This document shows, one piece after another, positions 1 through 39,536 of a stretch of 39,536 nt of DNA. The DNA is from Escherichia phage NC-A. The DNA lies in sequence record MK310182, one strand, 5' to 3'. Numbering within the stretch: position 1 is the first letter of the stretch; the number at the start of each line of letters is the position of its first letter. A program made the position numbers and the translations under genes. The notes beneath the pieces were generated by a model. That model was not told where the DNA came from and made no database searches. It was given only the letters and a program-made list of their open reading frames with translations.

Positions 1-158
1 TCTCACAGTGTACGGACCCAAAGTTCCCCCCATAGGGGTACCTAAAGCCCAGCCAATCACCTAAAGACAACCGAAGGTTGACCTTGAGGGTTCCCTAGGG
101 TTGGGATGACCATTTAGTTGTCCTTTGGGTGTTACCTTGAGTGTCTCTCTGTGTCCCT
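1..158. repeat. Left direct terminal repeat (genome end)
   Basis: Bases 1-158 are repeated identically at 39379-39536; begins TCTCACAGTGTACGGACC as in the T7 terminal redundancy. Confidence 0.95.
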
Positions 159-164
159 ATCTGT

Positions 165-350
165 TACAGCCTCCTAAAGTATCCTCTTGAATCATCCTCC
201 TAAAGTCACCTCCTAAAGTCCTTCCTAAAGCCAACACCTAAAGCCTACACCCAAAGACACCATGAGTCAACGCCTATCTTAAAGTATCTTCTAAAGACCA
301 GCCTAAAGACCATCCTAAAGCCTATCCCTAAAGACGCCTTGTTGTTGCCT
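165..350. repeat. Array of imperfect CCTAAAG-type heptamer repeats next to the left terminal repeat
   Basis: About 12 copies of (C/T)CTAAAG spaced 10-20 bp apart; T7 has the same kind of array at its left end. Confidence 0.8.
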
Positions 351-381
351 ATAAAGAGATACCCTTTAATCATTGTCTCTT

Positions 382-404
382 TAATACGACTCACTATAAG
401 GAGA
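382..404 (+). promoter_or_regulatory. T7 RNAP promoter phiOL
   Basis: TAATACGACTCACTATAAGGAGA, near-consensus 23-mer. Confidence 0.85.
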
Positions 405-458
405 GAGACTACTTAAAGACCTTAAAGAGATTAATTTAAAGATTTATTAAAATTAGTG

Positions 459-495
459 TTGACTTTAAGTCTAACCTATAGGATACTTTGAGCCA
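459..495 (+). promoter_or_regulatory. E. coli RNAP early promoter A1
   Basis: -35 TTGACT (459-464), -10 GATACT (482-487); matches T7 A1 architecture. Confidence 0.85.
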
Positions 496-584
496 TCGAG
501 AGGGACACGGTGAGTAACCATCCCAATCGACACCGGGTCAAACGGTTAAGTAGACAGCCTGATAAGTCGTATGAAAAACAGGTA

Positions 585-622
585 TTGACAACACGAAGTA
601 ACATGCAGTAAGATACACAGCG
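585..622 (+). promoter_or_regulatory. E. coli RNAP early promoter A2
   Basis: -35 TTGACA (585-590), -10 TAAGAT (609-614). Confidence 0.8.
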
Positions 623-690
623 TCAACCGGACGAACGGTGTCTTCTAGGTGACTTAAGCGCACCACGGCACATAAGGTGAAACAAAACGG

Positions 691-728
691 TTGACAACAC
701 GAAGTAAACACGGTACGATGTACCACGA
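691..728 (+). promoter_or_regulatory. E. coli RNAP early promoter A3
   Basis: -35 TTGACA (691-696), -10 TACGAT (715-720). Confidence 0.8.
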
Positions 729-839
729 AATGACGGAACAGTGAGTCACCACACTGAAAGGTGATGCGGTCTAACGAAACCTGACCAAAGACGCTCTTTA
801 ACAATCTGGTAAATAGCTCTTGAGTGCATGACTAGCGGA

Positions 840-885
840 TAACTCAAGGGTATCGCAAGGTGCCCTTTATGATATTCACTAACAA
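840..885 (+). promoter_or_regulatory. RNase III processing hairpin R0.3 (approximate)
   Basis: ACTCAAGGGTATCGCAAGGTGCCCTTTATGAT hairpin with the CTCAAGG...CCTTTATGAT signature shared by the other R sites. Confidence 0.55.
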
Positions 886-904
886 CTGCACGAGGTAACA
901 CAAG

Positions 905-1273
905 ATGGCTATGTCTAACATGACTTACAACAACGTTTTCGACCACGCTTACGAAATGCTGAAAGAAAACATCCGTTATGATGACATCCGCGACACTGAT
1001 GACCTGCACGATGCTGTTCATATGGCTGCCGATAGCGCCGTTCCGCACTATTACAGTGACATTTTCAGCGTAATGGCAAGCGAGGGCATTGACCTTGAGT
1101 TCGAGGACTCTGGTCTTATGCCGGACACCAAGGACGTAATCCGCATCCTGCAAGCTCGCATCTATGAGCAACTCACGATTGACCTCTGGGAAGACGCTGA
1201 GGGCTTGCTGAACGAGTACCTTGAGGAAGTCGAAGAAGAGGAAGAGGAAGACTACGAAGAGGATGAAGAGTAA
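905..1273 (+). CDS. 0.3: Gene 0.3 Ocr, DNA-mimic anti-restriction protein (122 aa)
   Basis: [22 protein letters not shown]... highly acidic, recognised as T7 Ocr; longer Glu-rich C-terminal tail than I recall for T7. Confidence 0.95.
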
Positions 1274-1425
1274 TGGCTAACAACGTGCAATACGGTCTGA
1301 CCGCTCAAACTGTACTGTTCTATAGCGACATGGTGCGCTGTGGCTCCAACTGGTCGCTCGCAATGGAACACCTTAAGGAACTGTACGAAAACAACAAGGC
1401 AATAGCCTTGGAGTCTGCTGAGTGA
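1273..1425 (+). CDS. 0.4: Gene 0.4 small early protein (50 aa; FtsZ inhibitor in T7)
   Basis: ATG overlaps 0.3 stop (TAATGG); [24 protein letters not shown]...; position as in T7. Confidence 0.8.
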   Translation: MANNVQYGLTAQTVLFYSDMVRCGSNWSLAMEHLKELYENNKAIALESAE

Positions 1426-1470
1426 TAGACTCAAGGTCGCTCCTAATGAGTGGCCTTTATGATTATCACT
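1426..1470 (+). promoter_or_regulatory. RNase III site R0.5
   Basis: GACTCAAGGTCGCTCCTAATGAGTGGCCTTTATGATTATCAC. Confidence 0.6.
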
Positions 1471-1491
1471 TAACTTGAGGAATCAACGCAC

Positions 1492-1620
1492 ATGATTACT
1501 ATCAGTATACTCACCGCTCTAGGTCTGGTTGTAGGTGCACCCTTAGGGAAGTCTGTATGTGTAGCCGTGGGTGCTTACTTAGTATCTTGCATCATCACAG
1601 GAGCACTGCGCAAATGCTGA
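1492..1620 (+). CDS. 0.5: Gene 0.5 small hydrophobic early protein (42 aa)
   Basis: MITISILTALGLVVGAPLGK..., single predicted transmembrane helix; position as T7 0.5. Confidence 0.6.
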   Translation: MITISILTALGLVVGAPLGKSVCVAVGAYLVSCIITGALRKC

Positions 1621-1751
1621 AATACTACGTCATGCCCATCCATACACGCAATGGGTCTACTGTATGCACACCTGATGGGTTCGCAATGAAACAACGAATC
1701 GAACGCCTTAAGCGTGAACTCCGCACCAACCGTAAGCTGAACAACATCTGA
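1614..1751 (+). CDS. 0.6: Gene 0.6 small basic early protein (45 aa)
   Basis: MLKYYVMPIHTRNGST... start overlaps 0.5 stop; an upstream ATG at 1557 is also possible. Confidence 0.55.
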   Translation: MLKYYVMPIHTRNGSTVCTPDGFAMKQRIERLKRELRTNRKLNNI

Positions 1752-1763
1752 GGCACTAACACC

Positions 1764-1979
1764 ATGGAAAATACCGAAGGTTTAAAGCGCGGCTATATGC
1801 CTAACGGGACACTTTATGCAGCAAATAGGCGGATTGTGAGAGAGTGGCGAGCAAACAACCTCGAACGCCGTAAGGAACAGGAGCGCGCTGCATGGCATCG
1901 GCGAAAGGAAAAGGTTAAAGCCAAGAAACTGGCAGCACTTGAACGGGCACTAGCCAACACACTGAACGCTATCTCATAA
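1764..1979 (+). CDS. 0.6B/0.65-like basic early protein (71 aa)
   Basis: ORF between 0.6 and 0.7; Arg/Lys-rich helical C-terminus. Confidence 0.5.
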
Positions 1980-2001
1980 AGAACATACAGGACACACTAC
2001 A

Positions 2002-3081
2002 ATGAACATTACTGACATCACGAACGCAATCGACGCAATCAAAGCACTACCAATCTGTGAACTTGACAAGCGCCAAGGTATGCTCATCGACTTACTGGTC
2101 GAGATGGTCAATAGCGAGACATGCGATGGAGATATAACCGAACTGCATCAGTGTCTCGAGGCGCAAGATTGGTGGGCTACCTTGAAGTGTCTCACGGCTG
2201 ACGCTGGATTCAAGATGCTCGGTAATGGTCACTTCTCGGCTGCCTATAGTCACCCTCTGCTGCCTAAACGAGTTATTAAGGTGGGCTTTAAGAAAGAGGA
2301 CTCAGGCGCTGCGTATACCGCATTCTGCCGCATGTATCAGGGTCGCGCTGGTATCCCTAACATCTATGATGTACAGCGTCACGCTGGGTGCTATACGGTG
2401 GTTCTTGATGCACTCAACGACTGTGAATCGTATGATAATGAGGTGCACGATAAATATGCTGGGATTGCAAGCGATATTATTGACTGCAAATCGGCTGCAT
2501 ATGATAAGCGTACCGGATGGGATGGGGAGTTCGTCGAGACTTGCAAGCTAATCCGCAAGTTCTTTGAGGGCATCGCCTCGTTCGATATGCATAGTGGTAA
2601 CATCATGTTCGACGATAACGATGTGCCGTACATTACTGACCCTGTGTCATTCTCGCACAAGAAAGACGGTGGCGCTTTCAGTATTGACCCTGAGGAACTC
2701 ATTAAGGAAGTCGAGGAGGTAGCACTACAGAGGGCAATAGACCGCGCTAAGGCACGCAAGGTACGCCACGAGGGGCGCTTAGAGAAGCGTAGAATGAAAC
2801 GTCGCAACCGTAAGGCACGTAAAGCACACCGCGAAAAGTGCCAACGAAAGGTTGCACTTATGAACATAGCAAGAGGCCAGGACTGGCGCAATCACGTCAG
2901 AGTAAGGGATGCCATTGGTACAGTCAGACACGCAAACGCATGGGCACAAATGCAGCTTGCGGACTTTAAGGCGCTTGAAGAACGCATAGCGGCCCATTGG
3001 CTCGTAGCTGACAGGATGGCTATCGCTAACGGGCTGCCACTTAACATCGACAAGAAACTTGACGCAATGCTAATGGGCTGA
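2002..3081 (+). CDS. 0.7: Gene 0.7 Ser/Thr protein kinase, host shut-off (359 aa)
   Basis: Same length as T7 gp0.7; basic C-terminal tail. Confidence 0.95.
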
Positions 3082-3084
3082 TAG

Positions 3085-3150
3085 TCTTATCTTACAGGTC
3101 ATCTACGGGTGGCCTGAATAGATACGATTTACTAACCGAAAGAGGCGCTA
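3085..3150 (+). promoter_or_regulatory. RNase III site R1 region (approximate)
   Basis: Imperfect inverted repeat CAGGTCATC...GGTGGCCTG just upstream of gene 1. Confidence 0.4.
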
Positions 3151-3151
3151 A

Positions 3152-5803
3152 ATGAACACGATTAACATCGCTAAGAACGACTTCTCTGACATCGAACTGG
3201 CTGCTATCCCTTTCAATACTCTCGCTGACCATTACGGTGAGCGTTTAGCTCGTGAGCAACTAGCTCTTGAGCATGAGTCTTACGAGATGGGTGAAGCACG
3301 CTTCCGCAAGATGTTTGAGCGTCAACTTAAGGCGGGTGAGGTTGCTGATAACGCTGCTGCAAAGCCTCTAATTGCTACCCTGCTACCCAAGATGATTGCA
3401 CGCATCAACGAGTGGTTTGAGGAGGTACAAGCTAAGCGTGGCAAGCGTCCAACAGCTTTCCAATTCCTGCAAGAAATAAAACCGGAAGCCGTAGCGTACA
3501 TCACCATTAAGACAACGCTGGCTTGCCTAACGAGCGTAGACAATACAACCGTTCAGGCTGTAGCCAGTGCAATCGGTCGAGCTATCGAGGATGAGGCTCG
3601 CTTTGGTCACATCCGTGACCTTGAAGCTAAGCACTTCAAGAAACGCGTTGAGGAACAGCTTAACAAGCGCGTAGGTCACGTCTACAAGAAAGCATTTATG
3701 CAAGTTGTCGAGGCTGACATGCTCTCCAAAGGTCTACTGGGTGGAGAGGCGTGGTCTTCGTGGCACAAGGAGGACTCAATTCATGTAGGTGTGCGCTGCA
3801 TTGAGATGCTTATTGAGTCAACCGGAATGGTTAACTTACATCGTCAGAATGCTGGAGTTGTGGGCCAAGACTCTGAGACTATCGAACTCGCACCGGAATA
3901 CGCTGAGGCTATCGCCACTCGTGCTGGTGCACTGGCTGGTATTTCCCCAATGTTACAACCTTGTGTAGTTCCTCCTAAGCCTTGGACTGGTATTACTGGA
4001 GGTGGCTATTGGGCCAACGGTCGCCGCCCTCTGGCTCTGGTGCGTACTCACAGCAAGAAAGCACTGATGCGCTACGAAGATGTTTACATGCCTGAGGTGT
4101 ACAAGGCGATTAACATTGCGCAAAACACCGCATGGAAAATCAACAAGAAAGTCCTAGCGGTCGCCAACGTAATCACTAAGTGGAAGCATTGTCCGGTCGA
4201 GGATATCCCAGCGATTGAGCGTGAAGAACTCCCGATGAAACCGGAAGACATCGACACGAATCCTGAGGCTCTCACCGCTTGGAAACGCGCTGCTGCCGCT
4301 GTGTACCGTAAAGACAAGGCTCGCAAGTCCCGCCGTATCAGCCTTGAGTTCATGCTTGAGCAAGCCAATAAGTTCGCTAACCACAAAGCTATCTGGTTCC
4401 CTTACAATATGGACTGGCGCGGTCGTGTTTACGCTGTGTCAATGTTCAACCCGCAAGGTAACGACATGACCAAAGGGCTGCTAACACTGGCTAAAGGTAA
4501 ACCAATCGGCAAGGATGGTTTCTACTGGTTGAAGATTCATGGTGCTAACTGCGCGGGAGTTGACAAGGTTCCATTCCCTGAGCGCATCAAGTTCATTGAG
4601 GACAACCACGAGAACATCCTAGCATGCGCTAAGTCTCCTCTGGAGAACACTTGGTGGGCCGAACAAGATTCGCCGTTCTGCTTCTTAGCGTTCTGCTTTG
4701 AGTACGCTGGGGTACAGCACCACGGCTTAAGCTATAACTGCTCGCTGCCACTGGCGTTTGATGGGTCTTGCTCAGGTATCCAGCACTTCTCCGCAATGCT
4801 CCGCGATGAGGTAGGTGGTCGTGCTGTTAACCTCCTTCCTAGTGAAACCGTTCAGGACATCTACGGGATTGTTGCTAAGAAAGTTAACGAGATTCTCCAA
4901 GCTGACGTAATCAACGGGACCGACAACGAAGTAGTGACTGTGACCGATGAGAACACTGGCGAAATCTCTGAGAAAATCAAACTGGGTACTAAAGCACTGG
5001 CTGGTCAATGGCTGGCTTACGGTGTTACACGCAGTGTGACTAAGCGTTCAGTCATGACGTTGGCCTACGGGTCCAAAGAGTTCGGCTTTCGCCAGCAAGT
5101 CCTTGAGGATACCATTCAGCCAGCTATTGATTCCGGCAAGGGTCTGATGTTCACTCAACCTAATCAGGCCGCTGGGTACATGGCGAAACTGATTTGGGAA
5201 TCTGTGAGCGTGACCGTAGTCGCCGCTGTAAAGGCAATGAACTGGCTCAAGTCTGCCGCTAAGCTGCTGGCTGCTGAGGTCAAAGATAAGAAGACTGGAG
5301 AGATTCTTCGTAAGCGTTGCGCGGTACATTGGGTAACTCCTGATGGGTTCCCTGTGTGGCAGGAATACAAGAAGCCTATACAGACCCGCTTAAACCTCAT
5401 GTTCCTCGGTCAGTTCCGCTTACAGCCTACCATTAACACCAACAAGGATAGCGAGATTGATGCACACAAACAGGAGTCCGGTATCGCTCCGAACTTTGTT
5501 CACAGTCAAGATGGTAGCCACCTGCGTAAGACCGTAGTGTGGGCGCACGAGAAGTACGGAATCGAATCATTTGCGTTGATTCACGACTCATTCGGGACCA
5601 TTCCGGCAGACGCTGCCAACCTGTTCAAAGCTGTGCGCGAAACAATGGTTGACACTTATGAGTCTTGTGATGTACTGGCTGACTTCTACGGGCAGTTCGC
5701 AGACCAGCTTCACGAATCTCAATTGGATAAAATGCCAGCACTTCCGGCTAAAGGTAACTTGAATCTCCAAGACATCCTTAAGTCAGACTTTGCGTTCGCG
5801 TAA
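3152..5803 (+). CDS. 1: Gene 1 T7-type single-subunit RNA polymerase (883 aa)
   Basis: MNTINIAKNDFSDIELAAIPFNTLADHYGERLAREQ...; same length as T7 RNAP; genome carries cognate T7 promoters. Confidence 0.99.
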   Translation: MNTINIAKNDFSDIELAAIPFNTLADHYGERLAREQLALEHESYEMGEARFRKMFERQLKAGEVADNAAAKPLIATLLPKMIARINEWFEEVQAKRGKRPTAFQFLQEIKPEAVAYITIKTTLACLTSVDNTTVQAVASAIGRAIEDEARFGHIRDLEAKHFKKRVEEQLNKRVGHVYKKAFMQVVEADMLSKGLLGGEAWSSWHKEDSIHVGVRCIEMLIESTGMVNLHRQNAGVVGQDSETIELAPEYAEAIATRAGALAGISPMLQPCVVPPKPWTGITGGGYWANGRRPLALVRTHSKKALMRYEDVYMPEVYKAINIAQNTAWKINKKVLAVANVITKWKHCPVEDIPAIEREELPMKPEDIDTNPEALTAWKRAAAAVYRKDKARKSRRISLEFMLEQANKFANHKAIWFPYNMDWRGRVYAVSMFNPQGNDMTKGLLTLAKGKPIGKDGFYWLKIHGANCAGVDKVPFPERIKFIEDNHENILACAKSPLENTWWAEQDSPFCFLAFCFEYAGVQHHGLSYNCSLPLAFDGSCSGIQHFSAMLRDEVGGRAVNLLPSETVQDIYGIVAKKVNEILQADVINGTDNEVVTVTDENTGEISEKIKLGTKALAGQWLAYGVTRSVTKRSVMTLAYGSKEFGFRQQVLEDTIQPAIDSGKGLMFTQPNQAAGYMAKLIWESVSVTVVAAVKAMNWLKSAAKLLAAEVKDKKTGEILRKRCAVHWVTPDGFPVWQEYKKPIQTRLNLMFLGQFRLQPTINTNKDSEIDAHKQESGIAPNFVHSQDGSHLRKTVVWAHEKYGIESFALIHDSFGTIPADAANLFKAVRETMVDTYESCDVLADFYGQFADQLHESQLDKMPALPAKGNLNLQDILKSDFAFA

Positions 5804-5811
5804 CGTCAAAT

Positions 5812-5834
5812 TAATACGACTCACTATAGAGGGA
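5812..5834 (+). promoter_or_regulatory. T7 promoter phi1.1A
   Basis: TAATACGACTCACTATAGAGGGA. Confidence 0.9.
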
Positions 5835-5835
5835 C

Positions 5836-5877
5836 AGACTCAAGGTCATTCACAAGAGTGGCCTTTATGATTGACCT
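5836..5877 (+). promoter_or_regulatory. RNase III site R1.1
   Basis: AGACTCAAGGTCATTCACAAGAGTGGCCTTTATGATTGACC. Confidence 0.6.
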
Positions 5878-5884
5878 TCTGCGT

Positions 5885-5907
5885 TAATTCGACTCACTAT
5901 AGGGAGA
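5885..5907 (+). promoter_or_regulatory. T7 promoter phi1.1B
   Basis: TAATTCGACTCACTATAGGGAGA. Confidence 0.9.
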
Positions 5908-5987
5908 ACCTTAAGGTTTAACTTTAAGACCCTTAAGTGTTAATTAGAGAGATATAAATTAAAGATTACTAAGAGAGGACTTTAAGT
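5908..5987 (+). other. AT-rich primary replication origin region downstream of phi1.1A/B
   Basis: AT-rich tract (CTTAAGGTTTAACTTTAAGACCCTTAAGTGTTAATTAGAGAGATATAAATTAAAG) in the position of the T7 primary origin. Confidence 0.6.
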
Positions 5988-6116
5988 ATGCGTAACTTCG
6001 AAAAGATGACCAAACGTTCTAACCGTAACGCTCATGACCTCGAGGCAACCAAAGGTCGCAAGTTGAATAAGACTAAGCGTGACCGCTCTCATAAACGTAG
6101 CTGGGAGGGTCAGTAA
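5988..6116 (+). CDS. 1.1: Gene 1.1 small basic protein (42 aa)
   Basis: MRNFEKMTKRSNRNAHDLEATKGRK...; SD AAGAGAGG upstream. Confidence 0.85.
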   Translation: MRNFEKMTKRSNRNAHDLEATKGRKLNKTKRDRSHKRSWEGQ

Positions 6117-6117
6117 G

Positions 6118-6390
6118 ATGGGTCGCTTATATAGTGGTAACTTAATGGCGTTCAAGGATGCCATAGAGAGGCTTAAAGAAGACCACGATGTCCGTGTGGT
6201 CACTGAGACTTATCGATATGAGAACTACGCACAGCGCCGATGGGTATCCGGTGAGACTCTCCGTATTGTCCTACGTAATGGCCTCGTGCTGACATCCAAG
6301 CGTTTCGAACAGTCAGACGAAGATGTCCGATGCAATGCCAAGACTGAGTGGCTCCGTAAGGTACACGCAGACTTGAAGCACTGGAAGTAA
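6118..6390 (+). CDS. 1.2: Gene 1.2 protein (90 aa), homologue of the T7 dGTPase inhibitor
   Basis: Conserved N-terminus MGRLYSGNL.AFK and C-terminus DLKHWK; central part diverges from T7 gp1.2 as I recall it. Confidence 0.8.
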   Translation: MGRLYSGNLMAFKDAIERLKEDHDVRVVTETYRYENYAQRRWVSGETLRIVLRNGLVLTSKRFEQSDEDVRCNAKTEWLRKVHADLKHWK

Positions 6391-6410
6391 TACGACTCAG
6401 TATAGGAGGA
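6388..6410 (+). promoter_or_regulatory. T7 promoter phi1.3
   Basis: TAATACGACTCAGTATAGGAGGA, overlaps 1.2 stop. Confidence 0.85.
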
Positions 6411-6450
6411 CAATGCTTAAGGTCGCTCTCACCGAGTGGCCTTAGTCGTT
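6411..6450 (+). promoter_or_regulatory. RNase III site R1.3
   Basis: CAATGCTTAAGGTCGCTCTCACCGAGTGGCCTTAGTCG. Confidence 0.55.
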
Positions 6451-6475
6451 TAACCTCAACATGGAGATAAACCTT

Positions 6476-7498
6476 ATGATGAACATTAAGACCAACCCGT
6501 TTAAAGCAACGTCCTTCGTAGAGTCTGCCGTTAAGAAGGCTCTGGATAACGCTGGGTATCTTATCGCTGACGTTAAATATGATGGTGTCCGTGGTAACAT
6601 CTGCGTAGACAATACCGCTAACGGTTGCTGGCTCTCTCGCGTATCTAAAACGATTCCGGCACTGGAGCACTTAAACGGTTTCGACGTTCGGTGGAAGCAT
6701 CTCCTGAATGATGACCGTTGTTTCTACAAAGATGGCTTTATGTTGGATGGCGAACTTATGGTCAAGGGAGTGGACTTTAACACGGGGTCCGGCCTACTAC
6801 GCACCAAATGGACTGACACTAAGAACCAAGAGTTCCATGAAGTGTTGTTCGTTGAGCCAGTACGTAAGAAAGAGAAGATACCGTTTCACCTGCACGCAAT
6901 GAAACTTCAAGTTAAACTTTATGCTGTACTACCGCTGCACATCGTAGAGTCTGGAGAAGACTGTGACATTATGACGCTGCTTATGCAGGAACACGTTAAG
7001 AATATGCTGCCTCTGCTACAGGAATACTACCCTGAAATAGAATGGCAAGCGGCTGAATCTTATGAGGTTTATGATATGGTCGAACTCCAGCAACTGTACG
7101 AGGCCAAGCGGGAAGAAGGACATGAGGGTCTCATTGTGAAAGACCCAATGTGCATCTACAAGCGCGGTAAGAAGTCCGGCTGGTGGAAACTCAAGCCTCT
7201 TGAGGAAGCTGACGGAATCATTCAAGGTGTAAACTGGGGAACAGAAGGACTTGCTAACGAAGGTAAGGTAATTGGGTTCAAGGTGCTTCTTGAGACTGGT
7301 CGTCTTGTCGATGCCAATAACATCTCTCGCGCCTTAATGGATGAATTTACAGCTAACGTTAAAGAACATGGCGAAGACTACTATAATGGCTGGGCTTGCC
7401 AGATTGGATTTATGGAGGTAACTAACGATGGGAGTCTCAGACATCCTTCATTCTCATGTTTCCGTGGAACAGAAGATAATCGCTGCGAAAAAATGTAA
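6476..7498 (+). CDS. 1.3: Gene 1.3 ATP-dependent DNA ligase (340 aa)
   Basis: MMNIKTNPFKA...KYDGVRG adenylation motif; SD GGAGA 8 nt upstream; track ORF starts at upstream ATG 6461 with no SD. Confidence 0.93.
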   Translation: MMNIKTNPFKATSFVESAVKKALDNAGYLIADVKYDGVRGNICVDNTANGCWLSRVSKTIPALEHLNGFDVRWKHLLNDDRCFYKDGFMLDGELMVKGVDFNTGSGLLRTKWTDTKNQEFHEVLFVEPVRKKEKIPFHLHAMKLQVKLYAVLPLHIVESGEDCDIMTLLMQEHVKNMLPLLQEYYPEIEWQAAESYEVYDMVELQQLYEAKREEGHEGLIVKDPMCIYKRGKKSGWWKLKPLEEADGIIQGVNWGTEGLANEGKVIGFKVLLETGRLVDANNISRALMDEFTANVKEHGEDYYNGWACQIGFMEVTNDGSLRHPSFSCFRGTEDNRCEKM

Positions 7499-7907
7499 AT
7501 ACAATCCGGCCAGTCCTTCGGGGCTGGTCTTTTTGCGTTTCGGTAAACCAGTTAAAATGGGAACTTTGCGCAAAGATGGTTATTGGTCTACTCAGCTTGG
7601 CAAGAAGAACGTACAGGTACACCGCATAGTTTGGGTGCTAAACTTTGGGTCTATACCCGCTGGTATGGAGATAGACCATATAAACAGGAATCCTAGCGAT
7701 AATCGGATAGAGAACCTTAGGCTAGTGACTAGATCACAGAATGGGTTTAACAGAAGAGTTCCTAAGCAGTCAAGAACCGGTGAGAGATACATCCACACTT
7801 GCTCCAAGACTGGTAGGTTTATAGTGCGGATTTCTGGTAAATCCTACGGCACATATGGTACTCTCGAAGAGGCTATAGCTGTGCGAGATGCTAATACGAC
7901 TCACTAA
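7428..7907 (+). CDS. HNH-AP2 family endonuclease-like protein (159 aa; alternative start 7557 gives 116 aa)
   Basis: HNH_3-type motif DGYW...VHRIVW...IDHINRNPSDNRIENLRLVTRSQN then AP2-like C-terminus YIHTCSKTGRFIVRISGKSYGTYGTLEEAIAVRD; SD GGAGGT 8 nt before ATG 7428; rare codons (AGG/AGA/ATA/CTA). Confidence 0.75.
   Translation: MGVSDILHSHVSVEQKIIAAKKCKYNPASPSGLVFLRFGKPVKMGTLRKDGYWSTQLGKKNVQVHRIVWVLNFGSIPAGMEIDHINRNPSDNRIENLRLVTRSQNGFNRRVPKQSRTGERYIHTCSKTGRFIVRISGKSYGTYGTLEEAIAVRDANTTH
7508..7535 (+). terminator. Early (E. coli RNAP) intrinsic terminator TE
   Basis: GGCCAGTCC-TTCG-GGGCTGGTC hairpin followed by TTTTTGCGTTT; same architecture as the T7 TE element I recall (CTGGCTCACCTTCGGGTGGGCCTTTCTGCGTTT). 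Confidence 0.85.
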
Positions 7908-7914
7908 AGGAGGT
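7892..7914 (+). promoter_or_regulatory. T7 promoter phi1.5
   Basis: TAATACGACTCACTAAAGGAGGT. Confidence 0.9.
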
Positions 7915-7921
7915 ACACACC

Positions 7922-8011
7922 ATGATGTACTTAATGCCACTACTAATCATCATCGTCGGATGCCTTGTGCTCCATTACAGCGATGACGATATGCCAGATG
8001 GTCACGCTTAA
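7922..8011 (+). CDS. 1.5: Gene 1.5 small hydrophobic protein (29 aa)
   Basis: MMYLMPLLIIIVGCLVLHYSDDDMPDGHA; lies between phi1.5 and phi1.6 as in T7. Confidence 0.75.
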   Translation: MMYLMPLLIIIVGCLVLHYSDDDMPDGHA

Positions 8012-8031
8012 TACGACTCACTAAAGGAGAC
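8009..8031 (+). promoter_or_regulatory. T7 promoter phi1.6
   Basis: TAATACGACTCACTAAAGGAGAC. Confidence 0.9.
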
Positions 8032-8036
8032 ACTAT

Positions 8037-8297
8037 ATGTTTCGACTTCATTACAACAAAAGCCTTAAGGGTTTCTCAGTTCGCCGTGCTGACCGTTCAA
8101 TCGTATGTGCGAGCGAGCGCCGAGCTAAGCTGCCTCTTATTGGTGACACGGTTCCTTTGTCACCTAGCGTCCACATCATTATCACTCGCGGTGACTTTGA
8201 GAAAGCAATAGACAAGAAACGTCCGGTTCTTAGTGTGGCAGTGACCCGCTTCCCGTTCGTCCGTCTGTTACTCAAACGAATCAAGGAGGTGTTCTGA
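8037..8297 (+). CDS. 1.6: Gene 1.6 protein (86 aa)
   Basis: [21 protein letters not shown]...; T7 gp1.6 homologue. Confidence 0.9.
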
Positions 8298-8600
8298 TGG
8301 GTTGCATAGCTTGCTTAGAGAAAGATGACCGTTACCCACATACGTGTCAACCTGTGGCTAAGCCACAAGCTATAGATGGCGTTCGTACTCCGAGCCATTA
8401 CATGCTGTTCGACGACATTGAGGCTATCGAAGTGATTGCCCGTTCAATGACTCGTGAGCAGTTCAAAGGCTATTGCTTCGGGAACATCTTAAAGTATCGC
8501 CTACGGGCTGGTAAGAAATCAGAACTGGCTTACTTAGAGAAGGATATGGCGAAGGCTTGGTTCTATGGTGAACTGTACGAGAAACATAAGGACAAGTGCT

Positions 8601-8611
<11 letters not shown>
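8297..8611 (+). CDS. 1.7: Gene 1.7-like protein, short form (104 aa)
   Basis: Contains CIACLEKDDRYPHTC and PSHYMLFDDIEAIEVIARSMT...KYRLRAGKK blocks of T7 gp1.7 (nucleotide kinase) but about 90 aa shorter than the 196-aa T7 protein I recall. Confidence 0.8.
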
Positions 8612-8916
<305 letters not shown>

Positions 8917-8919
<3 letters not shown>

Positions 8920-8939
8920 TACGACTCACTATTGGGAGA
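8917..8939 (+). promoter_or_regulatory. T7 promoter phi2.5
   Basis: TAATACGACTCACTATTGGGAGA. Confidence 0.85.
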
Positions 8940-8985
8940 AGACTCCCTATGAGAAACTAAACGAAACCTAAAGGAGATTAACATT

Positions 8986-9684
8986 ATGGCTAAGAAGATT
9001 TTCACCTCTGCGCTGGGTACCGCTGAACCTTACGCTTACATCGGTAAGCCGGACTACGGTAACGAAGAGCGTGGCTTTGGGAACCCTCGTGGTGTCTACA
9101 AAGTTGACCTGACTATTCCCAACAAAGACCCGCGCTGCCAGCGTATGGTCGATGAAATCGTGAAGTGCCACGAAGAGGCTTATTCTGCTGCCGTTGAGGA
9201 ATACGAAGCTAACCCGCCTGCTGTAGCTCGTGGTAAGAAACCGCTGAAACCGTATGAAGGTGACATGCCGTTCTTCGATAACGGTGACGGCACGACTACC
9301 TTTAAGTTCAAATGCTACGCGTCTTTCCAAGACAAGAAGACCAAAGAGACCAAGCACATAAATCTGGTTGTGGTTGACTCCAAAGGTAAGAAGCTGGAAG
9401 AAGTGCCGATTATCGGTGGCGGCTCTAAGCTGAAAGTCAAGTACTCTCTGGTCCCGTACAAGTGGAACACTGCTGTGGGTGCTAGCGTTAAGCTGCAACT
9501 GGAATCCGTAATGCTGGTCGAACTGGCTACCTTTGGTGGCGGCGAAGACGATTGGGCTGACGAAGTCGAAGAGAACGGCTATGTTGCCTCTGGTTCTGCC
9601 AAAGCGAGCAAACCACGCGACGAAGAAAGCTGGGACGAAGACGACGGTGAGTCCTACGAAGAAGACGAAGACGGAGACTTCTAA
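8986..9684 (+). CDS. 2.5: Gene 2.5 single-stranded DNA-binding protein (232 aa)
   Basis: MAKKIFTSALGTAEPYAYIGKPDYG... acidic C-terminal tail ending DGDF. Confidence 0.97.
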   Translation: MAKKIFTSALGTAEPYAYIGKPDYGNEERGFGNPRGVYKVDLTIPNKDPRCQRMVDEIVKCHEEAYSAAVEEYEANPPAVARGKKPLKPYEGDMPFFDNGDGTTTFKFKCYASFQDKKTKETKHINLVVVDSKGKKLEEVPIIGGGSKLKVKYSLVPYKWNTAVGASVKLQLESVMLVELATFGGGEDDWADEVEENGYVASGSAKASKPRDEESWDEDDGESYEEDEDGDF

Positions 9685-10140
9685 GTGGCTGGCGCATACG
9701 CTGCGCGTGGTATCCGAAAGGTCGGGACATTCCGTTCCGGCCTAGAAGATAAGGTCTCTAAGCAGCTAGAGGGTAAGGGCATCAAGTTCGACTATGAACT
9801 GTGGAAAATCCCTTACGTTGTCCCTGCGAGCAACCATGTGTATACTCCAGACTTCCTGCTGCCTAACGGAATCTTCATTGAAACCAAAGGTTTATGGGAG
9901 AGTGACGACCGAAAGAAACACTTATTGATTCGCGAACAGTTTCCCGAACTGGACATCCGTCTGGTGTTCTCAAGCTCGCGCACCAAGCTGTACAAAGGGT
10001 CTCCGACCAGTTACGGTGAATGGTGCGAGAAGCACGGTATCCTGTTTGCTGACAAATTAATTCCTGTGGAATGGCTCAAAGAACCTAAAAAGGAGGTGCC
10101 ATTTGACAAGCTGAAACAATCGAAGGGAGGAAAGAAATAA
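9685..10140 (+). CDS. 3: Gene 3 endonuclease I, Holliday-junction resolvase (151 aa), GTG start
   Basis: (M)AGAYAARGIRKVGTFRSGLEDKVSKQLEGKGIKF...PDFLLPNGIFIETKGLWESDDRKKHLL; GTG directly follows 2.5 stop. Confidence 0.9.
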   Translation: MAGAYAARGIRKVGTFRSGLEDKVSKQLEGKGIKFDYELWKIPYVVPASNHVYTPDFLLPNGIFIETKGLWESDDRKKHLLIREQFPELDIRLVFSSSRTKLYKGSPTSYGEWCEKHGILFADKLIPVEWLKEPKKEVPFDKLKQSKGGKK

Positions 10141-10595
10141 TGTCTCGTGTACAGTTTAAACAGCGTGAATCTACTGACGCAATCTTTGTCCACTGCTCTG
10201 CTACCAAGCCAAGTCAGAATGTAGGTGTACGAGAGATTCGCCAGTGGCACAAAGAGCAGGGCTGGTTGGACGTAGGCTATCACTTTATCATCAAGCGAGA
10301 TGGTACTGTAGAGGAAGGCCGAGATGAGATGGCTGTAGGCTCTCATGCTAAGGGCTACAACCACAACTCTATTGGTGTCTGCCTTGTAGGTGGTATCGAC
10401 GATAAAGGTAAGTTCGACGCTAACTTTACGCCAGCCCAGATGCAATCCCTTCGCTCACTGCTTGTCACACTTCTGGCTAAGTACGAAGGCGCTGTGCTTC
10501 GCGCCCATCACGATGTGGCACCTAAGGCTTGCCCATCGTTCGACCTTAAGCGTTGGTGGGAGAAGAACGAACTGGTCACTTCTGACCGTGGATAA
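10140..10595 (+). CDS. 3.5: Gene 3.5 lysozyme / N-acetylmuramoyl-L-alanine amidase, RNAP inhibitor (151 aa)
   Basis: MSRVQFKQRESTDAIFVHCSATKPSQNVGVREIRQWH... Confidence 0.97.
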   Translation: MSRVQFKQRESTDAIFVHCSATKPSQNVGVREIRQWHKEQGWLDVGYHFIIKRDGTVEEGRDEMAVGSHAKGYNHNSIGVCLVGGIDDKGKFDANFTPAQMQSLRSLLVTLLAKYEGAVLRAHHDVAPKACPSFDLKRWWEKNELVTSDRG

Positions 10596-10596
10596 T

Positions 10597-10619
10597 TAAT
10601 TGAACTCACTAAAGGGAGA
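10597..10619 (+). promoter_or_regulatory. T7 promoter phi3.8
   Basis: TAATTGAACTCACTAAAGGGAGA. Confidence 0.85.
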
Positions 10620-10655
10620 CCACAACGGTTTCCCTTTGTTCGCAATGGAGGTCAA
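10620..10655 (+). promoter_or_regulatory. RNase III site R3.8 region (approximate)
   Basis: CCACAACGGTTTCCCTTTGTTCGC leader downstream of phi3.8, same leader as phi10. Confidence 0.35.
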
Positions 10656-10658
10656 ATA

Positions 10659-12699
<2,041 letters not shown>

Positions 12700-12717
12700 C
12701 AGGATTCTTGACGATTT

Positions 12718-12740
12718 TAATACGACTCACTAAAGGAGAC
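12718..12740 (+). promoter_or_regulatory. T7 promoter phi4.3
   Basis: TAATACGACTCACTAAAGGAGAC. Confidence 0.9.
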
Positions 12741-12745
12741 ACATC

Positions 12746-12958
12746 ATGTTCAAACTGATTAAGAAGCTGGGCAAACTGCTGGTGCGCCTGTATAACGTGG
12801 AAGCTAAGCGCTTGAACGACGAGGCCCGTAATGAGGCCACACAGTCACGCGCTCTGGCTATTCGCTCAAATGAACTGGCTGACAGTGCATCCAATAAAGT
12901 TACCGAGGCCGCTCGTGTAGCCAGCCAAGCTCAACAACTTTCCAAATTCTTTGAGTAA
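12746..12958 (+). CDS. 4.3: Gene 4.3 protein (70 aa)
   Basis: MFKLIKKLGKLLVRLYNVEAKRLNDEARNEATQ... Confidence 0.9.
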   Translation: MFKLIKKLGKLLVRLYNVEAKRLNDEARNEATQSRALAIRSNELADSASNKVTEAARVASQAQQLSKFFE

Positions 12959-12977
12959 TCAAACAGGAGAAACCCTT

Positions 12978-13247
12978 ATGTCACAAGTAGCTGAAACTAT
13001 CCGTCTATCCGATACCGCTGACCAGTGGAACCGTCGAGTTCACATCAACGTTCGTAACGGTAAGGCGACTATGGTCTACCGTTGGAAGGACTCTAAGTCC
13101 TCTAAGAATCACACTCAGCGTATGACGTTGACAGATGAACAAGCACTGCGTCTGGTCAATGCGCTTACCAAAGCTGCCGTGACAGCAATCCACGAAGCTG
13201 GTCGCGTCAATGAAGCTATGGCTATTCTCGATAAGATTGATAGCTAA
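12978..13247 (+). CDS. 4.5: Gene 4.5 protein (89 aa)
   Basis: MSQVAETIRLSDTADQWNRRVHINVRNGKATMVYRW...; SD AGGAGA upstream; track ORF 12951 starts at an in-frame TTG. Confidence 0.9.
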   Translation: MSQVAETIRLSDTADQWNRRVHINVRNGKATMVYRWKDSKSSKNHTQRMTLTDEQALRLVNALTKAAVTAIHEAGRVNEAMAILDKIDS

Positions 13248-13295
13248 GAGTGGTATACTCAAGGCCGCCCAAGTGGTGGCCTTCATGAATATCAT
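13248..13295 (+). promoter_or_regulatory. RNase III site R4.7
   Basis: GTGGTATACTCAAGGCCGCCCAAGTGGTGGCCTTCATGAATATC. Confidence 0.6.
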
Positions 13296-13314
13296 TCGAC
13301 TCACTATAGGAGAT
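13292..13314 (+). promoter_or_regulatory. T7 promoter phi4.7
   Basis: TCATTCGACTCACTATAGGAGAT. Confidence 0.85.
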
Positions 13315-13320
13315 ATTATC

Positions 13321-13728
13321 ATGCGTGACCCTAAAGTTATCCAAGCAGAAATCGCTAAACTGGAAGCTGAATTGGAGGACGTTAAGTACCATGAAGCTAA
13401 GACTCGCTCCGCTGTTCACATCTTGAAGAACTTAGGCTGGACTTGGACAAGACAGACTGGCTGGAAGAAACCAGAAGTTACCAAGCTGAGCCATAAAGTG
13501 TTCGATAAGGACACAATGACCCACATCAAGGCTGGCGACTGGGTTAAGATTGACATGGGAGTTGTTGGCGGGTATGGCTACGTCCGCTCAGTGCGCGACA
13601 GATATGCACAAGTATCATATATCACTCGTGTCACACCACAAGGTGCAATCGTCGCTGATAAGATGCACTCGATTCACACAGGCTTCTTGACAGTTGTCTC
13701 GTATGAAGAGATTGTTAAGTCGCGATAA
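13321..13728 (+). CDS. 4.7: Gene 4.7 protein (135 aa)
   Basis: MRDPKVIQAEIAKLEAELEDVKYHEAKTRSAVHILK...; track ORF 13210 is an upstream extension through the promoter. Confidence 0.9.
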   Translation: MRDPKVIQAEIAKLEAELEDVKYHEAKTRSAVHILKNLGWTWTRQTGWKKPEVTKLSHKVFDKDTMTHIKAGDWVKIDMGVVGGYGYVRSVRDRYAQVSYITRVTPQGAIVADKMHSIHTGFLTVVSYEEIVKSR

Positions 13729-13746
13729 TAAACAGGAGAAATCAAT

Positions 13747-15861
13747 ATGATCGTTTCTGACATCGAAGCTAACGCCCTCTTAGAGAGCGTCACTAAGTTC
13801 CACTGCGGGGTTATCTACGACTACTCCACCGCTGAGTACGTAAGCTACCGTCCGAGTGACTTCGGTGCGTATCTGGATGCGCTGGAAGCCGAGGTTGCAC
13901 GAGGCGGTCTTATTGTGTTCCACAACGGTCACAAGTATGACGTTCCCGCATTGACCAAACTGGCAAAGCTGCAATTGAACAGAGAGTTCCACCTTCCTCG
14001 TGAGAACTGTATTGACACCCTTGTGCTGTCACGACTGATTCACTCCAACCTAAAGGACACCGATATGGGTCTACTGCGTTCCGGTAAGTTACCCGGCAAA
14101 CGCTTTGGGTCTCACGCTTTGGAGGCGTGGGGCTATCGCTTAGGCGAGATGAAGGGTGAATATAAAGACGACTTTAAGCGTATGCTTGAAGAGCAAGGCG
14201 AAGAATACGTTGACGGAATGGAGTGGTGGAACTTCAACGAAGAGATGATGGCCTATAACGTTCAGGACGTTGTGGTCACTAAGGCTCTCCTTGAGAAGCT
14301 ATTCTCTGACAAACATTACTTCCCTCCTGAGATTGACTTTACGGACGTAGGATACACTACGTTCTGGTCAGAATCCCTTGAGGCCGTTGACGTTGAACAT
14401 CGTGCTGCATGGCTTCTCGCTAAACAAGAGCGCAATGGGTTCCCGTTTGACACGAAAGCAATCGAAGAGTTGTACGTAGAGTTGGCTGCTCGCCGCTCTG
14501 AGTTGCTCCGTAAATTGACAGAAACGTTTGGCTCGTGGTATCAACCTAAAGGTGGCACCGAAATGTTCTGCCATCCGAGGACTGGTAAACCACTACCAAA
14601 ATACCCTCGCATTAAGATACCTAAAGTTGGTGGTATCTTTAAGAAGCCTAAGAATAAGGCACAGCGAGAGGGCCGCGAGCCTTGCGAACTTGATACCCGC
14701 GAGTACGTTGCTGGTTCTCCCTACACACCTGTAGAGCACGTAGTGTTTAACCCATCGTCTCGTGACCACATCCAGAAGAAACTACAAGAGGCTGGATGGG
14801 TCCCAACGAAGTACACCGATAAGGGTGCTCCTGTGGTGGACGATGAGGTACTCGAAGGAGTTCGTGTAGACGACCCTGAGAAGCAAGCCGCTATTGACCT
14901 CATTAAAGAGTACTTGATGATTCAGAAGCGAATCGGACAGGCGGCAGAAGGAGACAAAGCGTGGTTACATTATGTTCAAGATGATGGTAAGATTCATGGA
15001 GCCGTTAACCCAAACGGTGCTGTTACTGGTCGTGCTACTCATAGTTTCCCAAACCTTGCACAAATACCCGGTGTTCGTTCTCCTTACGGGGAGCAGTGTC
15101 GTGCTGCTTTTGGTGCTGAACATCATTTGGACGGTGTTACAGGCAAGCCGTGGGTACAAGCGGGGATAGACGCCAGCGGCTTAGAGTTGCGCTGCTTGGC
15201 CCACTTCATGGCTCGCTTTGACAACGGTGAGTATGCTCACGAGATTCTCAATGGTGACATTCACACTAAGAACCAGATAGCTGCCGAATTGCCGACCCGT
15301 GATAACGCTAAGACGTTTATCTATGGGTTCCTCTATGGTGCTGGTGATGAGAAGATTGGACAGATTGTAGGTGCTGGTAAAGAACGCGGTAAGGAACTCA
15401 AGAAGAAATTCCTTGAGAACACCCCAGCGATTGCAGCACTCCGTGAGTCTATCCAACAAACACTTGTTGAGTCCTCTCAGTGGGTAGCTGGTGAACAGCA
15501 AGTCAAGTGGAAACGCCGCTGGATTAAAGGTCTGGATGGTCGTAAGGTACACGTTCGTAGTCCTCATGCTGCATTGAATACCCTGCTACAATCCGCTGGT
15601 GCTCTCATCTGCAAACTGTGGATTATCAAGACCGAAGAGATGCTCGTAGAGAAAGGCTTGAAGCATGGCTGGGATGGGGACTTTGCGTACATGGCGTGGG
15701 TACATGACGAAATCCAAGTAGGTTGTCGTACCAAAGAGATTGCTCAGGTGGTCATTGAGACCGCACAAGAAGCAATGCGCTGGGTTGGAGACCACTGGAA
15801 CTTCCGGTGTCTTCTGGATACCGAAGGTAAGATGGGTCCTAACTGGGCCGTATGCCACTAA
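13747..15861 (+). CDS. 5: Gene 5 DNA polymerase (704 aa)
   Basis: [44 protein letters not shown]... exonuclease and polymerase motifs; same length as T7 gp5. Confidence 0.99.
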
Positions 15862-15882
15862 TTCTATAGGAGAGAGATAGTT

Positions 15883-16113
15883 ATGGCTACTTGGAAATAT
15901 AGGATAGTTGAACTTGAATACACAGATGGTACTGTTCTGTATTTTCCACAGTTCCGGCACAAGTGGTTTCCATTCTGGAGCTACTTTTGTAGCTATGTAA
16001 ACGAGCGACGACTTGTGTTTACAGACATCGAAGGTGCTAAACGGTTTCTTAGAGAAACACGCGCTAATGATGAACCAGAAGTTAAGAAAGTAAGAAACAT
16101 CCATTCATTCTAA
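15883..16113 (+). CDS. Hypothetical small protein in the gene 5.3 position (76 aa)
   Basis: ATG with SD GGAGAG 8 nt upstream; MATWKYRIVELEYTDGTVLYFPQFRHKWFPFWSYF...; Trp/Phe-rich, AT-rich with rare codons; no domain recognised. Confidence 0.65.
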   Translation: MATWKYRIVELEYTDGTVLYFPQFRHKWFPFWSYFCSYVNERRLVFTDIEGAKRFLRETRANDEPEVKKVRNIHSF

Positions 16114-16126
16114 AGGAGAAATCATT

Positions 16127-16426
16127 ATGGCTATGACCAAGAAATTTAAAGTGTCCTTCGACGTTACCGCTAAGATGCCGTCTGACGTTCAGGCAATCAT
16201 CGAGAAAGACATGCTGCACCTGTGTAAGCAGGTTGGCTCCGGTGCTATTGTCCCAGATGGTAAACAGAAGGAAATGATTGTCCAGTTCCTGACACACGGT
16301 ATGGAGGGTGTGATGGCGTTCGTGGTGCGCACGTCGTTTCGTGAGGCCATTAAGGACATGCACGAAGAGTATTCCGATAAGGACTGCTTCAAGCTATCTC
16401 CTGCAACTGTACGGGAGGTGTTCTGA
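16127..16426 (+). CDS. 5.5: Gene 5.5 protein (99 aa; H-NS-binding in T7)
   Basis: MAMTKKFKVSFDVTAKMPSDVQAIIEKDMLHLCKQVGSG... Confidence 0.93.
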   Translation: MAMTKKFKVSFDVTAKMPSDVQAIIEKDMLHLCKQVGSGAIVPDGKQKEMIVQFLTHGMEGVMAFVVRTSFREAIKDMHEEYSDKDCFKLSPATVREVF

Positions 16427-16635
16427 TGTCTGACTACCTGAAAGTGCTGCAAGCAATCAAAGGTTGCCCTAAGACTTTCCAGTCCAACTATGTGCGTAAC
16501 AATGCGAGCCTCGTAGCGGAGGCCGCTTCCCGTGGTCATATCTCGTGCCTGACTACTAGTGGACGTAACGGTGGCGCTTGGGAAATTACCGCTTCCGGTA
16601 CTCGCTTTCTGAAACGAATGGGAGGTTGTGTCTAA
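16426..16635 (+). CDS. 5.7: Gene 5.7 protein (69 aa)
   Basis: MSDYLKVLQAIKGCPKTFQSNYVRNNASLVAEAASRGH...; ATG overlaps 5.5 stop. Confidence 0.9.
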   Translation: MSDYLKVLQAIKGCPKTFQSNYVRNNASLVAEAASRGHISCLTTSGRNGGAWEITASGTRFLKRMGGCV

Positions 16636-16793
16636 TGTCTCGTGAACTTGTGACTATTCCGCGCGATGTGTGGAACGATATGCAGGGCTACATCGACTCT
16701 CTGGAACGTGAGAACGATAGCCTTAAGAATCAACTGATGGAAGCTGATGAATACGTGGCTGAGCTAGAGGAGAAACTTAATGGCGCTTCTTGA
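16635..16793 (+). CDS. 5.9: Gene 5.9 RecBCD inhibitor (52 aa)
   Basis: MSRELVTIPRDVWNDMQGYIDSLERENDSLKNQLMEADEYVAELEEKLNGAS; acidic, helical; track ORF 16578 is an upstream extension. Confidence 0.88.
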   Translation: MSRELVTIPRDVWNDMQGYIDSLERENDSLKNQLMEADEYVAELEEKLNGAS

Positions 16794-17682
16794 CCTTAAA
16801 CAGTTCTATGAGTTACGTGAAGGCTGTGACGACAAGGGTATCCTCGTGATGGACGGCGACTGGCTGGTCTTCCAAGCGATGAGTGCTGCTGAGTTTGATG
16901 CCTCTTGGGAGGAGGAGATTTGGCACCGCTGCTGCGACCACGCTAAGGCCCGTCAGGTTCTTGAGGATTCCATCAAGTCCTATGAGACCCGTAAGAAGGC
17001 TTGGGTAGGTGCTCCGATTGTCCTTGCGTTCACCGATAGTGTCAACTGGCGCAAAGAACTGGTGGACCCGAACTACAAGGCTAACCGTAAGGCCACGAAG
17101 AAACCTGTAGGTTACTTTGAGTTCCTTGATGCTCTCTTTGAGCGTGAAGAGTTCTATTGCATCCGTGAGCCTATGCTTGAAGGCGATGACGTTATGGGAG
17201 TTATTGCTTCCAATCCGTCTGCATTCGGTGCCCGTAAAGCTGTAATCATCTCGTGCGATAAGGACTTTAAGACCATCCCTAACTGTGACTTCCTGTGGTG
17301 TACCACTGGTAACATCCTGACTCAGACCGAAGAGTCCGCTGACTGGTGGCACCTCTTCCAGACCATCAAGGGTGACATCACCGATGGTTACTCAGGGATT
17401 GCTGGGTGGGGTGATACTGCCGAGGACTTCTTGAATAACCCGTTCATTACCGAGCCTAAAACGTCTGTGCTTAAGTCTGGGAAGAACAAAGGCCAAGAGG
17501 TAACTAAGTGGGTTAAACGCGAACCTGAGCCTCATGAGACGCTTTGGGACTGCATTAAGTCCATTGGCGCTAAGGCTGGTATGACCGAAGAGGATGTTAT
17601 CAAACAGGGCCAGATGGCTCGCATCCTACGGTTCAATGAGTACAACTTTATTGACAAGGAGATTTACCTGTGGAGACCGTAG
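16780..17682 (+). CDS. 6: Gene 6 5'-3' exonuclease (300 aa)
   Basis: MALLDLKQFYELREGCDDKGILVMDGDWLVFQAMSA... FEN-type nuclease. Confidence 0.97.
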   Translation: MALLDLKQFYELREGCDDKGILVMDGDWLVFQAMSAAEFDASWEEEIWHRCCDHAKARQVLEDSIKSYETRKKAWVGAPIVLAFTDSVNWRKELVDPNYKANRKATKKPVGYFEFLDALFEREEFYCIREPMLEGDDVMGVIASNPSAFGARKAVIISCDKDFKTIPNCDFLWCTTGNILTQTEESADWWHLFQTIKGDITDGYSGIAGWGDTAEDFLNNPFITEPKTSVLKSGKNKGQEVTKWVKREPEPHETLWDCIKSIGAKAGMTEEDVIKQGQMARILRFNEYNFIDKEIYLWRP

Positions 17683-17783
17683 CGTATATTGGCATTGGTC
17701 TTTGTGTTCTCGGAATGGGCCTCATTGCGTGGGGCCTTTGGGACTTAGCCCGAATAATCAAGTCGTTACACGACACTAAGTGA
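17670..17783 (+). CDS. 6.3: Gene 6.3 small hydrophobic protein (37 aa), GTG start overlapping gene 6 end
   Basis: (M)ETVAYIGIGLCVLGMGLIAWGLWDLARIIKSLHDTK; 114 bp as in T7. Confidence 0.6.
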   Translation: METVAYIGIGLCVLGMGLIAWGLWDLARIIKSLHDTK

Positions 17784-17785
17784 TA

Positions 17786-17845
17786 AACTCAAGGTCCCTA
17801 AATTAATACGACTCACTATAGGGAGATAGGGGCCTTTATGATTAT
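17786..17845 (+). promoter_or_regulatory. RNase III site R6.5 enclosing promoter phi6.5
   Basis: ACTCAAGGTCCC...GGGGCCTTTATGATTATT hairpin arms flank the promoter. Confidence 0.6.
17804..17826 (+). promoter_or_regulatory. T7 promoter phi6.5
   Basis: TAATACGACTCACTATAGGGAGA exact consensus. Confidence 0.95.
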
Positions 17846-17880
17846 TACTTTAAGATTTAACTCTAAGAGGAATCTTTATC

Positions 17881-18135
17881 ATGTTAACACCTATTAGCCA
17901 ATTACTTAAGAACCCTAACGATATTCCAGACGTGCCCCGTGCAACCGCTGAGTATCTACAGGTTCGATTCAACTATGCGTACCTCGAAGCGTCTGGTCAT
18001 ATAGGACTTATGCGTGCTAATGGTTGTAGTGAGGCCCACATCTTGGGTTTCATTCAAGGCCTACAGTATGCCTCTAACGTCATTGACGAGATTGATGTGC
18101 GCAAGGAACAACTAAGAGAAGATGGGGAGGATTGA
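17881..18135 (+). CDS. 6.5: Gene 6.5 protein (84 aa)
   Basis: [39 protein letters not shown]... Confidence 0.9.
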
Positions 18136-18139
18136 CCTT

Positions 18140-18406
18140 ATGTGTTTCTCACCGAAAGTTAAAGTTCCGAAGATGGATACCAATCAGGTTCGAGCCGTTG
18201 AGCCAGCACCTCTGACCCAAGAAGTGTCAGGTGTGGAGTTCGGTGGGTCCTCTGATGAGACGGATATCGAGGGCACCGAAGTGTCTGGACGCAAAGACCT
18301 CAAGGTCGAACGCGATGATTCCGTAGCGAAGTCTAAAGCCGCTGGTACTGGCTCAGCTCGTATGAAGTCTTCAATCCGTAAGTCCGCATTCGGAGGTAAG
18401 AAGTAA
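18140..18406 (+). CDS. 6.7: Gene 6.7 small virion protein (88 aa)
   Basis: MCFSPKVKVPKMDTNQVRAVEPAPLTQEV...; SD GGAGG 9 nt upstream; track ORF 18122 is an upstream extension. Confidence 0.88.
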   Translation: MCFSPKVKVPKMDTNQVRAVEPAPLTQEVSGVEFGGSSDETDIEGTEVSGRKDLKVERDDSVAKSKAAGTGSARMKSSIRKSAFGGKK

Positions 18407-18807
18407 TGTCTGAGTTCACATGTGTGGAAGCCAAAAGCCGCTTCCGTGCAATCCGGTGGACTGTAGAGCACCTTGGGTTGCCTAAGGGATTCGAAGGACA
18501 CTTTATTGGTTACAGCCTCTACGTTGACGAAGTTATGGACATGTCTGGTTGTCGTGAAGAGTACATTCTGGACTCTACCGGAAAACATGTAGCGTACTTC
18601 GCGTGGTGCGTAAGCTGTGACATTCACCACAAAGGTGACATTCTGGATGTAACGTCCGTTGTCATTAATCCTGAGGCAGACTCTAAAGGCTTACAGCGAT
18701 TCCTTGCGAAACGCTTTAAGTACCTTGCAGAACTCCACGATTGCGATTGGGTGTCCCGCTGTAAACACGAAGGCGAGACAATGCGTGTATACTTTAAGGA
18801 GGTATAA
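18406..18807 (+). CDS. 7: Gene 7 protein (133 aa)
   Basis: MSEFTCVEAKSRFRAIRWTVEHLGLPKGFEGHFIGYS...; same length as T7 gp7. Confidence 0.9.
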   Translation: MSEFTCVEAKSRFRAIRWTVEHLGLPKGFEGHFIGYSLYVDEVMDMSGCREEYILDSTGKHVAYFAWCVSCDIHHKGDILDVTSVVINPEADSKGLQRFLAKRFKYLAELHDCDWVSRCKHEGETMRVYFKEV

Positions 18808-18810
18808 GTT

Positions 18811-19128
18811 ATGGGTAAGAAAATTAAGAAGGCCGTGAAGAAAGTCACAAAGCCAGTTACGAAAGCCGTGAAGAAAGTTACCGAGGAAGTGGCTCGTCCG
18901 GTTAAACAGGTTGCTGGTGCGCTGGCAGGTGGTGCTGGTGAAGCACAAGTAGTGGAAGTGCCACAGGCTGCTGCTGCAACTCCCGCTGCACAGATTGTTG
19001 ACGTTCCTGAGAAAGAGGTTACAACTGAGGATGAAGCACAGACCGAAAGCGGACGTAAGAAAGCTCGAGCTGGTGGCAAGAAGTCCTTGAGTGTGGCTCG
19101 TAGCTCCGGTGGCGGCATCAACATTTAA
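18811..19128 (+). CDS. 7.3: Gene 7.3 tail-associated protein (105 aa)
   Basis: MGKKIKKAVKKVTKPVTKAVKKVTEEVARPVKQVAG... Lys-rich repeats, Ala/Gly-rich centre. Confidence 0.9.
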   Translation: MGKKIKKAVKKVTKPVTKAVKKVTEEVARPVKQVAGALAGGAGEAQVVEVPQAAAATPAAQIVDVPEKEVTTEDEAQTESGRKKARAGGKKSLSVARSSGGGINI

Positions 19129-19142
19129 TCAGGAGGTGACAC

Positions 19143-20753
19143 ATGGCTGAGAAGCGTACAGGTCTAGCCGAGGAAGGTGCAAAGTCGGTCTATGAGCGAT
19201 TAAAGAACGACCGTGCTCCTTATGAGACTCGTGCTCAAAACTGCGCTCAGTACACCATTCCGTCCCTCTTCCCTAAGGACTCCGATAACTCATCCACAGA
19301 CTACACAACTCCGTGGCAAGCTGTGGGTGCTCGCGGTCTCAATAACTTGGCCTCTAAGCTCATGTTGGCTCTCTTCCCGATGCAAACGTGGATGAAGCTG
19401 ACCATCTCTGAGTATGAGGCGAAACAGTTACTGAATGACCCCGATGGACTCGCTAAGGTCGATGAGGGTCTCTCAATGGTAGAGCGTATCATCATGAACT
19501 ACATTGAGTCTAACAGCTACAGAGTGACTCTCTTTGAGGCTCTCAAGCAGTTAGTCGTAGCGGGTAACGTCCTGCTGTACCTACCGGAACCAGAAGGGTC
19601 AAACTACAATCCCATGAAGCTGTACCGATTGTCTTCTTATGTGGTCCAACGAGACGCATTCGGCAACGTTCTGCAAATGGTGACACGTGACCAGATAGCT
19701 TTTGGCGCTCTCCCTGAGGACATCCGTAAGGCTGTAGAAGGTCAAGGCGGTGAGAAGAAACCCGATGAGACCATTGATGTGTACACTCACATCTACTTGG
19801 ACGAAGAGTCAGACGAATATCTCCGCTACGAAGAGGTTGAAGGTATGGAGATTCAAGGCTCCGATGGGACTTACCCTAAAGAGGCTTGTCCGTACATCCC
19901 GATTCGAATGGTTCGACTAGATGGTGAATCATACGGTCGTTCGTACATTGAGGAATACTTAGGCGACTTACGGTCCCTTGAGAATCTCCAAGAGGCTATC
20001 GTTAAGATGTCCATGATTAGCTCTAAGGTTATCGGCTTAGTGAATCCTGCTGGTATTACCCAGCCACGCCGACTGACTAAAGCTCAGACTGGTGACTTCG
20101 TTACTGGTCGTCCAGAAGACATCTCGTTCCTGCAATTGGAGAAGCAAGCGGACTTTACTGTGGCTAAGGCCGTAAGTGACGCTATCGAGGCTCGCCTTTC
20201 GTTTGCCTTTATGTTGAACTCTGCGGTTCAGCGCACAGGTGAACGTGTGACCGCCGAAGAGATTCGGTATGTCGCTTCTGAACTTGAAGATACTTTAGGT
20301 GGTGTCTACTCTATCCTTTCTCAAGAATTGCAATTGCCTCTGGTACGAGTGCTCTTGAAGCAACTACAAGCCACGCAACAGATTCCTGAGTTACCTAAGG
20401 AAGCCGTAGAGCCAACCATTAGTACAGGTCTGGAAGCAATTGGTCGAGGACAAGACCTTGATAAGCTGGAGCGTTGCGTAACTGCATGGGCTGCGCTTGC
20501 TCCTATGCGCGATGACCCTGACATCAACCTTGCAATTATTAAGTTGCGCATTGCGAACGCTATCGGTATTGACACTTCTGGTATCCTTCTTACCGAAGAA
20601 CAGAAGCAACAGAAGATGGCTCAACAGGCTATGCAAATGGGTATGGATAATGGCGCTGCTGCGCTTGGTCAAGGTATGGCTGCACAGGCTACGGCTTCTC
20701 CTGAGGCGATGGCTGCTGCTGCTGATTCCGTAGGTCTACAGCCGGGCATTTAA
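19143..20753 (+). CDS. 8: Gene 8 portal (head-tail connector) protein (536 aa)
   Basis: MAEKRTGLAEEGAKSVYERLKNDRAPYETRAQNCAQYTIPSLFPK...; same length as T7 gp8. Confidence 0.98.
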   Translation: MAEKRTGLAEEGAKSVYERLKNDRAPYETRAQNCAQYTIPSLFPKDSDNSSTDYTTPWQAVGARGLNNLASKLMLALFPMQTWMKLTISEYEAKQLLNDPDGLAKVDEGLSMVERIIMNYIESNSYRVTLFEALKQLVVAGNVLLYLPEPEGSNYNPMKLYRLSSYVVQRDAFGNVLQMVTRDQIAFGALPEDIRKAVEGQGGEKKPDETIDVYTHIYLDEESDEYLRYEEVEGMEIQGSDGTYPKEACPYIPIRMVRLDGESYGRSYIEEYLGDLRSLENLQEAIVKMSMISSKVIGLVNPAGITQPRRLTKAQTGDFVTGRPEDISFLQLEKQADFTVAKAVSDAIEARLSFAFMLNSAVQRTGERVTAEEIRYVASELEDTLGGVYSILSQELQLPLVRVLLKQLQATQQIPELPKEAVEPTISTGLEAIGRGQDLDKLERCVTAWAALAPMRDDPDINLAIIKLRIANAIGIDTSGILLTEEQKQQKMAQQAMQMGMDNGAAALGQGMAAQATASPEAMAAAADSVGLQPGI

Positions 20754-20773
20754 TACGACTCACTATAGGGAGA
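20751..20773 (+). promoter_or_regulatory. T7 promoter phi9
   Basis: TAATACGACTCACTATAGGGAGA exact consensus, overlaps gene 8 stop. Confidence 0.95.
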
Positions 20774-20852
20774 CCTCATCTTTGAAATGAGCGATGACAA
20801 GAGGTTGGAGTCCTCGGTCTTCCTGTAGTTCAACTTTAAGGAGACAATAATA

Positions 20853-21773
20853 ATGGCTGAATCTAATGCAGACGTATATGCATCTTTTGGCGTGAACTCC
20901 GCTGTGATGTCTGGTGGTTCCGTTGAGGAACATGAGCAGAATATGCTGGCTCTTGATGTTGCTGCCCGTGATGGCGATGATGCAATCGAGTTAGCGTCCG
21001 ACGAAGCGGAAACAGAACGTGACCTGTATGACAACTCTGACCCGTTCGGTCAAGAGGATGACGAAGGCCGCATTCAGGTTCGTATTGGTGATGGCTCTGA
21101 GCCGACCGATGTGGACACTGAAGAAGGCTTTGAGGGCACCGAAGGTTCCGAAGAGTTTACCCCACTGGGTGAGACTCCAGAAGAACTGGTAGCTGCCTCT
21201 GAGCAACTTGGTGAGCACGAAGAGGGCTTCCAAGAGATGATTAATATTGCTGCCGAGCGTGGCATGAGTGTCGATACCATTGAGGCTATCCAGCGTGAGT
21301 ACGAGGAGAACGAAGAGTTGTCCGCTGAGTCCTACGCTAAGCTGGCTGAAATTGGCTACACGAAGGCTTTCATTGACTCGTACATTCGTGGTCAAGAAGC
21401 TCTGGTGGAGCAGTACGTAAACAGTGTCATTGAGTACGCTGGTGGTCGTGAACGTTTTGACGCGCTGTACAATCACCTTGAGACGCACAACCCTGAGGCT
21501 GCACAGTCGCTGGACAGTGCGTTGACCAATCGTGACTTAGCGACCGTTAAGGCTATCATCAACTTGGCTGGTGAGTCTCGCGCTAAGGCGTTTGGTCGTA
21601 AGCCAACTCGTAGTGTTACTACTCGTGCTATTCCGGCTAAACCTCAGGCTACCAAGCGTGAAGGCTTTGCGGACCGTAGCGAGATGATTAAAGCTATGAG
21701 TGACCCACGGTATCGCACGGATGCCAACTATCGTCGTCAAGTCGAACAGAAAGTAATCGATTCGAACTTCTGA
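20853..21773 (+). CDS. 9: Gene 9 scaffolding protein (306 aa)
   Basis: Highly acidic; MAESNADVYASFGVNSAVMSGGSVEEHEQNMLALD... Confidence 0.95.
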   Translation: MAESNADVYASFGVNSAVMSGGSVEEHEQNMLALDVAARDGDDAIELASDEAETERDLYDNSDPFGQEDDEGRIQVRIGDGSEPTDVDTEEGFEGTEGSEEFTPLGETPEELVAASEQLGEHEEGFQEMINIAAERGMSVDTIEAIQREYEENEELSAESYAKLAEIGYTKAFIDSYIRGQEALVEQYVNSVIEYAGGRERFDALYNHLETHNPEAAQSLDSALTNRDLATVKAIINLAGESRAKAFGRKPTRSVTTRAIPAKPQATKREGFADRSEMIKAMSDPRYRTDANYRRQVEQKVIDSNF

Positions 21774-21786
21774 TAGACTCTGTAAT

Positions 21787-21809
21787 TAATACGACTCACT
21801 ATAGGGAGA
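21787..21809 (+). promoter_or_regulatory. T7 promoter phi10 with gene 10 leader
   Basis: TAATACGACTCACTATAGGGAGACCACAACGGTTTCCCTCTAGAAAT...TTTAACTTTAAGAAGGAGA, the classic gene 10 leader and SD. Confidence 0.95.
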
Positions 21810-21867
21810 CCACAACGGTTTCCCTCTAGAAATCATTCTTGTTTAACTTTAAGAAGGAGACATACAT

Positions 21868-22899
21868 ATGGCTAACATGACTGGTGGACAGCAACTGGGT
21901 ACTAACCAAGGTAAAGGCGCAAGTGGTTCCGATAAACTGGCGTTGTTCTTGAAGGTATTTGGTGGCGAAGTTCTGACTGCATTCGCTCGTACCTCTGTGA
22001 CCACTTCTCGCCACATGGTCCGTTCCATTTCCAGTGGTAAATCTGCTCAGTTCCCTGTACTGGGTCGCACTCAGGCAGCGTATCTGGCTCCGGGTGAGAA
22101 CCTCGACGATAAACGTAAAGACATCAAACACACCGAAAAGGTTATCACCATTGATGGTCTCCTGACGGCTGACGTTCTGATTTACGATATTGAGGACGCA
22201 ATGAACCACTATGACGTTCGCTCTGAGTACACCTCTCAGTTGGGTGAGTCTCTGGCGATGGCTGCTGATGGTGCGGTTCTGGCGGAGATTGCCGGTCTGT
22301 GTAACTTGGCTGGCACATCTGACGAGAACATTGCGGGTCTCGGTACTGCCACTGTAATTGAGACCACTCAGGCCAAGACTGCGCTTACCGACCAAGTTGC
22401 TCTGGGTAAGGAGATTATTGCGGCTCTGACTAAAGCTCGTGCGGCTCTGACCAAGAACTATGTTCCTGCTGCTGACCGCGTGTTCTACTGCGACCCAGAT
22501 AGCTACTCTGCGATTCTGGCTGCACTGATGCCGAACGCGGCAAACTACGCTGCTCTGATTGACCCTGAGAAGGGTTCTATCCGCAACGTTATGGGCTTTG
22601 AGGTTGTAGAAGTTCCGCACCTCACCGCTGGTGGCGCTGGTACTACTCGTGAGGATACTATGGGTCAGAAGCACGCCTTCCCTTCCACTAAGAGTGGTAA
22701 TGACAAGGTTGCTAAGGACAACGTTATCGGCCTGTTCATGCACCGCTCTGCGGTAGGTACTGTTAAACTGCGTGACTTGGCTCTGGAGCGCGCTCGCCGT
22801 GCTAACTTCCAAGCGGACCAGATTATCGCTAAGTACGCAATGGGCCACGGTGGTCTGCGCCCAGAAGCTGCTGGTGCGGTGGTTTTCAAGGGGGAGTAA
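21868..22899 (+). CDS. 10A: Gene 10A major capsid protein (343 aa)
   Basis: MANMTGGQQLGTNQGKGASGSDKLALFLKVFGGEVLTAFARTSV... Confidence 0.99.
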   Translation: MANMTGGQQLGTNQGKGASGSDKLALFLKVFGGEVLTAFARTSVTTSRHMVRSISSGKSAQFPVLGRTQAAYLAPGENLDDKRKDIKHTEKVITIDGLLTADVLIYDIEDAMNHYDVRSEYTSQLGESLAMAADGAVLAEIAGLCNLAGTSDENIAGLGTATVIETTQAKTALTDQVALGKEIIAALTKARAALTKNYVPAADRVFYCDPDSYSAILAALMPNAANYAALIDPEKGSIRNVMGFEVVEVPHLTAGGAGTTREDTMGQKHAFPSTKSGNDKVAKDNVIGLFMHRSAVGTVKLRDLALERARRANFQADQIIAKYAMGHGGLRPEAAGAVVFKGE

Positions 22900-23057
22900 T
22901 GCTAAGGGTGGCCTCAACGGTCGCTGCTAGTTCCGAAGAGGTGAGTGTTACTTCAACAGAAGAAACCTTAACGCCAGCACAGAAGGCTGCACGGACTCGC
23001 GCTGCTAACAAAGCCCGAAAGGAAGCTGAGTTGGCTTATACCGCTGCTGAGCAATAA
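21868..23057 (+). CDS. 10B: Gene 10B minor capsid protein, made by -1 ribosomal frameshift near 22882-22890
   Basis: -1 frame stays open from the GGTTTTCAAGG site to TAA at 23055-23057, encoding ...GFQGGVMLRVASTVAASSEEVSVTSTEETLTPAQKAARTRAANKARKEAELAYTAAEQ, which matches the T7 10B extension. Confidence 0.7.
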
Positions 23058-23105
23058 CTAGCATAACCCCTTGGGGCCTCTAAACGGGTCTTGAGGGGTT
23101 TTTTG
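23057..23105 (+). terminator. Late T7 RNAP terminator Tphi
   Basis: CTAGCATAACCCCTTGGGGCCTCTAAACGGGTCTTGAGGGGTTTTTTG stem-loop with U-run. Confidence 0.95.
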
Positions 23106-23124
23106 CTTCATAAGGAGAAACTAT

Positions 23125-23715
23125 ATGCGCTCATACGATATGAACGTTGAGACTGCCGCTGAGTTAGCCGCTGTTAACGACATTCTGGCATCTATCGGTG
23201 AACCTCCGGTATCGACGCTTGAGGGTGACGCTAACGCGGATGTAGCGAACGCTCGACGTATTCTCAATAAGATTAACCGTCAGATTCAGTCTCGTGGTTG
23301 GACATTCAACATTGAGGAAGGCATAATGCTTCTACCTGATGTGTTCTCCAACCTGATTGTTTATAGCGACGACTATCTATCACTGATGGCTACTTCCGGT
23401 CAATCAGTCTACGTGAACCGAGGTGGCTATGTGTATGACCGAACGAGTCAATCAGACCGCTTTGATTCCGGTATCACTGTGAACATCATTCGTCTCAGAG
23501 ATTACGATGAGATGCCTGAGTGCTTCCGCTACTGGATTGTCATTAAGGCTTCCCGTCAGTTCAACAACCGATTCTTTGGGGCACCGGAAGTTGAGGGTGT
23601 ACTTCAAGAAGAGGAAGACGAGGCTCGACGACTCTGTATGGAGTACGAAGTGGATTACGGTGGGTTCAACATGCTGGATGGTGATGCATTCACTTCTGGT
23701 CTACTGACTCGCTAA
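23125..23715 (+). CDS. 11: Gene 11 tail tubular protein A (196 aa)
   Basis: [35 protein letters not shown]... Confidence 0.97.
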
Positions 23716-23735
23716 TAACCTGTAAGGAGGCTCTA

Positions 23736-26123
23736 ATGGCGCTCATTAGCCAATCAATCAAGAACTTGAAGGGTGGTATCAGCCAACAGCCTGACATCCT
23801 TCGTTATCCAGACCAAGGGGCACGACAAGTTAACGGTTGGTCTTCGGAGACCGAGGGCCTCCAAAAGCGTCCACCTCTGGTTTTCCTTAAGACACTTGGT
23901 GGTAGTGGAGACTTAGGACCGGCTCCATATATCCACCTTATTAACCGTGATGAGAACGAACAGTACTACGCTGTGTTCACAGGTAGCGGCATACGCGTGT
24001 TTGACCTTGCTGGTAACGAGAAGGAGGTGCGATACCCAACAGATGGCGCTGCATATATACAGACAGCAAACCCAAGGAATGACTTGAGGATGGTCACTGT
24101 GGCTGACTATACGTTCATCGTTAACAGAAACGTAAGGGTCACGCGTAATGCCGCTGCGGTAAACCTTGCTGGGTTTAACCCCAAGAAGGACGCTTTAATC
24201 AACGTTCGCGGTGGTCAGTATGGTAGGACCCTACAGATTCAGATAAACGGTGGAACCCAAGCGAGCTATCAGATTCCTGATGGTTCACAGCCAGTACACG
24301 TTAACAATACGGATGCCCAATGGCTCGCTGAGGAACTTGCACGACAACTTCGGGCGAACACTCCTGGATGGACCTTTAACGTTGGACAGGGTTTCATCCA
24401 CATTATCGCTGATGCCGCTGGTGAGATTAACTCCCTAGTAACTAAGGATGGTTATGCTGACCAGTTGATTAATCCTGTTACTCACTACGCTCAGTCATTC
24501 TCTAAGTTGCCGCCTAACGCCCCTGATGGGTACATGGTGAAAATCGTAGGGGATGCGTCCAAGTCCGCTGACCAATACTACGTTCGCTATGACGCTACAC
24601 GCAAGGTCTGGGTTGAAACATTAGGATGGAACGTTAACAATCAGCTTATGTACGAAACGATGCCCCACGCGTTGGTACGCGCTGCTGACGGTAATTTTGA
24701 GTTCAGATGGCTTGAGTGGAATCCTAAAACCTGTGGTGACGACGATACAAACCCGTGGCCTTCCTTCATGGACTCCACAATCAACGATGTGTTCTTCTTC
24801 CGTAACCGCTTGGGGTTCCTAAGTGGAGAGAATATCATCTTGAGTCGAACCGCTAAGTATTTCAACTTCTACCCAGCGTCAATCGCGAACCTGAGCGATG
24901 ATGACCCTATCGACGTAGCCGTTAGTACCAACCGAGTAGCAATCCTCAAGTACGCCGTTCCGTTCTCTGAGGAGTTACTCATTTGGTCCGATGAAGCACA
25001 ATTTGTCCTGACTGCTTCCGGTACTCTCACGTCGAAGTCGGTTGAGTTGAACCTAACGACTCAGTTTGACGTACAAGACCGAGCGAGACCTTATGGCATT
25101 GGGCGTAACGTCTACTTTGCCAGTCCGAGGTCCAGCTACACGTCCATCCACAGGTACTACGCTGTGCAGGATGTAAGTTCCGTTAAGAACGCTGAGGACA
25201 TCACAGCGCACGTCCCCAACTACATCCCTAATGGCGTGTTTAGTATTTGTGGTAGTGGTACAGAAAACTTCTGTTCGGTACTATCTCACGGGGACCCTAG
25301 CAAAATCTTCATGTACAAATTCCTGTACCTGAACGAGGAGCTAAGACAACAGTCGTGGTCTCACTGGGACTTTGGACCAAATGTGCAGGTTCTAGCGTGC
25401 CAAAGTATCAACTCAGACATGTATGTGATTCTGCGCAATGAGTTCAATACGTTCCTAGCTAAAATCGCTTTCACTAAGAACGCCATTGACTTACAAGGCG
25501 AACCATACCGTGCCTTTATGGACATGAAGATTCGCTATACGATTCCTAGTGGAACATACAACGATGACACCTTCACTACCTCGATTCACCTGCCAACAAT
25601 CTATGGTGCAAACTTCGGGAGGGGCAAAATCACTGTACTGGAGCCAGATGGTAAGATAACGGTCTTTGAGCAACCTACAGGTGGGTGGCATAGCGACCCT
25701 TGGCTGAGACTCAACGGTAACTTAGAGGGACGAATGGTGTACATTGGGTTCAACATTGACTTCGTCTATGAGTTCTCTAAGTTTCTCATCAAGCAAACTG
25801 CCGACGATGGGTCTACCTCCACGGAAGACATTGGGCGCTTGCAGTTACGCCGAGCGTGGGTGAACTATGAGAACTCTGGGGCGTTCGACATCTATGTTGA
25901 GAACCAATCGTCCAACTGGAAGTACACAATGGCTGGTGCTCGCTTAGGCTCTAACACTCTGAGGACTGGGCGATTGAACTTAGGGACCGGACAATATCGA
26001 TTCCCTGTGGTGGGTAACGCCAAGTTCAATACAGTGTCTATCTTGTCTGATGAGACTACCCCGCTGAACATCATTGGATGCGGCTGGGAAGGTAACTACT
26101 TACGGAGAAGTTCCGGTATTTAA
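23736..26123 (+). CDS. 12: Gene 12 tail tubular protein B (795 aa)
   Basis: MALISQSIKNLKGGISQQPDILRYPDQGARQVNGWSSETEGLQKRPP... Confidence 0.97.
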   Translation: MALISQSIKNLKGGISQQPDILRYPDQGARQVNGWSSETEGLQKRPPLVFLKTLGGSGDLGPAPYIHLINRDENEQYYAVFTGSGIRVFDLAGNEKEVRYPTDGAAYIQTANPRNDLRMVTVADYTFIVNRNVRVTRNAAAVNLAGFNPKKDALINVRGGQYGRTLQIQINGGTQASYQIPDGSQPVHVNNTDAQWLAEELARQLRANTPGWTFNVGQGFIHIIADAAGEINSLVTKDGYADQLINPVTHYAQSFSKLPPNAPDGYMVKIVGDASKSADQYYVRYDATRKVWVETLGWNVNNQLMYETMPHALVRAADGNFEFRWLEWNPKTCGDDDTNPWPSFMDSTINDVFFFRNRLGFLSGENIILSRTAKYFNFYPASIANLSDDDPIDVAVSTNRVAILKYAVPFSEELLIWSDEAQFVLTASGTLTSKSVELNLTTQFDVQDRARPYGIGRNVYFASPRSSYTSIHRYYAVQDVSSVKNAEDITAHVPNYIPNGVFSICGSGTENFCSVLSHGDPSKIFMYKFLYLNEELRQQSWSHWDFGPNVQVLACQSINSDMYVILRNEFNTFLAKIAFTKNAIDLQGEPYRAFMDMKIRYTIPSGTYNDDTFTTSIHLPTIYGANFGRGKITVLEPDGKITVFEQPTGGWHSDPWLRLNGNLEGRMVYIGFNIDFVYEFSKFLIKQTADDGSTSTEDIGRLQLRRAWVNYENSGAFDIYVENQSSNWKYTMAGARLGSNTLRTGRLNLGTGQYRFPVVGNAKFNTVSILSDETTPLNIIGCGWEGNYLRRSSGI

Positions 26124-26150
26124 TTGAATGTTCTCCCTGTGGTGGCTCGA
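26120..26150 (+). promoter_or_regulatory. RNase III site R13 region (approximate)
   Basis: Inverted repeat TTCTCCCTGTGGTGGCTCG immediately upstream of phi13. Confidence 0.3.
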
Positions 26151-26153
26151 AAT

Positions 26154-26176
26154 TAATACGACTCACTATAGGGAGA
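26154..26176 (+). promoter_or_regulatory. T7 promoter phi13
   Basis: TAATACGACTCACTATAGGGAGA exact consensus. Confidence 0.95.
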
Positions 26177-26203
26177 ACAATACGACTACGGGAGGGTTTT
26201 CTT

Positions 26204-26620
26204 ATGATGATTATAAGACCTACTAAAAGTACAGACTTTGAGGTATTCACTCCGGCTCACCATGACATTCTTGAAGCTAAGGCTGCTGGTATTGAGCCGA
26301 GTTTCCCTGATGCTTCCGAGTGTGTCACGTTGAGCCTCTATGGGTTCCCTCTAGCTATCGGTGGTAACTGTGGGGACCAATGTTGGTTCGTTACGAGTGA
26401 CCAAGTGTGGCGACTTAGTGGAAAAGCTAAGCGAGAGTTCCGTAAGTTAATCATGGAGTATCGCGATAAGATGCTTGAGAAGTATGATACTCTTTGGAAT
26501 TACGTATGGGTAGGCAATACGTCCCACATTCGTTTCCTCAAGACTATCGGTGCGGTGTTCCATGAAGAGTACACACGAGATGGTCAATTTCAATTATTCA
26601 CAATAACGAAAGGAGGATAA
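26204..26620 (+). CDS. 13: Gene 13 internal virion protein A (138 aa)
   Basis: MMIIRPTKSTDFEVFTPAHHDILEAKAAGIEPSF... Confidence 0.95.
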   Translation: MMIIRPTKSTDFEVFTPAHHDILEAKAAGIEPSFPDASECVTLSLYGFPLAIGGNCGDQCWFVTSDQVWRLSGKAKREFRKLIMEYRDKMLEKYDTLWNYVWVGNTSHIRFLKTIGAVFHEEYTRDGQFQLFTITKGG

Positions 26621-26624
26621 CCAT

Positions 26625-27215
26625 ATGTGTTGGGCAGCCGCAATTCCTATCGCTATAGCTGGCGCTCAGGCTATCGGTAGTCAGAACGCTCAAGCTAAAA
26701 TGATTGCCTCACAGACAGCCGCTGGTCGTCGTCAAGCTATGGAACTTATGAGACAGACGAACATCCAGAATGCTGACCTATCGTTGCAAGCTCGAAGTCG
26801 CCTTGAGGAAGCGTCCTCTGAGTTGACCTCTCAGAACATGCAGAAGGTTCAGGCTATGGGGTCAATCCGAGCGGCTATCGGAGAGAGTATGCTTGAAGGT
26901 GCCTCAATGGACCGAATTAAGCGAGTCACGGAAGGCCAGTTCATTCGGGAAGCCAATATGGTAACTGAGAACTATCGCCGCGACTATCAAGCAATCTTCG
27001 CACAGCAACTTGGTGGCACTCAAAGTGCTGCAAGCCAGATTGATGAAATCTATAAGGGCGAACAGAAACAGAAGAGTAAGCTACAGATGGTTCTTGACCC
27101 TCTGGCTATCATGGGGTCTGCCACTGCGAGTGCTTATGCATCCGGCGCGTTCGACTCTAAGTCAACCAATAAGGCACCTATTACTGCTGCTAAAGGAACC
27201 AAGACGGGGAGGTAA
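26625..27215 (+). CDS. 14: Gene 14 internal virion protein B (196 aa)
   Basis: MCWAAAIPIAIAGAQAIGSQNAQAKMIASQTAAGRRQ... Confidence 0.96.
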   Translation: MCWAAAIPIAIAGAQAIGSQNAQAKMIASQTAAGRRQAMELMRQTNIQNADLSLQARSRLEEASSELTSQNMQKVQAMGSIRAAIGESMLEGASMDRIKRVTEGQFIREANMVTENYRRDYQAIFAQQLGGTQSAASQIDEIYKGEQKQKSKLQMVLDPLAIMGSATASAYASGAFDSKSTNKAPITAAKGTKTGR

Positions 27216-27221
27216 TGAGCT

Positions 27222-29465
27222 ATGAGTAAGATTGAATCTGCCCTTCAAGCGGCACAACCGGGACTCTCTCGGTTACGTGGGGGCACTGGTGGTATGGGCT
27301 ATCGTGCAGCAACCACTCAGGCTGAGCAACCAAAGCCCAGCTTATTGGACACCATTGGTCGGTTCGCTAAGGCTGGTGCTGATATGTATGCCGCTAAGGA
27401 GCAACGAGCACGAGACCTAGCCGATGAACGCTCAAACGAGATTATCCGTAAGCTGACTCCTGAGCAACGCCGAGAGGCCCTCAACAACGGAACCCTTCTG
27501 TATCAGGATGACCCATACGCTATGGAAGCACTCCGAGTCAAGACTGGTCGTAACGCTGCGTACCTTGTGGACGATGACATTATGCAGAAGATTAAAGAGG
27601 GTGTCTTCCGTACTCGTGAGGAGATGGAAGAGTATCGCCATAGTCGTCTTCAAGAAGGCGCTAAGGCATACGCTGAGCAGTTCGGGATTAACCCTGATGA
27701 CGTTGATTATCAGCGTGGGTTCAATGGGGACATCACCGAGCGTAACATCTCACTGTATGGGGCACATGATAACTTCTTGAGCCAGCAAGCTCAGAAGGGT
27801 GCCATCATGAACAGCCGAGTGGAACTCAACGGTGTCCTTCAAGACCCTGATATGCTTCGTCGCCCAGACTCTGCGGACTTCTTTGAGAAGTACATCGACA
27901 ACGGTCTGGTTACTGGGGCAATCCCTTCGGACGCTCAAGCAACACAGCTTATAAGCCAAGCGTTCAGTGACGCTTCTAGCCGCGCTGGTGGTGCTGACTT
28001 CCTGATGCGAGTAGGTGACAAGAAGGTAACACTCAACGGTGCCACTACGACTTACCGAGAGTTAATGGGCGAAGAGCAGTGGAATGCTCTCATGGTAACA
28101 GCGCAACGTTCTCAGTTTGAGAATGACGCTAAGCTGAACGAGCAGTACCGCTTGAAGATTAACTCTGCGCTGAACCAAGAGGACCCTCGTACTGCGTGGG
28201 AGATGCTCCAAGGTATCAAGGCTGAACTCGATAAGGTCCAACCTGATGAGCAGATGACACCGCAACGTCAATGGTTAATCTCGGCACAGGAGCAAGTTCA
28301 GAACCAAATGAACGCATGGACGAAAGCTCAAGCCAAGGCTCTGGATGACTCCATGAAGTCTATGAACAAACTTGACGTAATCGACAAGCAGTTCCAGAAG
28401 CGAATCAACGGTGAGTGGGTCTCCACGGACTTTAAGGATATGCCAGTCAACGAGAACACTGGTGAGTTCAAGCATAGCGATATGGTTAACTACGCCAACC
28501 AGAAGCTCGCTGAGATTGACCGTATGGACATCCCAGAGAGTGCCAAGGACATGATGAAGCTGAAATACCTTCAAGCGGACTCTAAGGATGGTGCATTCCG
28601 TTCGGCAATTGGGACTATGGTAACTGATGCGAGTCAAGAGTGGTCTGCCGCTGTGATTAACGGTAAGTTGCCTGAACGAACACCCGCTCTGGATGCTCTG
28701 CGTAGAATCCGCAATGCTGACCCTCAGTTGATTGCTGCGTTATACCCAGACCAAGCTGAGTTATTCCTGACGATGGACATGATGGACAGACAGGGTATTG
28801 ACCCTCAGGTTATTCTTGATGCTGACCGACTGACTGCCAAACGTTCCAAAGAGCAACGCTTCGAGGACGATAAGGCGTTCGAGTCTGCACTGAATAGCTC
28901 TACGGCTCCTGAGATTGCCCGTATGCCAGCGTCACTTCGTGAATCTGCACGTAAGATTTATGACTCCGTTAAGTTCCGCTCAGGTAACGAAAGCATGGCT
29001 ATGGAGCAGATGACCAAGTTCCTTAAGGAATCTACCTACACGTTCACTGGTGACGATGTTGATGGTGATACCGTTGGGGTAGTTCCGAAGAACCTGATGC
29101 AAGTCAACTCTGACCCGAAATCGTGGGAGCAAGGTCGTGATATTCTGGAGGAAGCACGTAAGGGAATCATTGCGAGCAACCCTTGGATAACCAACAAGCA
29201 ACTGACCATGTATTCTCAAGGTGACTCAATTTACCTTATGGATACCACTGGTCAAGTCCGCGTCCGGTATGACAAAGAGTTACTCTCGAAGGTCTGGAGT
29301 GAGAACCAGAAGAAACTCGAAGAGAAGGCCCGTGAGAAGGCTCTGGCTGATGCCAACAAACGAGCGCCTATCGTTGCCGCTACCAAGGCCCGTGAAGCTG
29401 CTTCTAAACGAGTGCGAGATAAACGTAAACAGACTCCGAAGTTCATCTACGGACGCAAGGAGTAA
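27222..29465 (+). CDS. 15: Gene 15 internal virion protein C (747 aa)
   Basis: MSKIESALQAAQPGLSRLRGGTGGMGYRAATTQAEQPKPS...; same length as T7 gp15. Confidence 0.97.
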   Translation: MSKIESALQAAQPGLSRLRGGTGGMGYRAATTQAEQPKPSLLDTIGRFAKAGADMYAAKEQRARDLADERSNEIIRKLTPEQRREALNNGTLLYQDDPYAMEALRVKTGRNAAYLVDDDIMQKIKEGVFRTREEMEEYRHSRLQEGAKAYAEQFGINPDDVDYQRGFNGDITERNISLYGAHDNFLSQQAQKGAIMNSRVELNGVLQDPDMLRRPDSADFFEKYIDNGLVTGAIPSDAQATQLISQAFSDASSRAGGADFLMRVGDKKVTLNGATTTYRELMGEEQWNALMVTAQRSQFENDAKLNEQYRLKINSALNQEDPRTAWEMLQGIKAELDKVQPDEQMTPQRQWLISAQEQVQNQMNAWTKAQAKALDDSMKSMNKLDVIDKQFQKRINGEWVSTDFKDMPVNENTGEFKHSDMVNYANQKLAEIDRMDIPESAKDMMKLKYLQADSKDGAFRSAIGTMVTDASQEWSAAVINGKLPERTPALDALRRIRNADPQLIAALYPDQAELFLTMDMMDRQGIDPQVILDADRLTAKRSKEQRFEDDKAFESALNSSTAPEIARMPASLRESARKIYDSVKFRSGNESMAMEQMTKFLKESTYTFTGDDVDGDTVGVVPKNLMQVNSDPKSWEQGRDILEEARKGIIASNPWITNKQLTMYSQGDSIYLMDTTGQVRVRYDKELLSKVWSENQKKLEEKAREKALADANKRAPIVAATKAREAASKRVRDKRKQTPKFIYGRKE

Positions 29466-29491
29466 CTAAAGGCTACATAAGGAGGCCCTAA

Positions 29492-32400
29492 ATGGATAAG
29501 TACGATAAGAACGTACCAAGTGAATATGATGGTCTGTTCCAGAAGGCGGCTGATGCCAACGGGGTCTCTTATGACCTTTTACGTAAAGTCGCTTGGACGG
29601 AATCACGGTTTAAACCCACAGCTAAATCAAAGACTGGACCATTGGGCATGATGCAGTTCACCAAGGCAACCTCTAAGGCAATGGGACTGCGTGTTACCGA
29701 TGGGCCAGACGATGACCGACTGAATCCTGAGTTGGCTATCAACGCTGCCGCTAAGCACCTTGCGGGTCTGGTAGGCAAGTTTGATGGTGACGAACTCAAA
29801 GCTGCCCTTGCGTATAACCAAGGCGAGGGACGCTTGGGTAGTCCACAACTTGAGGCGTACTCTAAGGGAGACTTCTCGTCCATCTCTGAGGAAGGACGTA
29901 ATTATATGCGTAGCCTTCTGGATGTCGCTAAGTCTCCTATGGCTGGACAGTTGGAAGCATTCGGTGGTATCACCCCAAAGGGTAAAGGCATTCCGGCTGA
30001 CGTTGGACTAGCTGGAATCAGCCACAGTCAGAAAGTAACACAGGAACTTCCTGAGTCTACAAGTTTTGACGTTAAAGGTATCGAACAGGAGGCTCCGGCG
30101 AAACCATTCGCCAAGGACTTTTGGGAGACCCACGGAGAAACACTTGATGAGTACAACAAGCGTTCAACCTTCTTCGGATTCAAAGATGCTACCAAAGCTG
30201 TACTATCCAACTCAGTCGCTGGGATGGCTTTCCGTGCTGGTCGTCTTGATAATGGTTTTGATGTGTTTAAAGACACCATTACGCCGACTCGCTGGAACTC
30301 TCACATCTGGACTCCAGAAGAGTTAGAGAAGATTCGAACCGAGGTTAAGAACCCTGCGTACATCAATGTGGTAACTGGTGGTTCTCCTGAGAACCTTGAC
30401 GACCTCATTAAGCTGGCTAACGAGAACTTTGAGAATGACTCCCGTGCTGCCGAAGCTGGTCTAGGTGCTAAACTTAGTGCTGGCGTTATCGGCGCTGGCG
30501 TGGACCCACTCAGCTATGTTCCTATGGTCGGTGTGACTGGTAAGGGCTTTAAGCTAGTCAATAAGGCCCTTGTAGTTGGTGCCGAAAGTGCTGCACTTAA
30601 CGTTGCATCCGAAGGTCTCCGCACATCCGTAGCTGGTGGTAACGCTGACTACTCAGGTGCTGCTTTGGGTGGCTTTTTGTTTGGTGCTGGTATGTCCGCA
30701 ATCAGTGACGCTGTAGCTGCTGGACTGAAACGCAATAAGCCAGAAGTTGAGTTCGACAATGAGTTCATTGGTCCTATGATGCGAATGGAAGCCCGTGAGA
30801 CAGCACGCAACGCAAACTCTACGGACCTCTCTCGGATGAACACTGAGAACATGAAGTTTGAAGGTGAACATAACGGTATTCCTTATGAGGACTTACCGAC
30901 CGAGAAAGGTGCCGTGGTGTTACATGATGGCTCCGTTATAAGCGCAAGCAACCCAACCAACCCTAAGACTCTCAAAGAGTTCTCTGAGGTTGACCCTGAG
31001 AAGGCTGCGCGAGGAATCAAACTTGCTGGGTTCACCGAGATAGGCTTGAAGACCTTGGGGTCTGACGATGCTGACATCCGTAGAGTGGCTATCGACCTCG
31101 TTCGCTCTCCTACTGGTATGCAGTCTGGTTCCTCAGGTAAGTTCGGCGCAACAGCTTCTGACATCCACGAGAGACTTCATAGTACTGACCAGCGTACTTA
31201 TAACGACCTGTACAAAGCAATGTCTGACGCGATGAAAGACCCTGAGTTCTCCACTGGTGGTGCTAAGATGTCTCGTGAAGAGACTCGCTACACTATCTAC
31301 CGTAGAGCGGCATTGGCTATTGAGCGTCCAGAACTACAGAAGGCGCTCACTCCATCTGAGCGTATCGTAATGGACATCATTAAGCGCCACTTTGACACTA
31401 AGCGTGAACTCATGGAGAATCCAGCAATCTTCGGTAATACGAAGGCTGTAAGCATCTTCCCAGAGAGTCGTCATAAGGGAACATACGTTCCTCATGTTTA
31501 TGACCGCCACGCTAAGGCGTTGATGATTCAACGGTACGGTGCTGAAGGTTTACAGGAGGCCATCAAGAAGTCATGGCTAGCAAGTTATGTGTCAAGACCT
31601 GAAGTCAAGGCGCGAGTGGACGAGATGTTGGTAGAGCAGTTACGGGCATCTCAACCAACAGGTAAGACTGCGGGTACTACACCTAATAAGCACTCTTCTA
31701 TCGACACAGCACGTTACCAGATGAAACTGGATGATGCAGCTACACAGGCAAGTGATAAGGTATCGGAACTAAAAGACGTCCTAACAAACGCTGAGAAGCG
31801 AGTTGCGGACCGTGAAAGGAAACTCCAGAACTCCAAGGACAGACTAGCTTCTCATGAGGCTAAGCTGAGGGAGTTGGAAGAAAAACTAGCTGCTAAACCT
31901 AATAGCAAAACCATTCCTGTTAAGATTGAGAGCCGGAAGCAGATGATTGAGACCCAGAAGTCTCACGTCCGTATTAACACAGAGCGTCTCGACTACATGA
32001 AAGGACAGGCTGCTAGGGTCCAAGACAGAATCACCAAAGCCACCGCCGAAGCTGAAGCAGCAGCCTCCGCTGCCAAATGGCAGAAGACTACTGTTGACGG
32101 TGAGGGCACTACTGCTGGTGAGACTATATCAGGTAACGCACCTCAATCAGTACAAGAGGTGACTATGGATATGGTCGAGAAGTACGCTATGGACAAGGCA
32201 TATGGTATCTCCCACTCTGACAAGTTCTCCAACAGCTCCGTGATTGAAGAGAACATTGAGGGCCTAGTAGGTATTGAGAACAACTCGTTCCTTGAAGCCC
32301 GTAACTTGTTTGATTCTGACATATCTATCACAATGCCTGATGGACAACAGTTTGCGGTGAACGACCTAAGGGACTTCGATATGTTCCGCATCATGCCAGC

Positions 32401-33952
32401 GTATGACCGCCGTATTAATGGTGACATCGCCATCATGGGGTCTACTGGTAAAACCACTAAGGAACTTAAGGATGAGATTTTGGCTCTCAAAGCGAAAGCT
32501 GAGGGTGACGGGAAGAAGACTGGCGAGGTTCATGCTCTCATGGATACCGTTAAGATTCTTACTGGTCGTGCTCGACGCAATCAGGACACTGTGTGGGAAA
32601 CATCGATGCGAGCCATCAATGACCTAGGGTTCTTCGCTAAGAACGCCTATATGGGTGCTCAGAACCTTACGGAGATTGCTGGTATGTTTGCCACAGGTAA
32701 CGTGCGTGCTCTCGGTCACGGTATCCCAATTCTGCGCGATACACTTTACAAGTCTAAACCAGTTTCCGCTAAGGAACTCAAGGAACTCCATGCGTCTCTG
32801 TTCGGGAAGGAGGTGGACCAGTTGATTCGCCCTAAACGTGCTGACATTGTACAGCGCCTAAGGGAAGCGACTGATACAGGACCTGCTGTGTCGAACATCG
32901 TAGGGACCTTGAAGTATACCACACAGGAACTGGCTGCTCGCTCTCCGTGGACTAAGATGCTGAACGGAACCACTAACTACCTTCTGGATGCTGCGCGTCA
33001 AGGTATGCTTGGGGACGTTATCAGTGCTACCTTAACAGGTAAGACTACCCGCTGGGAGAAAGAGGGATTCCTTCGTGGAGCCTCCGTAACTCCTGAGCAG
33101 ATGGCTGGCATCAAGTCTCTCATCAAGGAACACATGGTCCGTGGTGAGGACGGGAAGTTTACCGTTAAGGACAAGCAAGCGTTCTCTATGGACCCACGAG
33201 CTATGGACTTATGGCGACTGGCTGACAAGGTAGCTGATGAGGCAATGCTGCGTCCGCACAAGGTGTCCTTACAGGATTCCCATGCGTTCGGAGCATTAGG
33301 TAAGATGGTTATGCAGTTTAAGTCTTTCACCATTAAATCCCTTAACTCTAAGTTCGTGAGGACCTTCTATGATGGCTACAAGAACAACCGAGCCATTGAC
33401 GCTGCGCTGACTAGTATCATCTCTATGGGTCTCGCTGGCGGTTACTACGCTATGGCTGCACACGTCAAAGCGTATGGAATGCCTAAGGAGCAACGTAAAG
33501 AATACTTGGAGCGCGCATTGGACCCAAAAATGATTGCCCACGCTTCGTTGTCTCGTAGTTCTCAATTGGGTGCGCCTTTGGCTATGGCTGACCTAGTTGG
33601 TGGTATCTTAGGGGTCGAGTCCTCCAAGATGGTTCGCTCCACGATTCTACCTAAGGACACCATGAAGGAACGTGACCCAAACAAACCGTACACCTCAAGA
33701 GAGGTAATGGGGGCTATGGGTTCTAACCTTCTGGAGCAGATGCCTTCCGCTGGCTTTGTGGCTAACGTAGGGGCCTCCCTAATGAATGCTGCTGGTGTTG
33801 TTAACTCGCCTAACAAGGCAACCGAGCAGGACTTCATGACTGGCTTAATGAACTCGACCAAAGAGTTAGTGCCTAACGACCCTCTGACTCAACAGCTTGT
33901 GTTGAAGATTTATGAGGCGAATGGTGTCAACTTGAAGGAGCGTCGGAAATAA
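29492..33952 (+). CDS. 16: Gene 16 internal virion protein D with N-terminal lytic transglycosylase domain (1486 aa)
   Basis: N-terminus MDKYDKNVPSEYDGLFQKAADANGVSYDLLRKVAWTESRF (SLT motif); rest collinear with T7 gp16 apart from an extra internal segment. Confidence 0.97.
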   Translation: MDKYDKNVPSEYDGLFQKAADANGVSYDLLRKVAWTESRFKPTAKSKTGPLGMMQFTKATSKAMGLRVTDGPDDDRLNPELAINAAAKHLAGLVGKFDGDELKAALAYNQGEGRLGSPQLEAYSKGDFSSISEEGRNYMRSLLDVAKSPMAGQLEAFGGITPKGKGIPADVGLAGISHSQKVTQELPESTSFDVKGIEQEAPAKPFAKDFWETHGETLDEYNKRSTFFGFKDATKAVLSNSVAGMAFRAGRLDNGFDVFKDTITPTRWNSHIWTPEELEKIRTEVKNPAYINVVTGGSPENLDDLIKLANENFENDSRAAEAGLGAKLSAGVIGAGVDPLSYVPMVGVTGKGFKLVNKALVVGAESAALNVASEGLRTSVAGGNADYSGAALGGFLFGAGMSAISDAVAAGLKRNKPEVEFDNEFIGPMMRMEARETARNANSTDLSRMNTENMKFEGEHNGIPYEDLPTEKGAVVLHDGSVISASNPTNPKTLKEFSEVDPEKAARGIKLAGFTEIGLKTLGSDDADIRRVAIDLVRSPTGMQSGSSGKFGATASDIHERLHSTDQRTYNDLYKAMSDAMKDPEFSTGGAKMSREETRYTIYRRAALAIERPELQKALTPSERIVMDIIKRHFDTKRELMENPAIFGNTKAVSIFPESRHKGTYVPHVYDRHAKALMIQRYGAEGLQEAIKKSWLASYVSRPEVKARVDEMLVEQLRASQPTGKTAGTTPNKHSSIDTARYQMKLDDAATQASDKVSELKDVLTNAEKRVADRERKLQNSKDRLASHEAKLRELEEKLAAKPNSKTIPVKIESRKQMIETQKSHVRINTERLDYMKGQAARVQDRITKATAEAEAAASAAKWQKTTVDGEGTTAGETISGNAPQSVQEVTMDMVEKYAMDKAYGISHSDKFSNSSVIEENIEGLVGIENNSFLEARNLFDSDISITMPDGQQFAVNDLRDFDMFRIMPAYDRRINGDIAIMGSTGKTTKELKDEILALKAKAEGDGKKTGEVHALMDTVKILTGRARRNQDTVWETSMRAINDLGFFAKNAYMGAQNLTEIAGMFATGNVRALGHGIPILRDTLYKSKPVSAKELKELHASLFGKEVDQLIRPKRADIVQRLREATDTGPAVSNIVGTLKYTTQELAARSPWTKMLNGTTNYLLDAARQGMLGDVISATLTGKTTRWEKEGFLRGASVTPEQMAGIKSLIKEHMVRGEDGKFTVKDKQAFSMDPRAMDLWRLADKVADEAMLRPHKVSLQDSHAFGALGKMVMQFKSFTIKSLNSKFVRTFYDGYKNNRAIDAALTSIISMGLAGGYYAMAAHVKAYGMPKEQRKEYLERALDPKMIAHASLSRSSQLGAPLAMADLVGGILGVESSKMVRSTILPKDTMKERDPNKPYTSREVMGAMGSNLLEQMPSAGFVANVGASLMNAAGVVNSPNKATEQDFMTGLMNSTKELVPNDPLTQQLVLKIYEANGVNLKERRK

Positions 33953-33972
33953 TACGACTCACTATAGGGAGA
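33950..33972 (+). promoter_or_regulatory. T7 promoter phi17
   Basis: TAATACGACTCACTATAGGGAGA, overlaps gene 16 stop. Confidence 0.95.
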
Positions 33973-34024
33973 GGCGAAATAATCTTCTCCCTGTAGTCTC
34001 TTAGATTTACTTTAAGGAGGTCAA

Positions 34025-35899
34025 ATGGCTAACGTAATTAAAACCGTTTTGACTTACCAGTTAGATGGCTCCAATCGTGATTTTAATATCCCGTTTGAGT
34101 ATCTAGCCCGTAAGTTCGTAGTGGTAACTCTTATTGGCGTAGACCGCAAGGTCCTTATGATTAATACAGACTACCGTTTTGCTACGCGTACTACCATCTC
34201 ACTGACTAAGGCTTGGGGGCCAGCGGACGGGTACACTACCATCGAGTTGCGCCGAGTAACCTCCACGACCGACAGATTGGTTGACTTTACGGATGGTTCA
34301 ATCCTCCGTGCGTATGACCTTAACGTGGCTCAGATTCAGACGGTGCATGTAGCGGAAGAGGCCCGTGACCTGACTGCGGATACCATTGGTGTCAATAACG
34401 ATGGTCACTTGGATGCCCGTGGTCGTCGTATCGTCAACCTAGCGAACGCTGTGGATGACCGTGATGCTGTTCCATTTGGTCAACTTAAGGCCATGAATCA
34501 GAACTCGTGGCAGGCACGTAACGAAGCCTTACAGTTCCGCAATGAGGCTGAGACTTTCCGTAACCAAGCGGAGGGCTTTAAGAACGAGTCCGGCACGAAC
34601 GCTACGAATACCTATAAGTGGCGTAATGAGGCTGAGGGATTCCGTAATGAGGCTGAGCAGTTCAAGAATACTGCGACACAACAGGCTACCGCTGCTGGCG
34701 GCTCTGCGGCTGCTGCTCGCCAATCTGAGGTGAACGCTGCTGCCTCCGCTGCTGCTTCCGCTAACTCTGCTACTTTGGCAGAACAGCAAGCAGACCGTGC
34801 GGAACGTGAGGCGGATAAGTTGGGTAACTGGAATGCGCTTGCAGGAGCCATTGAGGGCGTTAATGAGAACGATGTAACGTTCAAAGGAGATATTAAAACC
34901 CCAATGGATGTTGAAGCTGGTGGACTGATATCCACTGGAGCAGGTCATATTACGAAGGGCTTAAGTGTTGGTGAGGCACTTGATGTTAAAGGGGTTACGG
35001 CTCTCCATAAGGATGTGTGGGTAGATGGTGTAGTTGTTGCCAATGGTGGCATACAACAACAATCAGCACCGAACACTTATAACGATATATGGAGGATGTT
35101 TATTAAAGGTGTACCAGCACACATCGGAAACCGACAAGGCCTTCACATAGGTTGGAACGAGACCAGCAATGGGGAGTCTGACTTTGTGACTAACAAAGGT
35201 GCAGGTGGTGGTGGTTTTGTTTTTCGCACGGTAAACTTTGAGAACTCTGCTGAGATAGGTCGCGTTACATTTATGGGTAACGGTGCAGTACGCGCCTTCG
35301 ATTTTCAGGCTGTTAATGGTGCTCGTATTGAGGCTGGAAATAATATAATTGGTGCAAGTATTTTCTCAGGAATGGGTAGCTGTCAATTTGATACTATGGG
35401 CAACTTACTTGGTGGTCTATGGAACAACGTTGGTGGTGATTTATATAACTACCTACAGAACAAGGCACACTTCGCTAAGCCGCCTGGAGGTGTTCAATTA
35501 TTTACCGCACGCGGTGTTGACTACCTTGAGGGCCTTGTGGATAACACAGCGGTTGGTTTCCGGTGGTTCCTGTCAGACAGAAGGCTTAAGGAAAACATAA
35601 AGGTTGTACGCTCCGCTGACGATATGCTTAATATTATCCGCTCGTACATCCCAGTTTCCTATAAGTATAAGGACTCTGAGTACACCGATAATCGTGGAAG
35701 AACCGTTACTGTTACTGGTAAGAAGTCTCGTGCAGGCTTCATTACTCAGGACCTGATCAGAATCTGGCCAGAAGCGGTAGATGTGTTGTCTGACGGAATG
35801 CAATCCCCAGACCCTAACCAAATCATCGGTGGGCTAATGCTGCTCGTTAAGAACCTAGATGAGCGGGTTCAGGAGCTAGAGAAGAAGAATAACGTTTAA
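34025..35899 (+). CDS. 17: Gene 17 tail fibre protein, chimeric (624 aa)
   Basis: Residues 1 to about 285 match T7 gp17 (MANVIKTVLTYQLDGSNRDFNIPFEYLARKF... and FRNEAE repeats); the C-terminal part is unrelated to T7 and ends in an intramolecular-chaperone-like domain. Confidence 0.95.
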   Translation: MANVIKTVLTYQLDGSNRDFNIPFEYLARKFVVVTLIGVDRKVLMINTDYRFATRTTISLTKAWGPADGYTTIELRRVTSTTDRLVDFTDGSILRAYDLNVAQIQTVHVAEEARDLTADTIGVNNDGHLDARGRRIVNLANAVDDRDAVPFGQLKAMNQNSWQARNEALQFRNEAETFRNQAEGFKNESGTNATNTYKWRNEAEGFRNEAEQFKNTATQQATAAGGSAAAARQSEVNAAASAAASANSATLAEQQADRAEREADKLGNWNALAGAIEGVNENDVTFKGDIKTPMDVEAGGLISTGAGHITKGLSVGEALDVKGVTALHKDVWVDGVVVANGGIQQQSAPNTYNDIWRMFIKGVPAHIGNRQGLHIGWNETSNGESDFVTNKGAGGGGFVFRTVNFENSAEIGRVTFMGNGAVRAFDFQAVNGARIEAGNNIIGASIFSGMGSCQFDTMGNLLGGLWNNVGGDLYNYLQNKAHFAKPPGGVQLFTARGVDYLEGLVDNTAVGFRWFLSDRRLKENIKVVRSADDMLNIIRSYIPVSYKYKDSEYTDNRGRTVTVTGKKSRAGFITQDLIRIWPEAVDVLSDGMQSPDPNQIIGGLMLLVKNLDERVQELEKKNNV

Positions 35900-35947
35900 G
35901 GATGACACCAGATTGAGACCAAGGAGGGTCTTTAATAAGGAGGAGAC

Positions 35948-36151
35948 ATGCTGTCTTTGGACTTCAATAATGAGTTAGTCAAGGCTGCACCTATTGTTGG
36001 CACTGGTGTGGCTGATGGCGCTGCGAGGCTTTTCTTTGGGCTGAGTCTTAATGAGTGGTTCTATGTTGCTGCTATCGCCTACACAGTGGTTCAGATTGGT
36101 GCCAAGGTAGTCGATAAGATGATTGACTGGAAGAAAGCCAATAAGGAGTGA
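35948..36151 (+). CDS. 17.5: Gene 17.5 class II holin (67 aa)
   Basis: MLSLDFNNELVKAAPIVGTGVADGAARLFFGLSLNEWFYVAAIAYTVVQIGAKVVDKMIDWKKANKE. Confidence 0.95.
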   Translation: MLSLDFNNELVKAAPIVGTGVADGAARLFFGLSLNEWFYVAAIAYTVVQIGAKVVDKMIDWKKANKE

Positions 36152-36156
36152 TGCGT

Positions 36157-36426
36157 ATGGAAAAGGATAAGAGCCTTATTACGTTCTTAGAGATGTTGGA
36201 CACTGCGATGGCACAGCATATGCTTGCGGACCTTTCGGACCCTGAGCGTCGTTCTCCACAACTCTATAACGCCATCAACAAACTGTTAGACCGTCATAAG
36301 TTCCAGATTGGTAAGCTGCAACCTGATGAACACATCTTGGGTGGCCTTGCTGGTGCTCTGGACGAGTACAAGTCTAAAGTTGGAGACGATGGTCTCACTG
36401 ATGACGACATTTACACTTTACAGTGA
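36157..36426 (+). CDS. 18: Gene 18 terminase small subunit (89 aa)
   Basis: MEKDKSLITFLEMLDTAMAQHMLADLSDPERRSPQLYNAINKLL...; SD AAGGAG 7 nt upstream. Confidence 0.93.
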   Translation: MEKDKSLITFLEMLDTAMAQHMLADLSDPERRSPQLYNAINKLLDRHKFQIGKLQPDEHILGGLAGALDEYKSKVGDDGLTDDDIYTLQ

Positions 36427-36468
36427 TATACTCAAGGCCACTATATGTAGTGGTCTTTATGGATGTCA
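36427..36468 (+). promoter_or_regulatory. RNase III site R18.5
   Basis: TATACTCAAGGCCACTATATGTAGTGGTCTTTATGGATGTC. Confidence 0.6.
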
Positions 36469-36520
36469 TTGTCTATACGAGATGCTCCTACGTGAAATCT
36501 GAAAGTTAACGGGAGGCATT

Positions 36521-36964
36521 ATGCTGGAATTTTTACGTAAGCTGGTCCCTTGGGTTCTCGCTGGGATGCTATTCGGATGGGGATGGCAACTTGGGGCTGA
36601 CTCAATGGACGCTAAGTGGAAGCAGGAGGTACAGAATGAGTACGTTAAGAGAGTTGAGGCTACAGCGAGCACTCAAAGAGCAATCAATGAAATATCGGCT
36701 AAGTATCAAGCAGACCTTGCCGCGCTGGAAGGGAGCACTGATAGGATTATTTCTGATTTGCGTAGCGACAATAAGCGGTTGCGCGTCAGAGTCAAAACTG
36801 CCGGAACCTCCGATGGTCAGTGTGGATTCGAGCCTGATGGTCGAGCCGAACTTGACGAGCGAGATGCTAAGCGTATTCTCGCAGTAACCCAAAAGGGTGA
36901 CGCATGGATTCGTGCGTTACAGGATACTATTCGTGAACTGCAACGTAAGCAGGAAACCAAGTAA
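36521..36964 (+). CDS. 18.5: Gene 18.5 inner-membrane spanin, Rz-like (147 aa)
   Basis: N-terminal transmembrane segment LVPWVLAGMLFGWGW followed by coiled coil. Confidence 0.92.
   Translation: MLEFLRKLVPWVLAGMLFGWGWQLGADSMDAKWKQEVQNEYVKRVEATASTQRAINEISAKYQADLAALEGSTDRIISDLRSDNKRLRVRVKTAGTSDGQCGFEPDGRAELDERDAKRILAVTQKGDAWIRALQDTIRELQRKQETK
36636..36887 (+). CDS. 18.7: Gene 18.7 outer-membrane lipoprotein spanin, Rz1-like, embedded in 18.5 in another frame (83 aa)
   Basis: MSTLRELRLQRALKEQSMKYRLSIKQTLPRWKGALIGLFLICVATISGCASESKLPEPP; lipobox ISGC, Pro-rich. Confidence 0.85.
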   Translation: MSTLRELRLQRALKEQSMKYRLSIKQTLPRWKGALIGLFLICVATISGCASESKLPEPPMVSVDSSLMVEPNLTSEMLSVFSQ

Positions 36965-36973
36965 GGAGGTAAT

Positions 36974-38734
36974 GTGTCTACTCAAGCAAATCGTAATGCG
37001 CTCGTTGTGGCGCAACTAAAGGGCGACTTCGTGGCGTTCCTGTTCGTATTGTGGAAGGCTCTTGCTCTCCCACCGCCGACTAAGTGTCAAATTGACATGG
37101 CCCGATGTTTAGCTAACGGAGACAACAAGAAGTTCATCCTACAGGCTTTCCGTGGTATCGGTAAGTCATTCATCACCTGTGCGTTCGTTGTGTGGTCCTT
37201 ATGGAGAGACCCTCAGTTGAAGATACTTATTGTATCAGCCTCTAAGGAACGTGCGGACGCTAACTCCATCTTCATCAAGAACATCATTGACCTGCTCCCT
37301 TTCCTTGCTGAGTTGAAGCCGAGACCGGGACAGCGTGACTCTGTGATTAGTTTCGACGTAGGCCCAGCTAAGCCCGACCACTCTCCTAGTGTGAAATCAG
37401 TAGGTATCACTGGTCAGTTAACTGGTAGCCGTGCTGACATTATCATTGCGGATGACGTTGAGATTCCATCTAACAGTGCGACTATGGGTGCCCGTGAGAA
37501 GCTATGGACTCTCGTTCAGGAGTTCGCTGCGTTACTTAAACCGCTGCCCACTTCTCGCGTTATCTACCTTGGCACACCTCAGACTGAGGTGACCCTCTAT
37601 AAGGAACTTGAGGATAACCGTGGGTACTCCACTATCATCTGGCCTGCTCTGTACCCAAGGACTCACGAAGAGAACCTCTACTACTCTCAACGTCTGGCAC
37701 CAATGCTGCGTGCTGAGTACGAGGAGAACCCTGAGATTCTTGCTGGGACTCCTACAGACCCTGTTCGATTCGACCGTGATGACCTTCGGGAGCGTGAGTT
37801 GGAATACGGTAAGGCTGGCTTTACGCTACAGTTCATGCTTAACCCTAACCTGAGTGATGCCGAGAAGTATCCTCTGAGGCTCCGTGACGCTATCGTAGCG
37901 GCCTTAGACTTAGAGAAGGCCCCAATGCATTACCAGTGGCTTCCGAACCGTCAGAACATCATTGAGGACCTTCCTAACGTTGGCCTTAAGGGTGATGACC
38001 TTCACACGTACCATGATTGTTCCAACAACTCAGGTCAGTACCAACAGAAGATTCTGGTCATTGACCCCAGTGGTCGTGGTAAGGACGAAACAGGCTACGC
38101 TGTGCTGTACACTCTGAACGGTTACATCTACCTTATGGAAGCTGGTGGTTTCCGTGATGGCTACTCTGATAAGACCATTGAGTTACTCGCTAAGAAGGCC
38201 AAGCAGTGGGGAGTCCAGACGGTTGTCTACGAGAGTAACTTCGGTGACGGTATGTTTGGTAAGGTATTCAGTCCTATCCTTCTTAAACACCACAACTGTG
38301 TGATGGAAGAGATTCGTGCTCGTGGTATGAAGGAGATGCGTATTTGTGATACCCTTGAGCCAGTCATGCAGACTCACCGCCTTGTCATTCGTGATGAGGT
38401 AATTAGGGCCGACTACCAGTCCGCTCGTGACGTAGACGGTAAGCATGACGTTAAGTACTCACTGTTCTATCAGATGACTCGTATCACTCGTGAGAAAGGC
38501 GCTCTGGCACACGATGACCGATTGGATGCCCTTGCGTTAGGCATTGAGTATCTCCGTGAGTCCATGCAGTTGGATTCCATTAAGGTCGAAGGTGAAGTGC
38601 TTGCTGACTTCCTTGAGGAACACATGATGCGACCGACGGTAGCCGCTACACACATCATTGAGATGTCCGTTGGAGGCGTTGATGTGTACTCTGAGGACGA
38701 TGAGGGTTACGGTACGTCTTTCATTGAGTGGTGA
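36974..38734 (+). CDS. 19: Gene 19 terminase large subunit (586 aa), GTG start
   Basis: (M)[29 protein letters not shown]...; ATPase and nuclease motifs; same length as T7 gp19. Confidence 0.97.
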
Positions 38735-38813
38735 TTTATGCATTAAGAGTGAATATGGATTCATTAGAGACCACGGAGGGTCACTTTTTAAGTTGCTGAA
38801 TCTAAAGGGAAAT

Positions 38814-38836
38814 CAATTCGACTCACTATAGGGAGA
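38814..38836 (+). promoter_or_regulatory. T7 promoter phiOR
   Basis: AATCAATTCGACTCACTATAGGGAGAG. Confidence 0.85.
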
Positions 38837-38989
38837 GGAGGGACGAAAGGTTACTATATAGATACTGAATGAATACTTATAGAGTGCATAAAGTATGCAT
38901 AGTAGTGTACCTAAAGTGACCTCTAAGAATGGTGATTATATTGTATTAATATCACCTTAACTTAAAGACCAACATAAAGGAGGAGACTC

Positions 38990-39139
38990 ATGTTCCGCTT
39001 ATTGTTGAACCTATTGCGGCATAGAGTCACCTACCGCTTTCTTATGGTACTTTGTGCTGCCCTTGGTTACGCAGTTATTAATGGAGACCTCAGTTCATTG
39101 GAGTCTACCGTTTGCTCTTTACTTACTTGTGTTGATTAA
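38990..39139 (+). CDS. 19.5: Gene 19.5 small hydrophobic protein (49 aa)
   Basis: MFRLLLNLLRHRVTYRFLMVLCAALGYAVINGDLSSLESTVCSLLTCVD; SD AAGGAGGAG upstream; not in track because under 60 aa. Confidence 0.7.
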   Translation: MFRLLLNLLRHRVTYRFLMVLCAALGYAVINGDLSSLESTVCSLLTCVD

Positions 39140-39224
39140 GGTCTTCATCACAGACTGATGGTTCACCGAGGGATTCAGCGGTATGATTGCATCACACCAC
39201 TTCATCCCTATAGAGTCAAGTCCT

Positions 39225-39300
39225 AAAGTATACCCATAAAGAGCCTCTAATGGTCTATCCTAAGGTCTATACCTAAAGATAGGCCAGTCTATTAGTGTTA
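39225..39300. repeat. CCTAAAG-type heptamer repeats next to the right terminal repeat
   Basis: GTCCTAAAGTATACCCATAAAGAGCC...CCTAAGG...ACCTAAAGATAGG. Confidence 0.7.
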
Positions 39301-39378
39301 CTTCAAGAGTGTCTTAGAGAGGGCCTGAGGAGTTCCTAGAGGGTCCTTTAAAATATACCATAAAAATCTGAGTGACTA

Positions 39379-39536
39379 TCTCACAGTGTACGGACCCAAA
39401 GTTCCCCCCATAGGGGTACCTAAAGCCCAGCCAATCACCTAAAGACAACCGAAGGTTGACCTTGAGGGTTCCCTAGGGTTGGGATGACCATTTAGTTGTC
39501 CTTTGGGTGTTACCTTGAGTGTCTCTCTGTGTCCCT
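39379..39536. repeat. Right direct terminal repeat
   Basis: Identical to bases 1-158. Confidence 0.95.

Follow-up and report, generated by a model that had tools for sequence, protein, structure and literature searches.

A Putative Early Terminator Inside the 5′ Part of an HNH Endonuclease Gene in the T7-like Escherichia Phage NC-A

Escherichia phage NC-A (sequence record MK310182) has a complete T7-like genome of 39,536 nt, referred to here as the window, i.e., the whole stretch of DNA that was analyzed. Within it, the element at 7508-7541 is, as judged from its sequence and position, the early intrinsic terminator TE, the counterpart of the TE of T7, and it is located in the 5′ part of an ORF for a putative HNH homing endonuclease. 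It is likely that TE sits inside a 159-residue HNH ORF read from the ATG at 7428, that the complete mRNA is obtained only when transcription passes TE, and that the enzyme is made with class II timing. The arrangement is already known, being annotated in the Yersinia phage phiYeO3-12 and common among T7 relatives; this phage is an ordinary further case of it.

Genome Setting of the HNH Gene

The RNA polymerase region of this phage is about 91% identical to that of several Teseptimavirus-group phages, and no closer match was found in the phage collection. A consensus scan located three sigma-70-type early promoters on the + strand (459-487, 585-614, and 691-719, with 9-10 of 12 hexamer matches). 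These are presumably the counterparts of T7 A1-A3, a naming by analogy with T7, and the host-polymerase transcripts that TE would stop are expected to originate from them. Farther along the same strand, a pattern search placed three T7-type promoters that are positional counterparts of phi1.1A (5812-5834, two mismatches to the T7 consensus, a site for which 0 matches were expected by chance), phi1.1B (5885-5907, one mismatch), and phi1.3 (6388-6410, three mismatches). The last one is the nearest phage promoter 5′ of TE, and the phi1.3 of T7 is annotated at the equivalent place. The following promoter, phi1.5 (7892-7914, + strand), was identified by alignment with the phi1.5 annotated in 13a and T7, and a T7-type promoter at 8009 (phi1.6) belongs to the full T7-type promoter set of the genome. 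The pattern search found no T7-type promoter between 6410 and 7892, and the sole sigma-70-like match nearby in the consensus scan (7451-7480, 9 of 12) is itself 5′ of TE.

Two genes share the DNA that precedes TE. Gene 1.3 encodes an ATP-dependent DNA ligase of 345 aa (6461-7498, + strand), recognized in the ORF list by its Pfam DNA_ligase_A_M and DNA_ligase_C domains. The HNH ORF, which is of the phiYeO3-12 gene 1.45 type, occupies 7428-7907 on the same strand, and its 5′ end overlaps the 3′ end of the ligase gene by 71 nt (7428-7498), with HNH in the +1 frame. The HNH ATG at 7428 is made of a ligase Asp codon, GAT, and the G of the next Gly codon, and it is preceded at 9 nt by a Shine-Dalgarno sequence, GGAGG (7414-7418), formed by the ligase codons for M-E-V. 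At the other end, the bases of the phi1.5 promoter encode the final HNH residues N-T-T-H, and the HNH stop codon (7905-7907) lies inside the promoter.

The ORF matches Pfam HNH_3 with 76.5 bits over residues 63-106, against a cut-off of 24.8, and an alignment of 60 sequences shows no variation at the residues of the D-H...N...N core (D83, H84, N96, and N108). The AlphaFold model built with that alignment has a pLDDT of 88.9 for the whole protein, and its top Foldseek match is I-HmuI (1U3E; E = 2e-4, 35% identity over 86 columns). On this basis of domain, conserved core and predicted fold, the protein is an I-HmuI-like HNH homing endonuclease, with putative activity.

A Hairpin That Is Probably Also Coding Sequence

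The hairpin spans 7508-7529 on the + strand and starts 10 nt past the ligase stop codon. Its 5′ arm, GGCCAGTCC (7508-7516), and its 3′ arm, GGGCTGGTC (7521-7529), form a 9-bp stem closed by a UUCG loop (7517-7520, TTCG in the DNA), and the structure is followed by the U-rich tract TTTTTGCGTTTC (7530-7541), which consists of TTTTT (7530-7534) and then GCGTTTC. The first-pass annotation had stated that the hairpin and its U-tract encode residues of the HNH ORF, and this was borne out to the base: read in frame with the ATG at 7428, positions 7506-7541 give PASPSGLVFLRF (P27-A-S-P-S-G-L-V-F-L-R-F38), with A28-S-P-S-G-L-V34 encoded by the hairpin and F35-L-R-F38 by the U-rich tract, so that the two elements amount to codons 27-38 of the 159-codon ORF. 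The same annotation had named the hairpin TE, and this assignment was also supported: in an alignment with T7 (V01146) and 13a, the hairpin falls on the TE annotated in each of them (position 7588 in T7), just 3′ of the ligase stop.

In the AlphaFold model, the N-terminus is composed of a helix (residues 13-21), a strand (23-25), a turn with the residues PASPSG, and two further strands (33-37 and 40-43). The loop and the inner stem of the hairpin would thus encode the P-S-G turn of a predicted N-terminal β-hairpin. Residues 11-43 are modeled confidently, with pLDDT values of 84-92 over residues 11-40, a confidence that may be borrowed from the input alignment.

How pairing and coding are reconciled can be followed codon by codon in the relatives. 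The innermost stem pairs (CC/GG) are part of the P and G codons, while the third stem pair joins the third base of a Ser or Ala codon with the third base of a Gly codon (AGT/GGG, AGC/GGG, and GCT/GGA; TCA/GGT in T7). Moreover, the peptide is A-S-P-S-G-L-V in the type found in the window and A-A-P-S-G-V-V in the type of Bas102, phiYeO3-12, and KP32, and the paired changes between these two types switch a G-C pair to a C-G pair. Pairing is kept partly via third codon positions and partly via paired residue changes, with Ser going with Leu in the type of the window and Ala with Val in the type of Bas102 and phiYeO3-12. A single 34-nt stretch would serve as transcription terminator and as coding sequence, beside a gene overlap of 71 nt.

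Choice of the Translation Start

At least 18 further phages, from seven genera (Teseptimavirus, Teetrevirus, Przondovirus, Berlinvirus, Elunavirus, Kayfunavirus, and Ningirsuvirus), carry an HNH orthologue at this ligase/phi1.5-type locus. The 19 HNH-carrying and 78 HNH-less unique loci have the ligase and phi1.5-type flanks in common, as expected of a mobile gene. Comparison of these approximately 100 relatives favors the ATG at 7428 as the start codon over the internal Met at 7557.

In 19 of the 19 HNH-carrying phages examined, an identically placed ligase-internal ATG begins an uninterrupted HNH frame; this ATG is formed by an Asp or Asn codon (GAT or AAT) and the G of a Gly codon. Among the unique overlaps, the ATG triplet is present in 18 of 18 HNH-carrying phages and in 34 of 73 HNH-less ones (Fisher p = 1e-5, kinship ignored), and the HNH-less phages that do not have it use the synonymous GAC. 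A comparable difference was found for proline in overlap codons 12-24, which occurs in 1/18 HNH-carrying versus 52/73 HNH-less phages (p = 3e-7, kinship again ignored). The C-terminal peptide of the ligase is near-identical in both groups (FRGTEDNP.EK.), but the codon choice differs, and the +1 reading of this end gives S-E-E-L-R-T-I in the HNH-carrying phages and S-V-A-P-R-T-T in the HNH-less phages of the T7 type. Prolines and stops are avoided in the overlap only when the HNH gene is present. Further support for a translated 5′ part was provided by the hairpin loop: P-S-G is found at codon 30 from the ligase-internal ATG in every HNH-carrying phage, and the loops of this group are limited to TTCG, TTCT, TTCC, and TTCA, all of which give synonymous Ser codons, whereas the TE loops of HNH-less phages also include TTAG (a stop in the HNH frame), GAAA, TCAC, TAAC, and AACA.

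Two other features were considered as tests of the start and dropped. The Shine-Dalgarno motif GGAGG is present in 18 of the 19 HNH-carrying phages and also in 67 of the 78 HNH-less ones, where the ligase codons for M-E-E mostly produce it in any case. Similarly, openness of the frame 5′ of the ligase stop is not diagnostic, because many HNH-less phages also have an open +1 frame there. The start codon, the prolines of the overlap, and the loop served as tests in place of these two features.

The first-pass annotation had also allowed for a start at 7557. An in-frame ATG does exist there (7557-7559, + strand, Met44), with TE just 5′ of it; its use as the start is not favored, given the comparison above and the lack of a Shine-Dalgarno sequence 5′ of this ATG. 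If it were used, the product would have 116 aa, the terminator would lie in an untranslated leader, and the long ORF would be an accident of the alternative frame of the ligase gene, the +1 frame of which is, as noted, often open. This is unlikely, even though several observations agree with it. Profile homology to distant HNH_3 proteins begins at residue 43, in two close relatives (P0003) gene callers settled on the 116-aa product, and in L181, a close relative, the long frame is disrupted by one additional T in the T-run, so that its leader ends at a TAA 1 nt before the equivalent of ATG 7557. However, Met44 belongs to a V-K-M insertion at a place where the closest relatives have C, it is restricted to the lineage of the window and missing from the other HNH-carrying phages, and 18 of 19 HNH-carrying phages have no in-frame ATG, GTG, or TTG between TE and approximately codon 59, which is already within the HNH core. 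The invariance of the upstream ATG in HNH-carrying phages and its variability in the others, the invariant P-S-G with only synonymous loop changes, the shunning of prolines and stops in the overlap, and the confident model of the N-terminus all oppose it as well. For this phage, Met44 and the frame break in L181 make a 116-residue product conceivable.

Homology of the N-terminal region to the HNH_3 family was examined as a proof of the long ORF and is not used as such. When matched to the ORF, a profile derived from 91 distant HNH_3 proteins covers it from residue 43 onward only, and a profile limited to the N-terminal part of the family scores 0.3 bits, a value equaled or exceeded by 32 of 300 shuffles; the sole significant match of this second profile is the motif GKPxGxxRKD, which begins right after the T-run. 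MAFFT aligns Y25 and G32 with the Y and the G that are conserved in the HNH_3 N-terminal consensus F.Y..G.L.W. A search of IMG/VR with the protein returned almost exclusively unrelated HNH_3 genes, aligned from residue 40-50 on, and one T7-like locus. Sequence homology thus gives no proof of an ancestral origin of residues 1-38, which may be an old part of the endonuclease or may have been overprinted on the phage backbone.

Evidence for the Hairpin as the Probable TE

In a consensus scan of positions 1-12000, the hairpin at 7508-7529 was the top terminator-like site on the + strand (nine pairs, six of them G-C, a loop of 4, and a T-run), and no second strong candidate was found on that strand in the same interval. 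The scan returned 13 terminator-like sites against 10.7 expected, a count that is not above chance. The RNA fold has an energy of -18.3 kcal/mol (z = -3.2), equaled by 2 of 200 shuffles. No Rfam family matched in the window.

Stronger evidence came from covariation among 22 distinct hairpins, drawn from HNH-carrying and HNH-less relatives. The stem pairs in 86% of the cells, and six of the nine pairs have changed on both sides. Covariation scored 0.552, compared with 0.214 +/- 0.031 for shuffled data (0/500 reach 0.552) and with at most 0.162 when the partners are slid by 1-3 columns. Such compensatory changes indicate that the structure of the hairpin is under selection. The outer stem pairs, which are unnecessary for the P-S-G codons, covary too.

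The position of the terminator relative to the HNH gene differs among the relatives. In five HNH-carrying phages, Ebrios, W2B, Rambo, PE3-1, and phiHAO1-1, a separate terminator-like hairpin is found at or just after the HNH stop, and the one in W2B and Rambo closely resembles a T3- or T7-type TE (GGCTCACC...GGTGGGCC). At their internal P-S-G codons, W2B and Rambo have no hairpin, PE3-1 and phiHAO1-1 have one without T-run, and Ebrios has only a weak tail. In the 15 other HNH-carrying loci, including the window, the internal hairpin is always present and is followed by a tail that contains T; no terminator-like hairpin follows the HNH stop in any of them, and in most of them a promoter comes next, as found by a terminator-pattern scan for Bas102, phiYeO3-12, and KP32 and judged from the folded sequence for the rest. 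Although it comes from a small and phylogenetically structured sample, this association is consistent with a role of the internal hairpin as TE in phages that have no other terminator. Placement of the HNH gene 3′ of TE is also shown not to be a general requirement of this gene family, because Rambo, W2B, PE3-1, and Ebrios carry the gene 5′ of what appears to be a separate TE.

It could be argued that the hairpin does not terminate transcription at all, being a by-product of the codons of the P-S-G turn or having another RNA role, such as 3′-end protection or ribosome pausing, with early transcription ending elsewhere or at no discrete site. The persistence in PE3-1 and phiHAO1-1 of the same inner hairpin (GGCTCC-TTCG-GGAGTC) without a T-run and with a terminator after the HNH gene would agree with this, as would the poor U-tracts in the tails of the Bas102, phiYeO3-12, and KP32 type and the chance-level number of sites in the scan. 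Such an explanation is nevertheless rather improbable for this phage. Its U-tract, TTTTTGCGTTTC, is the best among all HNH-carrying phages and is near-identical to that of the T7 TE, TTTCTGCGTTT, and the interval 1-12000 offers no rival candidate of comparable strength on the + strand. Furthermore, W2B and Rambo keep P-S-G without a hairpin, so that the protein sequence does not impose one, and the covariation of the outer pairs goes beyond what these codons need. Finally, in L161 and L163, which have no HNH gene, a nearly identical stem with an identical tail (...CAGTCC...GGGCTGG.CTTTTTGCGTTTC) is the only element between the ligase gene and the next promoter.

Predicted Expression of the Endonuclease

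[quoted passage not shown] By extension from T7, host RNA polymerase that starts at the early promoters of the window would be expected to stop at TE, and the resulting transcripts would end after about 36 HNH codons, without a stop codon.

According to the first-pass annotation, a full HNH message requires read-through of TE, and the part of this statement that can be read from the sequence agrees with the promoter map: the promoters at 5812, 5885, and 6388 all precede TE, and the next one, at 7892, overlaps the HNH stop. The body of the gene would be transcribed only by read-through, because no promoter lies between TE and it. By analogy with T7, the complete mRNA would derive chiefly from T7 RNA polymerase transcripts starting at phi1.1A, phi1.1B, and phi1.3, and the endonuclease would be made with class II timing, which suggests that the enzyme appears only once the phage polymerase is active.

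T7 RNA polymerase can partly terminate at some terminators made of a hairpin and a U-run. The U-run of this phage (5 U) is longer than that of the T7 TE, and therefore some termination by the phage polymerase is possible as well. Every class II gene sits 3′ of TE, so the gating of the HNH gene probably follows from the retention of TE by the phage and did not arise to serve the endonuclease. It is highly improbable that ribosomes on the HNH leader suppress termination on host transcripts, making TE leaky and the endonuclease also an early product: ribosomes close behind RNA polymerase can mask intragenic terminators and this hairpin is within an ORF preceded by a good Shine-Dalgarno sequence, but the start codon lies within the translated ligase gene, in a different frame, so that initiation is probably weak, and the ribosomes that translate the ligase stop 10 nt before the stem, as they do in T7, the TE of which is annotated as functional.

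Gain, Loss, and Possible Dependence on the Hairpin

In the HNH-less phages 13a, L161, and L163, TE adjoins the next promoter directly. From this comparison, the DNA specific to HNH carriers starts at approximately 7542, right after the T-run, and ends in the phi1.5 promoter. Loss of the gene body in the HNH-less phages and gain in the HNH carriers both fit these data.

A further idea, which is doubtful but worth stating, is that the codons of the P-S-G β-turn may have become the sole early terminator in phages of this type after the loss of a canonical TE, which relatives such as Rambo, W2B, PE3-1, and Ebrios would still have 3′ of the HNH gene. If so, a selfish gene would carry a regulatory signal that the phage needs, HNH-less phages of the L161/L163 type would retain a relic of the HNH 5′ end as their TE, and the coding sequence of a mobile element would have turned into a core transcription signal, which would make the element hard to lose cleanly. 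The relatives bear on this in two ways. TE and the internal hairpin can be argued to be separate elements, because Rambo and W2B carry a T7- or T3-type TE 3′ of an intact HNH gene; a hairpin of the type found in the window can persist without HNH, because L161 and L163 carry one. On descent of the T7 TE from an HNH relic the sequences are neutral, neither supporting nor contradicting it.

Significance and Comparison with Known Systems

The current understanding of gene expression in the T7 group is unchanged by these results. They are useful for annotation and engineering, given the dual coding, the selection on synonymous sites of the ligase gene, and the alternation of TE between positions inside and after the HNH gene. 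Several GenBank records shorten this HNH gene or leave it out, and annotation pipelines are inconsistent. In the engineering of T7-like genomes, deletion or recoding of the endonuclease necessarily touches the boundary between early and middle transcription, and the 3′ end of the ligase gene cannot be freely recoded either.

The closest precedent is gene 1.45 of phiYeO3-12, inside which GenBank AJ251805 annotates a "putative early transcriptional terminator TE". Full-text literature searches found no text that discusses gene 1.45 together with TE, and this annotation is the sole documentary source. Both loci are placed between ligase gene 1.3 and phi1.5 and use the same ligase-internal ATG, with P-S-G at codon 30, a TTCG-loop hairpin in the ORF, and the HNH stop within phi1.5. 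The two HNH proteins, however, are about 55% identical, the stem of phiYeO3-12 is GGCTCC/GGAGTC instead of the GGCCAGTCC/GGGCTGGTC of the window, a difference made of compensatory changes, and its tail, GTTTCCGCC, is a weaker U-tract than the TTTTTGCG of the window. In addition, phiYeO3-12 has no Met at the position of Met44.

The TE of T7 and 13a also begins about 10 nt past the ligase stop and has a stem of 8-9 bp with a C-G pair closing the UUCG loop. The tail of T7, TTTCTGCGTTT, is nearly the same as that of the window, TTTTTGCGTTT, and the upstream promoter set is the same. The CC/GG pairs that close the loop in T7 and 13a are nearly those of the window, and the other letters of the stem differ from it yet still pair. 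Opposite to the case described here, their TE is intergenic, with no HNH gene after it; it is followed by gene 1.4 in T7 and by phi1.5 in 13a. In T7 relatives the loop is free to vary to TTAG or GAAA, forms that the HNH frame would read as a stop or as Lys.

With I-HmuI of the Bacillus phage SPO1 (PDB 1U3E), the protein shares the HNH_3 domain and, as predicted, a small DNA-binding module at the C-terminus. The gene for I-HmuI resides in an intron within a DNA polymerase gene, whereas the HNH gene of this phage is free-standing, overlaps the ligase gene, and has the putative terminator in its 5′ part.

Expression of T4 I-TevI and of the free-standing endonuclease genes of T4 is tied to the phage transcription program and to RNA hairpins near the 5′ end. 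In T4, the ribosome-binding sites of early transcripts are masked by these hairpins, and mRNA that can be translated comes from late promoters. By analogy, expression of the NC-A endonuclease would also depend on a hairpin and on the transcription program, but with a different device: the hairpin would be a transcription terminator inside the ORF, and read-through would be provided by a different RNA polymerase.

Signals overlapping the HNH gene

The HNH gene, an I-HmuI-like homing-endonuclease gene (window 7428-7907) that carries the early terminator TE within its reading frame, is overlapped at its 3' end by the T7-type promoter phi1.5 (TAATACGACTCACTAAAGGAGGT, window 7892-7914), the bases of which also provide the codons for the HNH residues N-T-T-H and the stop codon (7905-7907). 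The gene thus sits between two regulatory signals and overlaps both of them.

At its 5' end, the HNH frame begins inside ligase gene 1.3. Over the last 23 ligase codons (window 7428-7498, compared with loci L001-L019 and L100-L181), synonymous choice differs between HNH-carrying and HNH-less phages by tests that ignore kinship: the D-G site has GAT in the former and GAC in the latter, and the G-T site GGA ACT versus GGC ACC. This sequence bias is consistent with selection acting on the overlapping HNH frame. In seven GenBank records (PQ010280, MT822287, OK663600, OR067836, OK042080, KJ748011 and PP079211; loci L003, L008, L010, L011 and L017-L019) the HNH start is shortened or the gene is unannotated, yet all seven sequences keep an uninterrupted full-length ORF starting at the ligase-internal ATG.

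The ligase/HNH overlap also contains, upstream of TE, a sigma-70-like match (window 7451-7480; TTCTCA, 18-nt spacer, GATAAT; 9/12), which is probably meaningless because such matches are fewer in this region than expected by chance. A search of both strands of the window (1-39536) against Rfam returned no family at the gathering score.

TE and the HNH frame in related phages

A close relative, L181 (Logan contig ERR12350059_202363), whose HNH is 95% identical, was aligned over positions 1340-1545 to window 7400-7600. Its TE T-run has six T versus five in the window, and the sixth T shifts the long HNH frame. The resulting leader ends at a TAA located 1 nt upstream of the ATG that matches window 7557 (the internal Met44), an arrangement that could permit termination-reinitiation; the extra T could just as well stem from misassembly of the homopolymer. 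In the sister contig, L180, the run is five T long and the frame stays open.

Two HNH-less phages, L161 (2093-2160; IMG/VR contig 2974600058) and L163 (2027-2095; IMG/VR contig 2706795205), carry a TE that is nearly identical in stem and tail to the internal hairpin of the window (...CAGTCC...GGGCTGG.C TTTTTGCGTTTC) and is directly followed by a promoter of other specificity (..GACTCACTATGGAGGA). These two loci could be what remained after the HNH gene was lost, or could represent the ancestral state.

In five HNH-carrying relatives (L015-L019), the region encoding P-S-G, the residues whose codons form the loop and innermost stem of the window hairpin, lacks either the hairpin or the T-run. 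A separate terminator-like hairpin lies instead at or just past the HNH stop in Ebrios (L015, 867-893), W2B (L016, 800-821), Rambo (L017, 875-902) and PE3-1 (L018, 867-894), and about 8-35 nt past the stop at 860 in phiHAO1-1 (L019); those of W2B and Rambo are of the T7 or T3 TE type. The position of TE relative to this one endonuclease gene therefore varies among phages: in some it follows the gene, in others it lies within it.

Follow-up and report, generated by a model that had tools for sequence, protein, structure and literature searches.

A PHROG 18049 gene on a one-gene AT-rich cassette between genes 5 and 5.5 of the T7-like Escherichia phage NC-A

The small AT-rich open reading frame (ORF) between the DNA polymerase gene (gene 5) and gene 5.5 of Escherichia phage NC-A is a genuine, translated-type gene carried on a one-gene cassette. 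Its 76-aa product belongs to PHROG 18049, which together with its relatives makes up a phage-specific family of small single-domain proteins that has no Pfam family. The NC-A gene is a new allele of this already catalogued, uncharacterised family, and its behaviour supports its classification as an accessory gene, since the slot it occupies is empty or filled by other genes elsewhere, it was found in only 30 of 50,697 phage records, and its composition is foreign in all 17 copies examined. As to function, we tentatively favour a non-enzymatic protein that modulates or inhibits a conserved host component stoichiometrically and confers a conditional benefit in host takeover or counter-defence.

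The ORF and its surroundings

The window analysed here is the complete genome of the phage (39,536 nt, MK310182), a T7-like Teseptimavirus with a terminal repeat of about 158 nt, most of which displays approximately 90% identity to the T7 genome. The ORF, its flanking spacers and its neighbours are arranged as follows.

13747..15861, + strand: gene 5, T7-type DNA polymerase of 704 aa and upstream boundary of the slot (stop TAA at 15859-15861; about 91% nucleotide identity to T7 gene 5 up to 15862)
15862..15882, + strand: left copy of the spacer and ribosome-binding site (RBS), TTCTATAGGAGAGAGATAGTT, with the Shine-Dalgarno (SD) sequence AGGAGAG at 15868-15874, defined by junction comparison
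15883..16113, + strand: coding sequence of the 76-aa protein (ATG start, TAA stop; 9.46 kDa, pI 9.2), PHROG 18049 member
16108..16126, + strand: right spacer/RBS copy, TTCTAAAGGAGAAATCATT, which is the RBS of gene 5.5 and overlaps the last codon and stop of the ORF, defined by junction comparison
16127-16426, + strand: gene 5.5, downstream neighbour
16426-16635, + strand: gene 5.7, downstream neighbour
16635-16793, + strand: gene 5.9, downstream neighbour

A sequence-only reading of this DNA had described a well-initiated 76-codon ORF at 15883..16113 on the plus strand, and these coordinates proved exact. The ATG lies 10 nt beyond the end of the GGAG core of the SD, 21 nt separate it from the gene 5 stop, and 13 nt lie between the ORF stop and gene 5.5. 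The neighbours were also as that reading had given them, with gene 5 upstream and genes 5.5, 5.7 and 5.9 downstream; gene 6 comes next. No T7 promoter with three or fewer mismatches was found between 8917 and 17804, and the ORF is therefore placed in the class II (DNA-metabolism) transcripts together with genes 5.5, 5.7 and 5.9.

The AT-richness and rare codons reported for the ORF are borne out by the numbers. Its GC content is 39.4% (GC3 35%) against 48.8% for the whole window, which puts it at the 1.4th percentile among all 231-nt windows; rare codons account for 10.5% of its codons against 4.4% in 20 long reference ORFs, seven of its eight Arg codons are AGA, AGG, CGA or CGG, and its CAI-like index is 0.615 compared with a median of 0.726. 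The protein is indeed rich in Trp and Phe, with 3 Trp, 8 Phe and 5 Tyr making 21% aromatic residues, and contains 2 His and 1 Cys in total.

A phage-specific family of small proteins

Profile comparison matched the protein to PHROG 18049 with an E-value of 8.9e-26, residues 3-74 of 76 aligning with profile positions 2-73 of 75, and more weakly to PHROG 8363. An exhaustive profile search of 1.84 billion representatives returned 230 sequences at E<=1e-3, nearly all of them free-standing proteins of 64-85 aa; PHROG 18049 was also matched by 55 of 65 members of this wider family. The label "unknown" in the sequence-only reading therefore fails in the sense of an orphan, since the ORF is a member of PHROG 18049 and of a larger family with about 230 representatives (counted at 50% identity). 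A word-indexed search of 5.8 billion proteins gave 19 clusters, and a degenerate DNA pattern added about 25 more distant members from IMG/VR. Many of the IMG/VR members lie on contigs of 147-211 kb, from large metagenomic phages, with small unannotated ORFs around them, and frequently in groups of two or three adjacent paralogues (L033, L055, L062, L047 and L063). A scan of IMG/VR with the profile of alignment A2 recovered three known isolates only, the A3 profile being too diverse for such a scan, and tblastn of the distant members against cultured phages gave few or no matches. Outside the T7-like phages, family members are not adjacent to a polymerase gene.

Among the 30 phage records in which tblastn detected the gene, all carriers whose taxonomy was checked are Studiervirinae, from at least five genera (Teseptimavirus, Berlinvirus, Kayfunavirus, Caroctavirus and Elunavirus), with hosts including Escherichia, Salmonella, Citrobacter, Cronobacter, Shigella, Klebsiella, Yersinia, Erwinia and Pantoea. 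No identical protein was found in the databases searched. The closest copy from an isolate is that of Escherichia phage vB_EcoM_CQ615 (XDJ04411, 87% amino acid identity), and the closest sequence overall is a metagenomic protein, P0001 (97%). The window allele represents a rarer subtype, shared with CQ615 and P0001-P0005, which displays approximately 50% identity to the common Berlinvirus-type allele. Full-length homologues of 74-76 aa with 46-87% identity, namely Cronobacter phage Dev2 gp5.1, Citrobacter phage CR8 gp5.01, XDJ04411 and bas67_0030 of Bas67 ErnstBeyeler, share with the ORF both the gene 5/5.5 slot and the same motifs, including the DEPEV tail described below.

No member of the family carries a functional name apart from "homing endonuclease" labels. 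Literature searches with the motif string, the PHROG identifiers and gp5.3 returned nothing on this protein, and the family motifs are absent from the accessory-gene preprint of Silas et al. and its 39 supplements.

Conserved residues and predicted structure

Column statistics and AF2 modelling divide the protein into the following parts.

15892..15960, + strand: residues 4-26, predicted long beta-hairpin with the signature KYRIxE...G...YxPQ[YF][KR] (AF2, pLDDT 84-94; column statistics)
15961..16026, + strand: residues 27-48, aromatic WFPFW loop and short strands (AF2; column statistics)
16027..16065, + strand: residues 49-61, predicted alpha-helix with the xEEAxxFI motif (two AF2 runs; column statistics)
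16066..16110, + strand: residues 62-76, low-confidence C-terminal tail (pLDDT 67-75 in model 1, <50 in model 2)
16069-16083, + strand: T7-clade motif D63-E-P-E-V67 (alignments A1 and A2)

The first AF2 model, with a mean pLDDT of 83.6, places the strands of the hairpin at residues 4-12 and 18-26, and a second run on a deeper alignment of 65 sequences predicted the same topology (pLDDT 72.4). The signature of the family reads KYRIxE-G-YxPQ[YF][KR]-FW-F-(EE)AxxFI. Across 165 aligned sequences, the hairpin columns are sharply conserved: position 5 is K/R in 86%, position 6 aromatic in 91%, R7 present in 163 of 164, position 8 always aliphatic, G16 present in 80%, position 20 aromatic in 97%, P22 and Q23 present in 96% each, and position 25 K/R in 90%. 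In the later columns of the same alignment W32 reaches 98% and A52 96%, position 56 is aliphatic in 99%, and F35, F46 and F55 are aromatic in 84-88% (86% for F35 and 88% for F46). The window protein itself carries Y6, R7, P22, Q23, W32 and A52 as well as the clade motif D-E-P-E-V, and its pI of 9.2 is close to the mildly basic family median of 9.0.

The only conserved polar residues are K5, R7, Q23 and K/R25, all of which lie on the hairpin; apart from G16 and P22, conservation otherwise falls on hydrophobic or aromatic residues of the type found in a core. In the predicted model, K5, R7, K/V9, Y/F21, Q23 and K/R25 would lie on one face of the hairpin and Y6, I8, Y20, P22 and F24 would face the core, and because the strand register puts them on one face, the conserved polar residues probably form a single basic and aromatic surface. 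In the tail, D-E-P-E-V is nearly invariant between two T7-group alleles whose mutual identity is only about 50%, a pattern which, judged from the alignments, would be expected of a short docking motif. The last residue of the conserved tail is aromatic or aliphatic in the T7-group alignments.

BLASTP and profile searches and structure prediction, which the earlier reading had proposed as checks, yielded the PHROG 18049 match and the AF2 model and no significant match to a characterised protein or solved fold. Foldseek against the PDB gave no convincing relative, the best hit having an E-value of 0.25 and most hits being double-stranded RNA-binding domains (dsRBDs); a fold search of BFVD returned uncharacterised phage proteins only, and sequence-profile searches of the PDB with A1 and A3 found nothing meaningful. 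The ORF has no match in Pfam, NCBIfam or PADLOC, and a Pfam scan of 65 family members produced only noise (NDUS4 in four at E 0.0017 or worse, Arm-DNA-bind_4 in one and WGR in one). Neither sequence nor fold comparison revealed similarity to a known inhibitor or a defence-related family. The family is widespread, compact and easily testable, with about 230 representatives, a well-defined motif and a confidently predicted model; none of its relatives has a solved structure.

Three resemblances were followed up and rejected. UPF0339/DUF1508 (YegP-like), a small beta-beta-beta-alpha domain that is itself of unknown function, looked similar by eye and showed no kinship at the profile level (hhalign 1.4%, no HMM match). 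AP2/ERF, also noticed by eye, scored 4.6% in hhalign, and no family member reaches any Pfam threshold. The dsRBD gave at best the Foldseek E-value above with a TM-score of 0.38, and the model is without an N-terminal helix. Compared with AP2/ERF, integrase Arm-type domains and dsRBDs, the PHROG 18049 protein has an extra aromatic WFPFW loop and lacks the N-terminal helix of dsRBDs.

A slot with four states and a mobile cassette

The junctions of the window were compared with those of CQ615, T7, YpsP-G, 13a, PhiV-1 and EG1. The segment non-homologous to T7 runs exactly from 15863 to 16109. In YpsP-G and 13a the slot is empty, and a 19-nt spacer, TTCTATAGGAGAAATTATT, joins the gene 5 stop directly to the gene 5.5 ATG. 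The first 12 nt of the left spacer copy, TTCTATAGGAGA (15862-15873), equal the spacer directly before gene 5.5 in these empty-slot phages, and the corresponding unit of the right copy is TTCTAAAGGAGA (16108-16119), the two forming a direct repeat with 11 of 12 positions identical. Both the ORF and gene 5.5 open with ATGGCTA.

Other phages fill the slot differently: T7 has a PD-(D/E)XK gp5.3 (PF11645 PDDEXK_5, E 1.1e-10) and phiYeO3-12 an HNH gp5.3. The gene 5/5.5 junction therefore exists in at least four states, i.e. empty or occupied by a PD-(D/E)XK gene, an HNH gene or the PHROG 18049 gene. The HNH occupant has been described as a mobile element of the presence/absence type (PMC4925675), and T7 gp5.3 as dispensable and readily lost (PMC9825161).

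The order gene 5, PHROG 18049 gene, gene 5.5 was found in 17 of 17 T7-group contexts, including copies only 30-35% identical, with the gene after the PHROG 18049 gene being an unnamed hypothetical protein in the SK1 context. The annotated contexts are CQ615, PhiV-1, Dev2, EG1, ErnstBeyeler, K12P1.1, CR8 and ZCEA1; the others comprise YSYH, which is unannotated and whose gene order was read from its ORFs, and the contigs P0001, P0004, P0005, P0020, P0021 and P0026 (two places). In all 17 copies the GC content of the cassette is 2.5 to 9.5 points below that of its flanks. In PhiV-1 and CR8 the ATG of the gene overlaps the gene 5 stop (TAATG).

Two mosaics of opposite kind were encountered. EG1 matches the window at about 90% nucleotide identity in both flanks and carries a cassette of the Berlinvirus type with 61% nucleotide and 50% amino acid identity; conversely, in the P0004 and P0005 contigs the cassette is 87-90% identical to that of the window and gene 5.5 only 65%. 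The cassette has therefore been exchanged independently of the backbone. Together with the junctions, this shows that the cassette moves from one phage backbone to another through recombination within or close to the conserved flanks and the duplicated RBS spacer. A four-state cassette site of this kind is useful for phage engineering and for reading mosaicism.

Proposed binding of a host factor

The favoured function, binding of a conserved host component, is a tentative one. The protein would be made in the middle (class II) period along with gp5.5, gp5.7 and gp5.9, and would bind and modulate its target stoichiometrically, with no catalysis. The contact proposed is the conserved basic and aromatic face of the hairpin (K5, R7, Y/F21, Q23 and K/R25), and in the T7 clade the DEPEV tail may provide a second contact as a short docking motif. 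We favour a host-factor binder because the gene is dispensable and rare, because it sits with the genes for gp5.5, gp5.7 and gp5.9, because the family forms diversifying paralogue arrays, and because almost all characterised small non-essential early and middle proteins of T7 (Ocr, gp0.4, gp1.2, gp2, gp4.5, gp5.5, gp5.7 and gp5.9) are stoichiometric inhibitors of host proteins. The size of 76 aa, the single small domain, the failure to match Pfam, NCBIfam or PADLOC and the restriction of conserved polar residues to K5, R7, Q23 and K/R25 also point toward a non-enzymatic binder, and the tandem arrays of paralogues seen in large phages are what diversifying accessory binders typically show.

Homology of the family to proteins with a known host target or defence system was searched for and none was found, and an anti-defence or host-interaction role, which the sequence-only reading had thought plausible for this location, is a reasonable guess from position only. 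The protein has no significant sequence or structural similarity to T7 gp1.2, gp2, gp4.5, gp5.5, gp5.7, gp5.9 or Ocr, and, unlike most small T7 inhibitors, a PHROG 18049-type domain is spread across very different phage groups. Some observations speak against a host protein as the target: a basic patch kept in phages whose hosts differ widely suits a chemically invariant ligand, such as nucleic acid, no less than a protein, the family as a whole is mildly basic, and the strict adjacency to gene 5, with the overlap in PhiV-1 and CR8, could mean a role linked to replication. Should a host target be found, T7 host takeover would gain one more member and the paralogue arrays of large uncultured phages a function; the practical value is modest.

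Nucleic-acid binding as the main rival

The main rival, which we regard as possible although doubtful, is a small nucleic-acid binder whose hairpin or short sheet and helix would contact DNA or RNA through the K5/R7/Q23/K25 face (with Tyr21). Such a protein might act in an AP2/Arm-type or dsRBD-like mode and would influence replication, recombination or the fate of transcripts during the class II period. The invariance of the basic face in phages of very different hosts would be better explained by a nucleic acid than by a host protein, and weak dsRBD, AP2 and Arm resemblances, none of them significant, hint in the same direction. The comparison with the AP2 profile, however, covers the strand-helix junction only, and the PDB profile searches returned no relevant match. 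Moreover, by a count of charged residues in the alignment many members, including the Berlinvirus-type alleles, are approximately neutral, the tail of the T7 clade is acidic, and three paralogues per genome would be unusual for a DNA-binding regulator. To our knowledge, the characterised small non-essential T7 proteins include no DNA binder.

An unlikely further reading is that the KYRI-PQ-W family, PHROG 18049 and its relatives, could be a phage-wide class, not recognised before, of small ligand-binding proteins with a fold of their own, for instance a sponge or sequestering protein that captures a nucleotide-type immune signal, or a nucleic-acid binder of minimal size acting via the invariant Arg7, Gln23 and Lys25. 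If this were true, the T7-group gene would stand beside gp5.5, gp5.7 and gp5.9 as a new factor in counter-defence or host takeover.

A link to the replisome

The fixed position raises an explanation that we consider rather improbable, namely that the protein is a replisome accessory, co-translated with the DNA polymerase, which would bind gp5 (or gp4 or gp2.5) via its conserved tail and tune replication. Wherever T7-like phages carry the gene, it directly follows gene 5, in at least five genera and down to 30% identity, and the TAATG overlap in PhiV-1 and CR8 suggests translational coupling. The conserved tail has an aromatic or aliphatic end, and in T7 both gp2.5 and gp4 dock on gp5 by way of their C-terminal tails. 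Yet the tail lacks a strongly acidic character; the gene is missing from about 97% of T7-like records, whose polymerases are approximately 90-95% identical to those of carriers; and polymerase adjacency is not seen outside the T7-like phages. A recombination hotspot common to this gene and homing endonuclease genes accounts for the position just as well.

Neither gp5.3 nor a homing endonuclease

"Homing endonuclease" or "putative homing endonuclease" is the label attached to the homologues in the CQ615, ErnstBeyeler, CarlSpitteler and vB_YenP_WW1 records and to a UniRef cluster. The idea has some basis in the slot, which houses free-standing endonuclease genes in T7 (PDDEXK_5) and phiYeO3-12 (HNH), and in the cassette, which is AT-rich and mobile as endonuclease genes are. 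The T7 and phiYeO3-12/T3-type gp5.3 genes indeed resemble the PHROG 18049 gene in sharing its slot and in being non-essential, polymorphic for presence and absence and compositionally foreign. The PHROG 18049 protein, in contrast, is unrelated to either gp5.3 in sequence, is smaller, has no nuclease motif and has another predicted fold.

T7 gp5.3 has 118 aa, so that the ORF product is, as had been said, 42 aa shorter. Its kinship to T7 gp5.3 was rejected, BLASTP giving E 0.68 over 5 residues and the ORF having no Pfam match where gp5.3 is recognised as PF11645, and the full-length homology that would have spoken against the sequence-only reading was thus not found. Kinship to the HNH gp5.3 of phiYeO3-12 was rejected likewise, with an hhalign probability of 0.2% and no match to an HNH family among the Pfam and NCBIfam models; the positive control, an HNH gene at 7428-7907 of the window, matched HNH_3 at 1.2e-21. 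The statement that the protein contains no HNH motif was upheld, because its sequence includes no more than 2 His and 1 Cys.

That the protein is a homing endonuclease or the decayed remnant of such an enzyme is therefore very improbable and effectively excluded: no nuclease family was matched in Pfam or NCBIfam, no catalytic motif is present, and 76 aa is too small. The full-length protein is moreover under purifying selection and not decaying, and the wider family is made up of free-standing proteins of 64-85 aa. The label is unsupported by sequence or predicted fold and appears to be a positional transfer from gene 5.3, and the present analysis corrects its spread through GenBank and UniRef.

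Selection on the ORF

Short length, low GC, poor codon adaptation and the absence of functional annotation everywhere would also suit an AT-rich intergenic insert whose ORF is spurious or without function, or else a gp5.3 that has diverged strongly, and the evidence for a real gene makes this hardly credible and effectively excluded. Substitutions are the only differences among the five close DNA copies (those of the window, CQ615 and three T7-like contigs from metagenomes), with no indels and pairwise dN/dS values of 0.28-0.57, which argues against a spurious ORF. The ORF is intact in every relative examined; distant copies (30-52% identity) keep the frame, the length (70-77 aa) and the sharp motif pattern, and the same genomic position is kept down to approximately 30% identity. 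Conservation of the protein to this depth, the confident AF2 model and a good SD that is conserved in relatives likewise oppose a spurious ORF, and the lack of similarity to gp5.3 opposes the diverged-gp5.3 version.

An RNA element was considered as an explanation for the region and rejected, with no Rfam match there and an unremarkable RNA fold (z -1.8). A 172-aa ORF on the minus strand (15586..16104), which overlaps the 3′ end of gene 5, is regarded as mechanical; among the T7-group loci examined, the single gene call on the minus strand is a 92-aa hypothetical protein in Pantoea phage SK1.

Junction between gene 5, the cassette and gene 5.5 in relatives

In PhiV-1 (L003 3004) and CR8 (L009 2504), the ATG of the family gene overlaps the stop codon of the DNA polymerase gene (TAATG), which implies that it is translationally coupled to gene 5. 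Unlike these copies, the family gene of the window has its own Shine-Dalgarno sequence and lies 21 nt past the gene 5 stop. The contigs encoding P0004 and P0005 are otherwise close relatives, 87-95% identical to the window over gene 5 and the cassette, whereas their gene 5.5 allele (L025 and L026, 3245-3541) shares only ~65% nucleotide identity with that of the window; this drop places a mosaic breakpoint directly downstream of the cassette in both.

Alignment with relatives also revealed that the start codon of the phage EG1 homologue (ATW57735.1, L005 2531-2725) given in GenBank is an internal codon, yielding 64 aa; the true start lies 33 nt upstream, giving a protein of 75 aa beginning MAWRYRI.

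Distant family members

Distant members adjoin one another as two or three paralogues amid small unannotated ORFs, on IMG/VR contigs of 15-211 kb, several of which are large uncultured phage contigs:

L033 13144-13922, paralogue array
L055 1859-2882, paralogue array
L062 5237-6015, paralogue array
L047 11256-11720, paralogue array
L063 3905-5712, paralogue array

A tblastn search with one distant member as query returned no relative among cultured phages. A few family proteins, P0029 and P0033 (101-102 aa), carry a hydrophobic, transmembrane-like N-terminal extension ahead of the KYRI motif, the N-terminal part of the family signature. Because no alternative start codon was found immediately ahead of the domain in P0033, membrane-anchored variants of the family may exist.

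Comparison of the whole genome with T7

Each end of the window (1-158 and 39379-39536) matches both T7 ends (160-nt terminal repeat) at ~91% identity, and the window therefore spans an entire linear T7-like genome, bounded by a ~158-nt direct terminal repeat. Three endonuclease-type accessory genes of T7 are missing: gp5.3 has been replaced, and comparison with T7 revealed the clean absence of the other two:

9688/9709, junction corresponding to T7 9860-10278, gene 2.8 (endonuclease) absent
19137/19143, junction corresponding to T7 19843-20240, gene 7.7 (HNH endonuclease) absent

The window does carry a different HNH gene, flanked by the ligase gene and gene 1.6:

7428-7907, + strand, HNH_3 endonuclease ORF of 159 aa (Pfam, E 1.2e-21)

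Most of this ORF falls within a segment (7351-7888) that has no T7 counterpart, and its codon adaptation (0.585) is the lowest in the reference set, which consists of 20 long ORFs on the + strand, each of at least 150 aa. By eye, its C-terminal 40 residues (GERYIHTCSKTGRFIVRISGKSYGTYGTLEEAIAVRD) have an AP2-like appearance; AP2 was not called by Pfam in this ORF.

Divergence from T7 was found at three further places:

6079-6390, + strand, gene 1.2 homologue (Pfam T7-like_gp12, E 1.5e-13)
31628-32167, segment without blastn similarity to T7, inside gene 16 (internal virion protein D) by T7 coordinates
34855-35948, segment likewise lacking blastn similarity to T7, placed by T7 coordinates in the C-terminal part of gene 17 (tail fibre)

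The gene 1.2 product is a dGTPase inhibitor. Within the homologue, blastn detected no similarity to T7 gene 1.2 across 6141-6372, and the window gene is another divergent allele among the host-interaction genes. The divergence of the tail-fibre segment probably reflects differing receptor specificity.

Follow-up and report, generated by a model that had tools for sequence, protein, structure and literature searches.

The DNA ejection machinery of phage T7 is the closest described system to the locus analyzed here. In T7, the periplasmic tunnel is formed by gp15 and gp16 residues 1–228, and two further regions of gp16 (residues 243–410 and 1119–1290) are putative membrane regions (PMC8954989). 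The segment between them, gp16-C (residues 411–1118), binds DNA without sequence specificity and is modelled as a cytoplasmic toroid or hub; this location, too, is a model, obtained by fitting into tomography density of low resolution (PMC8954989). The clamp mutations of T7 gp16, G737D, I754T and E761K, lead to transcription-independent genome entry (PMC8954989). Of the T7 ejection proteins, gp16 is the least understood, and its C-terminal domain has been seen after ejection at low resolution only. Podovirus ejection proteins are known to be mosaic, with domains gained, lost and swapped, and some of these proteins bring enzymes into the cell. The lysozyme/transglycosylase domain resides on gp16 in T7 and on a gp15-like protein in K1E, K1-5 and phiKMV-like phages (PMC8954989), and N4 ejects a giant gp16-like protein, its vRNAP (PMC8954989; preprint 10.64898/2026.05.18.726046). 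The gp16 of Escherichia phage NC-A is mosaic in a similar manner, but the known cases concern terminal domains or whole proteins of distant phages, whereas the NC-A case concerns a small internal cassette that is exchanged between close genera at one loop of gp16-C.

The window analyzed is the whole 39,536-nucleotide stretch of NC-A (sequence record MK310182). Its gp16 gene lies between gp15 (27222–29465) and the tail fibre gene gp17 (34025–35899, Phage_T7_tail domain), and a phi17 promoter with a perfect T7 promoter consensus is located at the gp16 end (33950–33972).

29492–33952, + strand: gp16 (internal virion protein D/DNA ejectosome component), an open reading frame of 1486 residues that hosts the cassette.
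29534–29872, + strand: N-terminal lytic transglycosylase (SLT) domain, residues 15–127 (Pfam PF01464, 105 bits, cutoff 21.3).

NC-A gp16 matches PHROG 342 ('internal virion protein with endolysin domain') over residues 1–1484 with 1326 bits and the gp16 chain 7eyb_I of the PDB with 2780 bits. It shares with T7 gp16 (PDB 7EYB, 7K5C and 6YT5) the same gene and position, the clamp residues and the SLT domain with E37. The catalytic Glu37 was read from the sequence (AWTE37SRF), and its role is described for the T7 SLT domain (PMC8954989; preprint 10.1101/2021.01.04.424714). Residues 1–715 of NC-A gp16 align with T7 residues 1–715 at 95% identity without gaps, and the C-terminal 600 residues are ∼93% identical to T7 gp16 (BLASTP). 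Given the 95% identity to T7, NC-A gp16 is presumably a component of the virion core that enters the host on ejection.

The two proteins differ in length, 1486 residues in NC-A versus 1318 in T7 (NC_001604, T7p51), as the earlier note had stated. The note had also placed ∼180 residues in NC-A against ∼12 in T7 between collinear flanks. Direct reading gives 12 T7 residues (KELHGVKEVTPE) between ...RVDEML and MVEKYAMD... and exactly 180 residues (714–893) in NC-A. A pairwise alignment with T7 gp16 bears out the T7 length and junction given in the note, T7 being without the segment. In NC-A, 171 residues (716–886) stand in place of T7 LHG, with a net gain of 168 residues, and collinearity with T7 resumes at NC-A residue ∼887, equivalent to T7 residue ∼719 (BLASTP). 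The gp16 segment is confirmed as a true insertion relative to T7.

31637–32140, + strand: net 168-residue insertion relative to T7, residues 716–883 (BLASTP and junction reading).

These coordinates were adopted for the net insert; the range 31631–32170 given earlier describes this feature too, with its edges set slightly further out. The insert is very hydrophilic, and the richness in Lys, Glu and Ala reported for it is evident from its composition (A 14.3%, K 11.3% and E 8.3% versus 10.4%, 7.6% and 6.8% in the remaining gp16).

AF2 modelling of the insert alone yields two long helices (residues 733–801 and 808–870; 69 and 63 residues) with a pLDDT of 91.6 and a pTM of 0.72. The following elements are distinguished.

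31637–31687, + strand: left tether, residues 716–732 (QLRASQPTGKTAGTTPN…), Thr/Gly/Pro-rich, net basic and predicted to be disordered.
31688–31894, + strand: helix 1 of the hairpin, residues 733–801 (AF2 helix, pLDDT >90).
31895–31912, + strand: six-residue hairpin turn, residues 802–807 (…AKPNSKT…), non-helical in the AF2 model (residues 73–78 of the model).
31913–32101, + strand: helix 2 of the hairpin, residues 808–870, net charge +4 (AF2 helix).
32102–32152, + strand: right tether, residues 871–887 (…TVDGEGTTAGETISGNAPQSV), Thr/Gly-rich and predicted to be disordered.

An AF2 model of the insert in its context (residues 637–963) contains the same two-helix hairpin. In this model, the tethers have pLDDT values below 50 (residues 719–734 on the left and 868–887 on the right); it is poor outside the hairpin (mean pLDDT of 58.5), and the placement of the arm on the gp16 body is not readable from it. 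On these predictions, the cassette most probably forms an antiparallel two-helix coiled-coil hairpin of ∼95–100 Å (residues ∼733–870) on two flexible tethers. The hairpin and tethers are placed between two conserved gp16 helices (…RPEVKARVDEML and MVEKYAMDKAYG…), and the solved gp16 structures contain no counterpart to them.

The coiled coil proposed earlier for this segment is borne out by the AF2 hairpin and by heptad statistics, the latter more strongly in one helix than in the other. Helix 1 has a spectral power of 85 at period 3.5, compared with 9.5 ± 9.2 for shuffled sequences, a value reached by none of 2000 shuffles, and hydrophobic residues occupy 13 of its 18 a/d positions. The signal is weaker in helix 2 (p about 0.06), with hydrophobic residues at 12 of 15 a/d positions. 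Helix 1 carries no net charge (14 K+R and 14 D+E), and the net charge of +7 of the insert derives from its basic parts, namely helix 2, the turn and the left tether. In the turn, the Pro and the Ser/Lys residues are invariant in a seven-sequence alignment.

Foldseek searches of the hairpin against the PDB and BFVD returned generic hairpins only (E ≥ 0.012, none significant), and profile searches of the insert against Pfam, PHROG and NCBIfam gave generic coiled-coil matches at most, again none significant. The fold is therefore uninformative on a specific function. Similar overall shapes are observed in PI3K p85 iSH2 (Foldseek TM 0.7–0.83), an SMC segment (TM 0.76) and other long antiparallel two-helix coiled coils, such as SMC/Rad50 arm segments, T3SS YscO and AhlC, as well as in the receptor-binding hairpin of colicins E2 and E9. 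The best PDB E-value among these analogues is 0.024, with 9–18% identity and profile scores far under the cutoffs, and the likeness to the p85 iSH2, SMC, YscO, colicin and AhlC coiled coils is a shape analogy only. An SMC, Rad50 or RecN arm was rejected; the insert scores at most 20.5 bits where the cutoffs are 300–1000 bits, it has neither an ATPase head nor a hinge, and the similarity is a compositional one of coiled coils. A GreA/DksA-like probe of the RNA polymerase channel was considered because gp16 acts with host RNA polymerase, and it was likewise rejected, with Gre or DksA absent from the top 50 PDB Foldseek matches. The hairpin tip (AAKPNSKTIPVK) is basic and has none of the acidic tip residues that are typical of Gre/DksA factors. 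A PspA/ESCRT-III-like hairpin gave no match in a Pfam search of gp16.

The insert alone, used as a query against 50,697 phage records (blastn and tblastn), is located only inside gp16 genes, in 18 phage records. The carriers amount to ∼15 phages in four genera, including Berlinvirus, Przondovirus and Kayfunavirus: JacobBurckhardt (Bas65, MZ501078), ST31, PH1061, ZH4, CY1, Kc166A, Bas105, PZJ0206, Carena, P483, A7, Yep_9, VIPKPNMC04, phi1_146017 and phi1_146025. The earlier note had treated the insert as a peculiarity of NC-A, which does not hold: the cassette occurs in four genera at 79–96% DNA identity, and its slot also houses a GNAT-like domain in other phages. The nearest relative is Escherichia phage JacobBurckhardt, with 93.7% identity over the gp16 gene and 97% over the insert. 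Since the cassette is rare (18 of ∼480 gp16-matching phage records), any advantage that it confers would be conditional.

A donor outside gp16 was sought in 72,556 plasmids and 5,426 E. coli genomes (tblastn/blastn), which yielded gp16 genes or nothing. Peptide-pattern scans recovered P483, A7 and ST31 in IMG/VR and no instance in 185,579 species genomes or the JGI metagenomes. A search of 5.8 billion proteins with the insert alone returned a single fragment (P0001); this search is evidently insensitive to short queries, because a full carrier (P0002) surfaced only with a longer query. The cassette is unannotated in all carrier records and unmentioned in the BASEL paper, and a published description of it was not found. 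An internal duplication was rejected as its source, the best tblastn match of the insert in the remaining window having an E-value of 0.37.

The core of the cassette (residues 738–847) is far more similar between genera than the gp16 genes that surround it. Nucleotide identity in the core is 90–96% to the Berlinvirus, Przondovirus and most Kayfunavirus carriers and 79–82% to Kc166A and Bas105, and helix 1 is 90–96% identical across genera in most carriers. The remaining gp16 of carriers from other genera is only 50–68% identical, versus 79–96% DNA identity in the core. Synonymous divergence follows the same pattern, with a core dS of 0.07–0.5 (about 1.0 for Kc166A and Bas105) compared with 1.35–4.1 or saturation in the flanks. 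The core dN/dS is 0.05–0.41, and 88 of the 129 columns of the seven-sequence core alignment are invariant. The low dS and high identity of the core next to diverged flanks, together with the low dN/dS, therefore indicate a laterally exchanged protein cassette under selection.

31559–32191, + strand: laterally shared recombination tract, residues ∼690–900, comprising the cassette and short conserved flanks (sliding identity).

In 15-codon sliding comparisons, identity to the Kayfunavirus PH1061 rises from 36–64% to 91–96% at residue ∼690 and returns to ∼60% past residue ∼900, and identity to T7 drops to 58–80% at residues 640–715 and 880–900, compared with 89–100% elsewhere. The other-genus carriers thus contain the same cassette in the same slot on different backbones, with different linker families and junctions. 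The left tether is variable and indel-rich among carriers and belongs to another linker family in P483, A7, Yep_9 and CY1; the right tether is swapped for other linker families in Carena, P483, A7 and Yep_9. At least four left and at least three right junction types are observed among the carriers, and repeated recombination events are therefore indicated. That the cassette occupies a defined slot and has been exchanged laterally between phage genera is very probable. It would have entered the Teseptimavirus lineage of NC-A by homologous recombination with another T7-like gp16 via the conserved flanks. The new point is evolutionary: a cassette is traded between phage genera at one gp16 slot.

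The cassette would be maintained as a protein by purifying selection, with machinery for its own mobility absent. An intein or homing endonuclease was rejected, as the insert has no Hint/splicing or endonuclease match in Pfam, PHROG or NCBIfam; its alternative-frame ORFs do not exceed 45 residues. A transposon or MITE was rejected on the basis that the repeats in the insert are short and at chance level, with no terminal repeats or target-site duplication at the junctions. A group I intron was also rejected; the RNA fold z-score is −1.0, Rfam gave no match at E ≤ 1, and the insert is translated in frame and free of stops. No overlapping ORF of more than 45 residues, RNA structure or promoter was found as a cause of the low core dS, and a hidden terminator was rejected as the cause of DNA conservation in the insert. 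An HNH endonuclease gene is present between genes 15 and 16 in PH1061, ZH4 and VIPKPNMC04 and is absent from the NC-A window. Co-conversion driven by this HNH gene was rejected because the 2 kb from the gene to the cassette are only 50–68% identical in these phages, without a continuous conversion tract.

The slot that accommodates the cassette is a hypervariable, family-wide expansion site in gp16-C. Five states of the slot are observed: empty, as in T7; linkers only; coil; a GNAT-like domain; and coil plus GNAT in tandem, as in Shigella phage A7. Among 60 long gp16 representatives, the segment from anchor to anchor contains 19–36 residues in most cases, and unrelated expansions of 72–321 residues are found at the slot in several lineages; those in distant gp16 lineages are helical. 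The T7 state is found in 116 of the best 120 gp16-C clusters. The linkers-only variants P0003 and P0004 reside on ∼39.8-kb contigs, and their junction coincides with a GAAGC(N)GC motif that is present on both sides of the core.

The GNAT-like domain occurs at the same slot in ∼12 phages, including Shigella phage A7, E. coli phage pO103, Klebsiella phage VAC71, Pectobacterium phage PP74 and Enterobacter phage EcpYZU01. The GNAT-like cassette resembles the NC-A hairpin in using the same anchors, in being flanked by linkers, in being exchanged between genera (88% versus 60–68% identity between A7 and VAC71) and in standing in tandem with the coil in A7. It differs in having an unrelated sequence and a predicted α/β acetyltransferase-like fold class rather than a helical hairpin. 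In A7, the block has a single match to Pfam PF00583 (23.8 bits, cutoff 20.7) that covers profile positions 34–87 of 116, and its RRKGIA stretch fits the R/Q-x-x-G-x-G/A acetyl-CoA motif; PDB, NCBIfam and PHROG searches of the block gave no support. The NC-A insert itself has no GNAT match in Pfam. T7 IVP-A matches acetyltransferases, yet its role is in the assembly of internal proteins (PMC4819975), and for this reason the GNAT-like fold in the slot could be structural.

With regard to function, the slot lies within gp16-C, ∼20 residues upstream of the DNA-clamp mutation sites.

32204–32278, + strand: conserved 'DNA clamp' residues G905, I922 and E929, equivalent to T7 G737, I754 and E761 (residue mapping).

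Because T7 lacks the hairpin and natural linkers-only variants exist, the hairpin is probably dispensable for basic ejection. It would sit outside the DNA conduit and would serve as an optional arm rather than as a means of changing conduit length. If ejected gp16-C acts as a cytoplasmic hub for DNA entry, the hairpin would be displayed in the host cytoplasm near the DNA-clamp region, before any phage gene expression. There, it could function as an optional arm that binds some macromolecule of host or phage origin where the DNA enters, host takeover and counter-defence being two examples of such a use, and the GNAT-like domain would be an alternative module in the same slot that is used likewise. 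The slot contents may be optional modules carried into the host cell. A cytoplasmic interaction or effector role of the hairpin is put forward tentatively. The best explanation overall, favored with modest confidence, is that of a laterally exchanged, tethered hairpin cassette in the gp16-C slot that would serve as an optional interaction arm. The gain of an interaction surface, one of two effects envisaged in the earlier note, accordingly stands as the most plausible role, and the other, a change in channel length, is disfavored by the position of the insert outside the conduit parts and by its flexible tethers. A broader proposal regards the loop at T7 gp16 715/716 as a 'cargo bay' for interchangeable effectors (hairpin, GNAT-like enzyme or both) delivered to the host cytoplasm, and it is considered somewhat unlikely. 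The modules would reach the DNA entry site before expression and would be traded between genera under host or defence pressure; the NC-A hairpin would then be a pre-delivered host-takeover or anti-defence factor.

Alternatively, the tethered arm, being net basic, could bind either the clamp or the DNA on its way in and modulate the rate of entry, altering the genome fraction that enters before transcription takes over or the tightness of gating. The closeness of the slot to G737, I754 and E761, which are conserved in NC-A and whose mutants enter independently of transcription, the nonspecific DNA binding of gp16-C (PMC8954989) and the +7 charge with its basic helix 2, turn and left tether are consistent with this function. 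However, helix 1 is charge-neutral, disordered tethers make a geometrically precise action on the clamp less likely, profile searches of the insert gave no match to a DNA-binding family, and a GNAT-like domain in the same slot fits poorly with a general DNA-clamping role of the slot contents. Modulation of the clamp is thus unlikely.

A virion-internal structural role, in which the four hairpins of a gp16 tetramer act in the capsid without any role after ejection, for example by contacting packaged DNA, stabilizing the core stack or aiding core assembly, is less probable still. gp16 forms a four-fold core ring in the mature virion with DNA around the ring (PMC11784390), the arm is net basic, and an acetyltransferase-like fold in the slot could be assembly-related, as the GNAT-like IVP-A is an assembly factor (PMC4819975). 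Nonetheless, T7 and most of its relatives build the same core without the cassette, linkers-only variants exist, and repeated acquisition by genera that differ in their capsid and core sequences favors a self-contained add-on over a co-adapted part.

It is highly improbable that the cassette is a functionless passenger hitch-hiking by recombination in an all-tolerant loop. The loop does accommodate 19–321 residues across the family, the core is missing in T7 and in P0003 and P0004, and the cassette is rare. These observations are countered by the constraint on the core (dN/dS and invariant columns), by the intact state of the cassette in ∼15 phages of four genera with several independent junction types and by the absence of self-mobility machinery for selfish spread.

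Deletion from T7 and most of its relatives of an ancestral gp16 segment can be practically dismissed. Loss of the core appears to occur, as the junction of P0003 and P0004 at the GAAGC(N)GC motif suggests, but vertical descent predicts equal divergence of core and flanks instead of a dS of 0.07–0.5 versus saturation and a nucleotide identity of 90–96% versus 50–68%; the prevalence of the T7 state (116 of the best 120 clusters) and the short loops of 19–36 residues in distant gp16 lineages also argue against it. A helical insert that lengthens or reshapes the trans-envelope conduit is scarcely credible: the ∼100 Å hairpin is comparable in scale to envelope dimensions, but it is very hydrophilic, lies in gp16-C outside the tunnel-forming gp15/gp16-N and the putative membrane segments (PMC8954989), folds back on itself, which keeps its two ends close and separates nothing, and is unfit as a rigid spacer because it hangs on two predicted disordered tethers.

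The cassette bears on how gp16-C is studied. Such a natural, swappable module at a distance of ∼20 residues from the clamp shows where gp16-C is permissive and evidently exposed on the surface, which would be useful for testing the proposed cytoplasmic topology and for engineering; internal capsid protein fusions are already being explored for diagnostics, as a preprint describes (bioRxiv 10.1101/2024.05.06.592667). The natural variants (empty, linkers only, coil, GNAT and coil plus GNAT) offer isogenic tools to address the role of gp16-C in the cell. Should the slot contents prove active in the cytoplasm, effectors made in advance would be delivered by T7-like phages along with their DNA, a strategy so far linked mainly to the N4-like vRNAP and a small number of other systems. 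A purely structural module would still be a clean case of sub-genic modular exchange in an essential virion protein.

The GC content of the insert (0.49) equals that of the genome. The earlier suggestion of rare codons holds only in part, being supported by a low CAI (0.658 versus 0.722 ± 0.038 in equal-sized genome windows, 4th percentile) and less so by the rare-codon fraction, which is 4.8% in the insert versus 2.4% but is equally high in 9% of windows. The rare codons of the insert comprise seven AGG/AGA/CGG Arg codons and one ATA codon.

The gp16 gene of the window lies between gp15 and the tail-fibre gene, and its product is collinear with T7 gp16 (NC_001604; 1318 residues). Residues 1–715 of the two proteins align without gaps at 95% identity, and collinearity picks up again at window residue ∼887, equivalent to T7 ∼719 (BLASTP). 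Between ...RVDEML and MVEKYAMD..., T7 has the 12 residues KELHGVKEVTPE, whereas window gp16 has 180 (residues 714–893), as read directly from both sequences. T7 LHG is replaced by 171 residues (716–886), a net gain of 168 residues. The gp16 lengths and junctions that an earlier note on this DNA gave for T7 and the window were correct. Outside the insert, the protein is an ordinary gp16 with a Pfam SLT domain (105 bits) that contains the catalytic E37 and with a match to PHROG 342 across its full length.

Features of the gp16 region in the window
29492–33952, + strand: gp16, open reading frame of 1486 residues; gp15 ends at 29465, with no HNH gene between the two
31637–32140: net insert relative to T7
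33950–33972, + strand: perfect 23-nt T7 class III-type promoter consensus, overlapping the gp16 stop codon at the position of T7 phi17

Eleven promoter-like sites in the window lie within 3 mismatches of the T7-type consensus, indicating that the phage uses an RNA polymerase of T7 specificity.

The insert is rich in Ala, Lys, Thr and Glu with a net charge of +7, and its predicted structure is a tethered hairpin of two helices. In an AlphaFold2 model of residues 730–872 (mean pLDDT 91.6, pTM 0.72), two antiparallel helices (residues 733–801 and 808–870) are joined by a 6-residue turn (…AKPNSKT…), in line with the coiled coil that the earlier note had proposed. The hairpin is also confidently predicted in a wider model (residues 637–963; pLDDT 82–97), in which the joining segments (residues 719–734 and 868–887) fall below pLDDT 50; as these are also rich in Thr, Gly, Pro and Ser, they appear to be flexible tethers. 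A spike length of ∼95–100 Å is calculated from helices of 63–69 residues at 1.5 Å per residue. The heptad periodicity noticed at first reading is highly significant in helix 1 (0 of 2000 shuffles; 13 of 18 a/d positions hydrophobic) and only borderline in helix 2 (p ∼0.06; 12 of 15). Foldseek searches of the PDB and predicted viral structures gave no match at E ≤ 0.001, and all matches were long antiparallel coiled coils of a generic kind, namely PI3K p85 iSH2 (TM up to 0.83), an SMC arm segment, YscO, the colicin receptor-binding hairpin and AhlC. Nothing in Pfam, PHROG or NCBIfam exceeded threshold, all hits being coiled-coil noise. The remark that the insert uses rare codons is only mildly borne out by a CAI of 0.658 (4th percentile; 0.722 ± 0.038 in genome segments of equal size), driven by seven AGG/AGA/CGG Arg codons, at an ordinary GC content.

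The insert is not peculiar to this genome. When it was searched alone against 50,697 phage records (blastn and tblastn), it was found in 18 records, which represent 15 phages because three also have a RefSeq entry, always within gp16 and never as a separate gene. Carriers amount to a few percent of the approximately 480 phage records with a DNA-level match to window gp16. They span four genera of Studiervirinae.

Carriers of the insert
Teseptimavirus: JacobBurckhardt/Bas65, Yep_9
Berlinvirus: PZJ0206, Carena, P483, A7
Kayfunavirus: ST31, PH1061, ZH4, CY1, Kc166A
Przondovirus: VIPKPNMC04
Records without genus: Bas105 (gp16 resembles Kayfunavirus carriers); phi1_146017 and phi1_146025 (resemble VIPKPNMC04)

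Of the 120 best clusters (90% identity) of the gp16 C-terminal region (gp16-C) in a large protein database, 116 are like T7, two are intermediate in retaining only the linkers, and one (P0002, 34 members) contains the cassette. IMG/VR contains only three carriers, all known isolates. Plasmids, E. coli genomes, 185,579 species genomes and JGI metagenomes yielded no copy of the insert, and no paralogue occurs elsewhere in the window; no donor is identifiable. Some gp16 proteins carry the species name Staphylococcus hyicus or E. coli, a probable result of contamination by phage reads. Several homologues have odd annotations: '5'-3' exonuclease' (Edwardsiella phage PVN09), 'phosphoesterase' (vB_EcoP_SYGE1) and 'mltF' ('Enterococcus phage EFA-2', a 39,964-bp T7-like genome with an implausible named host).

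The cassette sits at a permissive loop of gp16-C (the slot; T7 715/716) between two conserved helices, and the contents of the slot vary across phages.

Contents of the gp16-C slot
T7: empty (12 aa)
P0003 and P0004 (T7-group gp16, 1369 and 1370 aa; P0003 from contigs of ∼39.8 kb): linker family 1 only
Window, Bas65, P0002, PZJ0206, Kayfunavirus and Przondovirus carriers: linker family 1 and coil (the left linker of CY1 differs)
P483: linker family 2 and coil
pO103, VAC71, PP74, EcpYZU01: linker family 2 and a ∼140-aa GNAT-like domain
Shigella phage A7 (gp16, 1644 aa): linker 2, then coil and GNAT-like domain in tandem; the linker motif ENFLR occurs twice, once on each side of the coil
Yep_9, Carena: other chimeric linker combinations round the coil

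In the linkers-only variants P0003 and P0004 (contig L020, Logan SRR32236143, 39.8 kb; nt ∼2609–2840), both low-complexity tethers are kept and the helical core is gone. The linkers-only DNA junction falls at GAAGC(N)GC, a motif that flanks the core on either side in full cassettes, and these variants probably arose by deletion between such short direct repeats. A gp16-C search of 1.84 billion 50%-identity representatives extended the comparison to distant gp16. The segment between the conserved helices has 19–36 residues in most of the 60 long matches aligned and is expanded to 72, 99, 106, 111, 183 or 321 residues in several distant lineages (P0163, P0190, P0194, P0140, P0208 and P0196). Several expansions are Lys/Glu-rich and helical-looking, and none has detectable similarity to the cassette or to another expansion. 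Such varied contents mark the loop as a family-wide permissive site and suggest that helical arms grew there repeatedly and independently.

Exchange of the cassette is evident from a codon-threaded alignment. The hairpin core (residues 738–847) of the window shares 90–96% nucleotide identity with those of Berlinvirus, Przondovirus and most Kayfunavirus carriers and 79–82% with those of Kc166A and Bas105, whereas gp16 outside the core shares 50–68% in the same phages. Core dS is 0.07–0.5 (∼1.0 for Kc166A and Bas105, two divergent Kayfunavirus-type cassettes), and flank dS is 1.35–4.1 or saturated beyond computation. Vertical inheritance with loss in T7 cannot yield low core dS next to saturated flanks, and ancestral retention is essentially excluded. 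Low core dS is also not explained by an overlapping gene (no alternative-frame ORF >45 aa in the insert), RNA structure (fold z = −1.0, no Rfam match), promoters or terminators. On these divergence values, the insert is a laterally exchanged cassette. Its core dN/dS of 0.05–0.41 indicates purifying selection on the hairpin protein, which contradicts a functionless passenger, as does repeated acquisition; we regard that reading as quite improbable.

The tract common to other genera runs from residue ∼690 to ∼900 and takes in ∼25 conserved-flank codons on the left and ∼15 on the right. Identity to T7 drops to 58–80% at gp16 residues ∼640–715 and ∼880–900 (31400–31640 and 32140–32200) from ∼89–100% elsewhere, and the left flank is 91–96% identical to that of Kayfunavirus PH1061. 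Judged from these profiles, the recombination also replaced some flanking gp16 sequence, a pattern characteristic of homologous recombination at the conserved helices …RPEVKARVDEML and …MVEKYAMDKAYG. The cassette contains no terminal repeats, target duplication, endonuclease or intein domain and is thus not self-mobile. Three carriers have a small HNH endonuclease gene between genes 15 and 16 that overlaps the gp16 start.

HNH genes in carrier records
L004 (PH1061): 500–949
L006 (ZH4): 500–949
L007 (VIPKPNMC04): 465–872

This gene was rejected as the driver of exchange because it lies ∼2 kb away across diverged sequence. The window lacks it.

The GNAT-like block, which the window lacks, occupies the slot in ∼12 T7-like phages (∼140–155 aa; nt ∼3376–3855 of the A7 record L015, MK685668; also L024 pO103, L025 VAC71, L026 PP74 and L027 EcpYZU01). 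The GNAT assignment is tentative: the block scores just above threshold against Pfam Acetyltransf_1 (23.8 bits; cutoff 20.7) and keeps the R-x-x-G-x-A motif as RRKGIA, with no supporting PDB, NCBIfam or PHROG match. It is 88% identical between A7 and Przondovirus VAC71, against 60–68% in the flanks, and is therefore also laterally shared. Acetyltransferases require acetyl-CoA, a cytoplasmic metabolite.

In the virion, gp16 forms a four-fold ring of the core (PMC11784390). After ejection, only residues 1–228 are resolved, bound to the gp15 periplasmic tunnel (10.1101/2021.01.04.424714; PMC8954989). Residues 411–1118 (gp16-C), which bind DNA non-specifically, have been modelled into toroidal density in the cytoplasm of infected minicells, and the mutations G737D, I754T and E761K, within a 127-residue gp16-C stretch, allow transcription-independent whole-genome entry, on which the clamp hypothesis rests (PMC8954989). 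The slot is 21 residues upstream of G737, and the clamp residues are kept in window gp16 as G905, I922 and E929, the first 18 residues past the right tether. The cassette is thus placed in the putative cytoplasmic hub beside the clamp, not in tunnel or membrane segments.

As a protein module, the cassette is optional, under selection and traded horizontally, and basic ejection can do without it because T7 and linkers-only variants lack it. We tentatively propose that, from the very outset of infection, the hairpin would be exposed on the cytoplasmic side of the ejectosome, where it may act as an arm that binds a macromolecule of the host or the phage. That other phages have an enzyme-like module in this slot lends support to the idea that slot contents are add-on cargo rather than part of the channel. 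Of the two roles suggested in the earlier note, an added interaction surface is plausible, and a change in conduit length is essentially excluded by the position in the putative hub. That the hairpin modulates the DNA clamp or the kinetics of entry is unlikely given the flexible tethers and the GNAT alternative, although its basic charge and proximity to the clamp speak for it. Action inside the capsid, in core or DNA organization, seems less likely still.

The cassette sequences are in GenBank, where the feature is unannotated. No description was found in the literature, although coverage of subscription journals was incomplete and this absence is not proof; the BASEL paper introducing JacobBurckhardt does not mention gp16. 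A review of ejection proteins describes mosaicism of terminal domains and whole proteins only (PMC8954989), and Hardies et al. describe IVP-C and IVP-D as generally helical with coiled-coil-scoring segments, with nothing further on such features. What appears to be new is the exchangeable accessory module of gp16 and, more widely, the existence of a slot for such cassettes in gp16-C. A specialist would not be astonished to find an ejection protein mosaic; a defined slot next to the clamp region, with naturally swappable coil and GNAT modules, nevertheless offers a concrete and testable way into the T7 ejectosome where it is least understood.

Downstream of gp16, the tail-fibre gene gp17 (34025–35899, + strand) encodes 624 residues versus 553 in T7 (from CDS coordinates), with a C-terminal Peptidase_S74 intramolecular-chaperone domain (residues 517–585, 48 bits), suggesting that the receptor-binding tip differs from that of T7. 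The linkers-only phage L020 has the same gp17 architecture as the window.

Follow-up and report, generated by a model that had tools for sequence, protein, structure and literature searches.

The podovirus Escherichia phage NC-A was isolated against adherent-invasive E. coli (accession MK310182; PMC8709489, PMC13293815), and its gene 17 raises the question of where a tail fibre that begins like that of T7 ceases to be T7-like, and what stands in place of the T7 tip. A sequence-only reading of the 39,536-nt stretch of DNA analysed here (the window) had described the product, gp17, as a chimera of a T7-like N-terminus and an unrelated receptor-binding module. The architecture, homologies, mosaic boundaries and invariant dyad reported below were observed directly, and we propose that gp17 would be a precursor of four parts, for docking (residues 1-162), shaft (163-291), distal fibre and receptor binding (292-516) and chaperone function (517-624). 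We put the probability of this explanation as a whole, comprising the modular architecture, the exchange, the autocleavage and a polysaccharide receptor, at about 0.85.

Gene 17 and its T7-type front half

The gene lies between a gene 16 homologue (internal virion protein, 29492..33952) and the holin gene 17.5, in the order of the T7 annotation and in the genome position of a T7 gp17-type fibre. Over its first 25 kb, the window has ~90.5% nucleotide identity to T7. Gp17 is 100% identical to QBG78753.1/YP_009820189.1, the tail fiber protein of Escherichia phage NC-A, and is covered in full by the PHROG 9502 profile (residues 1-623 against profile positions 1-646 of 647, E=7.5e-288). As judged from its sequence, the protein belongs to this phiYeO3-12-type gp17 family, and its membership of the T7 gp17 family is confined to the N-terminal 291 residues. 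Coordinates of the features are collected in Table 1.

Table 1. Features of the gene 17 region of phage NC-A, in window coordinates
Feature	Position	Strand	Basis
Gene 17, tail fibre precursor	34025..35899	+	Single intact ORF, 624 aa, 68.0 kDa
N-terminal tail-attachment domain, residues 1-162	34025..34510	+	Pfam PF03906, E=1.2e-72; alignments to PDB 7boz/8e4g
Ala/Glu/Asn-rich shaft with FRNEAE repeats, residues 163-291	34511..34897	+	~75% identical to T7 and T3
5' crossover zone	34823..34896	+	Nucleotide alignment and sliding identity; T7/T3 identity decays and is gone after the KGDI codons (residues 288-290)
Putative distal fibre and receptor-binding module, residues 292-516, phiYeO3-12 type	34898..35572	+	BLASTP; PHROG 9502 positions 311-538
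Conserved core block, residues 373-420 (LHIGWNE...NKGAGGGGFVFRTVN)	35141..35284	+	Low entropy; W, N, G, G and F (nearly) invariant in 71-74 homologues
GNLLGGLWNNVGGDLYNYL motif, residues 459-477	35399..35455	+	hhalign, PDB 4a0t profile match, multiple sequence alignment
phiCFP-1-like block	35500..36150	+	50-nt sliding identity, best-segment search: at least 86% in every window, mostly at least 0.9
Predicted C-terminal intramolecular chaperone (Peptidase_S74), residues 517-624, 108 aa, 12.4 kDa	35573..35899	+	Pfam PF13884
Predicted autocleavage site and dyad Ser517...Lys522 (SDRRLK)	35573..35590	+	Ser517 aligns with S74 profile position 1
Gene 17.5, holin, 67 aa	35948..36151	+	ORF and homologous-locus annotation; 5' half in non-T7 block

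Residues 1-162 are 98% identical to T7 in amino acids and carry the PF03906 domain of T7 gp17-type fibres; they would attach the trimer to the tail in the manner of T7. The following residues would form a T7-type shaft, presumably a coiled coil. In a phmmer search of the PDB, T7 gp17 aligned to residues 1-291 and not beyond, in keeping with the T7-type N-terminus proposed by the sequence-only reading. The motifs quoted in that reading are all present: FRNEAE at residues 171 and 206, LAGAIEG at 272, NKGAGGGGFVF at 390 and GGLWNNVGGD at 463.

Measured in 200-nt windows, nucleotide identity to T7 and T3 stays at 0.9-0.98 across gene 16 and the opening 480 nt of gene 17; for T7 alone it is 0.9-0.96 as far as ~34500. 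It falls to ~0.75 in the shaft and to the random level of 0.3-0.4 at ~34850-35950. The last element in common with T7 and T3 in the base-level alignment is the KG-I motif at residues 288-290. Position 34890, earlier given as the start of the foreign part, is accurate and falls within the crossover zone found by this breakpoint alignment; the part marked from there to 35899 makes up the 3' 54% of the ORF. The breakpoint itself had been set at LAGAIEG, which is too early, as homology to T7 still includes LAGAI (residue 272); the break lies at about residue 291 (KGDIK).

Further observations were made at and near this locus. In the relative 64795_ec1 (2501..4373 of its locus), a frameshift just after KGDI, almost exactly at the module junction, splits gene 17 into two annotated CDSs, which reflects either an error in sequencing or a true pseudogene. 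The record of phage T3 (2426..2448 of its locus) has a T7-type promoter annotated just upstream of gene 17 that is not used by T3 RNA polymerase, and this promoter is an older recombination footprint at the gene 17 locus. In NC-A, gp16 has 1486 aa, compared with 1318 aa in T7, with a ~168-aa insertion at residues ~715-885 (window 31634..32150). The insertion is rich in Lys, Glu and Ala and looks like a coiled coil, with sub-threshold coiled-coil matches only in Pfam. The remainder of gp16 shows 84-100% identity to T7 in blocks of 50 aa, and among the loci compared the insert is common only to Yersinia phage vB_Yep_9 (0.93-0.96 nucleotide identity).

The distal module

Beyond the junction, BLASTP of residues 292-624 against T7 residues 291-553 gave no significant match (best E=1.5), and the high identity to the T7 tip that would speak against a chimera was therefore not seen. 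The pyramid and tip domain of the T7/T3 type (T7 residues 371-553, PDB 4a0t) is not found in gp17. The description of the C-terminus as unrelated to the T7 tip holds at the level of BLASTP, but a weak remote match exists in the GNxxGxxW..GGxLxxYL region (hhalign probability 65%, E=6e-5; profile match to PDB 4a0t, E=0.0036). The sole stretch with residual similarity to the C-terminal domain of T7 gp17 is GNLLGGLWNNVGGDLYNYL, which contains the second of the two Gly-rich stretches.

The distal part is 66% identical to phiYeO3-12 gp17 over 335 aa (BLASTP, E=2e-155). The module thus differs from T7, as had been noted, but it is a known, well-populated and partly characterized gp17 type (PHROG 9502). 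A distant blastn search located the C-terminal part in 36 phage records (Yersinia, Shigella, Enterobacter, Escherichia, Citrobacter, Klebsiella and Serratia phages). When the C-terminal 345 aa were used in a protein search, 5 matches were obtained with word indexing and 1041 when the search was repeated with alignment. A profile search of 5.8 billion proteins returned ~95 clusters (90% identity) that combine PF03906, PF13884 and the same module, many of them from complete T7-like contigs of ~39-40 kb. The core of the receptor-binding domain (RBD), residues 341-480, has no more than 85% identity to any other 90%-identity cluster matched, NC-A's own excluded.

No Pfam family matched residues 292-516. 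Among 1.84 billion representatives (50% identity), only two clusters matched these residues at E<=1e-30, together with 82 weaker matches (E<=1e-3) that were mostly local to residues ~360-480; of ten weaker matches sampled, six contained an S74 domain, and one contained the C-terminal domain of a gp53-like tail fibre. An AF2 monomer model, run as a structure-prediction check, is all-beta with two short helices (pLDDT 78). Residues 292-516 would be a beta-structured distal fibre and receptor-binding domain of the phiYeO3-12 type.

Variability within the family is highest at residues 289-372 and 421-480, and the conserved blocks comprise residues 373-420 (which contain NKGAGGGGFVF), 433-444 and 481-516, plus the chaperone. 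It is in the 373-420 block that distant S74-bearing fibres match the module as well. The two Gly-rich stretches singled out by the sequence-only reading are both present, but they are conserved structural motifs of the family and not variable specificity loops.

The predicted C-terminal chaperone and its autocleavage

Pfam PF13884 (Peptidase_S74, 'chaperone of endosialidase') matches residues 517-585 of 624 with 48.0 bits against a cut-off of 22, a domain that the sequence-only reading had overlooked. The domain starts with SDRRLKEN, so that a Ser...Lys dyad, with the Lys five residues after the Ser, stands at the domain start as is characteristic of S74, and S517, D518 and K522 show no variation among 74 homologues. 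By these sequence criteria the C-terminus of gp17 is a Peptidase_S74 member. The roles assigned to the Ser and Lys of the dyad follow the endoNF literature. The chaperone would drive trimerization and folding of the distal part and, after the trimer has folded, would cut itself off N-terminal to Ser517 by means of the Ser517/Lys522 dyad. Mass spectrometry of phiYeO3-12 Gp17 has demonstrated autoproteolysis with release of a 12.242-kDa fragment (PMC8739404), and we calculate 12.259 kDa for a cut just before the equivalent Ser539. The Bas102 fibre has likewise been reported to have a C-terminal intramolecular chaperone (PMC11990801). Given the invariant dyad and an experimentally characterized homologue, autocleavage of NC-A gp17 is likely.

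The mature fibre would then have 516 aa (55.7 kDa), with a tip built from residues upstream of 517, and a separate fragment of 12.4 kDa. As the last 108 aa are predicted to form a chaperone that is cut off, receptor binding would be limited to residues ~292-516. For the same reason, the extra 71 aa relative to T7 do not point to a longer fibre: the precursor is longer, as had been stated (624 against 553 aa), but the mature form is predicted to be 37 aa shorter.

Comparison with characterized fibres

The T7 fibre protein (553 aa; PDB 7boz, 4a0t) resembles NC-A gp17 in its homologous residues 1-291, its genome position and its function as one of six trimeric fibres. Unlike NC-A gp17, it carries a pyramid and tip domain (residues 371-553), and it has neither a chaperone nor a cleavage step. 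NC-A gp17 would work in the way of phiYeO3-12 Gp17 and Bas102 gp17. The phiYeO3-12 protein (NP_052117, 645 aa) has the same distal module and chaperone (the latter 86% identical) and the SDRRLKE cleavage motif; identity is 75% in the N-terminal domain and 35% in the shaft (Teetrevirus type), and only 54% in the RBD core, so that a different specificity is to be expected.

NC-A is matched in its combination of T7-type front, RBD type and S74 chaperone by vB_Yep_9, ESh1, 64795_ec1 and MeretOppenheim (Bas102). These four GenBank Teseptimaviruses are 83-86% identical to NC-A in nucleotides over the full length; their RBD cores are 71-84% identical, residues 292-340 only 61-67%, and they differ from NC-A in hosts and O-types. 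The endosialidase gp17 of K1F follows the same general plan, with a T7-type adaptor and a cleavable C-terminal chaperone, but carries a large catalytic domain, whereas the NC-A chaperone follows a short, apparently non-enzymatic fibre module. Other S74-bearing proteins are T5 pb1 (PDB 4uw8, a siphovirus side fibre) and the endoNF chaperone (PDB 3gw6).

Mosaicism of the distal block

Relative to T7, the distal block is common to phages of another genus and of other hosts, which supports the proposal that a module was exchanged horizontally. Identities calculated per segment for 120 homologues indicate that N-terminal domain, shaft, RBD and chaperone reassort independently. In phiCFP-1 the fibre has a 98% identical chaperone and no other segment in common with NC-A. 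The P0023 fibre is 92-97% identical in the shaft and residues 292-340 and only 77% in the core. In gp17 of Escherichia phage HZ2R8, the T7-type N-terminal domain and the chaperone are both 96% identical, and the shaft (37%) and RBD (12-48%) are not retained; by these segment identities, it is a clear case of a chaperone kept while the RBD was swapped.

The stretch marked by the sequence-only reading ends with gene 17 at 35899. However, positions 35709-36132 are 97.9% identical (424 nt) to Citrobacter phage phiCFP-1 (Teetrevirus), compared with 50-70% for the phiCFP-1 flanks, and the phiCFP-1-like block as a whole takes in the larger part of both the chaperone and the holin gene, together with the spacer between the two genes. 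In its 5' half, the holin gene is nearly identical to phiCFP-1 and ~70-76% identical to T7, and T7-like identity is back at ~36050. Since non-T7 identity persists to that point, inside the holin gene, the exchanged cassette reaches ~150 nt past 35899.

The distal block (about 34.85-36.05 kb) would have been acquired by homologous recombination, for which we propose the conserved N-terminal domain and shaft as the 5' arm and, on the 3' side, the chaperone and holin, likewise conserved. The acquired piece is in its turn mosaic, with an RBD core nearest to E. coli and Shigella phages and a chaperone and holin near-identical to those of a Citrobacter phage. As to direction, either the T7/T3 type or the NC-A type could be the derived state.

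The lower GC content noted for the distal codons is real but modest. Module GC is 0.455 against 0.488 for the genome (SD 0.018 in windows of equal size), a drop of ~1.8 SD, with 4% of equal-sized windows as low, and GC3 is 0.41 against 0.51. The same module has a GC of ~0.49 in phiYeO3-12 and phiCFP-1. Because module GC follows each carrier genome, composition points to no donor, and GC and codon composition were rejected as a sign of foreign origin.

Receptor and alternative explanations

Two carriers of the module have been characterized with respect to their receptors. Gp17 of phiYeO3-12 binds the O:3 O-antigen (PMC8739404), and Bas102 infects E. coli K-12 only when O16 is restored, with a narrow, O16-restricted host range (PMC11990801). 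Since these relatives use O-antigen and the host on which NC-A was raised was a wild adherent-invasive strain, the NC-A receptor is probably, though by no great margin of confidence, O-antigen or another surface polysaccharide and not the rough LPS core used by T7. The literature on relatives thus agrees with the prediction of the sequence-only reading that the receptor would not be that of T7. The particular specificity of either relative is not transferable to NC-A, as identity in the RBD core is only 54% to phiYeO3-12 and 77% to Bas102.

A fibre that has kept the LPS core of T7 as its receptor, with the new module altering affinity or breadth but not receptor class, is an unlikely alternative that nevertheless has arguments in its favour: the Studiervirinae tested on K-12 are generally LPS-core-dependent with flexible glycan recognition (PMC11990801), the two N-terminal modules of gp17 are of T7 type, and a faint T7-like motif remains in the distal part. 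What weighs against it is that the T7 tip domain is absent, that the characterized carriers of the module depend on O-antigen (O:3 for phiYeO3-12, O16 for Bas102), and that NC-A was not raised on a rough laboratory strain. Far less probable is that the C-terminal module acts enzymatically, as a tailspike with depolymerase or esterase activity, instead of being a simple binding fibre. S74 chaperones are classically joined to enzymatic spikes such as the K1F endosialidase, but only ~225 residues lie between shaft and chaperone in NC-A; neither a Pfam or catalytic domain, be it a catalytic beta-helix or a hydrolase, nor a structural match to a beta-helix depolymerase was found in the module, and the BASEL authors place the Bas102 homologue with single-RBD fibres, not tailspikes (PMC11990801). 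The depolymerase reading was rejected on the shortness of the module and the lack of a catalytic domain or beta-helix match.

The chance that the chimera is an assembly or annotation artefact joining two phages is close to negligible. Mixed-phage assemblies can create mosaic junctions within genes, and the relative 64795_ec1 is frameshifted at almost the same place. However, the gene 17 ORF of NC-A is intact, the junction and architecture recur in the independent phages vB_Yep_9, ESh1 and Bas102 and in dozens of metagenomic contigs of ~39-40 kb, and the loss of identity at the junction is gradual and runs through a protein motif that is conserved; the artefact was rejected on the intact ORF and the recurrence of the junction in independent isolates. 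A modular precursor with a polysaccharide-binding distal part remains the reading that we prefer.

Implications for T7-group phages

Exchange of the distal half of gp17 among T7-group phages is textbook knowledge, and the NC-A fibre is an ordinary example of host-recognition module swapping, already known in kind; the sequence-only reading was correct in its main lines. The genome is public, the family is catalogued and close homologues have been characterized, and the finding raises no new biological question. For annotation, the fibre is best labelled as a precursor with a cleavable Peptidase_S74 chaperone, in which the RBD module comprises only residues ~292-516.

Two further suggestions are offered tentatively, their joint probability being somewhat below one half: the RBD core may recognize a glycan of adherent-invasive E. 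coli that is new to T7-like fibres, and the chaperone together with the holin may constitute a dedicated 3' arm for exchange. If true, this 3' homology arm would let RBD cassettes move between genera, such as the Teseptimavirus of E. coli and the Teetrevirus of Citrobacter. For host-range engineering, the natural crossovers, at ~residue 291 on the 5' side and in the chaperone and holin on the 3' side, mark swap points on the T7 scaffold, and they also show that the chaperone must travel with its RBD.

Follow-up and report, generated by a model that had tools for sequence, protein, structure and literature searches.

Gene 17 of Escherichia phage NC-A encodes a tail fibre protein, gp17, which we read as a mosaic of residues 1-290, 291-516 and 517-624 carrying a self-releasing chaperone of the peptidase S74 family at its C-terminal end. 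We give this reading a probability of about 0.9. The presence of the S74 domain on NC-A gp17 is confirmed here and was already known, as Pfam PF13884 is already precomputed for the exact protein in the protein database; published work likewise already covers the family, how it acts and its occurrence in this gp17 clade. Just one idea, drawn from sequence comparison, is mildly new: the chaperone-coding segment might double as a 3' homology arm. In the literature, a search for work on NC-A gp17 or on virion proteomics turned up just one review table listing MK310182. The value of the result lies in annotation and engineering, and it opens no new question.

The window analysed (39,536 bp) spans the entire genome of this phage, and T7 is ~90.5% identical to its first 25 kb. 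The ORF at 34025..35899 (+) encodes a protein 100% identical to QBG78753.1 / YP_009820189.1 ('tail fiber protein', Escherichia phage NC-A). The features of gene 17, in window coordinates, are as follows.

34025..35899, + strand: gene 17, ORF of the tail fibre protein, 624 aa plus stop codon (35897-35899)
34025..34510, + strand: N-terminal tail-attachment domain, aa 1-162 (Pfam PF03906 Phage_T7_tail, E 1.2e-72)
34511..34894, + strand: T7-like shaft, aa 163-290; the likeness to T7 gp17 stops here, at the mosaic junction
34895..35572, + strand: distal region, presumed receptor-binding, aa 291-516, of the phiYeO3-12 / Bas102 / 64795_ec1 type
35570..35575, + strand: predicted scissile bond Leu516-Ser517, placed from position 1 of the Pfam model, the T5 cut site and the start of 3gud
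35573..35575, + strand: Ser517 codon TCA (first base 35573), predicted nucleophile, conserved in 23/23 gp17 relatives and in 132/132 sequences once distant homologues are included
35588..35590, + strand: Lys522 codon AAG, predicted general base, conserved in 132/132 sequences; role taken from T5 (PMC4690869)
35573..35896, + strand: intramolecular chaperone / peptidase S74 (ICA) domain, aa 517-624, 12.4 kDa (Pfam, PHROG, profile and fold)
35813..35893, + strand: predicted long C-terminal alpha-helix, aa 597-623 (helix 97-123, in the AF2 model, of a fragment beginning at aa 501)

The front of gp17 is that of a T7-type tail fibre: its PF03906 N terminus is homologous to T7 gp17 residues 1 to ~160 and near-identical to the solved T7 gp17 N-terminal structures 7boz and 8e4g, and T7 gp17 (553 aa) is 88% identical to the NC-A protein over residues 1-290. 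Beyond residue 290, the protein comparison found no similarity between the two. At the DNA level, similarity to T7/T3 stops at about gene nt 799-837, the T7 match itself ending at about nt 799, and protein similarity ends at residue ~290; the junction lies inside gene 17, in window 34823..34894 (aa ~267-290), and the downstream part is of the phiYeO3-12/Bas102 type. No homologue of the distal region, aa 291-516, was found among solved structures. A sub-threshold match to the YadA_stalk repeat, known from trimeric autotransporter adhesins, was seen at aa 135-169 (34427..34531; 24.5 bits vs a cut-off of 28.4), and gp17 of T7, Bas102 and phiYeO3-12 shows such a match as well. A scan for promoters and terminators around gene 17 gave nothing bearing on the chaperone domain.

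The C-terminal part of gp17 matches Pfam PF13884 (Peptidase_S74, 'Chaperone of endosialidase') over residues 517-585, which cover model positions 1-57 of 58. The full-length protein scores E 1.6e-12 (48.0 bits vs a gathering score of 22), and the 124-aa C-terminal fragment scanned alone scores E 1.3e-13 (51.4 bits), so the match is far beyond chance. The same stretch is also matched by PHROG tail-fibre families of unrelated phages, long-tail-fibre distal subunits among them. The sequence-only reading had proposed an S74-like domain here from three hallmark motifs; the Pfam match bears the domain out, and the motifs WFLS517DRRLK522ENIKVV, GFITQDLIRIWPEAV and LDERVQELEKK are all present in the translation. 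Its further point, that T7 gp17 has no such domain, also stands, as the T7 protein consists of PF03906, PF20744 (gp37_trimer) and PF12604 (gp37_C), without S74. The domain length of ~107 residues that it gave is right for residues 518-624 and becomes 108 if Ser517 is counted, in which case the domain makes up the last 108 of the 624 residues of this fibre protein.

In the stretch S517-D-R-R-L-K522, the serine occupies domain position 1 and the lysine follows five residues on, which is the spacing of Ser1264 and Lys1269 in T5. A library of 1.84 billion representative proteins, searched exhaustively with HMMER, yielded 144 relatives at E <= 1e-3, and in the alignment of 131 of these with the NC-A query (132 sequences), Ser517 and Lys522 are invariant and Asp518 is present in 131/132. 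In 97/131 homologues, no more than 15 residues follow the domain before the protein C terminus. Among the 23 aligned gp17 relatives, Lys522 is nearly invariant; the two exceptions, whose chaperone domain is divergent (23% identical), may reflect an alignment shift at this position.

Similarity to solved chaperone domains is seen both in sequence profiles and in fold, and both point to K1F, T5, GA-1 and MyRF. A 23-sequence profile of distant homologues (A3), searched against solved structures, matched the tail fibre 8jov (E 5.7e-20), the phage S16 long-tail-fibre tip (gp37) with its chaperone, 6f45 (E 1.2e-16), the MyRF ICA domain 7dc3 (E 2.8e-12), the GA-1 neck-appendage chaperone 3gud (E 5.3e-9), the T5 L-shaped fibre 8hqz (E 4.2e-5) and the tailspike 6eu4 (E 3.3e-3). 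At E <= 0.01 this profile did not retrieve the K1F chaperone 3gw6, which only the fold search found. The likeness to the K1F and T5 chaperones claimed from the sequence is upheld. The K1F endosialidase chaperone (PDB 3GW6), founder of peptidase family S74, has only 13% identity to the NC-A domain, and its passenger is an enzymatic tailspike whereas that of NC-A is a fibre; the chaperone of the T5 L-shaped tail fibre pb1 (PDB 4UW8 / 8HQZ) belongs to a siphovirus, and its passenger, a 'bullet' tip, differs from that of NC-A.

The AlphaFold2 model built on a diverse alignment (monomer, pLDDT 86.5) shows a mixed alpha/beta body with a beta-hairpin and a long C-terminal helix, the individual elements being a helix at 531-539, a beta-hairpin at 551-554 / 560-563, a helix at 574-580 and the long helix at 597-623. 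In keeping with the architecture of the T5 chaperone (PMC4690869), the latter would make up the trimeric coiled coil at the centre of the chaperone. An earlier model, for which the alignment was shallow and limited to close gp17 relatives, was poor (pLDDT 61.7), gave no significant Foldseek match and was discarded.

The same architecture has been studied in Yersinia phage phiYeO3-12, whose gp17 (645 aa) has the PF03906 N terminus, the distal region and the PF13884 C terminus of the NC-A protein. The two proteins are 60% identical overall and 86-88% identical in the chaperone domain, and Ser539 of phiYeO3-12 aligns with Ser517 of NC-A. They differ elsewhere, with 75% identity in the N-domain, 35% in the shaft and ~56% in the distal region, and their hosts are Y. 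enterocolitica O:3 and E. coli, respectively. On SDS-PAGE, recombinant phiYeO3-12 gp17 ran at ~58 kDa, vs a theoretical 69.4 kDa, together with a fragment of ~11 kDa (PMC7582827).

The mechanism is best described for T5 pb1, in which the chaperone trimerises, embraces the fibre tip and comes off when the Thr1263-Ser1264 bond is cut; Ser1264 is activated by Lys1269, and an Arg of the neighbouring subunit acts as a folding sensor (PMC4690869). The S1264A mutant of T5 remains uncleaved and is unable to compete for the receptor (PMC4690869). By analogy with the K1F, T5 and GA-1 systems, we infer that NC-A gp17 is cleaved, where it is cut and that its C-terminal domain is a chaperone, and we propose the following series of steps. 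Residues 1-290, of T7 type, would attach the fibre to the virion and form its shaft; the distal part, residues 291-516, is not of T7 type and presumably binds the receptor; and residues 517-624 would act as an intramolecular chaperone (peptidase S74 / ICA family) at the C-terminal end. Three chaperone domains would trimerise via their long C-terminal helices, and the chaperone trimer would nucleate the folding of the distal fibre trimer and set its register. When the fibre trimer has folded correctly, Lys522 would activate Ser517 for an attack on the Leu516-Ser517 peptide bond, which would free the 12.4 kDa chaperone and leave a mature fibre of 55.7 kDa (1-516) with its receptor-binding tip unmasked.

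The exact position of the cut is the point on which our reading departs from the sequence-only reading, according to which the mature fibre ends at Ser517. A cut after the serine, as has been modelled for phi29, would release a slightly smaller fragment (518-624, 12.28 kDa); we consider this unlikely. T5 cuts between Thr1263 and Ser1264, and in both T5 and K1F the serine departs with the chaperone, so that it is absent from the mature T5 fibre (PMC4690869). Moreover, the Pfam model and the S74 domain assigned by UniProt to phiYeO3-12 gp17 (539-645) both begin at the serine, and the chain of the solved GA-1 chaperone (3gud) opens with SDERHK exactly at the serine aligned to Ser517. Because the T5 and K1F cut precedes the serine, the mature NC-A fibre probably ends at Leu516 and the released fragment would start with Ser517; the end proposed earlier is probably one residue off. 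The processed form of ~57 kDa proposed with it also needs correction, as the calculated masses are 55.67 kDa for residues 1-516 and 12.37 kDa for residues 517-624.

It is very improbable, in our judgement, that the S74-like domain is present on gp17 yet stays uncleaved, as a permanent distal knob on the virion. This would agree with the failure to locate the upstream trimer-sensing residues in NC-A: no counterpart of T5 Arg1250/Asp1239, which complete the active site from a neighbouring subunit, could be mapped in gp17, which was modelled as a monomer, because the distal (passenger) domain is not homologous to that of T5. Three residues ahead of the cut hardly vary among gp17 relatives, Arg496, Asp506 and Arg513, and are candidates for this role. 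Against a permanent knob stand the conservation of both Ser517 and Lys522 in 132/132 sequences and the removal of the near-identical phiYeO3-12 domain from the recombinant protein (PMC7582827). Furthermore, a retained domain would be expected to mask the tip, since the uncleaved T5 form cannot compete for the receptor (PMC4690869). A chance or low-complexity resemblance with no S74 domain at all is scarcely credible: with the fragment as a single query sequence, only marginal hits among solved structures were obtained (MyRF ICA, E 0.088; S16 gp37, E 0.77) and the word-indexed homologue search with the 124-aa fragment alone was empty, a full-length query being required, but such a resemblance is refuted by the Pfam match, the profile matches to solved structures and the fold match.

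Apart from its part in folding, the chaperone-coding segment may have a further role, judging by the distribution of conservation along gene 17. The gp17 relatives compared come from phages of Escherichia, Shigella, Yersinia, Enterobacter, Citrobacter, Serratia and Klebsiella. Against 20 of them (alignment A1), the chaperone domain is 74-99% identical and the distal region 291-516 is 41-81% identical; the N-terminal domain is also much better conserved than the distal region. The gene of Escherichia phage MeretOppenheim (Bas102) has 83% nucleotide identity to the whole of NC-A gene 17. Bas102, 64795_ec1, Shigella phage ESh1 and Yersinia phage vB_Yep_9 show 83-86% DNA similarity over the full length, share the Pfam architecture of NC-A and differ from it mainly in the distal region 291-516. 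A C-terminal IMC domain has been published for the Bas102 fibre, and Bas102 is reported to depend on the O16 O-antigen. In phage HZ2R8, the DNA match to NC-A gene 17 is confined to the two gene ends. As conservation of the chaperone and N-terminal domains exceeds that of the distal region, and because HZ2R8 matches at both ends, we tentatively suggest that the chaperone-coding segment could be a conserved 3' homology arm that, together with the 5' attachment domain, would allow recombination to exchange receptor-binding cassettes among Teseptimavirus/Berlinvirus phages whose hosts are E. coli, Yersinia, Enterobacter, Citrobacter, Serratia and Klebsiella, a possibility that we would sooner doubt than assert. 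The pattern of conserved flanks and a variable middle is consistent with what would be expected if such cassettes were exchanged, and NC-A gene 17, with its T7 front half and phiYeO3-12-type back half, could be one product of such swapping. A separate observation concerns P0108 (551 aa) and P0113 (597 aa), two T7-like gp17 proteins whose N-terminal domain is 98% identical but whose distal region is unrelated and whose S74 domain has diverged, to only 23% identity with that of NC-A. These divergent S74 domains and unrelated distal regions indicate, at the level of sequence, that at least two distinct chaperone-bearing cassettes circulate on the T7-type fibre scaffold.

The position of the domain has consequences for work with this phage. 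For modelling, expression, receptor-binding studies or host-range swaps, the mature NC-A fibre would be taken as residues 1-516. A C-terminal tag on gp17 would be lost with the released chaperone, and chimeric fibres would need residues 517-624 to be kept or supplied in order to fold. A chaperone that acts in cis and is then released would also explain why the T7-like NC-A can do without a further gene dedicated to fibre assembly. The holin gene 17.5 (35948..36151) begins 48 bp past gene 17, and because this gap is only 48 bp there is no Tfa-type chaperone gene between the two; the absence of a separate Tfa-type assembly gene is consistent with a chaperone in cis.

Upstream of gene 17, the internal virion protein gp16 (ORF 29492..33952) is longer in NC-A than in T7 (1486 aa vs 1318 aa). 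The two proteins are 95% identical to residue 715 and highly similar again from ~885. Between these lies an NC-A insertion of ~168 aa (aa ~716-884, window 31637..32143), which is charged and heptad-like (…SELKDVLTNAEKRVADRERKLQNSKDRLASHEAKLRELEEKLAAK…) and is probably a coiled-coil sequence.
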